This document shows positions 1 to 48,370 of a stretch of 48,370 nt of DNA, piece after piece. This stretch comes from Bdellovibrionota bacterium FG-2 (lineage in GTDB: Bacteria; Bdellovibrionota; UBA1018): contig JBBCAV010000317.1 of NCBI GenBank assembly GCA_051382305.1, positions 1 through 48,370 on the forward strand, in the 5' to 3' direction. Below the pieces are notes generated by a model. The model saw nothing but the letters and a program-made list of their open reading frames with translations. It was not told the DNA's origin and searched no databases. The translations under genes were made by a program, and so were the position numbers. The stretch's first letter is position 1, and each line of letters begins with the position of its first letter.

Positions 1-627
1 ACAAAAGAAATTCGTTCCCGTTACCTCGAGCATCTGGGGGGTTCATCCTATGGAACCCTGGCGCGAAAACTGATTCGGGATGGGAGCAAAACGACTTGCC
101 ACCGTCAAACGGTCTTGGTGATCGGCGCGGGACAATTGGGCGCCTCTGTTGCGCCGTTCTTGGGCGACTCGCGAATTTTGCTTTGGAATCGCAGTGAAGA
201 AAAAACTTTTGAATTAAAAGCTGAGCTTGCCACTCGTCATGAGATTCGATCTGAGATTGTTGTCGATCTCAAGGCAGCACTCGTACAGGCGGATCATGTT
301 GTCGTATGTATTCCCGTGGGCGGCACGGCCGGAATGTCCGAACTTGAACTCTACACGGCTTGGGCTTGTAACGGAAAACGTGGCGTCTACCTCCACTTGG
401 GTGGAACGCAGGAGCAGTTTTCGCAGGAAATTGCGGGTCAGAATAGTTCTGAGCGCGTTTTTGTTGCGCTGGATGATGTTTTTGCACTTCAAAAGTCGCA
501 AAGTTATGTTCGTTCGCTTCAGATTTGTCGCGCTCGTTCGGCTTGCCAAGAGCGTGCAATTCTTAGGGCGCTTGGATCTTCGATTTCTATTCCTCATGGT
601 TGGGAAGATCTAGCGGCATTCGCTTAA
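1..627 (+). CDS. hemA: Glutamyl-tRNA reductase, C-terminal part (5' end outside window)
   Basis: Frame open from base 1 (TKEIRSRYLEHLGGSSYG...TVLVIGAGQLG), with an NADPH-binding GxG motif. First gene of a hem operon. Confidence 0.75.
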   Translation, partial: TKEIRSRYLEHLGGSSYGTLARKLIRDGSKTTCHRQTVLVIGAGQLGASVAPFLGDSRILLWNRSEEKTFELKAELATRHEIRSEIVVDLKAALVQADHVVVCIPVGGTAGMSELELYTAWACNGKRGVYLHLGGTQEQFSQEIAGQNSSERVFVALDDVFALQKSQSYVRSLQICRARSACQERAILRALGSSISIPHGWEDLAAFA

Positions 628-648
628 TTTTGATAAAGCAGGATCACT

Positions 649-2199
649 ATGAATCTCACACTAAAGCTTGGTACTCGTCGTTCGCTACTCGCGTGGGCGC
701 AAAGTTCATGGGTTGCTCGCGAAATTGAGCGCCTCAACCCAGGCGCAAAAGCTGAACTTGTCGGAATCGATACCCGCGGCGATAAGATCCTGGATGTTTC
801 GCTCCAGTCGATCGAGGGCAAAGAATTTTTTGTGGCTGAACTCGATGCGGCCTTAAGAACCGGAGATGTGGATTTTACGGTCCATTCATTGAAGGATTTA
901 AGTCTGGAGCGTCCGGACGAATTCATCAATGTTGCAACTCCGCAGCGAGAAAATTCGCGTGATGTGATTCTCTATGGCCCGCGCGTGTTGCAAAAACTCA
1001 AAGCGGGCGAGAAGATTCGGATTGGGACTTCTTCGCCGCGGCGTAAAGAAAATCTGCCTGCGTTTTTGGAAAAAGCGCTCCCAAGTTTTGGAGCCGTCAC
1101 GCCTCAAGTCGAGCTCGTCGAGTTGCGTGGTAACGTGAATACCCGTCTCGGGCGTGTTCATGAAGCTGAAGGGTCCGAGCGCCATCTCGATGGCGTGGTG
1201 CTTGCGCTGGCTGGGTTGATTCGGCTGTCACGAGATTCCGCGGGGGGCCCAGAACTTCAACGCCTGCTTTCAGGCCTTCGTTGGATGGTGTTGCCGCTGC
1301 GGGAAAATCCTACGGCTCCGGGTCAGGGCGCCCTAGCCATTGAATGTCGTAAAAACGATCAGCCAGTGATTGCTGCAGTTTCAAAACTTACAGATGCAGC
1401 TTCGGTGGATCAAGTCGCGATGGAGCGCCAGATTTTGGCGGATTGGGGCGGTGGCTGTCATCAGCGCTTTGGCGCTTCGGCTGTGAGTCTTGAGGGGGCG
1501 GGAACGGTTCTCTACATTCGGGGCCGCAAATCAGATGGCGTCTTTGTCGATGAGGCCCGTTGGAAAATGCCAGCTTCACCTCGTGCAGCTGGACCTGTCA
1601 TCGCCTGGGATAGTACCGAGAGTCGAGCCAAGGCTTCGCCTTCTCCGATTGCTCATTGTGATCCCACTCCTTATAAGGGACGTTCTTTTTTTATCGCGCA
1701 CACACGTGCACTCAGTGAGGCGTTTGAGAGCGTCGCTCAAACTGGGCGGGTTTGGGTTCCTGGTGTTCGCACTTGGCATCAGCTTGCGGCGCGAGGAATT
1801 TGGGTAGAAGGTTGTACTGAAGGCTTTGGAATCGAATATGGCAAACAGCTCATGTCGCCTGCGGTTTTGGGGTTGCCCGCTTTTGATTCGAAGAAAGAGT
1901 GGGTTGTACTCACCCACGAAGAAGCACTTGAGGCCTGGAGCGATAAAGCGACAGGTGCGACTGCTATTGCTACTTACCGAGTTCCAAAAGCGGATACTAA
2001 GACCTGTCCCGAGCTTGAAAAAGCAACGCATGTTTTTTGGGGCAGCGGCTCTCAATTTGCTCGTTACAAAACCTTTGTATCACCTGAGGCTCACCATGCT
2101 TGCGGCCCGGGCAAAACCGCACAGTTTTTGAAATCACAGGGAATGAATCCCGTCGTGTTCCCGTCGCTAGAGGAGTGGAAAAAATGGATCAAGACGTAA
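649..2199 (+). CDS. hemC: Hydroxymethylbilane synthase fused to a C-terminal HemD-like (uroporphyrinogen III synthase-like) region
   Basis: HemC motifs LGTRRSLLA, VHSLKD, IGTSSPRR, LRGNVNTRL and GGGC. The extra ~200 aa contain HemD-like segments (VFWGSGSQF, ACGPGKTAQFL). Confidence 0.88.
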   Translation: MNLTLKLGTRRSLLAWAQSSWVAREIERLNPGAKAELVGIDTRGDKILDVSLQSIEGKEFFVAELDAALRTGDVDFTVHSLKDLSLERPDEFINVATPQRENSRDVILYGPRVLQKLKAGEKIRIGTSSPRRKENLPAFLEKALPSFGAVTPQVELVELRGNVNTRLGRVHEAEGSERHLDGVVLALAGLIRLSRDSAGGPELQRLLSGLRWMVLPLRENPTAPGQGALAIECRKNDQPVIAAVSKLTDAASVDQVAMERQILADWGGGCHQRFGASAVSLEGAGTVLYIRGRKSDGVFVDEARWKMPASPRAAGPVIAWDSTESRAKASPSPIAHCDPTPYKGRSFFIAHTRALSEAFESVAQTGRVWVPGVRTWHQLAARGIWVEGCTEGFGIEYGKQLMSPAVLGLPAFDSKKEWVVLTHEEALEAWSDKATGATAIATYRVPKADTKTCPELEKATHVFWGSGSQFARYKTFVSPEAHHACGPGKTAQFLKSQGMNPVVFPSLEEWKKWIKT

Positions 2200-3212
2200 A
2201 GGAAGGTTTAGAGGGTTACGGCGCGCCACTAGGGCTGCGAAGGCTGAGGCAAAATCCCCTGACAAGAGAGCTTGTGCGCGAAGTTCATTTTTCGGTTGAG
2301 CAGTTGATTCAACCCTGTTTTGTAGTGGATGGCATTTCAAGTCGCGAATCTGTGCCAGGACTTACGGGCACTTACCGGGAAACTTCAGAAACACTGCTAC
2401 GCCAGACCGAAGCGGACTTAAAGGTCGGCGTGAATAAACTTCTGCTTTTTGGCGTGCCTGCCAAGAAGGAACTCAATAATTTTGATTTCGGATTTACGGC
2501 CAGAGCGATTCAGTCGCTGAAGCGCCAGTTTGGATCCGATCTTTGGGTTGGAGTAGATGTTTGCCTTTGTTCTTCTACCGAGCATGGCCAATGCGGAATT
2601 CTAAGCGCCGAAGGCGATCATGTTGAAAACGACGCTACTGTGGCTCAGCTTGCGCGGGCTGCGCTGACTTATGCCCAGGCCGGTGCGGATTGCGTGGCGC
2701 CGAGTGATATGATGGATGGTCGGGTGGGTGCGATTCGGTTTGCTTTGGATGATGCCGGTTTGGAAAAAACTTTGCTGATGAGCTATTCGGCAAAGTTTCA
2801 CTCGAAGTTTTACGGTCCCTTTCGCTTAGCCGCAGATTCTGCTCCCAAGGGTCCAGCGGGTAAGGGCACGTTGAAGGATCGTGCGACTTATCAAATAGAT
2901 CCTGCGTCACCCAAAGATGCCTATTTGAGCTCTTTGCGAGATGCCGAAGAAGGCGCCGATATTTTGATGGTTAAGCCCGGGATGCCTTATCTGGATATCT
3001 TGGCGCGCTTGTCTAAAGAAATTCCAAAACCTTGGGCGGTGTACGAAGTCAGCGGCGAATTCGCAGCCATAGAAGTCTTGGCACAGCAAGGCTTGATGCA
3101 GGGACCCGCGGCGCACGTCGAAGCGTGGACTGCGTTTTTTAGGGCTGGCGCTTCAATGGTAATCACCTACGGTGCACGGTTTGCGCAAGAGTGGATTAAG
3201 GCGAGTCGATAG
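2184..3212 (+). CDS. hemB: Porphobilinogen synthase (ALA dehydratase)
   Basis: DVCLCSSTEHGQCG Zn site, APSDMMDGRV, SYSAKF, MVKPG. AGGAG RBS at 2171 precedes ATG 2184. Confidence 0.95.
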   Translation: MDQDVKEGLEGYGAPLGLRRLRQNPLTRELVREVHFSVEQLIQPCFVVDGISSRESVPGLTGTYRETSETLLRQTEADLKVGVNKLLLFGVPAKKELNNFDFGFTARAIQSLKRQFGSDLWVGVDVCLCSSTEHGQCGILSAEGDHVENDATVAQLARAALTYAQAGADCVAPSDMMDGRVGAIRFALDDAGLEKTLLMSYSAKFHSKFYGPFRLAADSAPKGPAGKGTLKDRATYQIDPASPKDAYLSSLRDAEEGADILMVKPGMPYLDILARLSKEIPKPWAVYEVSGEFAAIEVLAQQGLMQGPAAHVEAWTAFFRAGASMVITYGARFAQEWIKASR

Positions 3213-3234
3213 GCCAAGGAATCAGGAGAAAATT

Positions 3235-4521
3235 ATGACTATTAAACAATCAGAGCAGCTATTTGAAAGAGCAAAAAAAGTTTCCCCAGGCGGCGTCCAT
3301 TCGCCGGTGCGCGGCTTTCGGGGTGTAGGGGGTACTCCCCGCTTCATGCAATCGGCAAAAGGCGCGGAACTCCTTGATGTCGATGGCAATCGCTATATCG
3401 ATTTTTGTATGTCCTGGGGGCCCATGCTCTTCGGTCATCAAGATGAAGAAGTTGCAGATGCCGTCAAGAGTGCTTTGGGTCGCGGTTGGTCTTATGGCAC
3501 GGCAGAGCCCTATTCGTTAGAGCTTGCGGAACTTATGACAGGCGCTCTGCCCTGGCTTCAAAAAGTCCGTTTTGTAAACTCTGGAACCGAAGCAGTGATG
3601 GCGGCCTTACGACTCGCTCGGGGCGCGACGAAGAGAAACAAGATCTTGAAATTTGATGGCTGCTATCATGGCCATGTGGACTCGATGCTCGTGCGCGCTG
3701 GCTCCGGCCTTGCCGAGATGGCTTCTCCTGATAGCGCCGGCGTTTCAGATAGCGTGGCTTCGGAGACGATTGTGGTTCCTCTGAATGATCTCAAAGCAGT
3801 TGAGTCTGCTTTTTCAATGCATGGCAAAGATATTGCGGCCATCATCGTTGAAGGGATTCCGGCAAATAACGGCCTGCTTTTGCAAAAAGATAATTTTCTC
3901 TCAGAACTTTGCCGCCTTGCGCGGGCGGCGGGAAGTCTCGTGATTTTTGATGAGGTGATTACCGGATTCCGCGTGGCTTTTGGCGGAATGGCCGAGCGCA
4001 CAGGACTTCGTCCCGACCTCGTGACCTATGGAAAAGTGATTGGCGGGGGATTTCCTGTGGGCGCTTACGGCGGGCGCGCGGACCTGATGGATATGGTGGC
4101 GCCGGCGGGGCCTGTTTATCAAGCCGGAACTTTGAGCGCGAACCCCGTGGCCATGTGCGCAGGGATCGCGATGCTCAAGAAGCTGCAGCGTGAGAATTCG
4201 TATAAAAAACTCGAAGAGCGCACCGAAGGGCTCTCTCGGACTTTGGAATCCATTGCGCGCGATCGCGGGATCGCCCTCAAAGTCCAGAATTACGGATCTA
4301 TTTTTTGGTCAATCTTGGGTGATGTTAAAACCCCTGACGGTTTTGTGCGGACCCCCGAGCAGACTCCTGCGACCCAAAAAGAGCGCTATTCAAAATCCTT
4401 TCATTTGTTCTTGGAGAAGGGGATCTATTTGGCGCCCAGCGGGTATGAAGTTTCTTTCATGTCCACCGCCCATACGGATGAGCATTTGGATAAATTCAAG
4501 AAGGCTTTTTCGGAGGTCTAA
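3235..4521 (+). CDS. hemL: Glutamate-1-semialdehyde 2,1-aminomutase
   Basis: PGGVHSPVR, VNSGTEA, FDEVITGFR, GKVIGGG, YQAGTLSANP. AGGAG RBS before ATG 3235. Confidence 0.96.
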   Translation: MTIKQSEQLFERAKKVSPGGVHSPVRGFRGVGGTPRFMQSAKGAELLDVDGNRYIDFCMSWGPMLFGHQDEEVADAVKSALGRGWSYGTAEPYSLELAELMTGALPWLQKVRFVNSGTEAVMAALRLARGATKRNKILKFDGCYHGHVDSMLVRAGSGLAEMASPDSAGVSDSVASETIVVPLNDLKAVESAFSMHGKDIAAIIVEGIPANNGLLLQKDNFLSELCRLARAAGSLVIFDEVITGFRVAFGGMAERTGLRPDLVTYGKVIGGGFPVGAYGGRADLMDMVAPAGPVYQAGTLSANPVAMCAGIAMLKKLQRENSYKKLEERTEGLSRTLESIARDRGIALKVQNYGSIFWSILGDVKTPDGFVRTPEQTPATQKERYSKSFHLFLEKGIYLAPSGYEVSFMSTAHTDEHLDKFKKAFSEV

Positions 4522-4531
4522 CTCAAAAGTT

Positions 4532-5488
4532 ATGAGTACATTGGGCGGTCTCATCTCAGCATCAAATAGGCGAATGAAGCTCGTATTGGGAATTCAGCTT
4601 GTTTGGTTTTGCCTTGTCTTCTTGCTGGGCGGCTGGTGGGCGAGACTTGTGAACTCTCAAGCACGTCGTATTGCCCAGCTTGAGTCCTATGCCGGAATGG
4701 GTGCAGGATCGGCGCAAGAACATTGGGCGCGAATGCAGCGGATGATTCAGTGGGAGTCGATTACCTATATGGGGTTGTTGCTCGTGGGGACGGCTGTGAT
4801 GTTTTGGCTGTATTGGCGCGATCAGCTCCGGGCGCGCTCTATTCATGCTTTTTTTGCGTCTCTTACTCACGAATTGCGAACGCCGCTGGCGAGCATTCGC
4901 CTGCAGGCGGAGTCCATTGCCGAGGACCCCACTCAAAAGGAGGTGCTCGGGCGGCTCTTAGAAGATACCTCACGATTGGAGAGTCAGGTCGAGACGACCC
5001 TGGAGCTTGCGCGTGTTGAGGGGGGCGGGGTTCTTTACCCCCAGGCGCTTCAAATTAAGCGATGGCTCACTCATTTTGTATCGACCCGAAGTGATGCGGT
5101 AAGCAAGGGTCAGATTAACCTAAGTCTTGATGATGTTGCGGTTGAAGCAGACCCCGGGGCACTTCAAATCATTTTCAGAAATCTCATCGAAAACGCTTAT
5201 CGGCATTCTAAGCAGGATCAGCTTCAGATCCAGGTGTCCTCGCTAGTGAAGGGGGAGCAAGTCGAGATTTGTTTTCGCGACAACGGAAAAGGAACTTTGG
5301 CTCGCCCTCAAGAATTAGGTGAACTCTTTCGAAAAGGCGCTTCTTCTCAGGGGGCAGGCGTTGGCTTGTATTTGATTCGAATGCTCATGAAGCGTATGGG
5401 CGGGAATGCCTCCTTTGGTCCTGCTCGCACAGGCGAAGCTGGGTTTGAAGCCCGTCTCGTATTCAAGGGGGGGGCCGCGAATGTCTGA
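4532..5488 (+). CDS. Membrane sensor histidine kinase (similar in position to Leptospira HemK/Hklep); start 4532 or 4574
   Basis: Two hydrophobic segments, H-box THELRTPL, N-box NLIENA, DNGKG, GAGVGL. Confidence 0.88.
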   Translation: MSTLGGLISASNRRMKLVLGIQLVWFCLVFLLGGWWARLVNSQARRIAQLESYAGMGAGSAQEHWARMQRMIQWESITYMGLLLVGTAVMFWLYWRDQLRARSIHAFFASLTHELRTPLASIRLQAESIAEDPTQKEVLGRLLEDTSRLESQVETTLELARVEGGGVLYPQALQIKRWLTHFVSTRSDAVSKGQINLSLDDVAVEADPGALQIIFRNLIENAYRHSKQDQLQIQVSSLVKGEQVEICFRDNGKGTLARPQELGELFRKGASSQGAGVGLYLIRMLMKRMGGNASFGPARTGEAGFEARLVFKGGAANV

Positions 5489-6188
5489 GAAACCCTCAGC
5501 TCGAATTTTGGTTTTAGAAGATGAACGCAATGTGGGGCTTACGCTCGTTGAGCGGCTGCGAAAAGAGGGTTTTGAGATTGCGTGGGCTCAGTCTGTTGAA
5601 GAGGCGCGGCTTGAAATTTCACAACGGAAATTTGATTTGGCTTTGCTTGATGTGACGCTGCCTGATGGAACGGGTTTTGAGGTAGCGACGGAACTTCGTA
5701 AGTCACAGCCGGGTGCCGCACTCATTTTTCTCACGGCGCATGGTTCGCCCGAAGACCGGGTGCGAGGTTTAGAACTTGGCGCTGAGGACTATGTCGTGAA
5801 GCCCTTTCATTATAAGGAGCTTCTACTGCGCATTCACAATGGACTCAAACGCGCGCGCTATCTTTCGCAAACGCCGACGACTCAGGTGGATGAAGTTCAG
5901 GTGGGAGAGGCCCTTGTTTCATTTTCTCGCTTTGAGGCGCGCGTGGGGGCGGCGGTCAATGCGTTGACCCACAAAGAGTGTGCGTTGCTTCGGCTCTTGG
6001 TCGAGCGTCGGGGAAAAGTCGTGAGCCGTGATGAAATTTTGAACCATGTTTGGTCGGAGAATGAGTTCCCCAGTCCCCGTACGATTGATAATTTTGTGAT
6101 GAGACTGAGGCGTCTTGTAGAGATTGATCCCGAAAACCCGCAAATCATTCGCAGCGTGCGAGGCGTGGGTTATCAGTTAATGGAATGA
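5481..6188 (+). CDS. OmpR/PhoB-family response regulator (HemR/Rrlep-like by position)
   Basis: LVLEDE, LLDVTLPDGTG, FLTA, DYVVKPF and winged-helix tail SVRGVGY. Overlaps the kinase stop. Confidence 0.92.
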   Translation: MSEKPSARILVLEDERNVGLTLVERLRKEGFEIAWAQSVEEARLEISQRKFDLALLDVTLPDGTGFEVATELRKSQPGAALIFLTAHGSPEDRVRGLELGAEDYVVKPFHYKELLLRIHNGLKRARYLSQTPTTQVDEVQVGEALVSFSRFEARVGAAVNALTHKECALLRLLVERRGKVVSRDEILNHVWSENEFPSPRTIDNFVMRLRRLVEIDPENPQIIRSVRGVGYQLME

Positions 6189-6199
6189 GAGGAAAGCAT

Positions 6200-7243
6200 A
6201 TGCAAAAGAAACTACTTCTGGAAGCCATCTATCGAAGAAACACCGCGCGTCCGCCGGTTTGGTTTATGCGGCAAGCGGGACGCTATCACTCCCATTATCA
6301 GTCGTTGAAGAAAAACTTCACTTTTGTCGACCTCTGTAAGCTACCTAAGATCGCCTGTGAAACGACGATGGGTCCCATTCGGGATTTTGATTTCGATGCA
6401 GCGATTCTTTTCTCGGATATTTTGTTTCCCTTGGAAGTGATGGGAATGGGTCTCAAGTACGAAGAAGGTCCAAAACTGGATTGGCATTTGAACACCTTAA
6501 AAGACGCTGAAAAATTGCAGGGCGGCGCTGCAAAAGTGAAGGAACTTGGTTATCAAGGTGAGGCGATGGCCTTGATTCGCAAAGAGCTCCCCGCGGAGAA
6601 GGCGCTCTTAGGATTTGTTGGCGGTCCCCTCACGCTGTTTTGTTATGCGGTTGAAGGCAGCCATCAAGGCGTCTTGGAATCGTCCCGAGCAGGCATGCAC
6701 GACGGCAGATATCATGCTTTTATAGACAAGCTTCACGACCTTTTAGTCGCAAATATGGTGATGCAAGCGCGCTCGGGCGCGGATGCGGTCGCGATCTTCG
6801 ACACTTGTGCCGGAGAATTTGATCCTGCCATTTATCGGGCGCATGTGGTGCCCGAGTTGAAGCGACTCATGGAAGCTGTTCGCAAACAGTGTCCTGAAAC
6901 ACCTATTATTTATTATTCCAAGAAAACGACGCCCGAATATTGGAGAATGCTTCGTGGGTTGCCTTTTGATGTTTTGGGAGTGGATTGGAATCAAGATTTG
7001 GTCGAGGTACTTCGGGAATTCGGCAAAGAATGGGCGATTCAGGGAAATATCGACCCGCACTGGCTGTTCTTGCCGGCCGCCGAGCTGGAGGATAAGTTGC
7101 GCGAGCGATTCACGGCGGTGCTTGAGCTAGGTCCCGAAATGCGCAAGGGTTGGATTTGCGGGTTAGGCCACGGGGTGCTTCCGAAAACGCCGGAAGAAAA
7201 CGTCAGACTATTTATTCGTCTACAGCGCGAGATGTTCAAATGA
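6200..7243 (+). CDS. hemE: Uroporphyrinogen decarboxylase
   Basis: PVWFMRQAGRY, DAAILFSDIL, QGNIDP, LGHGVLP. Alternative start 6185. Confidence 0.95.
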   Translation: MQKKLLLEAIYRRNTARPPVWFMRQAGRYHSHYQSLKKNFTFVDLCKLPKIACETTMGPIRDFDFDAAILFSDILFPLEVMGMGLKYEEGPKLDWHLNTLKDAEKLQGGAAKVKELGYQGEAMALIRKELPAEKALLGFVGGPLTLFCYAVEGSHQGVLESSRAGMHDGRYHAFIDKLHDLLVANMVMQARSGADAVAIFDTCAGEFDPAIYRAHVVPELKRLMEAVRKQCPETPIIYYSKKTTPEYWRMLRGLPFDVLGVDWNQDLVEVLREFGKEWAIQGNIDPHWLFLPAAELEDKLRERFTAVLELGPEMRKGWICGLGHGVLPKTPEENVRLFIRLQREMFK

Positions 7244-8622
7244 ATATTTCTCAGCTTCTTGAAAAATACAATGTCCCCGGACCTCGTTACACGAGTTATC
7301 CGACCGTCCCCTATTGGGAAACGAGCCCCACTGAGGATCAGTGGATTTCAAGCGTTGCGCGATCCATTGAAGAAAATGAGCATAAAGGCGTGGGTGCGGC
7401 ACTTTATGTTCACATCCCGTTTTGTCGCGCGCTTTGTACCTACTGCGGATGTAACACGCGCGTAACGCGAAGTCGGGGTGTGGTGGAGCCCTATATCAAG
7501 ACGTTGATTAAGGAATGGGATTATACCCTGGGCCGCTTGGGCAGACTGCCGGGATCAGGGCCTTCGTTGAGTTTAACGGAGTTCCATATGGGCGGAGGTA
7601 CGCCCACATTTTTGGAGCCCGCCGAGTTAGAGATGTTGCTTGATGGCTTGTTTTCTAAGGTGAAACTCAATGCAGAGCACGAGTACTCCTTTGAAGCCGA
7701 TCCGCGCGTGACGACGAAAGAGCAGATTGCGGTGTTTCGAAAGTTTGGGTTTCGTAGAATCAGTTTAGGAATTCAAGACTTTGATCCAAAAGTTCAAGAC
7801 ATTGTTCATCGCGTTCAATCCGAAGAAGAGGTTCGGCGCGTAACGGATGATGCGCGAGAGCTTGGGTATACTGGGATTAATTACGATTTGATTTATGGGC
7901 TTCCTTTTCAGACCGTGAAGAGCATCGAAGACACGATGGAGATTGTGTGCCGATTACGTCCGGACCGAATCGCGTTCTACGGCTATGCGCATGTCCCGTG
8001 GATTAAGCCCGGGCAGCGCAGGTTTACTGAAGATGATCTACCTTCGCCCGACGCAAAACGCGCGCTTTATGAGACGGGGCGCAAACTGTTAGCTGAAAAT
8101 GGATATCGCGAAATTGGGATGGATCACTTTGCGCTTGAGAGCGATTCGCTTTGGAAGTCGTGCGTGGAAGGAAAACTCCACAGGAATTTCATGGGATATA
8201 TTTCACGGCAGGTCGCGCCCTTGATTGGTCTCGGGGTTTCGTCCATTGGCGATAGCTGGGATGTTTTCTCGCAAAATGAAAAATTGGTTGAAACCTACAT
8301 GGCGCGTGTTGAAAAAGGAGAACTCCCGATTCACCGAGGCCACGTGCTTGATGAAGAGGATAAGGTTTTAAGGCGGCACATTCTCAATATCATGACCCGC
8401 TTCAAAACAGATTGGTCGGATCCGTCTCTTCAAACCGAGTATTTTATGTCGGTTGCTGAGCGACTCACGGAGTTTGTCCGTGACGGTTTAATGGAGGTGG
8501 GCGCGAACTCGTGTGTGGTGAAGCCCGCAGGGATTCCGTTTTTGCGAAATATCTGCATGGCTTTTGATGCACGATTAACCCGTAAAGCGCCTTCGACGAA
8601 ACTCTTTAGTCGAACAATTTAG
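7240..8622 (+). CDS. hemN: Oxygen-independent coproporphyrinogen III oxidase (radical SAM)
   Basis: GPRYTSYPT, YVHIPFCxxxCxYCGC, GGGTPT, HRNFMGY. ATGA overlap with the hemE stop. Confidence 0.95.
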   Translation: MNISQLLEKYNVPGPRYTSYPTVPYWETSPTEDQWISSVARSIEENEHKGVGAALYVHIPFCRALCTYCGCNTRVTRSRGVVEPYIKTLIKEWDYTLGRLGRLPGSGPSLSLTEFHMGGGTPTFLEPAELEMLLDGLFSKVKLNAEHEYSFEADPRVTTKEQIAVFRKFGFRRISLGIQDFDPKVQDIVHRVQSEEEVRRVTDDARELGYTGINYDLIYGLPFQTVKSIEDTMEIVCRLRPDRIAFYGYAHVPWIKPGQRRFTEDDLPSPDAKRALYETGRKLLAENGYREIGMDHFALESDSLWKSCVEGKLHRNFMGYISRQVAPLIGLGVSSIGDSWDVFSQNEKLVETYMARVEKGELPIHRGHVLDEEDKVLRRHILNIMTRFKTDWSDPSLQTEYFMSVAERLTEFVRDGLMEVGANSCVVKPAGIPFLRNICMAFDARLTRKAPSTKLFSRTI

Positions 8623-8641
8623 TTCAGCCTTTGGAGGTCTT

Positions 8642-9967
8642 ATGCTCGGAACCCTTAATCGGGATGTTCGTGAAGCGACCGTCGTAGGAGCTGGGATCTC
8701 TGGGCTCTTAGCGGCTTACCATTTGGATCGGGCCGGATTTGAGGTCACGCTCATTGAGGCGCAGGCTCAAACTGGTGGTTTGATTCGGACGCTACAAATG
8801 GAGCGGGGAATTTCTGAGACCGGCGCGCATTCGCTTTTGTTAACGCCTTTAGTTCGGGAGTTTTGTGATGAGATTGGCGTGGAGCTTGCTCCCGTGAATA
8901 AAGATTCTAAAGCGCGCTATATTTTACGCAATGGTAAAATGCGAAAAATCCCGCTAAGTCCTTGGGAGATTCTCAAGACTTTGTTTCGGGCCTATTTTGT
9001 TCTGGCTGATCCCAAGGCCGATCCTTTTACGATGCCGATGAGTCAATGGGCGAATCGTTTCTTGGGGCCTGCTGCTTCGCAGTTCGTTTTTTCACCCTTT
9101 GTGAGGGGCATTTATGGGGCGGATTTGAGTGAAATTTCAGTCGGCGCGGCTTTTCCGATGCTTGTGGTGCAGCCTGGGCATTCGTTGATCAGCCAGATGA
9201 TTTCGAAGAAAATTAGAGGCAAAAAAAATGAAACGAAGGCTTTAGTGGTCACGCGGGCGGAAAAGAAGGGCGCCAAAGGTATGGTCGCCCCTCGCGAGGG
9301 CATGGGTGCGTTGGTGACGGCATTGACGACTCATCTTGAGAAAGAGTTGGGTTCTCGATTTCAGAAGGGCACCCCGGTTACGACACTTCCCAAGGTTCCA
9401 AATCTTATCCTGGCAGTGCCCGCCTATGTGGCCTCGCAGTTGATTGGCGCAAGTGATAATGAGTTAGCACTTGTTTTGAGGCAAATCGAATATTCGCCAA
9501 TGGTCGCCGCCACGGCTTTTGTACCGAAATATGCGATGCCCGTTACGAAGGGTGTGGGAGTTTTGGTAGCGCCAGGGGAGCCGCGGGGCGCGCTGGGGAT
9601 TTTGTTTAATTCCAGCTCATTTCCCGGACGAGTGAAGGATGAATCGCAGTGGTGCTCCTTTACTTTGATGGCAGGTGGGGGCGCTGGGCACCGCTTACTT
9701 ACGCAAGAGACCGAGGAGCTTGAGTCCATGTTTTGTAATGAACTTCATGAAGTCCTTCAGGTAAAAGAAGAGCGCCTAGATGAGGTTGCATTTGCTTTGA
9801 GTCGCTGGGAAAAAGCCCTTCCGAAATATGATCGCAAATTGCAGAATGCTTGGGCGGTGGCGCGTGCAGGTTGGTGCTCCAAGCCTGGGCAGATCCTGTG
9901 CGGTAACTACAGCGGACAGATCAGTTTGCGTGGAATGATTGAGGACTCCAGGCGGATGGTGGAGTAG
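8642..9967 (+). CDS. hemY: FAD-dependent protoporphyrinogen oxidase (HemY/PgoX type)
   Basis: VVGAGISGL FAD motif, ETGAHS, GIYGAD, LGILFNSSSFPGR. GGAGG RBS; last gene of the hem operon. Confidence 0.85.
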   Translation: MLGTLNRDVREATVVGAGISGLLAAYHLDRAGFEVTLIEAQAQTGGLIRTLQMERGISETGAHSLLLTPLVREFCDEIGVELAPVNKDSKARYILRNGKMRKIPLSPWEILKTLFRAYFVLADPKADPFTMPMSQWANRFLGPAASQFVFSPFVRGIYGADLSEISVGAAFPMLVVQPGHSLISQMISKKIRGKKNETKALVVTRAEKKGAKGMVAPREGMGALVTALTTHLEKELGSRFQKGTPVTTLPKVPNLILAVPAYVASQLIGASDNELALVLRQIEYSPMVAATAFVPKYAMPVTKGVGVLVAPGEPRGALGILFNSSSFPGRVKDESQWCSFTLMAGGGAGHRLLTQETEELESMFCNELHEVLQVKEERLDEVAFALSRWEKALPKYDRKLQNAWAVARAGWCSKPGQILCGNYSGQISLRGMIEDSRRMVE

Positions 9968-10137
9968 CCTGGAGTAGGATAAATTCAGGCTACTTTAAAC
10001 TCGAGTTGGTACTTTTTAAGGTTTCTCGAGAGACAGGTGTATACGCGCACGCAAAGTAATAAGGAGCCTCAGGTGTTGAGTGCCAACTTTCCTGGCGGCG
10101 TCGCTCATAAAGGAAACTGTGCCCAGTCCGTTTACCG

Positions 10138-11078
10138 TTATGCTGTAGAGTGAGTCCAATTATGGTGCACTGGTAAGGTTTTCCAGCGTGTTTGTTCCTC
10201 CTTCGGATATAGGGATCTTATGATGTATCTCAATCCACCTGCTTTGATTGCATCGTTTTCCAGGGGTAGATGATTCAGGGGAATCTGGGGTATGTGCAAT
10301 ATAGGTACATCGGCCTTGGTCCCTTAATCATCACTTGATGCAGGAGATTAGCCGGGATAGGGACGCGCTCCGCGCGCTGCGCAGGGCGAGAAGCAGCCTG
10401 TATCGAGACAGGTCACGTGTATTGGGTGCCTACAATCGCGCCTACGAGCGCGCCCTTTTTCGCAATCTGCCTTTTGGCGCGCCGTACGGGATCACGTCGC
10501 CTTAGGTGCTCCTCGGTCATCGTCGCTATCGTTTCTTCCAGTGACACGGCTCGCCCACGGGCTTGACACATGAGATCTTGGACGCGTCTGATCGCCAACA
10601 TGTCCTTTTCGGAAAGTCCGATCTCCAGTTTTACGCGGTTTTCGGTGACATAGCTTGCCCGCTCAGGCGTTGCGGGTTGGGGTCTGATTTTTGCGACTTC
10701 TTTTTCAAGCTGCCGTTGAGACAATGATGTGGCTTTCGCTAGCCACCGGGTCTTGTTCTGTTTTGTAAGAACCGGCGTAATTCTCCTCGCGTTAGACAGA
10801 GTCATTGAACCGCTGGCAATGAGTTCTTTAAGCTCTGGCGCTTCGCAAGCCTTTCGCGCAACCGTGATGAGATTGTAGGCCACGCTTTCAGAGAGTCCAA
10901 GTTCACGAACGACGTAGAGGAAAAGACTTGAGTGTCCGTGCTGGAGATAAACGCGGTGACGATCCACTTGCTCAAGAACCCCCAGTAACTCAGCTTCGGT
11001 TTTCTGGTAATGGCCGCCAAGTTCTACGGCGCGCTGATGGAATTGCAGGGTAAGCGAGGACGAGAGATTAGGCGACAT
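10138..11078 (-). pseudogene. DUF222-like/HNH endonuclease protein, disrupted
   Basis: ORF from ATG 11078 (GAAAGGA RBS) stops at TGA 10415-10413. The same frame continues ...ERVPIPANLLHQVM, then after a frameshift reads DQGRCTY...RC...WIEIHHKIPISEGGTNTLENLT, with a further slip into HNWTH*. Confidence 0.75.
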
Positions 11079-11511
11079 GGGCACGGTTCCTTTCATGAAA
11101 GAAGGCTGTGTTGAAATCATGAAAGTGCCTTTTTCTATCGCATGTTTTGCGAATATTATCAATGACAAATTCGTCAAAAATTCCGTCCGTAAGAATAGAA
11201 GCGGCAATCAGAACATTCACGCAAGGCTCAAAAAGCTGCGCTTTTTCCCCACTCGTTTTCCCGAAGACCCCGTGCACATCACTCCAGTGCATCGTTACAT
11301 GTCGGCATTTGTTCAAGTGCGGCTCGGACAAGGCTACGGCATCCGTTAAGGCCACTTCTTAGTGTAAGGCTACTTTGGGCAAAAGTGTGATCGAATAAGG
11401 TGGTATTCTTGGATTGGCTCTCGGCGATTCGATGAATGGATACCGCGAAGTTGCACGAGACAGAGAAATCTTGCTTTGTACCGCTTAACTGCGCCTGCAA
11501 TAGTAGGTCGC

Positions 11512-11976
11512 CTAGTTTTGTACCCTCCGCTCGCCTTGGGCGGCCGAATATCGTTCAATGCTCTTACCGTGTATTGATTGTATAATAAAGGAGTGCGTAC
11601 ATCCAAGCCAGGGTTTGCTTTCTCGACCCGTACTCGTGAAGGCTGCATAAAGTAAAATGGACCCAGCTATGTGTTGGCTGAAAACAGTGTCCGGCAGCGA
11701 GTCACAGCGATAGACTTCGCCACGATAATCAGGAAGTTTTTGTAGGCCGTCGATAAGGCCCTTTACTTTAAGCACTTCGTATCTGGGAATCTTCGTTTCA
11801 TTCCGGAGAGCGCTGTTAATCCAGCGATAGTCTAGTAGCGTATACTCCCGTATAGCCTTTAATTCATTTTCGGAAAGCGGAACACCAGTTTCGGCGGCAA
11901 AAATTGCGGGAGATACAGAAAGCGACAGAACGGTTGCGCAGGCAAACAAGTAAGCGATGCCACCGATTCGCTTCAT
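11512..11976 (-). CDS. Secreted ADP-ribosyltransferase-like protein (R-S-E type), probably C-terminally truncated
   Basis: Signal-peptide-like N terminus; AIREYT..Y..IN.ALR, LQKLP.Y.GEVYR, FTST, GKSIERYS..GE. Confidence 0.65.
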   Translation of the reverse strand: MKRIGGIAYLFACATVLSLSVSPAIFAAETGVPLSENELKAIREYTLLDYRWINSALRNETKIPRYEVLKVKGLIDGLQKLPDYRGEVYRCDSLPDTVFSQHIAGSILLYAAFTSTGRESKPWLGCTHSFIIQSIHGKSIERYSAAQGERRVQN

Positions 11977-11983
11977 AAGCAGC

Positions 11984-12838
11984 CTACTGGTTCCCCACTC
12001 GCTTCACAAAATCAATCGATGCATCCACCTCATCGATATTGTCCTGAATCACATTGCGAAGGGACCTATTCTTGAAACTGGCATCCTTGTCTTTTGTGGT
12101 TGGATCAAATAGTGATCGACTAAAGATCTGACACAAAAACACAGGCGCATTCTTTATGTTCCCCACGACAAAAGAGCCTTGGCGCAAAAAGCCCTCCAGC
12201 TTCTTTGTGGCAAAGAGCGCTTTCAGTTGGTCGAGCTTGGCCAGAAGTTTATCGGTCCGCGGTGGAGCTTTGTCCCTAAGTAACTTGACGTTTACGCGGA
12301 GGAGTTCGATGTAGGCTTCGATGGGGTCTTCTGCGTTTAGCGATTGCTCCATCTTCATGAGGCACTGGTCGCCGTCAAACAATTTAAGAGCGTCTGGAGA
12401 GCAGGGGCTGGAGTCGGGAGTTTTTGAAGCGTCCTTGATTTTCCACCCCTTGGTCAGCGTTTTTTCAACAAAAAACACGGGCTCTGTTGGGATAATAGAC
12501 CTTTCCTTTTTGTCCTCAAAACGTGAAACGGAGAGTTCTGCCATCAAATCCTCATAGTTCGGCTCGCCGGTCAGTTCTACCGACGTTTTTCCGTTACAGG
12601 ATTTGAGGCAAGAGGCGAGATTAGGCCCTAAAACTAGGCTGAAACAGCCAAGTTTTTTTGCGTCCAGTTGCGCGGAGGCCCCAATTGGATCTTGGACCTT
12701 GAGGGTTAGGACGCCATTTTTCTGGTCAATCTGCGCAAGGCTGACCGTTGCTTTTTTCCCCATCGCAAATGTGTTTGTCCCTGAGAGAACGACAAAACCG
12801 GTTGCGAGGATTGTTAGAACCTGTAATGAGCTTTTCAT
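11984..12838 (-). CDS. Hypothetical secreted protein
   Basis: 284-aa ORF with a signal-like N terminus (…TFA-MGKK). ATGA overlap with the upstream S8 gene. Confidence 0.7.
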   Translation of the reverse strand: MKSSLQVLTILATGFVVLSGTNTFAMGKKATVSLAQIDQKNGVLTLKVQDPIGASAQLDAKKLGCFSLVLGPNLASCLKSCNGKTSVELTGEPNYEDLMAELSVSRFEDKKERSIIPTEPVFFVEKTLTKGWKIKDASKTPDSSPCSPDALKLFDGDQCLMKMEQSLNAEDPIEAYIELLRVNVKLLRDKAPPRTDKLLAKLDQLKALFATKKLEGFLRQGSFVVGNIKNAPVFLCQIFSRSLFDPTTKDKDASFKNRSLRNVIQDNIDEVDASIDFVKRVGNQ

Positions 12839-14262
12839 TTTATAGCTCCTTTCGCATCCGATAGTTTACGGGCGGTAAAGCCTTCAAAATATGCGGAGTC
12901 GTTAATTTTCAAGCGAGAGGGTTTCAAAGAGTTATTCAAGAAGGCGGTCGTCTCCTTGAGTCCTGCTGGGGCGTACCACGATGGCTTCTTGATTTTGAAT
13001 TTGTAAACGGGGAGCGTTCCGATGAAATCTGGCATCGATCGTTTACGAATTTCTTTGATTACTTGTTTTGGCCCCAGGCTTGGTTTTGCGGCCAAGATTT
13101 CGCCGGCAAGATGGGCGATGAGAGGCGACGCCATCGACGTGCCGCTGAGTTTGCCTAAGTGACTTGCCTGCGCACAATCCTTTCGAAAGGATTCTACGAG
13201 CATGGCTTTCGCAACGCTATCTTCCATGCGATCAAAGGAGAGTGCTTGCTCCGCAGAAGGAGTGGTGCACATTCCGCTGGGCATTGTAGAAATGACGTTT
13301 TGTCCTAAGGTGAACACGACATCGACGTTGCCCAGTTGGATGTTGGTGAAGGTTGCGGGTTCCCCATTTTCACGCAAGGCCCCTACACACAGGAGGTTGG
13401 GGGCTTTGATTCCGCATGGCATTCCAAGCTTGTTGGAGGCGTCTCTCCAAGCGCCGTCGTTTCCGGCAGCGGTGACGTAGAGTACGTCGGGGTGCGAATT
13501 GATCGCTTCCGAAATTTTATCATAATAGGCTTTTTGGGCTAGAAACTCGGCTTCTTTATCTGCGCCATCGTCTGCTTTTGTTGCTTTATCAAAATCAAGG
13601 CCCAAAGACATATTAACTACTTTTGCGCCATCTGCTGCGGCTTGGTTGATGGCACTCACGATCATGTTCATTGAGTCGGCGGTGTAGTCAAAGGCTGGGT
13701 CGGGACTAAAATTAGAAGGAAGGACACGATATCCCATGAGACCAAAATCGGGCCGATCATAGACCATGAGCCCTGACACATGGGTTCCGTGGTAGGTGCC
13801 TTCGGCTTGTTCTTGGTTGGTGTTACGGTGAGGCGCGAAATACTTTGCGAGATCCGGCGCAGTCGCGACGAGGTTGCTTAAGCCCTCGAACTCGGCTTGA
13901 GATTTCTTGAGATCCTCGGCGCTAGTTCCGGGATCATAGAGTGAGGTGCGAGCCAGGTATGGAGCTGGCCAGCTGTCATCACCCACGTAGTCCTTGCCGA
14001 GGCCTTGAGGTTTGCCCGTGGCGTCGAGTGAAAAGTGGATTTGTGATTGAAGATAGGGATGGTTGTAGTCTATGCCCGTATCGATCACTGCCATCAGCAC
14101 TTTGTGTTTTGCATTGTTTGCAGCAAAGTCACGAGTCATGGGCGCAGGATTGACGAGTTGCTGATCTTCGGGAGTCGCGATTTTCTGATTATCGACATAG
14201 CAGGCCGAGGTAAGCAAAAGGCTGCCGAGAGTCCCCATTCGAAGAAGAAGATTTATGTTCAT
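12835..14262 (-). CDS. S8 (subtilisin-family) serine peptidase, probable lipoprotein
   Basis: Triad motifs VIDTG, HGTHV, GTSMASP; also NMSLG and AAGND. Lipobox LTSA-C. Confidence 0.92.
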   Translation of the reverse strand: MNINLLLRMGTLGSLLLTSACYVDNQKIATPEDQQLVNPAPMTRDFAANNAKHKVLMAVIDTGIDYNHPYLQSQIHFSLDATGKPQGLGKDYVGDDSWPAPYLARTSLYDPGTSAEDLKKSQAEFEGLSNLVATAPDLAKYFAPHRNTNQEQAEGTYHGTHVSGLMVYDRPDFGLMGYRVLPSNFSPDPAFDYTADSMNMIVSAINQAAADGAKVVNMSLGLDFDKATKADDGADKEAEFLAQKAYYDKISEAINSHPDVLYVTAAGNDGAWRDASNKLGMPCGIKAPNLLCVGALRENGEPATFTNIQLGNVDVVFTLGQNVISTMPSGMCTTPSAEQALSFDRMEDSVAKAMLVESFRKDCAQASHLGKLSGTSMASPLIAHLAGEILAAKPSLGPKQVIKEIRKRSMPDFIGTLPVYKFKIKKPSWYAPAGLKETTAFLNNSLKPSRLKINDSAYFEGFTARKLSDAKGAIK

Positions 14263-14368
14263 TGATTTATTCCCCCAAAGTATTCCGAAATCTGATTGAT
14301 AAACGTTGGTAACGCAATGTGTCTATCAGTCTAAGTGCTGCGCGTCAAGATGGGGGCTGAGAAATATT

Positions 14369-15304
14369 TTATCGGCATTGCCTCATGATCGTAGTCGTAT
14401 AGAGGTGGCAAGTAGAGGGAAGTTTGCATTGTTTTTCGCTACTTATTTCGCCTGTAAATTCAGAAGGTTGAATGACAAACTCGAAGACATGGGGAGTAGG
14501 CCTAGGCGAAGGACTCACGATGGGGCTTGGCGACGGGCTGGTTGAAGGACCAGGAGAGGGACTTGTTGAGGGAGCTGTAGAGGGTACAGCGCTTGGGGTG
14601 GTTGAGGGTAATGGCGAGGGACTTGGAGAAGCACCCGTAAATTTCTGAAAGCTCCAGTCAATATGGAGAGTGATGTCAACCTTATCTCGATCTGCGCAGG
14701 TGAGCTTTCCCCAGAATTCTGCAGTTAAAGGTGAGGAGCATGCCTCGCGCGTCGCATCCGCTTTGAGATCAATTGTTCCGCCATCCACCGCAACGAAAAA
14801 GGTTCCGTCCGGCATGACTTCCCATGAGGTATCGAGGCTTCCGTCAGAGGTTCTAATCCCAATTACTTTTTTATAACAATCCGCTTGAATGATCATGCCG
14901 CGCAAAGGTTTTGAGAGTTCAATCTTTTTTCCTTCAAGAGGGCAGTCCCAAAGCCCCAGGTTTACAGGGACAAGTTGCGTGCTCATACCGTAGGGACACT
15001 GACTTGCAAGCATTGCGTTGCCAACGACCGCACGATAGCCGTCGTCGATGGGGCTTGGCTCAGGCCAAGGCTCTTCATCGACGGTTTCCGATGAAGGGTC
15101 AGGGGATTCGCTTGCAGAAGGATCTTCGGAATCAATTTGGGTCGAATCATCGGGAGTCTTTGAAGGCATTGCATCGATAAAGGGTTCCTCTTGGATGCTC
15201 TCGTCTAGCGAGGCGGGCCTACCGCAGCTCATCGCGTATAAGAGAAGAACCGTGCAGGATGAAAAAAGAAACAGGACCCAAATTTTATGTATGGCCGCTT
15301 TCAT
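14369..15304 (-). CDS. Hypothetical Cys-rich exported/lipoprotein with acidic and Pro/Ser-rich linkers
   Basis: Hydrophobic N terminus ending AMS-C, several Cys, and a PS/PT low-complexity tract. Confidence 0.65.
   Translation of the reverse strand: MKAAIHKIWVLFLFSSCTVLLLYAMSCGRPASLDESIQEEPFIDAMPSKTPDDSTQIDSEDPSASESPDPSSETVDEEPWPEPSPIDDGYRAVVGNAMLASQCPYGMSTQLVPVNLGLWDCPLEGKKIELSKPLRGMIIQADCYKKVIGIRTSDGSLDTSWEVMPDGTFFVAVDGGTIDLKADATREACSSPLTAEFWGKLTCADRDKVDITLHIDWSFQKFTGASPSPSPLPSTTPSAVPSTAPSTSPSPGPSTSPSPSPIVSPSPRPTPHVFEFVIQPSEFTGEISSEKQCKLPSTCHLYTTTIMRQCR
14495..14635 (-). repeat. Pro/Ser/Thr low-complexity coding repeat
   Basis: Encodes SPSPSPLPSTTPSAVPSTAPSTSPSPGPSTSPSPSP. Coordinates approximate. 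Confidence 0.7.
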
Positions 15305-15414
15305 GAAATGCTGGCTTTGCAAACGGGGAGCCAGTGTTGAGCAGTCGGAATGATGCGGAGAGGTAGGAACTCTAGGGGGCGTAGAATTCCGCATACGGAG
15401 TTAGCTAGTTTCGT

Positions 15415-16746
15415 ATGCGGAATTTTATAGGACGGACAGACTATCTCAAAACACTAGAAACCGAGTGGAAGCGGGACAAGAGTTCTTTAGTGGCGATGTA
15501 CGGCCGTCGCCGTGTCGAAAAAAGTGCGCTAATCCGTGAGTTTTCGCAGCAAAAGCCGGCTCTCTTTTTCGAGGGCCTTGAGGGTGAGCCCACTGCAACT
15601 CAGATTGCACATTTCCTAAAACAACTGAGCTTACAAATAAACGAGCCCCATTTGGCCGATTTGAAGTATTCGGATTGGTCTGACGTCTTTGACGAATTGA
15701 CATGGATGGCGGCTTCTAAAACGAAGCTAGTTAATCTCATTAAAGTATACTGGGACCAACAGTGGAAGCAGCATCCTCATTGTTTCCTCGTCTTGTGCAG
15801 TTCAATCGCTTCGTGGATGGTCAAGAATGTCGTAAAGTCCAAGGCCCTTTACAGCCCCCTGAGGTGGCGCAATTCATTGGAAAGGTTCGTGGCGAGCACG
15901 AGATTCTGCAATACCTCCTTTGTTTTGGAGGGGTACCCCGCTATTTGGAAGAGTTCGACTTCAAGAAATCGATCCACTGGAATATCGAGCGCACTTGTTT
16001 GTCAAAGTCTGGATTTTTCTACGATGAAGCCGATAAGATTTTTTACAATCAGTTTCACGAAACTCAGGTCTATAAAAAGATCTTTCATAGTCTTTTTAAA
16101 AATGGACCGGCATCGCTCGATGTCTTGGCCAAGCAAGCCAAGCAGCCCACGGGAGGGGGATTCAAAACCTATCTTGATAACCTCCAAAGCGCGGGGATAA
16201 TCGATGCGACATTTCCCATCCATAATTGGAAGGTCGCCAAGCAAGCGCGGTATCGGCTAGCGGATGAGTTTTGGACCTTTGATGGCAAGATCCTAGCGTC
16301 AATACGCATGAGATTAAGAAGCGCGCCGGGGGCTCACGCTTTTCAAAAATGGATTGCGCCCCAATGGGATTGCCTATTTGGGTTATGCTTTCGAACGATT
16401 TTGTCAGAAATACCGAAATCGCATTGCCGAGCTTTTAGAAATTGACTCACAAGTCATTGGTACGAGCCCACTCATTGTTGAGGAGAAAACCGCTTCAAAG
16501 GCACAGTTAGATTTAGTTTTTCTGCGGCAAGATCCTGTCATTACGTGTTGTGAGATTAAATATAGCAAGAATCGTATCGGACCCGAGGTCATTGCAGAAG
16601 TCGAGCGCAGGCACCAGAGGATTCTGTGGCCGAAAGGCGTGAGTGTAGAAAAGGTTCTGATCGTGACTCAAGAGCCCCTAGATTCGGTCAGAAAGAGCGG
16701 GTCTTTTGCGCAGATTGTGACGGCGGGGCAGCTGCTTGATAGTTGA
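15415..16746 (+). pseudogene. Archaeal-type ATPase/DUF234 nuclease-like protein, fragmented
   Basis: FIGR…YGRRRVEKS (Walker A Gly changed to Glu), FGGVPRYL, RYRLAD, GYAFE, QLDLV…CEIKY spread over three overlapping frames. Confidence 0.8.
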
Positions 16747-16771
16747 TCGTCGCAGATCCCGCGCCAAAGAT

Positions 16772-16882
16772 CTATGTTGCGCGCAGAGCGTTAATTAAAT
16801 AAAGAAGCAGGAGAGTCAGAAAGGAAAGCGTGAGTGGGAAAGTGACCCCAATAGGGAGCTTGCGTGTATTTCTTGAAGACAT
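16772..16882 (-). CDS. Possible 36-aa hydrophobic peptide or N-terminal gene remnant
   Basis: MSSRNTRKLPIGVTFPLTLSFLTLLLLYLINALRAT*, just downstream of a sigma54-like motif. Confidence 0.3.
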   Translation of the reverse strand: MSSRNTRKLPIGVTFPLTLSFLTLLLLYLINALRAT

Positions 16883-16894
16883 AATCCGTTGCTG

Positions 16895-16910
16895 TGCCTT
16901 TTTCGTGCCA
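16895..16910 (-). promoter_or_regulatory. Possible sigma54 (-24/-12) promoter
   Basis: TGGCACGAAAAAGGCA: perfect TGGCACG, GG-N10-GC spacing, weak -12 element. Confidence 0.4.
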
Positions 16911-17126
16911 AAATGCACAAAAACAGCCGACCGTCTTCGTAGATGGTAAATATTTAGAATTAGAGGGGAAATGCAGCTTGTCTCCTTTGCCGTCTTGAGC
17001 CGCGCAGGGCAATGCTGGTGTGTTTTTGACTTTTCGGGGCCAAGAAGCCCCCATCCAAGATACCTCCAATCTTGGGCATATCTTGGGTGCAACCCCTTCG
17101 ACCTTACGGTATGCTGAGTGGCAACC

Positions 17127-17465
17127 ATGCGATTGAAAGAGGGAAGTTCCCCTGTTTGGTGTTCTGCGGTTTCGTTAGGAAGCGATTCCTATGTGGGCGC
17201 AGCGGTACATTATATCGCTTCGATTTGTCCGGCTGTTTCGTATGTCGAGATTCGACTGAAGAAAAAGTTAGGAGAAAAAAGAGATTTTAAAATAGGCCGC
17301 GATCCTAAAGCAGGGAAATTGTTTACTTCTGAAATTCGAACTTCTCAAGGGAGCCCCGTGGGGACCCTGGTTATTCGAGGTCGATTTCCAGAGTTTTTTT
17401 TGCCTCAAAATCAAGCGGCTGTTGAAAAAGCGGTTTTAGAGCTGGGAGAGCTATGGCGCGAGTAA
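17127..17465 (+). CDS. Hypothetical protein, possibly a degenerate GAF-like domain
   Basis: Overlaps the next gene's start. C-terminal pattern (SEIRTSQGSPVGTLVI…F…AVEKAVLEL) resembles the end of a GAF domain. Confidence 0.45.
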   Translation: MRLKEGSSPVWCSAVSLGSDSYVGAAVHYIASICPAVSYVEIRLKKKLGEKRDFKIGRDPKAGKLFTSEIRTSQGSPVGTLVIRGRFPEFFLPQNQAAVEKAVLELGELWRE

Positions 17466-18016
17466 AAAAGATTCAGCCGACATTAGAGTTTTTGTTTTTT
17501 TCAACGCCAGAACAACGAGTTTTGAAGCTCTTAATTTCTGAACCCACCACGACCTTTTCGCTTCGGGTGATTGCTTCGCGCCTTAAGGGGGTCCGAGGTG
17601 TAGGAGGGAGTGAAGGACTCACCGAAATTTTGAGCGAACTGCAAGGCCTGGGTTTTGTTGAGTTTGTAGATAACAACCGAGCCGTACGTTTGCAGGATGA
17701 TGGCGCGGTCGTGCAAATGCTTAAGCGATTTTCTGCGATTTGTGATTTAGAGGGCTTGATTCAAACTCTTTCTCCAATTTCTACGAAAGGCATTTTGTTT
17801 GGCAGTCGGGCCACGGGAAGAGCCCGTTCGGACAGCGATTATGATTTGTTTGTCGTATCTGAAACGCCAGAAGAAATTCGTAAAATTGCGCTGCGCCACC
17901 CTCTGGGGCGCAGAATTGAACTCATCGCTTGGACCCCTGATCAGTATTCGGAAGTCGATGAAGAAGATCAGAAGCTGGCGCTCAAGTTAGGTCAGGGTGT
18001 AGTTTTGTGGGGCTAG
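17453..18016 (+). CDS. HTH + minimal nucleotidyltransferase (MNT/Pol-beta superfamily)
   Basis: ILFGSRATG…SDYDLFVV (GS…DxD motif), an N-terminal wHTH-like region and a GVVLWG end. Confidence 0.85.
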   Translation: MARVKKIQPTLEFLFFSTPEQRVLKLLISEPTTTFSLRVIASRLKGVRGVGGSEGLTEILSELQGLGFVEFVDNNRAVRLQDDGAVVQMLKRFSAICDLEGLIQTLSPISTKGILFGSRATGRARSDSDYDLFVVSETPEEIRKIALRHPLGRRIELIAWTPDQYSEVDEEDQKLALKLGQGVVLWG

Positions 18017-18792
18017 GCTATGCCAAACCGGTTCACTGGTGCCCATCGTGCGCTACCGCACTAGCGGAAACGGAGATCGAGTTCTCCAAGAAAACAAGTC
18101 CTTCGATCTATGTAAAATTTGAATTAAAGAAAGAAGCGTTGTCGGCATTTTCAGAGCTTGCGCAAGCGATGAAGCGATCGTCTGCTGAGCGGGCGTTTAT
18201 CGTGATTTGGACGACGACGCCTTGGACGCTTCCCGCAAATCTTGGTCTTGCCCTTCACCCCGAATTTGATTACGTGGCCCTTCCGGCGCCCACACTGGAT
18301 GGAACCGAGCTTTGGATTGTTGCCAAGGGTCTTCAAGCGAGTTTTGAAAAAGCGGTAGGATTTGAGAAATCAATTCCACCTGCTTTGATTTTCAAAGGAG
18401 AAAGGCTCCATCGTCAATCCGCTAAGCATCCATTTATGGATCGTGATTCGCTTATTGTTTTAAGTGATCATGTCTCCCTTGAAGTCGGCACGGGTGTCAT
18501 GCACACTGCCCCGGGGCATGGGGTGGATGATTATAATATCGGCATGTGCTATGGCCTTGATATTTTCTCTCCCGTGGATGATCGCGGGAGGTTTGATGTG
18601 GGGTTTGATGAAATGCAGGGCCAGTATGTTTTTGATTCAAATGACGCGATTATCGAAAAACTACGAGATTCAGGGCATCTTGTTACTCTTACTGATATTG
18701 CGCATAGTTACCCGCATTGCCGGCGATGTCATCACGCGGTAATTTTTAGAACGACGCGACGTTGTGCCCTGACTTTTGGAGGCTCGGTATGA
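18007..18792 (+). CDS. Free-standing isoleucyl-tRNA synthetase CP1/editing domain (ileS fragment)
   Basis: KPVHWCPSCATALA, WTTTPWTLPAN, GTGVMHTAPGHGVDDY, HSYPHCRRC..VIFR. No HIGH or KMSKS motif. Directly upstream of lspA. Confidence 0.85.
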   Translation: MGLGYAKPVHWCPSCATALAETEIEFSKKTSPSIYVKFELKKEALSAFSELAQAMKRSSAERAFIVIWTTTPWTLPANLGLALHPEFDYVALPAPTLDGTELWIVAKGLQASFEKAVGFEKSIPPALIFKGERLHRQSAKHPFMDRDSLIVLSDHVSLEVGTGVMHTAPGHGVDDYNIGMCYGLDIFSPVDDRGRFDVGFDEMQGQYVFDSNDAIIEKLRDSGHLVTLTDIAHSYPHCRRCHHAVIFRTTRRCALTFGGSV

Positions 18793-19319
18793 TGAAAGGG
18801 AAGTTGAAGTATCTCATTTTGTTTGCGGTTACTCTCTTTATTGTGGGCCTCGATCAATGGACGAAGGGGTTGGTGGTCGCACGTTTCAGATTAGGAGAGT
18901 CCATTCCAATTCTAGATGGCCTTTTTAGTTTGACCTATGTGCGCAACACAGGCGCCGCATTTGGATTGTTGGCGGGTGCTCATCCGGCATTTCGAGTTCC
19001 CTTTTTTGTGATAGTACCCATGATCGCTTTGATCGCAATTGGACTTATTTTTAGGAAACTTCCTGCTGCGGATAAAAAACTCTCTACGGCGCTGTCGTTG
19101 GTTATTGGCGGTGCAGTGGGCAATCTCATTGACCGACTCGCTCTGGGGTATGTCGTGGACTTCCTCGATTTTCATTGGAAGTATCTCTATCATTTTCCGG
19201 CCTTTAATGTGGCAGACGCCGCCATATGTGTCGGGGTAGGAATTTTGATGCTCGATTTGTTAACTCAAGAAACACTTCAAAAAAAGGAGTCCTCCTCGGA
19301 TGTATCCTCTTCTCGTTAA
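18789..19319 (+). CDS. lspA: Lipoprotein signal peptidase II
   Basis: DQWTK, NTGAAFG, GGAVGNLIDR, VVDF, FNVADAAI. Confidence 0.96.
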   Translation: MMKGKLKYLILFAVTLFIVGLDQWTKGLVVARFRLGESIPILDGLFSLTYVRNTGAAFGLLAGAHPAFRVPFFVIVPMIALIAIGLIFRKLPAADKKLSTALSLVIGGAVGNLIDRLALGYVVDFLDFHWKYLYHFPAFNVADAAICVGVGILMLDLLTQETLQKKESSSDVSSSR

Positions 19320-20085
19320 GTTAGGGCCGTTGCCAATCCATACCTATGGCTTCTTGATTGCGGTGGGTTTCTTGGTCGCAGTTTACGTTATTAGAACTTT
19401 GGCGACTAAGACGGGGCAGGATGTAGAACGGGTTTTAGATCTCACTTTTTGGGGTTTACTCGTAGGCTTTCTGGGTTCACGTATTCTATTCGTGATCACG
19501 CGTCTTGACTCTTTCATTCAGGATCCAGTGGGTATTCTTCGTGTTTGGGAAGGAGGGCTTGTGTTCCTGGGTGGGCCGATAGCAGCCGTGCCCTTTGTGG
19601 CCTGGTATGTAAAAAAGCATAAGCTGCCGCTTTGGAAAACAATGGATACCTTGATTCCGGGTTTGGTTATTGCGCATATGTTTGGTCGTTTTGGGTGTCT
19701 TGCTGCGGGTTGCTGCTATGGGAAGCCGACGGGCACTAGTTTTGGGCTACGTTTTTATTCAGATATGGTCGACAAGTCCCTTCAGGGAATTCCTTTGCAC
19801 CCAACGCAGCTTTATGAAGCAAGCGCCCTTTTTGTGCTTTTTTTGGGACTGCTCTATGTGTATCGAAAAAAGTTTTTTGATGGCCAGGTTGTCTTGACAT
19901 ACTTCATGGTCTATCCGATTGTTCGGAGCATCATCGAAGCCTTTCGAGGGGATATGATTCGCGGATTTGTGATTGATGATGTTTTGTCTACGAGCCAGTT
20001 TCTATCGTTAATCATTTTTGTCATTGCCAGTGGTGTGCTCGTGTTTCGTCTTAAGAGTCGAGATAAAGGGGGGGCGAAAGAGTGA
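19300..20085 (+). CDS. lgt: Prolipoprotein diacylglyceryl transferase
   Basis: IHTYG, GGLVFLGG, GRFGCLAAGCCYG, HPTQLYE, EAFRGD. Confidence 0.95.
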   Translation: MYPLLVKLGPLPIHTYGFLIAVGFLVAVYVIRTLATKTGQDVERVLDLTFWGLLVGFLGSRILFVITRLDSFIQDPVGILRVWEGGLVFLGGPIAAVPFVAWYVKKHKLPLWKTMDTLIPGLVIAHMFGRFGCLAAGCCYGKPTGTSFGLRFYSDMVDKSLQGIPLHPTQLYEASALFVLFLGLLYVYRKKFFDGQVVLTYFMVYPIVRSIIEAFRGDMIRGFVIDDVLSTSQFLSLIIFVIASGVLVFRLKSRDKGGAKE

Positions 20086-20678
20086 GTGCGATCGTAATCT
20101 TTCTCTTTGCTTTTTTTTTGGGGACGATCCCTTTTCGGGTGATATTTGTGCGTTTCCTGGCGCCACAAAAAGCGATTCTCGTTTCATTCGTTTTTGATCT
20201 ACTAAAGGGCGCCTTGCCGATTGTCTTGATCACGGTTCCGGGGCTGCAGTCTGCCCGCGAAGCTCTTGCCAAGTTTGCGGATGGCACCTTTTTTGGGGTG
20301 AGCAGTGAGGGACATCCTCTTTTTCTTCATCTAACCGCTTTATTTGTTTATCTGGGGCACTGCTTTTCACCCTGGGTCAGTTTTCGGGGGGGGCGAGGTG
20401 TTGCGACCGCCTTGGGGTGTTTGCTCGTGATTTCTCCTGCCGCTTCAATTGCGGGTATTCTTGGATTTCTCCTTTCCTTCCTTTCTAATAGGATTGTTTC
20501 TCTGGCGACGTTGGTGGGGGCGGCGCTTGCGGCAGTGGCCTATCTCATTGTTGAACCCACCGGTATGGAACTAGGGGTTGATGTTGTATTCTTGTTGTTG
20601 TTTCTTTCTCGACATGAATCGAGCATTGACGCGCTGTTGGATGATAGAGAAAAGCCATTTGTGTGGAAGAGGCGTTAG
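20082..20678 (+). CDS. plsY: PlsY-like glycerol-3-phosphate acyltransferase lacking motif 1
   Basis: DLLKG, GHCFSPW..FRGGRGVAT, VSLA, RHESSI..LL. The GSGN.GATN loop is absent. Confidence 0.7.
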   Translation: MSAIVIFLFAFFLGTIPFRVIFVRFLAPQKAILVSFVFDLLKGALPIVLITVPGLQSAREALAKFADGTFFGVSSEGHPLFLHLTALFVYLGHCFSPWVSFRGGRGVATALGCLLVISPAASIAGILGFLLSFLSNRIVSLATLVGAALAAVAYLIVEPTGMELGVDVVFLLLFLSRHESSIDALLDDREKPFVWKRR

Positions 20679-21592
20679 TGTTTAATAGGGCGTTCCTTAG
20701 GGTTTTCGTTTTCTTTCTCTTTGTTTTGTTTGCTTCTTCACCGCCCTTGGCGTTTGCGCGTGAAGTGCTCGATGCGGTGGGAATGCGGGTTAAACTCCAG
20801 GAAAAACCTCTTCGTATTGTCACGCTTGCCCCGTCGTTAGGTGAGCTTGTTTCGGTTTTTCTGGGTGAAGACTTCACACGTCTGGTGGGCGTTTCTGAGT
20901 ATTCTGATGTTCCTCTGGCTTTAAATAAGATTGTGTCGGTGGGTCCTTATAATCGTTTTAATCTCGAGCGAGTGGTTTCCCTCAAGCCTGATCTTGTTCT
21001 CGCAACGAAAGATGGGAACCTCCCGGATCAGATTCAGCATTTGCGCGAGATGGGGCTTCCCGTGGTGGTCGTAAATACAGATGATTTCTCCGAGATTGGA
21101 AATTCGATTAGGCTGGTAGCGAGCTCGATGGGCAATCCTGTCGAAGGTGAACAAGTTGCATTGCAGTTCCTAGACTCCCTTAAGCGTTTTAGCGAGGCAG
21201 TGAAAAAGAGGCGAGCGACCCAGGTGAAACGCAAGGTGTTGCTTCAGTTGGGCGACGACCCGCTTGTGGTCGTGGGAGCTAAGATTTTTTTGCATCATGC
21301 AATTGAGCTTGTGAATGCTGAGAACATCTATGGTGACGCCAAGGATCGCTATCCCAGGCCTTCCAAAGAAGACGTCGTAAGGCGAAATCCTGATGTCATT
21401 CTTGTCCTAGCTTTAGGAGGCGGGACGGCACAGTTTGAAGCAATGGTTCGAAAGTGGGGAATCTTGGGCGGTTTGAACGCTGTGAAAAATGGCAGAGTTA
21501 AGGTCCTTCACGCGGATGCACTTCTTCGTCCTACCTTACGTTTTCTAGAAGGCGTTTCACTCTTGGAAAGGGCAGTCTATGAAGAAAAATAG
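20678..21592 (+). CDS. Cobalamin/Fe-siderophore ABC transporter substrate-binding protein (BtuF-like)
   Basis: RIVTLAPS, NLERVVSLKPDLV, NPDVIL, AVKNGRV, LLRP. Confidence 0.85.
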   Translation: MFNRAFLRVFVFFLFVLFASSPPLAFAREVLDAVGMRVKLQEKPLRIVTLAPSLGELVSVFLGEDFTRLVGVSEYSDVPLALNKIVSVGPYNRFNLERVVSLKPDLVLATKDGNLPDQIQHLREMGLPVVVVNTDDFSEIGNSIRLVASSMGNPVEGEQVALQFLDSLKRFSEAVKKRRATQVKRKVLLQLGDDPLVVVGAKIFLHHAIELVNAENIYGDAKDRYPRPSKEDVVRRNPDVILVLALGGGTAQFEAMVRKWGILGGLNAVKNGRVKVLHADALLRPTLRFLEGVSLLERAVYEEK

Positions 21593-22526
21593 TTTTGCCT
21601 TTGAGTGGATACTTGCGTTGTCGATCTTGATTGTTTCTTGCACGCTCGCATTGCGATTCGGAAGTGTTTTTGATGCAGACCCTGAGATCATCTATCAGTT
21701 GCGGCTCCCCCGGGTCTTGTTGGCCATTGCAGTCGGGATGGGCCTTTCGGTTGCCGGCGCCTGCCTTCAGGCTTTGTTTTCAAATCCGTTGTGTGAGCCC
21801 TACACTTTAGGGATTTCTTCGGGAGCCGCGCTCGGTGCCGTAATCGGGACTACCTTGGGTGGTTTTTGGGTGTTTTCTGGGCTCGCCATAACGGCGTTTA
21901 TCGGAGCTTTGGTTTTTACCGCGATTCTTTATTTTGTTTCGATTCGACCCGGAAATTCGGCGCTTACCCTTTTGCTTTCGGGGGTCATGATGGGTTTTTT
22001 TGGCTCGGGTTTGGTAGCCTTATGGATGGCTCTTGCGGATTCCAATGGAATTCAATCGGCCGTTTTGTGGCTTTTAGGCGATCTTTCGCGCGCGAGAATG
22101 GGGGGAGCGTGTGTGACGCTTCTATTTTCTCTGCTTTTTTCTGTAATTTTGTGGCTTCGCTCAAAGCAACTTGATGTGCTTTTGATGGGAGAAGAAGATG
22201 CGCGATCTTTGGGTATTGAAGTCTCCCATTTGCGTCGTCGTGTGATTTTCGTTGTTTCTCTGCTTGTTTCATTTTGTGTGAGTGCGTCCGGAATGATCGG
22301 TTTTTTGGGATTGTTGGTGCCACATCTCGTAAGAAGAAGGGTCGGAGCACTTCACGGCAAAATGCTGCCACTTTGCGCAGTTTGGGGTGCGACCCTGCTG
22401 GTGATTGCCGATATGCTCGCTCGGATTAGTGTGAGGCCTTTTGAATTGCCAGTGGGGGTCGTTACGGCCCTTGTCGGTGCGCCGGTGTTTCTATGGATTC
22501 TACTCAAAAGAGAGGCGTCCGTATGA
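21579..22526 (+). CDS. FecCD/BtuC-family ABC permease
   Basis: LRLPRV, NPLCEPYTLGISSGA, GEEDARSLG, IGFLGLLVPH, ELPVGVVTALVGAP. Confidence 0.92.
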   Translation: MKKNSFAFEWILALSILIVSCTLALRFGSVFDADPEIIYQLRLPRVLLAIAVGMGLSVAGACLQALFSNPLCEPYTLGISSGAALGAVIGTTLGGFWVFSGLAITAFIGALVFTAILYFVSIRPGNSALTLLLSGVMMGFFGSGLVALWMALADSNGIQSAVLWLLGDLSRARMGGACVTLLFSLLFSVILWLRSKQLDVLLMGEEDARSLGIEVSHLRRRVIFVVSLLVSFCVSASGMIGFLGLLVPHLVRRRVGALHGKMLPLCAVWGATLLVIADMLARISVRPFELPVGVVTALVGAPVFLWILLKREASV

Positions 22527-23350
22527 GCGTGAATAGCCCTCTTCTTGGCGTGTACGGTTTAAGTTATCGCTATCGGGCAGAGCGGGTGGTTTCGGACGTG
22601 TCTTTTGAAATCAAGGGCGGTGAAATCAACGGCGGTGAGATCCATGCGCTCATTGGTCCCAATGGCTCTGGAAAGTCGACGCTGTTGAAAGCAATTTGCG
22701 GCCTGCTTCCTTTCGGTTCGAACGCCCTTCAGGGGGTCGTTCGATTTCGAGGCCACGAGTTTCTGAGGCATTCAGCCGCTTTTCGATCTCGCGCGGTCGC
22801 TTATGTTGGTGCAGACTTGAAGACGGAATTTCCGGTCACTGCTTACCAGACCGTGGAAATGGGGTTTTCGTCCCTAGATGTTTCTCCTATTCATCAATCG
22901 ACCTCTCAAGAGCGCGAAACAATTCAGCGCGCGATGGAGCAATGTTTTTGCTGGGGATGGCGTGATCGATTGTTGTCCTCGCTCAGCGGTGGCGAGCGGC
23001 AGCTCGTTGCTTTTGCTCGGGCCTTGGTTCAAGGAGCGAAAATTGTTTTGTTGGATGAAACGTTGTCCAAAATGGACCTTCATCATCAGGCTCGTATTGG
23101 TGCATTGATGCGCAAACTTACTTTAGAGGGCCGTTCATTCGTCTTGGTTTCTCATGACTTGAATTTGGCCTCTGAATGGGCTGATTTTGGGTTAGTGATG
23201 ATGCAGGGTGATTTGGTATTTCATGGGCCGATACATAAAGCGATTAGTTCCGAGCGAATTTCAGAACTTTACCCGGGGGCCCAGCTTGTCGTCGCACCAA
23301 GTCCGGTTACGGGCACGCCTAAGGTTTTTTTCGATAAACAGAGGGGTTAG
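22523..23350 (+). CDS. ABC transporter ATP-binding subunit (FepC/BtuD-like)
   Basis: GPNGSGKS, LSGGERQ, LLDE, SHDLN. Confidence 0.92.
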   Translation: MSVNSPLLGVYGLSYRYRAERVVSDVSFEIKGGEINGGEIHALIGPNGSGKSTLLKAICGLLPFGSNALQGVVRFRGHEFLRHSAAFRSRAVAYVGADLKTEFPVTAYQTVEMGFSSLDVSPIHQSTSQERETIQRAMEQCFCWGWRDRLLSSLSGGERQLVAFARALVQGAKIVLLDETLSKMDLHHQARIGALMRKLTLEGRSFVLVSHDLNLASEWADFGLVMMQGDLVFHGPIHKAISSERISELYPGAQLVVAPSPVTGTPKVFFDKQRG

Positions 23351-23354
23351 GGAT

Positions 23355-24110
23355 ATGTCCGTTTTTATTACAGGAGCTTCAAGTGGAATTGGTGCAGCGT
23401 GCGCGAAAGCTTTCGCGGCGTTGGGGTATGATTTGATTTTAGCAGCCAGACGAGAAGATCGCTTGGGCGCGGTCGCGACTGAAATAAGGGGCCGATATCG
23501 GGTTGGAGTTGAGACTTTCGTTCTTGATGTTCGGAAGAGGAAAGCTGTGGATGGTTTGATTTCGGGCAATCTCCCTCTTTTCAAAGGGGTAGAAATTCTC
23601 GTTAATAACGCGGGACTGGCGAAGGGATTTTCTTCGTCTCAAACGGGTGATCCGGATGAGTGGGATTTGATGATTGATACGAATCTCAAGGGCTTGCTGT
23701 ATGTTTCTCGTCAGATGCTTCCGCTGCTCATAGAACGTGGCGCGGGCCATGTCATCAATATGGGTTCTGTGGCCGGGCGGTGGGCGTACTCCAAGGGAAA
23801 CGCCTATTGTGCTACTAAGGCAGCGGTAAAAAGTCTCTCCGAATCGATGCGCATTGATCTTCATGGGACAGGAGTCCGGGTCACGGAAATTGCCCCTGGA
23901 ATGGTCGAGACGGAGTTCGCAGAGGTGCGTTTTGGTGGAGACAAAGCGCAAGCAAAGCAGGTTTATCAGGGCCTAAAACCCCTGTCTGCGGAAGATATTG
24001 CGGAAGTCGTCGTGTGGAGCGCCCAGCGGCCGGCCCATGTAAATATTCAGGAGGTCGTTGTTTTCCCAACTGCGCAATCGAGTGTTCATTTGGTTGATCG
24101 ATCGAGATAG
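23355..24110 (+). CDS. Short-chain dehydrogenase, YdfG-like
   Basis: TGASSGIG, NNAG, YCATK, PGMVETEF, PAHVNI. Confidence 0.92.
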   Translation: MSVFITGASSGIGAACAKAFAALGYDLILAARREDRLGAVATEIRGRYRVGVETFVLDVRKRKAVDGLISGNLPLFKGVEILVNNAGLAKGFSSSQTGDPDEWDLMIDTNLKGLLYVSRQMLPLLIERGAGHVINMGSVAGRWAYSKGNAYCATKAAVKSLSESMRIDLHGTGVRVTEIAPGMVETEFAEVRFGGDKAQAKQVYQGLKPLSAEDIAEVVVWSAQRPAHVNIQEVVVFPTAQSSVHLVDRSR

Positions 24111-24790
24111 CGTTTTCGCTTTTTTTCTGGAAATCGTTCGATGGCGTAACGAAGCATAGTTCTTGGCATATGGGCAGAATGCTCTTTTAGAAACTTCTCC
24201 AGCAAGGCCTCGTCGCGCTTTCCCATTTCACGAAGCATCCAACCTACGGCTTTGTGAATGAGGTCATGGGGGTCATTGAGCAGAGTTCTTGCGATCCTAA
24301 GTGTGTCTGCGAAGTCGCCCTTTCTTATGAAAAAGAAGGTCGAAATAATCGCAATTCGTCTTTCCCAGAGGCCTTTGGATCGCGAAAATTTGTACAAAAG
24401 ATCTCTTTTCGCCTCAAAAAGACTGGAGCCCACAATTTGCGGTGCGGTCACATCCACGAGATCCCAGTTGTTAATGAAGCGCCGGTGTTTGATATAGAAA
24501 TCAAAGATTCGCTTTTGTGCTTTGGGTTCAGCCCGCTCAAATTGAAGGACCAAGATATAGAGAGCCAATGCCCGTTCCTCGTGAAAAGAAGATTTGATGA
24601 GCGGCCGAATTTGTTGAAGGGAAAAGGAGATATTCTTTTTGGCTATTTTTCGCAAGACGGGAACCGAAATCCCCAAAAACAAATCGCCTTCAGCATATTC
24701 GCCGGGTCCAGTTTTGAAGAAGCGCTGAAGGTGCTTCGCTTTTTCGGGGTCAGCGTGGGTTTGCAGTTCAAGACCGATCATGTCCCTCAT
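24086..24790 (-). CDS. DNA alkylation repair protein (AlkD-like); start uncertain
   Basis: FFKTGPGEYAEGD, NNWDLVD, DLIHKAVGWMLRE, MPRTMLRYAIE. Confidence 0.88.
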   Translation of the reverse strand: MRDMIGLELQTHADPEKAKHLQRFFKTGPGEYAEGDLFLGISVPVLRKIAKKNISFSLQQIRPLIKSSFHEERALALYILVLQFERAEPKAQKRIFDFYIKHRRFINNWDLVDVTAPQIVGSSLFEAKRDLLYKFSRSKGLWERRIAIISTFFFIRKGDFADTLRIARTLLNDPHDLIHKAVGWMLREMGKRDEALLEKFLKEHSAHMPRTMLRYAIERFPEKKRKRYLDRSTK

Positions 24791-24842
24791 TTTCGCATAG
24801 AAACTCCTTGGGAGAAATTGGGAAGTGTTATAAATCAGGCCC

Positions 24843-25736
24843 ATGGCGAAAATTTATGATTGTGTGGCTGAGCTTCCGTCCCAACTGCTGAGTACTTGTA
24901 GGCCTCAACCGTACCCTAAACAATTGCTTATGTGTTCTCCGGATTATTTTACGGTATGCGATGTCAAGAATCCTCATATGGAGGGGAAAATTGGTTCAGT
25001 GAACCGCAGTCTTGCCTTGGAGCAATGGCGAGTGTTGCGCTCTACTTTTGAAGATTGCGGCGCAAGGGTTGATCTCGTCGATCCTGTTCTGAGTTGTGAA
25101 GACATGGTCTTCTGCGCTAATCAGACTTTGGTGGGTTTAGATAGGGACGGTAATCGGTTGTGTATATTGAGCCAAATGAAACACCCCTCTCGGCAACGAG
25201 AGGTGGCGGCTTTTGCGAAGTGGTTTTCTGCAGACGGTTATCAGGTGAGAGCGCTTCCCAAGATCATCGGTTTCGAGGGCAGTGGCGACGCGATCTGGCA
25301 TCCGGGCCGCGCGCTTCTTTGGGGCGGGAGTGGTTTCAGAACGGAGGCTTCAGTTTACACGCACCTAAGCGAGTTTTTTGATGTGCCGGTGATTAGGCTT
25401 CCTCTTCGCTCGGATCGATTTTACCACTTGGACACCTGTTTTTGCGCAATCAACGAGGAAACGGCACTCGTTCATTCGCGCTCGCTAACCCATGAGGGGC
25501 TTGCGATGATTCGCGCTGTATTTTCCGATGTGATTGAATGCGATGATCATGAGGCCGCCGAGGGAATGGCTTGCAATGCCTGCGCTATTGGTGGCAATGC
25601 TGTCGTAATTCAGAAAGGAAATCCCAAGACGGTTTCCGCCCTTCGTCAGCGCGGATTCAAAGTCTACGAGGCCGAGACTTCTGAATACTTGAAGTCCGGT
25701 GGCAGCGTATTTTGCATGAAGATGTACGTTTTCTAA
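24843..25736 (+). CDS. Amidinotransferase / dimethylarginine dimethylaminohydrolase-family protein
   Basis: DMVFCAN, FEGSGD, FYHLDTCF, LKSGGSVFC. Confidence 0.9.
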   Translation: MAKIYDCVAELPSQLLSTCRPQPYPKQLLMCSPDYFTVCDVKNPHMEGKIGSVNRSLALEQWRVLRSTFEDCGARVDLVDPVLSCEDMVFCANQTLVGLDRDGNRLCILSQMKHPSRQREVAAFAKWFSADGYQVRALPKIIGFEGSGDAIWHPGRALLWGGSGFRTEASVYTHLSEFFDVPVIRLPLRSDRFYHLDTCFCAINEETALVHSRSLTHEGLAMIRAVFSDVIECDDHEAAEGMACNACAIGGNAVVIQKGNPKTVSALRQRGFKVYEAETSEYLKSGGSVFCMKMYVF

Positions 25737-25746
25737 AATCGCAAAA

Positions 25747-28700
25747 TCAAAGCCACTTCACTAGGTTCAGCGAAGACTCCATTTCTCGATGTGCGCCACG
25801 ATCATACTTCGGGACAATCCGTATTCCTAGCGCGTGCGGTCCCGACTCCGGGCAGGTAATTTCGGCATACCACGTGCTGGTTCCATCGGGTTGTACCTTC
25901 TCGTCGAGAGTCAAAGGTTTCATCGTGACTCTCTGAAACTCCTTGGGCGTATGTCCAGGAAAAGCTTTTCCCAGGACGGTCTGGATATGAATATCCTCAG
26001 CGTTGAGTTGGGGGTGGCTGATTTCCACCTCCACCCGTATCGGTTGATTGACGAGGACTTTTTCTTTTTCCAGCCCGTCGACTCGGATGTCGGTAAACGT
26101 GACAGATTCCCAGGCCTTCTGAAGACGGATGCGATAATTGCTAAGGGCGCGTAATTCCTTAAAGTCGTTAGCCCCATAAAAATCGGCGTCTTCAACGGCG
26201 GGTTGGTAGAGTCTCCGGTTATAATCTTCAAGCATGCGTGCAGATGAAAAACCGGGCACAATCGTCGCGATGGACTCCTTCATCATTTCAACCCAATCTA
26301 CTGGAACACCCTCTTCGTTTCGATCAAAGAACAGTGGAAACACTTCGTGTTCAAGAATGGCGTAAATGCGAGCACTGTCATATTCGTTCTGGAAGTCTGC
26401 GGGGTACTCCTGTTCCTCGTCTGCAATGATCCAACCGTTTTTGCCATTGTAAGACTCGGTCCACCAGCCATCTGAAACGCTAAGATTTAAACAGCCGTTG
26501 ACGCCGGCCTTCATTCCGGAGGTTCCACTGGCTTCAAGCGGTCGGGTAGGGGTATTAAGCCAAACATCACATCCAGCCACCATGAGCTGAGCGACACTTA
26601 AGTCGTAGTTCTCAGCAAAGATCACCTTTCCCTGGAAACCGGGTTGCCTGGAAATCTCAATCACGCGTTGAATCAATCCCTGCCCCAAGCCATCGGCGGG
26701 ATGGGCTTTCCCTGCAAAAAGGAACACAACAGGTTTGCCCATGTTGAGTAGTTCTTCAAGTTTCTTCATGTTGTGAAACAGAAGCGCCGCCCGTTTGTAA
26801 GGAGCAAAGCGCCGTGCAAAACCGATAATGAGCGGATCTTGATCCAAGTTAGCCTGGGCGAGAGCCAAATGATCCGGATCTTCGCGGCGGTTGCGGTAGG
26901 TCACGTCGATATGTTGTTTGAGCCAAGTGATCAGCCGAGACTTCGCCTGGACGTGAGTATCCCAAATCAACTTAGGTTCGAGATCCTTGACCTTTTCCCA
27001 AACTGCTTTGTCTGAAAGCTGAGAAGCCCACTTTGTTCCGAGATGCTTCGTAAAGACTTTTCGCCACTCGGGGGCAATCCAGGTTGGGACATGTACCCCA
27101 TTGGTGATACTGGTGACTGGCACTTCAAAGTCGTGGACTCCTGGGAAAAAATTCTTAAACATTTTTCTGGAAACGCGCCCGTGAATTTCACTTACGCCGT
27201 TTACGCGAATACTTCCGCGCAAACAAAGATGGGTCATGGAAAAGTCAGTGGAGGTTCCCGTAGATTTTGGATTGCCAAGGTTCATGATCGTGGGCCAACT
27301 CCGATGCAAGGATTCGGCAAATGGGGAGAGATAAGGTCGAATCACCTCTTCGGTGAACTTATCGTGTCCGGCCTCCACAGGAGTGTGGGTTGTGAAGATC
27401 GAAGTGTGTCGGACGTACTCCAGTGCTTCATCATAGCGAAGGTTTCGATCGGACATCAACTCGACGATTCGAGCAAGAACCAGGAAGGCACTATGTCCTT
27501 CATTCATGTGAAAAATCTTTGGTGAAACGTTAATGGCTTTGAGAAACTTTAGGCCTCCAATACCCAACACAAACTCCTGCCTGAGGCGATGTTCGTGATC
27601 TCCACCATAGAGGTTGTTAGTGATGGAGCGGTCTTCGGGGCGATTAGCTCCAAAATCCGTGTCCAGAACGTAGAGATTTATGCGGCCCACCGCTATTTTC
27701 CAGGCACGCGCGTAAACGGGCCGAAGCGGAAACGGAATGCTGACGACGACGGGTTGCCCGTTGTCGTGAGTTACAAGCTGCATCGGCTGAGAGTGAAAGT
27801 CGCTTTTTTCAAAAATAGCTTCTTGACGACCTTCTCGCGTGAGGTTCTGCCTAAAATAGCCCATGTGATAGGCCAATCCCACAGCACAAAGTGGGAGATT
27901 CAGGTCGCTTGCAGTTTTCAAAAGGTCGCCCGCAAGAATGCCCAGTCCTCCTGAGTACAGCTTAAGACAGGATGTGAGGCCAAATTCTGCGCAGAAAAAT
28001 GCAATTTCCGGAGTTTTGACTTTGGCGAGTCGCGCTTCCAGTCGCTCATGAAGGGATTCGACCTTATCAGTGAAGCTCTTGCTATTGGTGGCCTTTTCGA
28101 GTGTCTCTGTTTTCGCGTAATCTAAAAATACACTGGGGTTGTACCCTGTTCTTACCCATAGTTCAGGGTCCATTTTAGAAAATAGCTCGGTGACTTCAGG
28201 ATGCCAACTCCACCAGACGTTCTTGGAAAGGGATCTTAGCTTTTCAAGTTCTTCGGGAAGTTGATTAAGGACGACAAAGTTTCGAAGGCGAGTGTTAGGA
28301 TCAAATTTCTGGGTGGCTGCAGTCAGTGCAAGGCCTCGTTCACGTGCGGGCTCTAGGGTTGGTTTACCTGTTCGTTGGCTCGCTTTGGTGAGCGCAATTT
28401 CGTGACTCTTGAAATAGGACTTTCCCCAGAATTTCCAACGCGCTTGATGACTTAGGGCGAGCGCTGCTTCCGAGAGTTTTGCGCGAGTTTTTGGCGGGGT
28501 GAGGACGACAAACTTATATAAGTAGTCGGTTAGTTCTTTTACTGTTTCCTCTGCAGGGACATTTTTTCGTTTTAAAACGCCTACGCCTGTTTTCTCCCAG
28601 CCCCCGGTGTCTTTCGCCCAGTGACCAAAGCCTGCTAGGTCGGAAGTAATTGTGGGAACGCCAAAGGCGATACTTTCCATGGGTGTGTAGCCCCATGGCT

Positions 28701-30012
28701 CATAAAAGGAGGGAAATACCGAGAGATCCGCTGCAGCTAGAAACTCGTAGTAGCGCTCCTTAATTAGGGGATCGTTTCCGTCCAGATAAATGGGGATAAA
28801 TACGATATGGACGGAATCACTAGGCTGATTAAAGAGTTGCTTACCGGCCAGCGCCTGAAAAACGGGGTCGCGTACCTTGTCTCGAATGATGTGGGTGGCG
28901 TGAAATGGCGCGTGAGAAACGGGATTTCCTGAGGCTGCCTGTAGCAGTTCAGGTTTCGGTCCTAAATGTCCCGCGGGAAGCATAAGAAATGCGATGACCT
29001 TTTTTCCAGGTTCGCTTTTGAGACGCGTATTGAGTTCGGCGAGAGAATCAATGAATACGTCGACGCCCTTATTCCGGAACTCGTATCTCCCGGCGGTCAT
29101 TAGGAAACGAGTCGACTCGCGATTATATTTATCACCCGTCGTCCACTCGGCTAAATCGAAAAGTCGATTTCTTATTTTCTTGACGACGGTGGGCTGCGCG
29201 AGTTTCTCATCCTGAAACTCATCCCCGAGGGCATTCAAAAGAAGCATGTCGGGTTTACGATTTAGGATGTGGACACATTCTTCGGAAGTGACCGAACTCA
29301 CTGTCGTAAAACAGTCCGCAATGCGAGCAGCAATATTTTCCATCGAATGTTTGGAACTTACGCCGATTTCGTGGGCAAGTTGATTCATTTTCTCGGGGTC
29401 GCCGGGCTTAGAGAAGTCTTCATCCCGGCGATTAGCAGAGAGCGCCCGTCCGAGCATGGTGGCATGAGTCGTAAACACCGTCCCGACTTCTGGAGCCGCC
29501 GTACGAAGGTGAAGGATTGCAGCTGCAGCCATCCACTCATGGCAGTGAATGACGGCCGCTTCTCCTTTAGGTTTCATATGTTTATTGAAGAGGTTTTCAA
29601 CGACGATCCCTGCAGCTTGGGCGAAAAACACAGGCTCTAAATAGTCCCAGCCTCCATAAAGCGAGTGGAGATGATACTGCTCCCAGTACCTCGCTAGAAA
29701 CTGATCACGAGAGGCGTGGAGACTTTCGAAGTTTACGAGAATACAGCGCGGTTCTCCAGGGACCAGCCACCGCCCCATTTTACAACCAATGGGCAGCGAT
29801 GAAAGTGTCTCCATGAACTCGGCATTCCAAATCTCTTCTTTGAAAACCGGCACCGAGCCGGGAGCGCGCGGAATATCTGGGCCTATGGTGACATAAAGAT
29901 CATCATAATACTGATGCATCCGGTTGACTTTAGAGGCGAGAACCGTGTGGATTCCGCCGACCATGTTAGCGACTTCCCAGGAGACTTCAAACAGGTTGCG
30001 AGGAGTTTTCAT
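25747..30012 (-). CDS. Fusion of GT3-type glycogen synthase and GT35 alpha-glucan phosphorylase
   Basis: N-terminal half: FEVSWEVAN..GGI.TV, HEWM, GRYEFRNKG, PSFYEPWGYTP. C-terminal half: EFGL…YSGGLG.LAGD, HMNEGH, ARRFAPYKR, EASGTSGMK. One open 1421-aa frame. Confidence 0.9.
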   Translation of the reverse strand: MKTPRNLFEVSWEVANMVGGIHTVLASKVNRMHQYYDDLYVTIGPDIPRAPGSVPVFKEEIWNAEFMETLSSLPIGCKMGRWLVPGEPRCILVNFESLHASRDQFLARYWEQYHLHSLYGGWDYLEPVFFAQAAGIVVENLFNKHMKPKGEAAVIHCHEWMAAAAILHLRTAAPEVGTVFTTHATMLGRALSANRRDEDFSKPGDPEKMNQLAHEIGVSSKHSMENIAARIADCFTTVSSVTSEECVHILNRKPDMLLLNALGDEFQDEKLAQPTVVKKIRNRLFDLAEWTTGDKYNRESTRFLMTAGRYEFRNKGVDVFIDSLAELNTRLKSEPGKKVIAFLMLPAGHLGPKPELLQAASGNPVSHAPFHATHIIRDKVRDPVFQALAGKQLFNQPSDSVHIVFIPIYLDGNDPLIKERYYEFLAAADLSVFPSFYEPWGYTPMESIAFGVPTITSDLAGFGHWAKDTGGWEKTGVGVLKRKNVPAEETVKELTDYLYKFVVLTPPKTRAKLSEAALALSHQARWKFWGKSYFKSHEIALTKASQRTGKPTLEPARERGLALTAATQKFDPNTRLRNFVVLNQLPEELEKLRSLSKNVWWSWHPEVTELFSKMDPELWVRTGYNPSVFLDYAKTETLEKATNSKSFTDKVESLHERLEARLAKVKTPEIAFFCAEFGLTSCLKLYSGGLGILAGDLLKTASDLNLPLCAVGLAYHMGYFRQNLTREGRQEAIFEKSDFHSQPMQLVTHDNGQPVVVSIPFPLRPVYARAWKIAVGRINLYVLDTDFGANRPEDRSITNNLYGGDHEHRLRQEFVLGIGGLKFLKAINVSPKIFHMNEGHSAFLVLARIVELMSDRNLRYDEALEYVRHTSIFTTHTPVEAGHDKFTEEVIRPYLSPFAESLHRSWPTIMNLGNPKSTGTSTDFSMTHLCLRGSIRVNGVSEIHGRVSRKMFKNFFPGVHDFEVPVTSITNGVHVPTWIAPEWRKVFTKHLGTKWASQLSDKAVWEKVKDLEPKLIWDTHVQAKSRLITWLKQHIDVTYRNRREDPDHLALAQANLDQDPLIIGFARRFAPYKRAALLFHNMKKLEELLNMGKPVVFLFAGKAHPADGLGQGLIQRVIEISRQPGFQGKVIFAENYDLSVAQLMVAGCDVWLNTPTRPLEASGTSGMKAGVNGCLNLSVSDGWWTESYNGKNGWIIADEEQEYPADFQNEYDSARIYAILEHEVFPLFFDRNEEGVPVDWVEMMKESIATIVPGFSSARMLEDYNRRLYQPAVEDADFYGANDFKELRALSNYRIRLQKAWESVTFTDIRVDGLEKEKVLVNQPIRVEVEISHPQLNAEDIHIQTVLGKAFPGHTPKEFQRVTMKPLTLDEKVQPDGTSTWYAEITCPESGPHALGIRIVPKYDRGAHREMESSLNLVKWL

Positions 30013-31210
30013 GAGGCCGTCCTTTTGGCGTGAGTTTCAAAACGTGCTCCCTAAAATCCGTGAGTACGTTCATATAGTTGATAAAACCTTCATAAGGGCT
30101 ATTGTAGGGATTAAAATACGCGTGCACATCTCCATCCGAAAAAAACTTGGTGCACATATAATAAAAGTGATCAGACGTTTGCAGTTTCCGCCACAAATCT
30201 AAGGTGGCTGGGTTGTTTCGTCGGCGTACCTCGTGTCCGAGCTCAAAAATTAGTTCGAGAGCGCGTTTTTGCATGTGGTTGCCATTCCAAGCCGTTAGAT
30301 CTCGTTCTGCGTCCGCCCACGAGACAATGCGAGGGAAAGGAAGTTCGCCCTTCGGATGATAGCGCTGTATGACTTCGCTGGGGGTCGCAAAATCCCAATC
30401 CTGATGTTTCATCACCTCGCCGGGTAGTGCTCTTAAGAAATTGAAGATCCCAGTCGATTCCCATTGGTGCTCACCGAAGGTTTCGTAGTCCATAAAGAGG
30501 TTGAGGACGTCACCGTTTCCGCTGATGCGATGAACCCAGCTCGCGAATTTTGGTGCGGTTAAGGGGTATTCGTTCCAGGCCGAGTTAGAAAATCGAAAGG
30601 CGATATCATCCGAAAGGCGATAGCTTTTTAGAAGAAGTTTGATGTTTCCACCGGGACGTTTGTAAACAAAGTGAGGACTTCTCCATGTGAGAATGTCATC
30701 CGCTCCCTCTGCTAGAATAGCTTCAAAGCCCATTGATTCTACCATTAAAGCGATTTCGTCGCTGCACACGAGTTCCGTGTTCCGGAAAACGCGCGGAGTT
30801 CGTCCAAAATAGGTCTGCATCAGTTCCGTATGAATTTTTACTTGTTGCCTAAATTCCTGGGGATCATAGAGGGAAGAGAGGCTGTGATAATAGGTTTCAG
30901 CCAAGAATTCCACGCATCCGGTTTTCGAGAGGGCAATGAAGCTGTCTAGCGTTTCAGGAGAGTAGCGCTGCATTTGCTCCAGTGCGACGCCGGTAATAGA
31001 ATAGGAAATTCTAAATTTTCCGTTGTGCTGATCAATCATGTCAAGCAAGAGATGATTGGTCGGAAGGTAGCATTTGGCCGCGACCTTTTGGAGAACTTCT
31101 TTATTTTTTTTAGTGTCGAAATATTTGTGGTCTTTACCCACCTTGAAAAAAGAGTAAGGTTTCACACGAAAAGGCTGGTGAACTTGAAAATAGAAACAAA
31201 CTGAAGACAT
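29987..31210 (-). CDS. GH57 alpha-amylase-like protein
   Basis: FQVHQP, ETYYHSL, FRNTEL, SDDIAFRFS, MDYETFGEHQ, QTSDHFYYM. Confidence 0.93.
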   Translation of the reverse strand: MSSVCFYFQVHQPFRVKPYSFFKVGKDHKYFDTKKNKEVLQKVAAKCYLPTNHLLLDMIDQHNGKFRISYSITGVALEQMQRYSPETLDSFIALSKTGCVEFLAETYYHSLSSLYDPQEFRQQVKIHTELMQTYFGRTPRVFRNTELVCSDEIALMVESMGFEAILAEGADDILTWRSPHFVYKRPGGNIKLLLKSYRLSDDIAFRFSNSAWNEYPLTAPKFASWVHRISGNGDVLNLFMDYETFGEHQWESTGIFNFLRALPGEVMKHQDWDFATPSEVIQRYHPKGELPFPRIVSWADAERDLTAWNGNHMQKRALELIFELGHEVRRRNNPATLDLWRKLQTSDHFYYMCTKFFSDGDVHAYFNPYNSPYEGFINYMNVLTDFREHVLKLTPKGRPHENSSQPV

Positions 31211-31228
31211 TCATCCCCCTGTGACCCG

Positions 31229-32668
31229 CTACGCCTCTCGCCCTAAAGCACTAAGATACACCGAAAAAGTTTTTTTCGCAGCAGCATCCCAACGCAGTCG
31301 GCTTATTTCTTCTTTGGCTCGTTCCAATACATCTTCTCTTATTTCAGGATATTTCAATACGCCTAAAATAAAGTGAGACAGAGTATCTGTATCCCAAAAG
31401 TTCACTTTTAGAGCGCTCTGCAATACCTCAGCGACACCCGATTGACGGGAGATGATGACAGGTACGTCATGGCTCATTGCTTCAAGGGGGGTAATTCCAA
31501 AAGGCTCAGAAACGGAGGGCATGACATAGAGGTCGGCTAGCGAAAACATTCGCTCGACTTCGGGGCCCTTGAGAAACCCTGTAAAGACGAAGTTTCGATT
31601 AAGATTGAGCTCTGAAACGCGTTCCATGAGCTGCGGGAGCATGTCGCCTGTACCCGCCATCACAAATGTCACATTAGGCATTAGCGAAACGACTTTCGCA
31701 GCAGCTTCGACAAAATAGTCAGGTCCTTTTTGGAAGGTCACACGACCTAAGAAGAGAACGACTTTTGTGTCTGCTTGCTTTTCTTTTCGGTAGAGGCTGA
31801 TTGTGTCTGAGGAATATACCCCGTTGTGAACTACAGAAATTTTGCTTAATGGGACCTTGTGTTGTTCATGGATTACAGAGCGCGTATAGTAACTTACGGC
31901 AATAACTGCGTCGGCTGCATGGACTCCGGCCGCTTCAATTTCATGAATGCGGTGGTTGACACTTTTTCCACTGCGATCAAATTCCAGACTATGAACATGA
32001 ACGACCAGCGGTACCCCGCGCATTTTTGCAATGGCAACTCCGGCCGGATAGGTCATCCAATCATGGGCATGGACTATGTCAAATTCTCGATCTTGTGCAA
32101 GAGTGACGGCGCGGTAGGTGTATCGATTGACTTCGGACAACAGATCCGTGCCATATTGTTCCGGATTTTCAATGGCAAAGGGAAACTCGCGCAAAATTTG
32201 AGAAACTTTTCCCGGAAGCATAGAATGGACAAGTTCCACGCCCGTAGATGTGGTGGAAAATTCCTTTCTGCTAATCTTTCGAGAGTGTCGCAGGCGTGCT
32301 TCGAGTTCGGGGCGTGCGTAGGGGTTTAGCCAGCTTGGGATCTCGATAAACTCAACCTGCTCACTCCGTTCTTCTGAAGTCACCTCCGATCGGTGTTCCT
32401 CTGTAATAGTTTTGGAGGACTCCACGCTCTCTGTAGGAGTAACCTGGTGGGTGATCTCCCTCAATATGTGATGGGTGAATCCCTGTTTTGTTCTTTGAGC
32501 ATTAAGCAAATTCATGTGGGGCGCTTTTTCGGACCCGAACACTTTGGGTAGAACAAAATCGATCTTGACCCCGTTTTTTGCCAGAGCAGTAGTCAATCCC
32601 TCGCAAGCCGTTCCAAGCCCTCCGTTTATGTGAGGGGGATACTCCCATCCCAGCATGAGTACTTTCAT
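31229..32668 (-). CDS. GT4 glycosyltransferase (glycogen-related)
   Basis: LGWEYPP…GGLG, HAHDWMT, GRVTFQKGP, PSVSEPFGI. Confidence 0.92.
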   Translation of the reverse strand: MKVLMLGWEYPPHINGGLGTACEGLTTALAKNGVKIDFVLPKVFGSEKAPHMNLLNAQRTKQGFTHHILREITHQVTPTESVESSKTITEEHRSEVTSEERSEQVEFIEIPSWLNPYARPELEARLRHSRKISRKEFSTTSTGVELVHSMLPGKVSQILREFPFAIENPEQYGTDLLSEVNRYTYRAVTLAQDREFDIVHAHDWMTYPAGVAIAKMRGVPLVVHVHSLEFDRSGKSVNHRIHEIEAAGVHAADAVIAVSYYTRSVIHEQHKVPLSKISVVHNGVYSSDTISLYRKEKQADTKVVLFLGRVTFQKGPDYFVEAAAKVVSLMPNVTFVMAGTGDMLPQLMERVSELNLNRNFVFTGFLKGPEVERMFSLADLYVMPSVSEPFGITPLEAMSHDVPVIISRQSGVAEVLQSALKVNFWDTDTLSHFILGVLKYPEIREDVLERAKEEISRLRWDAAAKKTFSVYLSALGREA

Positions 32669-32674
32669 CTAGTC

Positions 32675-34603
32675 CTAATCTTTCTTCATCATCTTATAAG
32701 CGCGCAAAACTTCAGCAACACTCCAAGCCTGCGCAGGGGTTCCGTTTGGAGTGTGGGGTGTGTCGCCATCAAAAACTTCGGAAATCTGCCCGAGGCATCC
32801 TTCTTCTGCAAAGTGAAGACCAAGACGCTCCAAAACCGGAGTGAGATCTTTTCTCATTTTCTCTGGGCCCTGAATGTTGGTTACCGCATCAGCGTAGATT
32901 CCAATAAGCCATGGCCAGACGGTTCCTTGATGATAGGCATGATCGCGGTGCTCTGGGTCTCCGCTATAGTGCCCACGATAGCGAATATCGTGCGACGACA
33001 ATGTCCGTAATCCAACGGGAGTCAGAAGTTCGGAGCGAATCTTTTCCAACATCCGGCCGGCCTCTTTAGCGGGAACTGCCGAGTATTTCAATGCGATTGC
33101 CCAGAGCTGATTAGGGCGGAGGCTCAAGTCCGCGTCTTGCTCTTCGTCTGAACTATTCGTGTCCGCCAAGTAGCCGTGATCTTCGGACCAAAATCGTTTC
33201 ATAAATGCGTGTTTAGCCCCGTCCAGAATAGGGCTCCAGTTCTTGATGAAGGGCGCTGCTGTTGGATCGGTATGGTTATGTTGTGCCCAATCCATTGCAA
33301 AATGAACAGCATTGTAAAACAGAGCGTTGAGATCCACGGCGAAACCATGTCGCGGAGTGAGTGGTTTTCCATTCCATACAACGTCCATCCATGTTGCGGC
33401 GTAGGGCCCGGCCGTTACGAAGAACCCAGCGCCGGGCCTTACTTCGATGCGAGGGTCCATGCCGTTTTTAAACGAGTTCAAAATGCTAATTACTGCCGGC
33501 ATCAACGAATGAATTTGCTTGATGTCCGTTGCTTCGCCTAATAGCTGAACAGCGCGAATAAAAAGGAGGGGCGCATCGATCATAAGATTTTGGGGAATCC
33601 CAGAAATCGTCGGAGCATTGGGAATAAGTTGCTTTTGGTAGCGTGCACCCAATTCACTTAATACACTTTTGGCATGCTTGAATCTTCCGGTGGCAAGGCA
33701 GAGCCCCGGTAACGAGAGAAGGGTATCCCGATCCCAGTCTTCAAACCAAGGATACCCAGCTATCACGGAGTGATGCCCGCTCTTTTTGGTGATCAGAAAC
33801 TGTGAGGCGGCTCGTTTAAGCGCCGGCTCCGAAAAACTCGGACGAAGTTTCTTTTCTTTGGTGGGTAAGGAGGTGGAGAGTTCCTGGGCCCCGCAGTGAA
33901 GCGTGATTTCACAGTCTGTATCAATTTGAACTTGGAATGAACCAGGCCCAAAAAGATCGTCGGTGGCAGGATATCCGCGCTCGTTTTCGATCGAATAGAA
34001 AACGTTTTTGAGCCAACGCCCACCCATATTGAAAACAGAGGGTTTGCCCGAAACTTTGAAGTAAAGCCTCGGAAGGGGCGAATAAGGCTGCAATGATACT
34101 CCGTCATTTTCGTATTGGACGCAGCCATCTAAGAAGGGATTGTGTTTTGTCGTGCGATGCCAGGGTCGACAAGTAATGAGCGGTTCAAGCGTAAGTGTGG
34201 AGGGTTTTGTAATTCCAGAAAACGCATAAGTGATACGGGTAATGTCTTGATTCGGATCAAGTTCGAGCGTCCGCTCGATCTGCACTTCGCCTACACGATA
34301 GCGCCACACGGGTCGTGGCACATAGGAGAACTTTTCAAGATGCGTGAAACCATGCGGATGAATTTGTGCTTCAAAATTGAAGGAGTGCAAGAAGAAAGTT
34401 TCGCGAACTCCCTGAGCGTCTGGCTGTGTCTGAAACGTCTCCGCAACTTCTGAAATCGCGTGAAGAGGTTCGCCAAAGCCGGGCTCACGAATTGTCAGTA
34501 AGCTGTGATATTTTCTTCGCGGAATGCGATCGACACAGCTCATGGCAAATGAACCGGTTTGATTTGTCTGAAGCCACTCCAACTGTCCTTGTTTCTGCGG
34601 CAT
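32675..34603 (-). CDS. Glycogen debranching enzyme (amylo-alpha-1,6-glucosidase family)
   Basis: EWLQTN..G.FA, RRKYH, IAGYPWF.DW.RDT, TWMD, LRPNQ, YHQGTVWPW, SEVFDG, QAWSVAE. Confidence 0.9.
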   Translation of the reverse strand: MPQKQGQLEWLQTNQTGSFAMSCVDRIPRRKYHSLLTIREPGFGEPLHAISEVAETFQTQPDAQGVRETFFLHSFNFEAQIHPHGFTHLEKFSYVPRPVWRYRVGEVQIERTLELDPNQDITRITYAFSGITKPSTLTLEPLITCRPWHRTTKHNPFLDGCVQYENDGVSLQPYSPLPRLYFKVSGKPSVFNMGGRWLKNVFYSIENERGYPATDDLFGPGSFQVQIDTDCEITLHCGAQELSTSLPTKEKKLRPSFSEPALKRAASQFLITKKSGHHSVIAGYPWFEDWDRDTLLSLPGLCLATGRFKHAKSVLSELGARYQKQLIPNAPTISGIPQNLMIDAPLLFIRAVQLLGEATDIKQIHSLMPAVISILNSFKNGMDPRIEVRPGAGFFVTAGPYAATWMDVVWNGKPLTPRHGFAVDLNALFYNAVHFAMDWAQHNHTDPTAAPFIKNWSPILDGAKHAFMKRFWSEDHGYLADTNSSDEEQDADLSLRPNQLWAIALKYSAVPAKEAGRMLEKIRSELLTPVGLRTLSSHDIRYRGHYSGDPEHRDHAYHQGTVWPWLIGIYADAVTNIQGPEKMRKDLTPVLERLGLHFAEEGCLGQISEVFDGDTPHTPNGTPAQAWSVAEVLRAYKMMKKD

Positions 34604-34656
34604 ATGCGAAATTTATAGCAGGGAATGCTCGCCCCTGATACGAGAAAACGAGCGGC

Positions 34657-35643
34657 TTATGCGAGTAAGTGCATAAGCCAAAAACAAAGCGCCGCGACAA
34701 AAGCGGAAGCTGGAATTGTCAAAACCCACGCCCAAACAATGCGTTCTGCAATGCCCCAGCGTACCGCCGAGAATTTTGTGACGGCCCCGACACCCATAAT
34801 GGACCCCGTGATCGTGTGTGTGGTGGAAACCGGAATTCCAAGAGAGGTCGCAAGAAACAAAGTGATGGCTCCCGCGGTCTCCGCGCAACATCCTCCAATG
34901 GGTTTAAGTTTCGTAATTTTCATTCCCATTGTCTTAACGATGCGCCATCCCCCCAAAAGAGTCCCAAAACCCATAGCAAATTGACATGCAAGTACTACCC
35001 ATAGGGGTACGTGAAACTCAGGCCCAAGCATGCCTGACGAAAAGAGTAAAACCGCGATGATTCCCATCGTTTTTTGGGCGTCGTTTCCTCCATGCCCTAG
35101 GCTGTATAATGATGCCGAGACGAGCTGGAGCCGTCGTCCCCAGACGTCTATCTTTTTGGGTGACGCTTTAAAGAAAATGTTTGAGACAAGAGCCATGGCA
35201 ATGAAAGCTAAAATAAATCCAATGAGAGGCGACAAAACGATGGAGGCTCCAATCTTTAGAAACCCCGCAGAATTTAACGCATGCACTCCGGCTTTACTTA
35301 CTGCGGCGCCCCCAAGACCTCCAATCAGTGCGTGGGAGGAGCTTGAGGGGATCCCAAAGTACCAAGTAAAGATGTTCCAGAAAATCGCGCCCATCAAAGC
35401 TGAGAAGATCACAAATGGATCAATGATCGCAGGATCAATGACTCCCTTGCCAATCGTGTTTGCGACATGAAGTCCGAAAAACATAAACGCGATGAAATTG
35501 AAAAATGAAGCCCAGACCACAGCCCACTGCGGACGCAGTACGCGAGTGGAAACGATCGTAGCAATCGAATTTGCGGCGTCATGAAAGCCGTTAAGAAAAT
35601 CGAAGGCCAGAGCTAAGAGAATCGTGATGATGATTAGGGTCAT
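34657..35643 (-). CDS. pit: PiT-family inorganic phosphate transporter
   Basis: NGFHDAANSIAT, PSSSSHALIGG, HGGNDAQK, PVSTTH. Confidence 0.95.
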   Translation of the reverse strand: MTLIIITILLALAFDFLNGFHDAANSIATIVSTRVLRPQWAVVWASFFNFIAFMFFGLHVANTIGKGVIDPAIIDPFVIFSALMGAIFWNIFTWYFGIPSSSSHALIGGLGGAAVSKAGVHALNSAGFLKIGASIVLSPLIGFILAFIAMALVSNIFFKASPKKIDVWGRRLQLVSASLYSLGHGGNDAQKTMGIIAVLLFSSGMLGPEFHVPLWVVLACQFAMGFGTLLGGWRIVKTMGMKITKLKPIGGCCAETAGAITLFLATSLGIPVSTTHTITGSIMGVGAVTKFSAVRWGIAERIVWAWVLTIPASAFVAALCFWLMHLLA

Positions 35644-35660
35644 ATTATCCTATGCGTATC

Positions 35661-36287
35661 CTATGAGTACTCGAGAACAATTCCTTCAACGATGTTGGCC
35701 ACGTCCTCGCAGCGATCGGTGACTGTTTCAAGAATTTCGTAGATTTCTTTGTACTTAATGAGCTGGCGCGTATCGGTTTCTTCCTTAAAAAGTCTCGCCA
35801 TTGCCATGCGAAGAACTTGGTCAGCCTCATTTTCAAGACGATTGATTTCGACGCAATGACGAATAATGTCAGAGCGATTTTTCAAGTTTTCGAGCTCGTT
35901 GATCGCTTGTTGAATGTTTTCAGCGGAATGAACACAGATCGTGGCGAGATCAATAGCCATTGGGGGGGCTTCGGTTATGCCATAGAGAAGAATGCGTTCG
36001 GAAGCGGCCTCAATAAAGTCCAAGATGTCATCCATTCGGCTGATAAGTTGATGAATGTCTTCGCGGTCCAGTGGCGTGATGAAAGTTTTGTGCAAGAGCT
36101 CGACAGTCGTATGTGTCACGTCATCGGCCTGGTGCTCAATGGCCTTGATTTTTCGTGTACGACTTTCGGCGTTAGGAAGGTCGTCCAAGAGTTCACGAAA
36201 CTCCTTGGCGCCTTCTACAATCAATTTCGCAGATTGTCGAAAAAGGTCGAAAAACTTTCCTTCTCGAGGAATGAGACGTCCGAACAT
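35661..36287 (-). CDS. DUF47 (PhoU-like) Pit accessory protein
   Basis: EHQAD…TFITPLDREDI, LENEAD, TDRCEDVAN. Upstream of pit; AGGAGG RBS. Confidence 0.93.
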   Translation of the reverse strand: MFGRLIPREGKFFDLFRQSAKLIVEGAKEFRELLDDLPNAESRTRKIKAIEHQADDVTHTTVELLHKTFITPLDREDIHQLISRMDDILDFIEAASERILLYGITEAPPMAIDLATICVHSAENIQQAINELENLKNRSDIIRHCVEINRLENEADQVLRMAMARLFKEETDTRQLIKYKEIYEILETVTDRCEDVANIVEGIVLEYS

Positions 36288-36313
36288 AAGTGATGCCTCC
36301 TGTGGCTGGGCTG

Positions 36314-36342
36314 AATGTAGACGCGAAAGCAGACAGGGTCAA
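36314..36342 (-). promoter_or_regulatory. Putative sigma70 promoter for DUF47-pit
   Basis: TTGACC-N17-TACATT upstream of the RBS. Confidence 0.5.
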
Positions 36343-36407
36343 GGAAATGCATTCTTGGCAATCGCACTATTTGGGTGTTAGTCTGCGCAAATCAAGGAGC
36401 ACCCGCG

Positions 36408-37439
36408 ATGAAAGCGCTCGTAAAAAAATCCCGTGAAAAAGGCCTTTGGCTTGAAGAAGTGGCAATGCCCGAAGTCCACGAAAATGACGTTCTAATAAAG
36501 ATTGGGCAAACCGCGATTTGTGGAACAGATGTCCACATTTATCAATGGGATGCCTGGGCGCAAAAAACGATTCCGGTCCCTATGCATGTCGGTCATGAGT
36601 TTGTGGGTGTTGTTTCTGCAATGGGCAAGGCCGTGACGGGTCTTAAAATCGGGCAACGGGTTTCAGGTGAGGGACATCTGGTTTGTGGCTTTTGTCGAAA
36701 CTGTCGTGCTGGGAAACGCCATTTGTGCATTCACACCAAAGGCGTCGGCGTAAATCGCCCGGGGTGTTTTGCTGAATATCTTTCGATTCCCGCCGTGAAT
36801 GTGTTTCCACTTCCGGATGCGATTTCGGATGACGAGGCTTCGGTCTTGGATCCACTCGGAAACGCGGTGCACACGGCGCTTTCTTTTGATTTGGTCGGAG
36901 AGGATGTGTTGATTACAGGGGCTGGCCCGATCGGGATTATGGCGGGCGCGGTTGCGCGGCACGCGGGCGCGCGCAATGTCGTGATTACAGATGTGAATGA
37001 ATACCGTCTGAATTTGGCTAAAAAAATGGGTGTAGAGCATGCAATCAATGTGGCCCAGCACTCTTTAGATGAAGTAATGAAATCTTTGGGTATGGTCGAA
37101 GGTTTTGATGTGGGTCTTGAGATGTCGGGAAACCCCGCCGCGCTCAACGATATGTTACGTACGGTGAAGGCGGGTGCTAAGATTGCCCTTTTGGGGATTT
37201 TGCCTCCGACGACAACGGTTTCTTGGGATCAAATCATTTTCAAGGGGCTTTTCATTAAAGGCATTTATGGGCGCGAGATGTTTGAGACCTGGTACAAAAT
37301 GGCTGCGATGCTTCAAAGTGGTTTAGATATAAAACCGATTTTGACCCACAAATTTCCTGTTTCGCGCTTTGTCGAAGGGTTTGAAACCATGATCAGTGGG
37401 AGTTCAGGGAAAATTATTTTGGATTGGAAAAATATTTAG
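36408..37439 (+). CDS. tdh: L-threonine 3-dehydrogenase
   Basis: [54 protein letters not shown]. Confidence 0.97.
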
Positions 37440-37447
37440 GAGTTCAT

Positions 37448-38653
37448 ATGGCATACACCACATCAAAAGTTTTTTTTTCAGAGACGATTGCTAAAATTAA
37501 AGAAGAGGGTCTTTATAAAGATGAGCGGATTATTTGTTCTCCACAATCTGGAAGTATTCGCGTACGTTTTCCGGCGAACGCTCCCGAAAAAGAAATTATC
37601 AATCTTTGCGCCAATAATTACCTAGGACTCTCAAGTCACCCTGAAGTGATGAAAGCCGCGCATGAAGGTTTGGATAAGCGTGGTTACGGTATGTCTTCTG
37701 TCCGTTTTATTTGTGGGACGCAGGATATCCATCGGCAGCTCGAAGAAAAAATGAGCAAGTTTCTCGGGATGGAGGACTCCTGTCTTTTTTCCTCGTGCTT
37801 CGATGCTAACGGGGCTCTGTTTGAGGCTCTTTTGGGCGCAGAGGACGGAATTTTCTCAGACCGACTAGACCATGCCTCTATTATTGATGGGGTCAGGCTT
37901 TGTAAAGCGCAGCGTTTTGTTTTTGAACATTCCGACATGAAGGACTTAGAGGAGAAACTCAAGTCGTCCAATTGTCGCACCCGCCTTATTATCACGGATG
38001 GTGTGTTTTCGATGGATGGCGACATGGCGAAGCTCGATGAGATTTGTACGCTAGCCGACAAGTACGATGCACTTGTCGCGGTCGATGACTCGCATGCGAC
38101 CGGTTTTATAGGCAAAACGGGCCGAGGTGTTCATGAACATTATAATGTGATGAACAGGGTCGACGTCATTACGACTACTTTTGGTAAGGCGTTAGGCGGA
38201 GCGACCGGAGGATGTATCTCGGGCCGTAGGGAAATCATCGAACTTATGAAGCAGCGGGCGCGTCCCTATTTGTTCAGTAATGCGCTGATGCCTGCAGTCG
38301 TTTACGCGAGTCTTCGTGTATTGGATATTTTGAGTGAGTCCACCGAGCGCAGGGATCGATTGGAGCAGTTATCTCAGACTTGGCGAAAAGGACTCACAGA
38401 GGCAGGATTTGATCTAAAGCCGGGAAACACGCCAATTATTCCTGTCATGCTTTATGATGCAAAACTGGCGCAATCCTTTAGTCGGGATCTTTACGAAGAA
38501 GGCGTTTTTGCCGTGGGTTTCTTTTATCCTGTGGTTGCCAAGGGCCAAGCAAGGATTCGCACTCAGATTTCGGCAGCTTTGAATCAAGAGCAGTTAGATC
38601 GCGCCCTAGCGGCGTTTATTAAAGTGGGGAAAAAGCACGGGGTGGTGAAGTAG
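37448..38653 (+). CDS. kbl: 2-amino-3-ketobutyrate CoA ligase (glycine C-acetyltransferase)
   Basis: CANNYLGLS, SVRFICGTQ, TDGVFSMDGD, DDSHATG, GKALGGA. Adjacent to tdh. Confidence 0.96.
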   Translation: MAYTTSKVFFSETIAKIKEEGLYKDERIICSPQSGSIRVRFPANAPEKEIINLCANNYLGLSSHPEVMKAAHEGLDKRGYGMSSVRFICGTQDIHRQLEEKMSKFLGMEDSCLFSSCFDANGALFEALLGAEDGIFSDRLDHASIIDGVRLCKAQRFVFEHSDMKDLEEKLKSSNCRTRLIITDGVFSMDGDMAKLDEICTLADKYDALVAVDDSHATGFIGKTGRGVHEHYNVMNRVDVITTTFGKALGGATGGCISGRREIIELMKQRARPYLFSNALMPAVVYASLRVLDILSESTERRDRLEQLSQTWRKGLTEAGFDLKPGNTPIIPVMLYDAKLAQSFSRDLYEEGVFAVGFFYPVVAKGQARIRTQISAALNQEQLDRALAAFIKVGKKHGVVK

Positions 38654-38672
38654 TTTTGCATGCGTCGCAATG

Positions 38673-39131
38673 CTATTGCTGGATTCGGCCGAATTCCACA
38701 ACAGTAATGTGGCGTGAGCCGCACCGCAAGATATAACCCTTCTCCCCTTCGATAACGTGTTTGAGGATTTCGTGATAAGGGCCCCTCAGAAACTTAGCTT
38801 CCTCTAAGCCCCCTTTTACACGACAAACCAGTCGTTCGTTGCTGTAGATAAGAGTGGTTGGATCTAGTTCTTCTTGGGTTTCATCACTGAGGGTCAGCTT
38901 GAAGCCAGTATCTGGAGTTCCTTCAAGCGAAACTACAAAGTAGATCGTGTCCTCGACATCAATCCAGGCCTGTTCGCGGCCAATTTGAACAAAAATGCCT
39001 TCGGGAGTGCGATAGAGGTTCTTGTTCAGCACCTCAAGGGTGCGCGCGTGGGTGATTTCTCCCCCATCTATAAACCAAAGCCCCTCTTTGGAGAGAAGCA
39101 GTTTGTTACCTTGCGCTTGCACCTTGCTCAT
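38673..39131 (-). CDS. Hypothetical protein (DUF1285-like)
   Basis: EG.WF..G.EITH, I.VEDT.YFV, L.D.T.E.LDP.TL, C.VK.G…A.F.R..Y pattern. Confidence 0.65.
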   Translation of the reverse strand: MSKVQAQGNKLLLSKEGLWFIDGGEITHARTLEVLNKNLYRTPEGIFVQIGREQAWIDVEDTIYFVVSLEGTPDTGFKLTLSDETQEELDPTTLIYSNERLVCRVKGGLEEAKFLRGPYHEILKHVIEGEKGYILRCGSRHITVVEFGRIQQ

Positions 39132-39430
39132 AAAGACGCTGTACCACAGCTTTGAGGCAACCGGGAGCCTGTCCTTTTGGGTCAACAACAATCACAGCGA
39201 ATTCCAGCCCATTTTGGCTCAAATTTACTTTTCCATCGCCTGATTTGGGCAGCCTCCTTCGCCAGGAGGTTCGGCTTACGAACACATCCTTGGGGCCTAC
39301 ATCTGAGATCATGCGCAAATCAACGATTCGATCTTCAACTTCGGAAAGCGGGGTATAGTCTTGAACGATATACGATGCAGGATCCTTTTTGATTCTTTCC
39401 ATGAGCGCGGGGAGGTCTGAGGCTTGGAGT
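39106..39430 (-). pseudogene. C-terminal remnant of a circularly permuted ATP-grasp protein
   Basis: RIKKDPASYIVQDYTPLS…IVDLR…KVNLSQNG matches the C-terminal pattern of CP-ATP-grasp proteins. No N-terminal part is present. Confidence 0.55.
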
Positions 39431-39519
39431 AAATCAGTTGCTCGACAGGCTGTGCATCGTGTCTAAGGCTTTCAAATCCCCAGTTCCTTATAGACATTTT
39501 TGATGCTAGTCATTCATTT

Positions 39520-41067
39520 ATGAAACGGATCAAACTGTTTCGCATTCTTCTCGAAGAAACCGCGCATTTGGGCTCCTTGGATGAGGTTTGCCAGGCTGTT
39601 TTACGCCACCTCCCAATGCCGGTCGGTTTTTCGATGGCGGTCCTTTCCGTTTATGACCCCGAGCGTGATGTTTTGGTCGTCAAGGCTTCAAAGGGATTGC
39701 CCGAAGTCATGGCCCGTGGCCCCACGGAATTCGCCGCTAGCTGGCTTCTGTCAGGTTCTGCTTCAAAGAATGGGGAGGCGCTGATTGTTCGAGATTTGGA
39801 GCGAGAATTTGGCTCGAAACTCAGATTCGCCAAAGAGTTTGGGATCAAGACTTTTGTTTGCGTGCCTATCGTTTTTCATAAAAAAATGTTGGGAGTTTTG
39901 GGTTTTGCAAATCAAGAACCAGTGGAATTTGAAGATTCTGAACTCGCTTGGTACGAAGACGTTGCCGCTTTTGCCTCGTGTTTGCTTGAGCAGAAGAAAG
40001 CGAATGAAGATCTTCGTGTTGCAGAAGCTCGTTTGAATGAGGCGCAAAGGCTTGCCGCCGTTGGCAGCTGGGAACGAAATATTAAAACAAACGCCTCTAC
40101 CTGGAGTGCGGAAACCTATCGGATTTTGGGGGTTGATCCTTCTCTGCCGCCCTTGTTTGAGACCTTTTTGTCCCGCGTTCATCCAGATGACCGCGGGGTC
40201 CTCAATGAGGCGCTCGCGAACGCCTTGGAGAAAGACATTCCTTATAATCTAGATTTTAGAACCAAATCCCTTGAAGGGATTGAAAGAATCTTAAATTCAA
40301 GGGCGCAACTTAAGCGAGATTCTCTTGGAAATCCAACGGCTCTTCTTGGGACTATTCAGGACATCACCGCACGTAAGGCGATAGAAAGGGAAAAAGACTT
40401 CTTCTTGGCGACGCTTTCGCATGAACTGCGAACTCCTTTGACGGCCATTATGGCATGGGCGGATCTTTTGGCTGACAAAATGCTTGATCCGAAAACCTTT
40501 GAAAAAGGGATCGCGCTTGTTCAGAAGAGTGCTCGCACCCAGGCGCGTTTGATCGAAGATCTTTTGGATGTTTCGAGAATTATTTCGGGCAAGATTTCTT
40601 TGGATCTGCGTAAGGTTTCCTTGGATCCATTTTTAGAAGCGCTTTCGGGTACATTCTCGCCTTTGATGAAGCCAAAAGAGATAAATTGGGAATGTCGCTC
40701 CGTCGTCAAGGGGCTCGAGGTGACAGCGGATCCTGCTCGAGTACAGCAAATTTTGTCAAATCTCATCAATAATGCTTTGAAGTTCACACCCCCCGGAGGC
40801 AGCATCACTCTTTTCACGCGTGAGAATTTAGGAAGAATTGAGATTCGCGTTAGGGATACGGGAGATGGAATTCCGGCAGATTTTTTACCTAGGATTTTTC
40901 AGCGCTTTTCTCAGGCCGATACGAGTTTTACGAAAAAGCATGGTGGGTTGGGACTTGGGTTGGCGATTTGTCAGGGTTTGGTAGAAATGATGGGTGGTGC
41001 AATCCGAGCAGAAAGTCCAGGGCCGGGCAAGGGTGCCACGTTCACGGTAGAGTTACCTAAGGCGTAA
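39520..41067 (+). CDS. Cytoplasmic GAF-PAS sensor histidine kinase
   Basis: GAF (CVPIV…GVL), PAS/PAC (GSWE…VHPDDR…GTIQDITARK), SHELRTPL, NLINNALKFT, DTGDGI, GGLGLGL. Confidence 0.93.
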   Translation: MKRIKLFRILLEETAHLGSLDEVCQAVLRHLPMPVGFSMAVLSVYDPERDVLVVKASKGLPEVMARGPTEFAASWLLSGSASKNGEALIVRDLEREFGSKLRFAKEFGIKTFVCVPIVFHKKMLGVLGFANQEPVEFEDSELAWYEDVAAFASCLLEQKKANEDLRVAEARLNEAQRLAAVGSWERNIKTNASTWSAETYRILGVDPSLPPLFETFLSRVHPDDRGVLNEALANALEKDIPYNLDFRTKSLEGIERILNSRAQLKRDSLGNPTALLGTIQDITARKAIEREKDFFLATLSHELRTPLTAIMAWADLLADKMLDPKTFEKGIALVQKSARTQARLIEDLLDVSRIISGKISLDLRKVSLDPFLEALSGTFSPLMKPKEINWECRSVVKGLEVTADPARVQQILSNLINNALKFTPPGGSITLFTRENLGRIEIRVRDTGDGIPADFLPRIFQRFSQADTSFTKKHGGLGLGLAICQGLVEMMGGAIRAESPGPGKGATFTVELPKA

Positions 41068-41070
41068 AAA

Positions 41071-41094
41071 GGAGAATAGTATGGAGAATAGTAT
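41071..41094 (+). repeat. 12-bp tandem duplication of RBS and start context
   Basis: GGAGAATAGTAT GGAGAATAGTAT gives in-frame ATGs at 41081 and 41093. Confidence 0.9.
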
Positions 41095-42499
41095 GATGAA
41101 ATGGATTCGCGGTGGAACGATTATTACAGCAACAGAGATTTTTGTGGGAGAGCTTCTGGCGAAAGATGGAGAGATTGTCGCTCTTGGCAAGGATCTTAGA
41201 GCGCTGACCAGCGGTGCAGTCGAAGAAATCGATGCAGGCGGGCTTTACGTGTTTCCGGGTGCGATCGATGCGCATACTCATTTCGATCTCCCTTTTATGG
41301 GAACTGCAAGCTCGGATGATTTTAAGACAGGAACGCTTGCGGCCGCGGCCGGCGGGACGACATCGGTCATTGATTTTGCCATTCAATCGCGTGGGCGTCC
41401 ACTAGCTGAGGCCGTTTCTCAGTGGCATGAAAAGGCCGCTGGAAAGGCCGCAATTGATTACGGTTTTCATCTCGCGGTGACTGATTATAATGAGTCGGTT
41501 GAAGCGGAGCTTCCGAAGATCATCGAACAAGGGATTACTTCGTTTAAGTGTTTCACGGCCTACAAGAATGCCCTCATGATTGATGATGGTCAGCTTTTTA
41601 ATGTGATGAATCGGATGAAGGCCCTGGGGGGAATGGTAAGTCTGCATGCCGAACACGGCGACCTCATTGATGTTCTCGCCAAGCGGTACTTAATGGCTGG
41701 GAAAACAGATCCGGTGTTCCACGAGCTTGCTCATACGGCAATAGGCGAGGGCGAGGCTACCCATCGCGCAATTGCGCTTTCACGCATTGCAGGCGTGCCG
41801 GTTTACATCGTTCACCTTACTTGTAATGAAGCGCTTCAAGCGATCAAAGATAGCGTGAGCCGCTATCGGCACCCGGTGCTTGCTGAAACGTGTCCTCAGT
41901 ATTTGCTGCTTGATCGTGAGGTCTATGAAAAGGCTGATTTTGAGGGGGCAAAGTACGTGATGTCTCCTCCCATTCGCACACGCGCGGATCAGGAAGCGCT
42001 TTGGGCGGGCTTGCGTGATGGATTTTTGCAGGTGGTAGCGACCGATCATTGTCCGTTCTTTTTTAAGGGCCAGAAAGAAAAGGGTCGTGGCGATTTTTCG
42101 AAGATTCCAAACGGCGGCCCGGGTGTAGAAGATCGTTTCAAGTTGATGTATACTTATGGGGTAGATAAGGGGCGAATTTCGCTGAACCGTTTTGTTCAGG
42201 TGATGTGCTCCAATCCTGCGCGCATTTTTGGAATGTCCAAGAAGGGAAACCTGACTCCCGGCTGTGATGCGGATATCGTACTTTTTGATCCTTTAACCAA
42301 AGGTGTGATTTCAGCCAAGAGTCACCACCATAATTGTGATTACTCCTTGTTTGAGGGCTACGAAACCAAGGGTGAGATCGTGGGCGTGCTCTCGCGTGGG
42401 GATTGGGTTGTGAAGGATAAGAAAGTTGTGGGCGCTCCGGGCCGGGGTAAGTATGTGCCGCGCACTAAGTTTGATCCGATGACGGGGTATGTGAGATAG
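41093..42499 (+). CDS. hydA: Dihydropyrimidinase / D-hydantoinase
   Basis: PGAIDAHTH, GGTTSVIDF, SFK, HAE, VH, ETCPQYL, MSPP.R, TDHCPF, KIPNG. Alternative start 41081. Confidence 0.93.
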   Translation: MMKWIRGGTIITATEIFVGELLAKDGEIVALGKDLRALTSGAVEEIDAGGLYVFPGAIDAHTHFDLPFMGTASSDDFKTGTLAAAAGGTTSVIDFAIQSRGRPLAEAVSQWHEKAAGKAAIDYGFHLAVTDYNESVEAELPKIIEQGITSFKCFTAYKNALMIDDGQLFNVMNRMKALGGMVSLHAEHGDLIDVLAKRYLMAGKTDPVFHELAHTAIGEGEATHRAIALSRIAGVPVYIVHLTCNEALQAIKDSVSRYRHPVLAETCPQYLLLDREVYEKADFEGAKYVMSPPIRTRADQEALWAGLRDGFLQVVATDHCPFFFKGQKEKGRGDFSKIPNGGPGVEDRFKLMYTYGVDKGRISLNRFVQVMCSNPARIFGMSKKGNLTPGCDADIVLFDPLTKGVISAKSHHHNCDYSLFEGYETKGEIVGVLSRGDWVVKDKKVVGAPGRGKYVPRTKFDPMTGYVR

Positions 42500-42698
42500 G
42501 TCCGGCTAGTGGCCATTTAGGCCGAAAACTGGATTCCAGTGCCATTTGGAAAATACCAAACCAAGCGCCCTCTTCGTGAGTGTTACCTTCGGTTAATGCT
42601 GTGCCCGAAGCCTCCTCACGTTTATCTTAAGTAGGATTCGACAAGATTAACTAGAAAATCCAAAATCCTGAATAAGACGCAGAGTGTTCAGGTATTTT

Positions 42699-44626
42699 GG
42701 TAGGTAGGCGGCGCACCTTACGGCGGCCGCCCCCATTAAAACCGGACTGGCGGTTTTCCCGCATCCGGCTTCCTCACTGACACGCTCGAGGGCTTATCGC
42801 CCTTTCGCCTCAAACAAAGAACAAGTTCCTCATGTGAGGATGATTTGGAAAACCGAGTTTCTCCAGGACTTCACCAAGACGCTTCCACGTGATGCTTCTC
42901 TTCTGGCTTCGCCGATTCAGCCACTTAAAGAGCATGCGTCGCACTTCCCGAAGGAATTGTTTCGCACGCCTTTGGTTGTCATTCACGGCGAAGTAGTTGA
43001 GGTATCCACGTACCACTTGTGTGATACGCTTCAGCAGAGTTTTCTCGTGGCGGTGCTTTTTGATGTGGGCTTGAATCTCCGAGAGTTTCTTTCTGAAACG
43101 TTTCGGACATGTCCGCCTTTTGATGCGCCAGAAGTGCACAGCCGCTTTTCTGTTCCAAGCTGTTCCCCAAACATGCAGGAAACCGAGGAACACGAACGTG
43201 GGCATTCTGCGCCCCTGTTTTGCGTATCTTGCGGCCATTTTCTGCCCGCACGGTAGCACCTTTGTCTTGTCTTCGTTCATAGAGATCCCAAAGCTCTTCA
43301 GTCGTTCCGCGAGTCTCAGGCGAAACCTCTCGGCTTCACTCAGGTCTCGGAAAGTGAAGACCGCGTCGTCTGCGTATCGAACCAGCCGTGCGCCTCCACC
43401 CATTTCCTGGCTGTTAAGCCAGTGGAACCAGATATCCATCACGTAATGGAGATAGAGATTGGCGATGATCGGTGAGAGGATTGATCCTTGGGGGGACCCC
43501 ACCTCGTTGCGTTCGATCACGCCATCCGACTTAAGAGTTGGGGCCTGAATCATTTTGATGATGAGATGTAAGAATCTCTGATCTTCAATCTTGAGCTTAA
43601 GCAGCCGAATAAGCGGCTCATGCGGGATCGTGTTGAAATATTTCCGGAGATCAATCTCCAATATCGCTCCACAATCCTTGCTCTTGAGATTTCCCCCTAG
43701 TGCCACGAGTGCTGTATCGCATCCGCGTCTCGGGCGAAATCCGTGTGAGCAGTCCAAGAATATTGGTTCATAGATTCGTTCGAGAACTTGACGTAGAGCC
43801 TCCTGAACGATCTTGTCTTCGTGGCAAGAAATCGCCAGAGGGCGCGTACTCCCATCCGTTTTCGGAATCTCTACGATTCGCGATGCTTGTGGATGGTACG
43901 AGCCTCTGCGCACCTTCATCAGCAAATCCTTCAGATTTTGGTCGAGATTTTCCTCATAATCCTCCTTTGTCACTCCGTCTATGCCCACCGCTTTCGCTCC
44001 GTCCAGCGCATGATGGCACCGTCCCAGCATTTCTAGGTCAAGCAGATGTCCAAGATTATTGAACGTCGCTTTCCTATCCTGCCGGGATCTTTGTTCTACG
44101 CGGTCAAGTTTTGTGTGCAAGTTCGATTGGTCCCTATGCTGTGTGGACACGCCTTGTTTCCCTCTTCCGTTTGTTAGTTACTGAGAGACCTTCTCTCCAC
44201 AGGCGTTGACCTGCTTCTACGGTACTACGCTCCCTCCGTCATCTCGCGGCCCGTCCGGTACGCTTCGGATTTCCCCTTTGCCGTACCTTGACGACTTCAT
44301 GTCGAGGCCGCGAGACTTCCCGTGTTGACTGCAACATCTCTCCACGCCCGCAAGGCTCTTAGACCCCGCCGTGGCCCTACCCCTCGCTTAACGGGTCAGG
44401 CTGTAGGCTTCACTCAATAAACACTGTTTGGCCCCATTCCGGAATTTTAGAAACTGTCGGGGCTGAATCGCTTCAGGCTTACGCTTTCAAGCTGGCGTGG
44501 TTCGCTCCATACGCTTCGTGCTCCCGTCACCGGGATTGGTCACGCAATGTTCGCTACGACATGGTTTGCTCTCCTTTGTCTGCGGGACTTACACCCGCAA
44601 GATGTTGCGCCCTTGGCACGGCGCAC
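42699..44626 (-). mobile_element. Group II intron, probably bacterial class E, full length (3' end at 42699 or 42700)
   Basis: 5' end GTGCG at 44626. Domain V GAAGCCGGATGCGGGAAAACCGCCAGTCCGGTTTT at about 42738-42772. Domain VI hairpin with a bulged A, ending CCTAC(C). Internal RT ORF. Confidence 0.93.
42810..44150 (-). CDS. ltrA: Group II intron reverse transcriptase/maturase with no endonuclease domain
   Basis: IPKTDG.TRPL, EDKIVQ, SHGFRP, GSPQGSILSP, RYADD, and X domain GYLNYF…WLNRRSQK. Confidence 0.95.
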   Translation of the reverse strand: MSTQHRDQSNLHTKLDRVEQRSRQDRKATFNNLGHLLDLEMLGRCHHALDGAKAVGIDGVTKEDYEENLDQNLKDLLMKVRRGSYHPQASRIVEIPKTDGSTRPLAISCHEDKIVQEALRQVLERIYEPIFLDCSHGFRPRRGCDTALVALGGNLKSKDCGAILEIDLRKYFNTIPHEPLIRLLKLKIEDQRFLHLIIKMIQAPTLKSDGVIERNEVGSPQGSILSPIIANLYLHYVMDIWFHWLNSQEMGGGARLVRYADDAVFTFRDLSEAERFRLRLAERLKSFGISMNEDKTKVLPCGQKMAARYAKQGRRMPTFVFLGFLHVWGTAWNRKAAVHFWRIKRRTCPKRFRKKLSEIQAHIKKHRHEKTLLKRITQVVRGYLNYFAVNDNQRRAKQFLREVRRMLFKWLNRRSQKRSITWKRLGEVLEKLGFPNHPHMRNLFFV

Positions 44627-44763
44627 GTTTAAGTTTTTCTAGCCTGATCCGATAGCGGTAATAGATCTTCTTTCTATTATCGTCCATTTAGATCACCTCC
44701 TTTCTTTTTACGAAGAAGGGAGGTGGTTCCATCCACTCTGCTTGGTTTGGCGAGAGCCGCGAG

Positions 44764-44780
44764 AGCAAATTCGATACCAG
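44764..44780 (-). promoter_or_regulatory. Putative sigma54 promoter
   Basis: CTGGTATCGAATTTGCT with GG-N10-GC and TTGC. Predicted +1 near 44753, next to the 5' arm of the inverted repeat. Confidence 0.55.
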
Positions 44781-44949
44781 CAATTTACGCCATAAAAGAC
44801 TGCGTCGGTGTCTCAGAATCGGATTCGCTGGCTGAAAAATAGGCTAATAGGACCGCGCGAAACTCCCATTTCCTCAACGGTTATATACAACCCGGACGAC
44901 TATGCGCCTGCAAAAAAGCCCCCCCCCACAATTATCAAAAGGAGACAAC

Positions 44950-45208
44950 ATGGACTTAAAAAACTGGCATTACTATTTACGTTATCAACCGTACTTCTAA
45001 TGGGTTGCGCCACACTTCAAGGCGTCACTTCAGGACAAACAGGCTGTGATGAGGCCGACATCGAAATCATCAAAGACAGCGGAACCTCGTTCTTCAATGG
45101 TAGCCGCACTTGGATGGCTCGCTGTAAAAAAATAAAGAATTTGTCTGCAGCTCGTACAAAATAGAAAACAAAGGTGAAAATCTTTCCTGCAAAGAGCGCG
45201 TAAAATAG
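44950..45208 (+). pseudogene. Small Cys-rich lipoprotein with two poly-A frameshifts
   Basis: AAGGAG RBS before ATG 44950. Adding one A at each of A6 (44958-63) and A7 (45126-32) gives MDLKKLALLFTLSTVLLMG-CATLQ…GC…WMARCK.NKEFVC…LSCKERVK*. Confidence 0.6.
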
Positions 45209-45229
45209 TGCGGGGTTGATAATCGATTT

Positions 45230-45306
45230 TGGAGCGGGCAAAGGGGCTCGAACCCTCGACCTCAAGCTTGGGAAGCTCGCGCTCTAGCCAACTGAGCTAC
45301 GCCCGC
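45230..45306 (-). tRNA. tRNA-Gly (CCC)
   Basis: GCGGGCGTAGCTCAGTTGGCTAGAGCG…TTCCCAA…GGTTCGAGCCCCTTTGCCCGCTCCA: cloverleaf, T-loop GTTCGA, encoded CCA. Confidence 0.96.
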
Positions 45307-45323
45307 TCACTACCGATTGCACC

Positions 45324-45352
45324 AACCTAGCGCATTCCCGGCCCAGGATCAA
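45324..45352 (-). promoter_or_regulatory. Putative sigma70 promoter for the tRNA
   Basis: TTGATC-N17-TAGGTT just upstream of the tRNA. Confidence 0.4.
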
Positions 45353-45356
45353 GCTC

Positions 45357-46952
45357 CTAGCAAGCCGAGCAGTGTTCTATCACCTGAGCGGACCGACTCC
45401 GATCCCGATACACCGAGATCCCCTTACAACCTAACAGAAATGCCATCCAATAAGCCTCCGCCACATCCTCGGGTCCAGCCGACTCTTTCAAATTCACCGT
45501 TTTAGAGACCGCACTGTCTGAAAAGCGCTGAAAAACGGCCTGCATCTCAACGTGACCCCGAATCGACACTTTCGACGCCGGACACCACGCCTCTTTTCCA
45601 GCGTGAGGATGCCGCTCACTAAGCCGCTCACCCGCAAGAACGTTTCGAAACACGTTTTCTCCAAAAATGGGCTCAATTCCGCTTGAAACTCCCGCCAACA
45701 GACTTAGCGTTCCCGTCGGCGCCACGGTAGTGACCGTCGCGTTCCGAAGTGGGGGATATCCCAGATCCCGCCACAAGCTCTGAGAAAATCCTTTAAAACA
45801 CCCTTTTTTTTCGGCTACTTCAGCTGATGCACGCTTCGCCTCACGATCAATAAACGCCATCACTCGCTCGCCGAAACTGCGCGCCTCGGCCGAGTCATAA
45901 TAAATGCCCATTTCAAGCAGTAAATCTGCAAATCCCATCACGCCCAAGCCGATTTTTCGATTCCGATGGGCTATGCGCCGACACGCTTCTACGGGATGAG
46001 AATTTAGGTCCACTACATTGTCTAAAAACCTCACAGCGACCGCCACATCGGTCGCAAGCTGCTCCCAATTAAGGCCGCCCTTCAACTTATATTTTATCAA
46101 ATTCAAAGAACCCAAATTGCAGGACTCATAGGCCAAAAGCGGCTGCTCGCCGCAGGGATTGGTGCTCACAAAATCCCCTAAACTCGGCGTCGGATTAAAT
46201 CCATTCATTCGATCCAAAAATACAACGCCCGGATCCCCACTCTCCCAGGCTGCCAAAACAATCCGATCAAAAACCTCGCGACACGAAACTTCCCTGACCG
46301 AGGCACACGTCGCCGGATCTCCTAAAGAAAAAGAGCCGCCACGCTTGAGCGAACTCATAAAGGCATCGGTCACGCCGACCGATAAATTAAAATTCGCCAA
46401 CTCCTTTCCGCCAGCCTTCATCTGGATGAACTCAAAAATATCGGGGTGATCCACCCGTAAAACACCCATATTAGCGCCACGACGAGCGCCGCCCTGCTTG
46501 ATGGTCTCAGTGGTCGTATCGAAAATTCTAAGAAACGAAACTGGACCCGACGCCACCCCTGCAGTAGATCGCACTGCACTTCCCTTGGGCCTAAGATTCG
46601 AAAAAGAAAAACCCGTTCCGCCCCCTGATTGGTGAATAAGCGCTGCGCACTTTAGTGTCTCAAAAATTCCCCCCAAAGAGTCCTCAATGGGCAAAACAAA
46701 ACACGCCGCCAACTGCGCTCGCTCCCTGCCAGCATTCAATAGCGTGGGAGTGTTTGGCAAAAACCGGAGCTGCTGCATCATCTCAAAAAAGGTGCGCGCC
46801 CATTTCTCCCGCCCGCGACCCTCGCCAGTTGCGACAAATGAGGCCACGCGCCATAAAATCTCCTCAGGCGTTTCGGTAAATCGCCCCTGTGCGTCACGCC
46901 GCAAAAAACGCTTTTCGAAAACAATCTTCGCATTTTTCGTTAATCGCAACAC
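45357..46952 (-). CDS. nrdJ: Class II (adenosylcobalamin-dependent) ribonucleotide reductase, compact form
   Basis: FLPNTPTLLNAG, QLAACFV, QGGARRGANM, TNPCGEQPL, CNLGS, APTGT, SKTVN, and C-terminal CSAC. Start GTG 46952 or TTG 46949. Confidence 0.92.
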   Translation of the reverse strand: MLRLTKNAKIVFEKRFLRRDAQGRFTETPEEILWRVASFVATGEGRGREKWARTFFEMMQQLRFLPNTPTLLNAGRERAQLAACFVLPIEDSLGGIFETLKCAALIHQSGGGTGFSFSNLRPKGSAVRSTAGVASGPVSFLRIFDTTTETIKQGGARRGANMGVLRVDHPDIFEFIQMKAGGKELANFNLSVGVTDAFMSSLKRGGSFSLGDPATCASVREVSCREVFDRIVLAAWESGDPGVVFLDRMNGFNPTPSLGDFVSTNPCGEQPLLAYESCNLGSLNLIKYKLKGGLNWEQLATDVAVAVRFLDNVVDLNSHPVEACRRIAHRNRKIGLGVMGFADLLLEMGIYYDSAEARSFGERVMAFIDREAKRASAEVAEKKGCFKGFSQSLWRDLGYPPLRNATVTTVAPTGTLSLLAGVSSGIEPIFGENVFRNVLAGERLSERHPHAGKEAWCPASKVSIRGHVEMQAVFQRFSDSAVSKTVNLKESAGPEDVAEAYWMAFLLGCKGISVYRDRSRSAQVIEHCSAC

Positions 46953-47020
46953 ACACCCCCTTAAGCAAGCATACCAGAACTTGCGCGGAATTCGCGACTT
47001 CGGTAGGCTAATTTTAATAA

Positions 47021-48370
47021 ATGGCCGAACCCTTAACCGCTGAAACCGTACTCCCGTATTTCGAACGTGCAAAAACTGCGCAAATGCATTGGCAAGCCCT
47101 TGGAGCTAAAAAGCGCGCGGTCTTCTTATCGCTTCTTCGAGAAACACTTCTGAATCACGCGGATGACCTTGTTGTCTTTTTGTCCGATCAAACTGAAAAA
47201 CCCCCTTTTGAAGTCCTCTCCACCGACCTGCTTCCCGCCACCGAGATGCTTGATTATTACTCAAAACAGGCGCCAAAACTCCTGCGAGATCGCCACATTC
47301 ACTCGGGCCTCTTAAAATTCAAAAAGAACACGCTCAACCATTGGCCCCTTGGTGTGGTCATGGTTCTTTCTTCTTCTAGGAATTCCTTTTTTCTCCCCCT
47401 TACCCAAATCATGCTCGCGCTCGTGGCCGGCAATGCTGTTCTCTTTAAGCCCAGCAAAAAAACCGCAGCCGTCGGCTTGCGAATTCAAGAAGTCTTTGAA
47501 GAGGCGGGTTTTCCCCCTTATTTACTTCAAACCATTGTGGGGGGGGCGGACACCGGCGCCTTACTGGTCGCCCAAAAGCCTGCAAAAATATTTTTCTCCG
47601 GCCACGCCGAGGCGGCCAAAAGAGTCCTCGCGGATGCGGCCAAAACCCTCGTCCCTGTCTCACTCGAAATCAGCGGAAAAGAGGTCCTCCTTGTTCTTCC
47701 TGATGCAAACCTCGATCTTGCCACGAGTGCCGTTCTTTGGGGCGCGTGTAGCCGCGCCACACGACTTAATGGCCCGATCGAACTTATTTTAGCGCACGAG
47801 CGAATTATCCGCCCCTTCACCGCCTTGCTTGAAGAAAAAACCAAGAAAACACATTCCGATCTCACACGAAGCTTTAAGCTCCTCACCGGATCAGATGCGG
47901 ATAAGTTTGACTTTCTCTCTGAGCGAAGTGCCGAACCCACTCTTTCTATTCAGCCGTTTCGCTCCGTCTCAGACGCCGTACACAAGGCAAATCAGAACCA
48001 GCACGGCATCGTAGTTAGCGTCATGACTCGAAACCACCGCCTCGGCGAGCAAATCGCTCGCCAACTTGAGGTGGGGGCAATCATAATTAATGATGTCGCC
48101 TTTTCTGGCGGCTCCCGCGAAACCACTTGGGGCGGGGTCAAAGAAACTGGCCTTGCAAAAACTCGCTGCGGAACCGGCCTTTCTGACTATGTTAACATCC
48201 GACACATTCACAAACCCCGATCAAGCCTCTTCGTTTTCAAAGCGCTGTGGTGGTTTCCTTATTCGCCTTTTCAGTTTGCCGTCTTCCGGACCTTCTTGGA
48301 CCTCTTTCGCCAGCACTGGACCGACCGCGCGCGGACCTTCCCCCATTTTTTGTGGAACCTCGTTCAGCTT
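47021..48370 (+). CDS. Aldehyde dehydrogenase-like protein with degenerate catalytic motifs (3' end outside window; absent from the ORF track)
   Basis: Open frame from ATG 47021 to the window end, with PLGVV, ALVAGNAVLFKPS, VSLEISGK, DANLD, LEVGAIIIND and WGGVKETG. Confidence 0.8.
   Translation, partial: MAEPLTAETVLPYFERAKTAQMHWQALGAKKRAVFLSLLRETLLNHADDLVVFLSDQTEKPPFEVLSTDLLPATEMLDYYSKQAPKLLRDRHIHSGLLKFKKNTLNHWPLGVVMVLSSSRNSFFLPLTQIMLALVAGNAVLFKPSKKTAAVGLRIQEVFEEAGFPPYLLQTIVGGADTGALLVAQKPAKIFFSGHAEAAKRVLADAAKTLVPVSLEISGKEVLLVLPDANLDLATSAVLWGACSRATRLNGPIELILAHERIIRPFTALLEEKTKKTHSDLTRSFKLLTGSDADKFDFLSERSAEPTLSIQPFRSVSDAVHKANQNQHGIVVSVMTRNHRLGEQIARQLEVGAIIINDVAFSGGSRETTWGGVKETGLAKTRCGTGLSDYVNIRHIHKPRSSLFVFKALWWFPYSPFQFAVFRTFLDLFRQHWTDRARTFPHFLWNLVQL

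Follow-up and report, generated by a model that had tools for sequence, protein, structure and literature searches.

A relic of ileS reduced to its CP1 domain upstream of lspA, a possible case of a class I editing enzyme that stands free in nature

The window analyzed here, a stretch of 48,370 nucleotides from Bdellovibrionota bacterium FG-2 (contig JBBCAV010000317.1), contains a short ORF between a gene for an NTase-like protein and the two genes lspA and lgt, and this ORF matches only the zinc knuckle and CP1 editing domain of a bacterial type-1 isoleucyl-tRNA synthetase (IleRS). The FG-2 genome is called G000 below, that of its sister species (98% complete) G001, and two relatives with a full-length type-1 gene (ileS1) are called G010 and G002. 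The features of the locus are as follows.

17453..18016, + strand: NTase-like gene (PF01909), the ancestral neighbour of ileS1; its stop overlaps the relic GTG, and the 5' deletion took away its last 3-4 codons
18007..18792, + strand: relic ORF, 261 aa with a GTG start; zinc knuckle and CP1 editing domain of the ancestral type-1 ileS
18040..18051, + strand: CPSC, the N-terminal CxxC of the CP1-hairpin zinc knuckle; residues 12-15, right after KPVHW
18208..18240, + strand: Thr-rich editing motif WTTTPWTLPAN; residues 68-78, motif intact in 1 of 41 relics
18268..18369, + strand: best-conserved block across the relic ORFs; residues 88-121, a beta hairpin and helix outside the editing motifs
18487..18531, + strand: GTGVMHTAPGHGVDD with His166...Asp175; residues 161-175, H...D kept in 1 of 41 relics
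18718..18729, + strand: CRRC, the C-terminal CxxC of the zinc knuckle; residues 238-241, CWRC in full-length relatives
18757..18792, + strand: tail RRCALTFGGSV and stop, the last codons of the old ileS1, in frame after VIFRTT (by comparison with the ileS1 3' ends of G010 and G002)
18789..19319, + strand: lspA (signal peptidase II; PF01252, 1.1e-42), start at 18789 or 18792, translationally coupled to the relic
19300..20085, + strand: lgt (prolipoprotein diacylglyceryl transferase; PF01790, 9.7e-61), overlapping the end of lspA

The relic ORF is a single open frame with no stops and no frameshifts (276 aa from stop to stop), and the purine run 5' of its GTG start is weak. Residues 6-252 were aligned by phmmer with residues 180-411 of S. 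aureus IleRS (E 1.8e-51), the similarity fading out near residue 252, and the NCBIfam ileS profile (TIGR00392) matches the ORF over profile positions 173-422 of 861, with 224 bits against a cut-off of 621. The rest of the synthetase is missing. The Rossmann core with its HIGH and KMSKS halves is not recognized in the ORF (PF00133, 15.6 bits, below the cut-off of 22.7), the anticodon-binding domain gives no PF08264 match in an ORF that stops 13 residues past VIFR (residues 245-248), and neither a Rossmann half nor an anticodon domain lies next to the ORF, its flanks being the NTase-like gene and lspA. An earlier note on this DNA had read the ORF as an ileS cut down to a stand-alone CP1 domain, and the open frame, the phmmer alignment and the profile coverage confirm that reading, with the motifs as the note had placed them; the drifted positions that it pointed out (CRRC, VMH and SDHV) are all present as well.

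The CP1 hairpin of IleRS forms a zinc finger, according to the available text of PMC4138327, and the CPSC and CRRC pairs would provide the four cysteines of such a knuckle. The ORF also contains the Thr-rich and His...Asp motifs of an IleRS CP1 domain. Going by motif register rather than by alignment of an E. coli sequence, WTTTPWTLPAN corresponds to Thr241-Thr246/Leu247 of the E. coli enzyme, and, in the same register, the spacing of His166 and Asp175 (9 residues) equals that of E. coli His333 and Asp342. In E. coli IleRS, Thr241 and Asp342 are needed for hydrolysis while Thr246 and His333 act as negative determinants, as described in the accessible part of PMC9023258, and by motif register the ORF carries all of the editing residues named there.

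The AF2 model of the product (pLDDT 94.9, pTM 0.91) predicts a complete CP1 fold with a disordered C-terminal tail, RRCALTFGGSV. The top Foldseek matches of this model are IleRS1 structures (8wnj, E 8e-30; 8c9f, TMq 0.83), with E values ranging from 8e-30 to 1e-28, and the isolated CP1 chains of T. thermophilus are matched with TMt 0.86-0.87.

The origin of the ORF can be followed in the gene order, which is NTase, ileS1 (951-956 aa), lspA, lgt in G010 and G002 and NTase, relic, lspA, lgt in G000 and G001. When mapped against the full-length relatives, one deletion begins within the last codons of the NTase-like gene and reaches into ileS1 as far as about codon 188, and a second, which is in frame, runs from just past VIFR(T)T to the last ~10 ileS1 codons; the two deletions at domain borders that had been proposed were thus both located. 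The old ileS1 stop codon and the coupling to lspA survive both events. Since the relic stop (TGA, 18790-18792) overlaps both candidate lspA ATGs, the ATGA overlap claimed in the earlier note does exist; with the second ATG as start the overlap reads TGATG, as it does where the full-length ileS1 of G010 meets lspA. The lspA ribosome-binding site GGAGG (18778-18782) sits within the relic tail. A promoter and terminator scan of positions 16700-20800 gave counts at or below the shuffled expectation.

Several features connect the relics of the two sister species. Twelve of 14 homologues of the NTase-like protein have four more residues (GSSW or a variant) past a common W, and the C-terminus is clipped only in G000 and G001. 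The relic GTG start is at the same place in both genomes, a loss of ~30 nt between TTTT repeats is enough to turn the C-junction of G000 into that of G001, and the two relics are sisters in the CP1 tree (support 98/97). Judged from these sequences, the two species appear to have both deletion junctions in common. In the other genomes the NTase C-terminus is intact, which suggests that two or more distinct 5' junctions exist among the relics.

Another ileS had been expected to supply aminoacylation, and the full-length gene that the earlier note suggested looking for was found on contig C281. It encodes a complete IleRS of 1055 aa that is of the eukaryote-like type 2, with DUF5915. Among PDB entries this protein scores highest with cytoplasmic IleRS (1068 bits) and IleRS2 (762 bits), while IleRS1 reaches 362 bits. 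This IleRS2 contains its own CP1 domain with both editing motifs. A full ileS1, or one split between contigs, occurs in 13 of the 75 genomes of the family; an IleRS2-type match is absent from all 13, and no genome with IleRS2 has a full ileS1. The ORF is the remnant of the lineage's original type-1 ileS, left once a type-2 IleRS took over aminoacylation.

Relics of this kind extend beyond FG-2 and its sister. Short ileS1-CP1 relic ORFs occupy the locus in 16 of the 116 genomes of the order, and 33 short relic cluster representatives (90-252 aa) were found among 1.84 billion public proteins. The search for CP1-only homologues proposed in the earlier note therefore did uncover short relatives, but the Thr-rich and His...Asp editing motifs are kept in only one of 41 relics, the ORF at 18007-18792 itself. 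The N-terminal CxxC is retained in 5 of the 41 and the zinc knuckle is gone in 36. This motif count leaves out three long multi-stretch proteins (P0147, P0154 and P0159) and two apparent pieces of full ileS1 (P0133 and P0158), which are the five excluded from 38 protein matches, as well as P0122, a duplicate of the G070 row; the G007 relic, with a run of N and two reading frames, was excluded from alignments, tree and rates. Because 40 of 41 relics lack the editing residues, the feature conserved across the family is not editing. In two alignments, residues P95, G99, E101, W103, E114 and G118 are invariant or nearly so, and the FG-2 ORF, a short frame after the NTase-like gene with this core, is on these features a member of the family. 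The degenerate relics resemble it in locus (between the NTase-like gene and lspA and/or lgt), ancestry, core block and purifying selection, and differ from it in size and in their lack of both editing motifs, whereas the FG-2 frame has 261 aa and both.

Neither Pfam nor NCBIfam recognizes the degenerate relic ORFs. In genus g52, the relic stays beside the NTase-like gene even though lspA has left the locus, and this relic, which lacks the knuckle and both editing motifs, is predicted with pLDDT 94.8 to have the fold of a diverged CP1; structural look-alikes of one g52 relic in the ESM Atlas reached a best score of 0.84 and provided no usable lead. In G001 the editing-site half of the relic has been removed in frame. 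A complex prediction for the NTase-like protein and the relic scored 0.00 and was counted neither for nor against. In the CP1 tree the 15 relics, with the FG-2 ORF among them, all fall on the same side of one branch, but its support is weak (62/22), and a two-gene species tree (lgt and the NTase-like gene, 17 genomes) has an unresolved backbone.

The intact form is a singleton, with one member sequence on one contig in 5.8 billion clusters. In a metagenome scan with the ORF, the best relative was 50% identical and full-length, and CP1-only frames were found at 0 of 80 loci. The frame that contains the Thr-rich motif has at least 700 aa at 75 of these loci; of the other five, four have shorter frames that run off contig ends and one has a closed frame of 688 aa. 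A search for proteins of similar length gave 1823 matches; nine of the 120 listed, mostly on long contigs, were inspected, and all nine proved to be fragments of a full IleRS, either partial or frameshifted, whose borders differ from those of the ORF.

Selection on the relic was estimated by the NG86 method, and the omega values are rough because dS is saturated. For the G000-G001 relic pair, dN is 0.298, dS 2.08 and omega 0.14, compared to omega values of 0.03-0.04 for the neighbour genes (dS 1.4-2.8, also saturated), and in genus g52 the relic has a dN/dS of 0.05-0.18, like lgt. The dN/dS check suggested in the earlier note thus gave values well below 1, if rough ones, and no mark of a pseudogene (stops, frameshifts, or a dN/dS near 1, omega being approximate) was found in the ORF. 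Neutral simulations point the same way. At 0.1 substitutions per site the probability of no stop was 0.067 and that of both motifs remaining unchanged was 0.02, and at 0.7 substitutions per site both were 0 in 5000 runs. The truncation would have to be very recent for neutral decay to account for the intact frame, and the evidence supports a frame held by purifying selection rather than one that is drifting.

The constraint is nevertheless weaker than in a complete synthetase. The CP1 tip branch measures 0.11-0.17 substitutions per site for G000 and 0.47-0.55 for G001. The G000 domain is off at 5 of 54 columns that are invariant across 13 full-length CP1s, compared to 0-2 columns for 12 full-length rows in a leave-one-out count and 27-35 columns for the relics of G001, G005, G053 and G089. 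Two of the five G000 changes, W239R within the knuckle and V165M next to His166, hit functional elements. Identity to G010 is 0.67 in the N half and 0.64 in the editing-site half. The CP1 rate on the G000 branch is ~2-2.5x that of the neighbour genes, whereas full-length CP1 evolves at ~0.65x; constraint on the G000 domain is relaxed.

Compared to the cis CP1 domain of bacterial type-1 IleRS, the ORF matches in sequence, fold, knuckle hairpin, Thr-rich and His...Asp motifs and position upstream of lspA, but it is encoded alone, without the Rossmann fold, KMSKS half, anticodon-binding domain or C-terminal zinc domain. Its borders are nearly identical to those of recombinant T. thermophilus CP1 (1WK8, 1WNY, 1UDZ and 1UE0), and its model superposes on these chains; those proteins are laboratory constructs, whereas the ORF is a natural gene that additionally has both halves of the zinc knuckle. 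Lin, Hale and Schimmel are said to have found in 1996 that cloned CP1 fragments deacylate mischarged tRNA. As with AlaXp, YbaK/ProXp and ThrRS-ED, the FG-2 domain is a gene of its own alongside a complete synthetase. Those factors are of class II origin with unrelated folds, are widespread and keep their catalytic residues, whereas the intact ORF stands alone and the catalytic residues are not conserved across the free-standing relic family. In the available text of PMC3158927, only AlaXp, ThrRS-ED and YbaK are named as free-standing editing domains, and there and in the available text of PMC11295145 the class I CP1 appears only within IleRS, ValRS and LeuRS. The earlier note knew of no described natural free-standing IleRS CP1, and a literature search likewise gave no example; the supplements of PMC4861432 and bioRxiv 10.1101/2022.02.09.479832, which might list truncated ileS1, were outside the scope of that search.

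The explanation that we favour, with a probability of roughly 0.45, is that the ORF is a selectively kept, stand-alone CP1 domain that acts as a trans-editing deacylase. A eukaryote-like type-2 IleRS displaced the lineage's type-1 ileS, and two deletions left exactly the CP1 module clamped by the zinc knuckle, which would be translated through coupling at both ends. The junctions and rates suggest that this module has been under purifying selection since before the G000/G001 species split. The module would then deacylate, in trans, Val-tRNA(Ile) and other such mischarged tRNA(Ile) species that IleRS2 releases, and the Thr74/His166 pair would spare Ile-tRNA(Ile) from attack. In the other relics, the pocket is destroyed and a different, non-catalytic core is conserved. 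Some of the evidence is less comfortable for an editing role. The CP1 domain of IleRS2 already has both motifs, so it is not obvious why another editor would be needed, and the loss of the editing half in G001, together with the absence of the residues from 40 of 41 relics, argues that editing is dispensable in close relatives and that the family function lies elsewhere. Furthermore, an isolated CP1 without the domains that bind the tRNA body would be a weak enzyme. A broader proposal is offered tentatively, with the odds somewhat against it: the ORF would be both the first natural free-standing class I (CP1) editor and the ancestral-state survivor of a family exapted to a non-catalytic job. 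In the exapted relics, the same CP1 scaffold would have been stripped repeatedly of its pocket, with a job tied to the NTase-like gene and the lipoprotein-maturation operon. A retained stand-alone CP1 with every editing residue would offer a natural test of whether class I editing can proceed without the synthetase body, and the same natural system would bear on whether fidelity in a type-2 IleRS depends on outside help. In their graded series, the relics also offer a rare view of an essential gene being dismantled upon displacement, with one domain surviving under selection.

The protein could also be maintained for the non-catalytic role of the relic family, seated in the N-terminal core (residues ~35-135), with the pocket incidental or vestigial. 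The spread of relics through the order and the public proteins (16 of 116 genomes, 33 short representatives) fits such a role, as do the g52 relic, which is under selection and confidently folded without knuckle or editing motifs, the location of the invariant residues in block 88-121 and not in the pocket, and the persistence of the NTase-like neighbour even where lspA is gone. We nonetheless consider this unlikely, if a serious contender, since it would predict that the editing half of G000 had decayed or been deleted as in G001, G005 and G089, and yet the editing half and the core are equally conserved (identity to G010 of 0.64 and 0.67), with the catalytic and negative-determinant residues all kept. 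Still less probable is a young, pseudogene-like remnant with no protein function, whose frame is open because the truncation is recent, perhaps combined with a need for ribosomes to reach the lspA start (coupling or anti-polarity). The overlaps with the NTase stop and with the lspA start are both preserved, the two indels of G001 compensate so that its frame still ends at TGATG, and the relics shrink progressively across lineages (261, 252, 227, 215, 175, ~170, 113 and 95 aa). In addition, the excess divergence of the G000 branch (~0.07-0.13 per site) could fit a short neutral phase, and the rates allow a young, undecayed relic if the truncation was recent and independent of that in G001. However, coupling alone imposes no amino-acid constraint, yet the omega values are 0.14 and 0.05-0.18, and only 6.7% of neutral runs stay open at 0.1 substitutions per site. 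Because amino-acid change is constrained and the g52 relic persists with no lspA downstream, coupling is unlikely as the sole reason for the frame, a possibility that the earlier note had raised as a caveat. The junction features common to G000 and G001 also argue that the truncation predates a split with saturated dS, and, with full ileS1 and ileS2 together in 0 of 75 genomes, there is no parallel elsewhere for a recent truncation after long coexistence.

An artefact of assembly or binning (contig chimerism, or misassembly that broke up an ileS) is a highly improbable source of the ORF, even though the G000 assembly is fragmented (433 contigs, 85% complete, 4.4% contamination). One public sequencing run is listed as containing this stretch, and no RNA run is. 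In that run, which is possibly the source sample and so not independent, positions 17400-19400 lie within a single contig of 21,092 nt from another assembler that spans both junctions with 0 differences. The 98% complete genome of G001 has the same gene order with a relic at the same place, and both junctions are explained base by base by comparison with the full-length relatives.

The reading frame at 18007..18792 (+) is a single open frame of 261 aa with a GTG start, and the motifs that the earlier note had read in it are all in place:

residues 12-15: CPSC
residues 68-78: WTTTPWTLPAN
residues 161-175: GTGVMHTAPGHGVDD
residues 238-241: CRRC
residues 245-248: VIFR

By phmmer, residues 6-252 align with residues 180-411 of S. 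aureus IleRS (E 1.8e-51) and also match isolated T. thermophilus chains of the editing domain, CP1; in the NCBIfam ileS profile, positions 173-422 of 861 alone are covered (224 bits, cut-off 621). The flanking genes are:

17453-18016 (+): nucleotidyltransferase-like (NTase-like) gene, PF01909, upstream; its 3' end overlaps the GTG
downstream: lspA, PF01252
downstream, after lspA: lgt, PF01790

The TGA stop (18790-18792) overlaps both candidate lspA ATGs, in agreement with the ATGA overlap given in the earlier note. The genome assembly (G000) is fragmented and 85% complete; an assembly artefact is nevertheless very improbable, as both junctions of the frame lie, with all of 17400-19400, in one 21-kb piece with 0 differences among another assembler's contigs from a public run, possibly of the source sample.

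Two relatives that still use the type-1 enzyme (G010 and G002) have the order NTase-like gene, ileS1 (951-956 aa), lspA, lgt, and G000 and its sister species G001 have NTase-like gene, short ORF, lspA, lgt. Full or contig-split ileS1 was found in 13 of the 75 genomes of the family; none of these 13 has an IleRS2-type match, and a full ileS1 is absent from every IleRS2 genome among the 75. From this mutual exclusion and the locus order, the ORF is therefore a remnant (the relic) of an ileS1 displaced by the eukaryote-like ileS2. The other ileS that had been supposed to supply aminoacylation proved to be a complete 1055-aa type-2 IleRS on contig C281, with tRNA-synt_1, Anticodon_1 and DUF5915 domains. 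Among solved structures it comes closest to cytoplasmic IleRS (1068 bits) and to P. megaterium IleRS2 (762), versus 362 for IleRS1, and both editing motifs are visible in its own CP1.

Base-level comparison with full-length relatives mapped two deletions, at domain borders as the earlier note had proposed. The 5' deletion, with microhomology GGGG(T/C) at its junction, fuses the NTase-like gene to ileS1 at around codon 188 of the latter; on the NTase-like side the break comes right behind the codons for Leu-Trp-Gly, and the C-terminus is clipped. After the shared Trp, 12 of 14 NTase-like homologues have four terminal residues (GSSW or a variant); clipping is seen in G000 (LWG*) and G001 (LW*) alone. 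In the 3' deletion, which preserves the frame, VIFRTT is joined to the final ileS1 codons; of the C-terminal Cys motif, RC can still be made out there. The ribosome-binding site of lspA (GGAGG) is kept, as is the native overlap of stop and start, TGATG, that G010 shows. The relic start position is identical in G001, and an extra ~30-nt deletion between TTTT repeats, together with a small compensating indel, would convert the 3' junction of G000 into the one found in G001. Both junctions are most likely older than the G000-G001 split.

Searches of relatives, family and order, followed by reading of the loci, revealed short ORFs homologous to the CP1 part of ileS1 alone in 16 of the 116 genomes of the order, all 16 of which have IleRS2:

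G000: 261 aa, the ORF of the window
G053: 252 aa
G005: 227 aa
G089: 215 aa
G001: 175 aa, sister species
genus g52: 159-173 aa, 8 of 9 genomes
G061: 113 aa
G032: 95 aa, from a different family
G007: interrupted by a run of N

CP1-only homologues, for which the earlier note had proposed a search, thus exist, and a profile of the g52 relics retrieved 38 proteins at E <= 0.001 from 1.84 billion representatives, 33 of them short relic-type proteins (90-252 aa). Pfam and NCBIfam do not recognise these short proteins. For one g52 relic, the predicted fold (pLDDT 94.8) resembles CP1 in diverged form (Foldseek E 1e-6, TMq 0.5-0.62). In g52 the relic sits between the NTase-like gene and lgt, with lspA on other contigs. 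In G067, G074, G066 and G073 of this genus, lspA is no longer at its ancestral place but on other contigs, the relic directly precedes lgt, and there are two Peptidase_A8 matches per genome.

Synonymous divergence is saturated among all genomes compared, so that omega values are rough. Between G000 and G001 the relic gives dN 0.298, dS 2.08 and omega 0.14, and the NTase-like gene, lspA and lgt give 0.03-0.04 at equal dS; within g52, relic omega is 0.05-0.18, a range equal to that of lgt. Nonsynonymous change in the relics is clearly restrained despite the saturation, with omega far from 1, and the relics are genuine proteins held by purifying selection rather than frames kept just for read-through. 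G000 and G001 are sisters in the CP1 tree (support 98/97), with tip branches of 0.16 and 0.55, respectively. Three-taxon distances for G000 are 0.11-0.17 for CP1 versus 0.05-0.08 for neighbour genes, and full-length CP1 normally evolves at ~0.65x the rate of those genes; constraint on the G000 relic is therefore relaxed ~3-4 fold, yet far from lost.

The AF2 model of the relic (pLDDT 94.9, pTM 0.91) is confident for residues ~1-250, with a disordered 11-residue tail. Foldseek matches it to IleRS1 structures (8wnj, E 8e-30; 8c9f, TMq 0.83) and to isolated CP1 domains (TMt 0.86-0.87). The module is predicted to be structurally self-contained, because its borders are those of the CP1 hairpin, which in IleRS carries a zinc-finger motif (PMC4138327). 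In E. coli IleRS, Thr241 and Asp342 serve hydrolysis, and Thr246 and His333 are negative determinants preventing attack on Ile-tRNA(Ile) (PMC9023258). By motif register, all four residues are present in the G000 relic, as Thr69, Thr74, His166 and Asp175.

Among 41 relic sequences, the one from G000 alone still has the Thr-rich motif and His...Asp pair, and both CxxC pairs are retained in five. Of the 54 columns that do not vary among 13 full-length CP1s from the order, five differ in G000 (A22T, Y26F, T157S, V165M, W239R), and 27-35 in the relics of G001, G005, G053 and G089; when each full-length CP1 was left out in turn, 12 deviated at 0-2 columns and one outlier at 13. Protein-cluster and metagenome searches left G000 as the sole known source of the intact CP1-only form.

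A free CP1 would be expected either to retain its pocket in full, with the negative determinants, or to lose activity entirely; a half-decayed pocket would do harm. One fully intact relic versus 40 with the pocket destroyed fits this expectation. It is this all-or-none pattern, together with the four residues in G000, that leads us to favor a stand-alone CP1 that would work in trans next to IleRS2 and still hydrolyse mischarged tRNA(Ile), with a probability of about 0.45. In 1996, Lin et al. reportedly observed deacylation of mischarged tRNA by recombinant CP1 fragments. The main rival, which we consider doubtful, is that the G000 relic is kept only for the non-catalytic role of its family, a role that would reside in the conserved block (residues 88-121) and somehow be tied to the always-adjacent NTase-like gene; identity of G000 to the G010 enzyme is alike in both halves (core 0.67, editing-site 0.64).

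The earlier note had also allowed that the frame is kept only for coupling to lspA. This would hold for a young functionless remnant, if the truncation were recent, and we regard it as rather unlikely; it does not suit the relics at large, which are under purifying selection and in g52 have no lspA at the locus. In 5000 neutral simulation runs from the relic ORF, 0.1 substitutions/site left the frame open in 6.7% and both motifs untouched in 2%, and at 0.7 substitutions/site neither survived (5000 runs); since the G000-G001 split, each lineage has gathered ~0.7-1 synonymous substitution per site.

As free-standing editing domains, the available text of PMC3158927 lists only AlaXp, the ThrRS editing domain and YbaK, and that of a 2024 review (PMC11295145) shows CP1 solely inside LeuRS, ValRS and IleRS. 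No natural free-standing CP1 was found in the literature searched, including the accessible parts of PMC3532385 and PMC8319005; supplements of ileS1/ileS2 surveys (PMC4861432; bioRxiv 10.1101/2022.02.09.479832) might list truncated genes.

Among the loci that were read in the order, ileS1 or its relic has the NTase-like gene as its constant neighbour. In the NTase-like protein the PF01909 region is preceded by a conserved N-terminal part of ~90 residues, and the protein matches the MntA antitoxin model weakly, below threshold (29.5 bits, cut-off 60). The Gly-Ser...Asp-x-Asp stretch is present in G000, G001, G010, G032, G089 and G061 and missing from all eight g52 genomes (loci L034-L041), where the gene is under strong purifying selection (omega 0.02-0.07); there the protein may have turned non-catalytic alongside the non-catalytic relic. 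Other features of the window are:

14369-15394 (-): Pro/Ser/Thr-rich, Cys-containing, secreted-looking protein; similar by eye to proteins near the locus in G001 and G005 (L023, 2001-2945)
15415-16746 (+): three overlapping frames (261, 227, 130 aa) that look like one frameshift-broken ATPase gene; there is only a weak hit to PF01637 ATPase_2 (E 1.6e-4, below cut-off), confined to the first ~45 residues
42694-44591 (-): group II intron matches (Rfam), domains 1-4 at 44354-44591 (87 bits) and domains 5/6 at 42694-42773 (45 bits)
45230-45306 (-): tRNA-Gly(CCC) gene, close to the intron matches

Follow-up and report, generated by a model that had tools for sequence, protein, structure and literature searches.

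Type I toxin-like genes are mostly found in culturable Proteobacteria and Firmicutes and are systematically overlooked by annotation, and many of the chromosomal hok copies are decayed or broken by insertion elements. Promoters recognized by sigma54 follow the consensus TGGCAC-N5-TTGCW, and group II introns usually end in ...AY at the 3′ side. The hallmarks of type I toxin mRNAs, as set out in PMC6733600, are a non-translatable primary transcript, pairing between the Shine-Dalgarno (SD) sequence and an anti-SD, and a 5′-3′ long-distance interaction; the same account describes activation of the aapA/IsoA systems of Helicobacter pylori by 3′ trimming. The general mechanism of promoters that depend on sigma54 and a bacterial enhancer-binding protein (EBP) is outlined in the abstracts of PMC3844500 and PMC4987338. 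The locus described here combines a sigma54-type promoter, an RNA with a predicted toxin-mRNA-like fold and a group II intron, and it belongs to a previously unnamed family of folded small genes for a ~45-residue predicted membrane peptide.

The window locus and its group II intron

The window, which is the whole 48,370-nt stretch of Bdellovibrionota DNA that was analyzed, carries a small gene split by an intron. A sequence-only reading had proposed five features here (a promoter motif, an end pairing, an SD hairpin, a start codon and a 3′ stem), and all five are present on the minus strand where it had placed them. The locus is laid out as follows, in the direction of transcription.

44810..44824, minus strand: candidate activator (EBP) site at position −49, a weak match to the GTCY-N7-RGAC palindrome (7 of 8 specified bases)
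44764..44779, minus strand: sigma54-type promoter TGGTATCGAATTTGCT, TGGTAT-N5-TTGCT, with the −24 GG and −12 GC at GG-N10-GC spacing
44751..44753, minus strand: putative transcription start, 12-15 nt past the −12 GC and directly before the 5′ arm of P1
44738..44751, minus strand: 5′ arm of the terminal helix P1 (GCCAAACCAAGCAG), 14 pairs
44691..44735, minus strand: 5′ UTR hairpins P2 (GTGG/CCAC) and P3 (anti-SD CCACCTCCCTTCTT with SD AAGAAAGGAGGTGATC)
44627..44687, minus strand: exon 1 of the small ORF, MDDNRKKIYYRYRIRLEKLK plus the first base of the next codon
42699..44626, minus strand: group II intron of 1928 nt, GTGCG...CTACC, with Rfam matches, an RT-maturase ORF and EBS/IBS pairing
42622..42698, minus strand: exon 2 in the family frame, reading QNT, TGA (42690-42688), TLCVLFRILDFLVNLVESYLR and TAA (42624-42622)
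42575..42620, minus strand: 3′ domain, stem P7 (CGTGAG/CTCACG) around the hairpin CTTCGG/CCGAAG (helices 9-11)
42555..42566, minus strand: 3′ arm of P1 (GCTTGGTTTGGT), where family conservation stops

Within this layout, CCAAACCAAGC (44750-44740) perfectly complements GCTTGGTTTGG (42566-42556), the SD-containing AGAAAGGAGGTGATC ends at 44691 and has CCACCTCCCTTCTT as its partner in a hairpin spanning 44728-44691, and the ATG at 44687-44685 opens MDDNRKKIYYRYRIRLEKLK, which runs to the intron 5′ end, GTGCG, at 44626. Further downstream, the P7 arms (CGTGAG at 42620-42615 with CTCACG at 42580-42575) enclose a hairpin whose loop, GGGCACAGCATTAACC (42606-42591), is nearly invariant across the family. 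Joined in silico, the exons give a 272-nt RNA with a minimum free energy (MFE) of −88.8 kcal/mol (z = −6.05 relative to 200 dinucleotide-shuffled sequences), in whose MFE fold the 5′ end is paired with the 3′ end and the SD is paired. Because of this z-score and the recurrence of the features, with covariation, in 41 full-length homologues, they lie beyond chance.

The intron shows the group II signatures of a 5′ GUGYG, domains D1-D6, an intron-encoded RT-maturase and exon-binding sites, and is predicted to splice. Rfam models match at 44354-44591 (RF02005, 87.2 bits) and 42694-42773 (RF00029, 45 bits), the RT-maturase ORF occupies 44150-42810 (RVT_1, 2.8e-28; GIIM, 9.9e-07), and EBS2 TTTCTA and EBS1 GTTTA pair with IBS2 TAGAAA and IBS1 TAAAC in exon 1. 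The 3′ end is ambiguous by one base (one C), every other copy likewise reading ...CTACCA. Both 3′-exon reading frames that had been derived for intron ends at 42700 and 42699 are correct, and comparison with intron-less paralogues identifies the one from the 42699 boundary as the family frame. The profile match to exon 2 (42622-42699 against profile positions 20-45) contains one TGA and one TAA, the former replacing a conserved Trp codon, TGG, which the family has at this position. Intron-split and altered from TGG to TGA, the window copy is, as judged from its codons, a defective and decaying member; because of the nonsense codon in the family frame, splicing would yield no full peptide.

Further copies of the intron in the same genome are 98-100% identical and lie at contig ends. 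Additional 5′ junctions fall inside family members on contigs C232 and C244 and additional 3′ junctions on C414 and C125, where the 3′ exons keep intact frames provided that one C stays at the joint. In at least three family members of this genome the intron occupies the most conserved codons (LEKLK), and its insertion sites indicate a specialization in which the best-conserved nucleotide stretch of the family (CTAGAAAAACTTAARC, codons LEKLK) serves as homing site. No match to the intron was found in the sister species despite 21 DNA matches to the peptide-gene family there, so the earlier suggestion that expression depends on splicing would apply to the intron-bearing copies of this one genome only. 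We attribute the occurrence of several intron copies in one genome, with none detected in the sister species, to the repeated small-gene family serving as the intron's niche.

Among the contigs of one sequencing run, none joins the exons across the intron, and neither an intron-less allele nor a splice junction was seen. In the sister species, the right flank of the window locus (from the tRNA) is preceded by other DNA with no family copy, and the left flank breaks off at a contig end. Truncated family copies reflect deletions or an IS-like insertion, and the nine such loci searched for further introns gave no Rfam match.

A multi-copy family within one bacterial order

Each window exon matches nine other places in its own genome at 73-84% identity, including full intron-less copies at C236:150-457 and C40:1843-1547 and a copy on C417 cut by the contig end. 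Both exons thus match intron-less family members, which places the two flanks in the same type of locus. Promoter, SD hairpin, ORF and end pairing all recur in the intron-less copies, which answers the refuting condition that the sequence-only reading had set. What the sequence-only reading had proposed, an unannotated family of riboregulated small-peptide mRNAs, is borne out in these respects, the translational lock itself being predicted. An nhmmer search of the same genome returned 21 hits, equivalent to about 14-15 loci. Of 41 related genomes, 11 hold DNA matches to the family; the sister species has 21 of these and genome G019 has 18.

With a profile of the peptide, matches came from 23 of the 401 genomes sampled in the phylum, which fall into five families of one order (15/57, 4/7, 1/1, 1/1 and 1/17 carrier genomes in families f1, f2, f6, f9 and f10, counts that leave out genome G000, a member of f1); the remaining families among the 401 gave no match. 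Genomes hold up to 17-21 family matches, with tandem arrays and many decayed copies, and copies are 65-82% identical. One of them (C40), together with one flank, is collinear with G001:C132 at 77% identity. Sequence comparison places the window locus in a conserved multi-copy family on the chromosome, which among the genomes searched is confined to one order of Bdellovibrionota, a group of predatory-type bacteria.

Multiple copies in which conservation stops abruptly on either side, with inverted repeats close to the two ends and, in some copies, other mobile elements (the intron, the IS-like element) inside, would also be seen in a MITE-like non-autonomous element, in which the 11-14-nt arms would be terminal inverted repeats and the promoter-like motif and ORF incidental. 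This origin is very improbable. The 5′ arm is not terminal, since the conserved promoter lies at least 12-15 nt outside it and a palindrome further out; the level of identity among copies is not that of recent insertions, and one copy is collinear with its flank in the sister species. Family relatives were absent from viral contigs (226 pattern hits, none confirmed) and from plasmids, and nine internal helices and the ORF are conserved besides the arms, which themselves covary in a strand-specific manner unlike that of DNA inverted repeats.

RNA structure and the encoded peptide

Statistics on structure, coding and promoter refer to the 41 full-length members. Each corresponds to an RNA of ~270 nt, taking the putative ends, whose first and last ~14 nt are complementary and form helix P1. 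This 14-bp helix is paired in 97.6% of cells, with 10 of its 14 pairs changed on both sides, and its 70 G.U against 3 A.C cells point to selection on the sense RNA. Helix P2 is 93.9% paired and P3, the SD hairpin, 81.7%, with double changes at 5 of its 10 pairs; in P3, C.A cells (55) outnumber G.U cells (18), which a simple model of sense-RNA selection does not predict. Over the whole RNA, pairing reaches 87.6% across the 69 proposed pairs, and at 36 of these both sides have changed (157 cells). None of 500 shuffles reached any of five pairing measures, and slid controls were 36.8-52.2% paired. For the intron-less C236 copy, the folding energy is −96.3 kcal/mol (z = −5.53), and its SD is paired in the MFE fold as in the spliced window RNA.

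The predicted structure sequesters the translation signals. A 13-nt SD sequence (AAGGAGGTGATCC) is held in P3 by an anti-SD that lies upstream of it and is similar to the 16S 3′ tail, and the start codon is predicted to pair with downstream codons to form P4. This SD is near-perfect and conserved 5-8 nt ahead of the ATG, its complementarity being scored against the canonical bacterial 16S tail as the organism's own 16S 3′ end is absent from the assembly. The primary transcript is thus predicted to be structured, SD-sequestered and non-translatable in the manner of type I systems, and P1 supplies a putative 5′-3′ long-distance interaction of the hok and aapA types. No conserved intrinsic terminator was found after P1, and a scan of the intron-less member L002:120-480 against Rfam 15 gave five matches (E 2.3-7.5), all far under the gathering scores.

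Coding constraint is evident from the same alignment. Of the 41 ORFs, 40 are intact and encode 38-51 aa; the start codon is ATG in 40 of the 41 and GTG in one, and start and stop positions are kept across the family. Entropy at the first, second and third codon positions is 0.95, 0.81 and 1.19, the last being the most variable, and the median dN/dS is 0.43 over 684 pairs (median dS 1.0), a constraint that is only moderate. The N-terminal half of the peptide is basic (MKNNR..YY.HRI.LEKLKQKTW) and the C-terminal half hydrophobic, and AlphaFold2 models the peptide as one long helix over residues 4-45 (pLDDT 82.4). It is thus a small (<60 aa), hydrophobic, membrane-type peptide that may insert into the membrane. 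A public protein library holds 80 clusters of such peptides, so the supposition that the genes are invisible to ORF callers holds in part only; every cluster is unnamed. Three of four peptides searched against Pfam and NCBIfam hit no family, and the fourth gave sub-threshold noise only (DUF5345 at 15.2 bits, cut-off 27; MerC at 13.3, cut-off 170). Profiles of known type I toxin families (Hok/Gef, Ldr, TisB, Ibs, Fst and others) gave no match above their curated cut-offs, and among named Atlas clusters TisB comes closest, at 0.76, short of the level that counts as a lead.

The RNA itself could be the product, whether as a regulatory sRNA under sigma54 or as an RNA of dual function, and act through the invariant loop GGGUACAGCAUUAACC, with the ORF secondary. 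Conservation is higher in the 3′ loop than in the coding part, structure extends over the whole RNA (z about −5.5 to −6), and the window copy retains its fold despite the nonsense codon. Against this improbable reading stand the intact ORFs at dS ~1, with third-position variability and preserved start and stop, the conserved SD at its proper spacing, and the search for a target: the organism's own genome (85% complete) yielded no trans partner for this loop at ≤2 mismatches per 15 nt, the two outside sites being weak. A scan for an antisense sigma70-type promoter inside the element found none conserved, the best column giving a good match in 10% of the 41 members. The type I toxin-antitoxin likeness that had been proposed stands for the RNA architecture, which fits the hallmarks published in PMC6733600. 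For an antisense antitoxin, the sigma70-type promoter scan and the loop search found no candidate, and one with a different type of promoter or at a different location may exist.

Promoter control and relation to known systems

Promoter columns are near-invariant across the 41 members (G9 in 37, G10 in 40, T20 and G21 in 41, C22 in 39), the spacer between them is variable, and TTGC is present at 39-41/41. An exact GG-N10-GC occurs in 35 members, in all of which the −12 GC precedes the start of P1 by 12-15 nt. The genome encodes rpoN (Sigma54_DBD, 219 bits, on C397) and has 27 Sigma54_activat matches, of which 20 score over 187 bits, and we infer from the sequence pattern that the family promoters depend on sigma54. 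Further upstream, a perfect GTCY-N7-RGAC palindrome is found in 7 of 41 members, always at −84..−63 (background 45 of 5000 windows); with at most one mismatch, there are 16 sites in −90..−63, against ~1 expected, with 18 of the 41 members and most copies in the organism's own genome lacking it. We take this palindrome, 63-90 bp upstream in a subset of members, for a candidate EBP site. The window's own match, at −49, lies outside −90..−63 and is therefore tentative.

These observations are probably best explained by a sigma54- and activator-controlled, translationally locked family of peptide mRNAs resembling type I toxins, with function argued from analogy. Under this reading, no transcription would take place before an activator ATPase triggers RNA polymerase-sigma54, and the primary transcript would be stable yet translationally inert, as hok and aapA mRNAs are. 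A further event, for example the loss of P1 through 3′ trimming or a P4 that opens, would release the lock, after which the 16S tail could displace the mismatched anti-SD. The peptide then made would act on membranes and probably inhibit growth.

A harmless small membrane protein, regulating or stabilizing a transporter or sensor within the regulon of one sigma54 activator, would need the RNA fold only for stability and dosage. Such proteins, exemplified by MgtS, MgrB and AcrZ, are usually single-copy. The peptide is a plain single helix in its AlphaFold2 model, no antitoxin RNA was found, sigma54 and its activator already give tight off-state control, and at least one copy is kept at one locus across two species, all of which would suit this role. 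We nevertheless regard it as rather unlikely, given the up to 17-21 matches per genome with tandem arrays and many decayed copies, and given that covarying sequestration of SD, AUG and RNA ends together is the toxin-mRNA pattern described in PMC6733600.

The toxin-like reading can be extended, more tentatively, to an 'antitoxin-less' type-I-like class, in which ~15 RNA-locked toxin mRNAs might be silenced by their need for a sigma54 activator, one EBP might co-fire them via GTCY-N7-RGAC, the 3′ loop might be a trigger or processing site, and the intron's homing niche might make splicing an extra lock on the copies that carry it. To our knowledge, no sigma54-driven type-I-toxin-like gene is known, and a search of titles and abstract openings on type I toxins with sigma54, Bdellovibrio or group II introns returned nothing relevant. 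If the toxin-like reading is true, type I toxin-like genes extend to Bdellovibrionota, and sigma54 plus activator gating, replacing or atop antisense RNA, would be a control logic for toxic peptides not found described in the literature searched. The RNA evidence (41 sequences, 36 compensatory pairs) is unusually clean for an mRNA, and the promoter, RNA and peptide family is a candidate addition to RNA and protein family libraries.

Compared with hok/sok of the E. coli plasmid R1 and chromosomal loci, the family shares fold-back end pairing and a predicted inert full-length transcript (summarized for hok/sok in PMC6733600), along with a ~50-aa single-helix putative membrane peptide and multiple chromosomal copies, many of which are decayed or broken by insertions. 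It differs in that a Hok/Gef Pfam match, an overlapping leader ORF (mok) and Sok-like antisense were not seen, in its sigma54 promoter, and in not being found on plasmids.

The likeness to aapA/IsoA (PMC6733600) lies in several chromosomal copies of an mRNA for a small toxic-type peptide, and in a predicted 5′-3′ long-distance lock with SD/anti-SD hairpins and compensatory changes. The family has no sequence similarity to aapA/IsoA, its promoter is sigma54-type, its peptide is longer (38-51 aa), and the sigma70-type antisense promoter scan found no IsoA-like antisense RNA. A further difference is that the SD here is held by an adjacent upstream anti-SD and the end pairing itself leaves the SD uncovered.

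With sigma54/EBP promoters the family shares GG-N10-GC spacing with near-invariant GG and TGC, rpoN with ~20 activator genes in the genome, and, in some members, a palindromic upstream site at a fixed distance, although GTCY-N7-RGAC is not assigned to a known activator. The intron has the same GTGCG 5′ end, D1-D4 and D5-D6 Rfam matches, RVT_1 + GIIM ORF and EBS1/EBS2-IBS1/IBS2 pairing with the 5′ exon as bacterial group II introns whose RT-maturase ORF carries no endonuclease domain. Unlike the usual group II 3′ end, it would terminate in ...CTACC, unless its 5′ end is CGTGCG. Its niche, a repeated small-peptide gene family, also sets it apart from group II introns that live in IS elements, terminators or housekeeping genes, and makes it a clear case of a group II intron living in a repeated small-gene family.

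Family copies and the intron of the window locus

Every element listed by the sequence-only reading (promoter, end arms, Shine-Dalgarno hairpin, ATG and 3′ stem) was found on the minus strand of the window.

Elements of the window copy, read from sequence
44779-44764, minus: promoter motif TGGTATCGAATTTGCT
44750-44740, minus: 5′ end-pairing arm CCAAACCAAGC, perfectly complementary to GCTTGGTTTGG
44728-44691, minus: Shine-Dalgarno (SD) hairpin, CCACCTCCCTTCTT paired with AAGAAAGGAGGTG
44687, minus: start codon ATG
42620-42615 and 42580-42575, minus: 3′ stem, CGTGAG with CTCACG
42566-42556, minus: 3′ end-pairing arm GCTTGGTTTGG, perfect complement of CCAAACCAAGC

As a DNA query, each exon matches nine other places in the same genome at 73-84% identity. 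Intron-less homologues, on which the proposal of a family depended, were recovered by blastn with the exons joined in silico: uninterrupted copies lie on contigs C236 (150-457) and C40 (1843-1547), and a copy on C417 is cut by the contig end. Profile searches returned 21 matches, counted as about 14-15 loci. Three are intact and intron-less, and three bear the intron (the window, 5′ junctions on C232 and C244, and 3′ junctions on C414 and C125). Decayed copies show internal deletion (C329, C337), truncation (C76, C370, C119, C292) or an IS-like element (C342 with C293; C270), and no other intron was found at truncated copies (0 Rfam matches in nine loci). The IS-like element, with the end GTAAGCATTCAGTAAACCCGCG..., splits one copy into a 5′ part (C342:~144-170) and a 3′ part (C293:~237-387); both junctions lie at TTCTAGCG, the contigs end within the element, and it also adjoins the copy at C270:~7118-7267. 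Tandem arrays of members with ~390-450 nt spacing occur at a public locus (L031:1076-1781), in the related genome G019 (C12, 85.8-89.6 kb; C22, 72.2-73.2 kb) and in the sister species G001 (C76, 15.7-16.4 kb).

The group II intron between the window exons begins with GTGCG at 44626.

Parts of the intron
44354-44591: D1-D4 (Rfam, 87.2 bits)
44150-42810: ORF with RVT_1 and the maturase domain GIIM, without an endonuclease domain
42694-42773: D5-D6 (Rfam, 45 bits)

Both junctions carry a C, which leaves two possible introns, GTGCG...CTACC and CGTGCG...CTAC. Two 3′-exon frames had been offered; the one with the intron ending at 42700 is not favoured, while three observations favour an intron at 44626-42699. 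Intron-less members read CTTAAGC/AAAAAACCTGG at the junction; the 3′ exons on C414 and C125 keep the family frame (QKTWIFF..., QKTWILF...) only with a single C retained; and the exon-binding site EBS1 GTTTA (intron 205-209) pairs with TAAAC, whose last base is the junction C. EBS2 TTTCTA (intron 174-179) pairs with TAGAAA. In the favoured frame the window copy reads ...LEKLKQNT and then TGA (42690-42688), after which family-like sequence runs up to TAA (42624-42622). This internal TGA, already flagged in the sequence-only reading, is Trp in 37 of the 41 members of the full-length alignment, and the window copy is therefore a nonsense-mutated member. Judged on its sequence, it is a decaying one.

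Intron copies are 98-100% identical and located at contig ends. Contig word depth, which does not equal copy number, is about 77 over the intron versus 7-11 over the flanks. Other flanks adjoin one 3′ junction, on C86. The contigs of the source run also have two loose ends, at window 44629 and 42695, that show additional intron copies joined to other exon sequences; a 5′ flank among them opens with TATCGG as in the family and then diverges. Searches of G001 and of the related genomes G017, G018 and G036 gave no intron, and in G019 they gave only an 84-nt D5-D6-like match, from which the family is judged old and the intron a recent arrival. Collinearity with G001:C132, at 77% identity, extends over the C40 copy and one flank.

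RNA architecture and peptide

Minimum free energy folds of five diverse members share one architecture.

Helices of the proposed RNA model
P1: pairing of the two RNA ends over 14 bp; 97.6% paired, with 10 of its pairs compensatory
P2: small GTAG/CTAC hairpin
P3: sequesters the SD
P4: pairs GAUCC and AUG with codons 11-14 (UCAUCGGAUC)
P5 and P5a: within the central part of the ORF
P6: pairing of pseudoknot type, GUCUU/AAGAC
P7 and P7a: 3′ domain, with nearly invariant loop GGGUACAGCAUUAACC

Covariation of the stems, proposed earlier as a check, is extensive: across the 41 members the 69-pair model is 87.6% paired and 36 pairs have changed on both sides, while none of 500 shuffles reaches the real value and slid controls are 36.8-52.2% paired. 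RNAalifold recovered the terminal helix independently. Folding gives -96.3 kcal/mol (z = -5.53) for the C236 copy, and the spliced window RNA (272 nt) keeps its fold at -88.8 kcal/mol (z = -6.05) despite the nonsense codon. P1 has 70 G.U cells versus 3 A.C, an asymmetry that points to the sense RNA, rather than DNA inverted repeats, as the target of selection. That the copies are a MITE, with P1 as its inverted repeats, is highly improbable given this asymmetry, arms that are not terminal, the age of the copies and their partial synteny.

The mismatch pattern of P3 may matter: its SD strand is fixed, and C.A mismatches recur on the opposite, anti-SD strand (55 cells versus 18 G.U). Once GAUCC is freed from P4, the SD would then match the canonical 16S tail better than its own anti-SD; the canonical tail was used here, and a search found the genome's own 16S 3′ end absent from the assembly. 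That search also met a tandem 21-nt repeat (CCTGCACAACCGGGATCACCT) at C131 ~53212-53275 (minus). The apical loop GGGUACAGCAUUAACC (alignment columns ~363-413; window 42606-42591, minus) is more strongly conserved across the 41 members than the ORF, and no complementary partner was found for it in the 85%-complete genome.

Intact ORFs of 38-51 aa are present in 40/41 members, with 40 ATG and one GTG starts and 26 TGA, 10 TAA and five TAG stops. Codon position 3 is the most variable, and median dN/dS is 0.43 at dS ~1. The consensus, MKNNRxxYYxHRIxLEKLKQKTWxLxVLARxLFFLANLVDHYLRxx, is predicted as a single helix over residues 4-45 (pLDDT 82.4). Such ORF conservation makes a function residing in the RNA only unlikely, and we give that reading little weight.

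Promoter and surroundings

Conservation begins sharply at the -24 GG and ends after GGTTTGG(T). The promoter columns are G 37, G 40, C 32, A 34 and Y 41 of 41 and, after five variable columns, T 39, T 41, G 41, C 39 and T 36; GG-N10-GC spacing is exact in 35/41 members, and P1 starts 12-15 nt after the -12 GC. The sigma54 consensus is TGGCAC-N5-TTGCW. Two invariant blocks around a free spacer, without covariation, are as expected of a protein-bound sigma54 promoter, and we therefore assign the promoter to this type. The genome encodes rpoN and about 20 strong activator genes. Perfect GTCY-N7-RGAC palindromes occur in seven of 41 members, all within -84 to -63 from GG (background, 45/5000 random 300-nt genome windows); allowing one mismatch or fewer gives 28 sites, 16 of them in -90 to -63 versus about one expected there. 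Many members do not have the palindrome, and similar motifs lie downstream of some; it is a candidate activator-binding site.

On the plus strand, an ORF at 44808-45164 carries a lipoprotein-type signal (KKLALLFTLSTVLLMGC), near which there is no ATG, GTG or TTG, and the ORF lacks a Pfam match. Its sole in-frame start, GTG 44808, overlaps the opposite-strand family promoter; either the gene's start is ill-defined or the gene has been damaged. A homopolymer of ~10-11 G (minus; C on plus) lies at ~44920-44931, between the promoter region and this ORF. Sister-species synteny begins exactly at a tRNA gene (45233-45306, minus; RF00005, 62.4 bits).

Distribution and comparison with known systems

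DNA matches occur in 11/41 related genomes (21 in G001, 18 in G019, 8 in G018). Among 401 genomes sampled across the phylum, the peptide profile matches 23, all in five families of one order, with no match in any other family searched.

Genomes with a peptide-profile match, by taxonomic family (counts exclude the window's own genome, itself in f1)
f1: 15/57
f2: 4/7
f6: 1/1
f9: 1/1
f10: 1/17

The 28 public loci lie on contigs titled Oligoflexia, Bdellovibrionia, Bdellovibrionota, Bacteriovoracaceae, Bdellovibrio sp., "Deltaproteobacteria" MAGs and one "Lysobacteraceae" MAG. The last, a 429-kb contig labelled Gammaproteobacteria (L077:2846-3200), carries a member whose 44-aa ORF is intact and whose 5′ UTR contains 35 inserted nt; mis-binned or mislabelled sequence could explain its placement, as could horizontal transfer. 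Searches of viral contigs and plasmids yielded no relative. A library of 1.84 billion representative proteins gave 80 matches at E <= 0.001, mostly of 40-50 aa and all unnamed; the family has no Pfam, NCBIfam or Rfam match, and literature searches, judged on titles and abstract openings, gave no description of it. As far as these searches reach, it is previously undescribed.

According to Masachis et al. (PMC6733600), hallmarks of type I toxin loci include a non-translatable primary transcript and an SD trapped by an anti-SD, and hok and aapA share a 5′-3′ long-distance interaction relieved by 3′ trimming. The family resembles the loci described there in its predicted locked-transcript architecture, SD/anti-SD pairing and end pairing. 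Because of this match, the reading we prefer is an mRNA under a translational lock that encodes a membrane-active, probably toxic peptide. The main rival, under which the product is a harmless small membrane protein regulated by sigma54, is less probable, though it deserves real weight. The interpretation offered by the sequence-only reading largely holds for the family as a whole; as to the antitoxin, none was found, and the toxin-antitoxin label is an analogy. No conserved sigma70-type antisense promoter lies within the element (best column, 10% of 41 members). Unlike known type I systems, the family combines the lack of a detected antitoxin with a sigma54-type promoter. Such promoters are silent without an activator ATPase, and this requirement could replace an antitoxin as the safety device.
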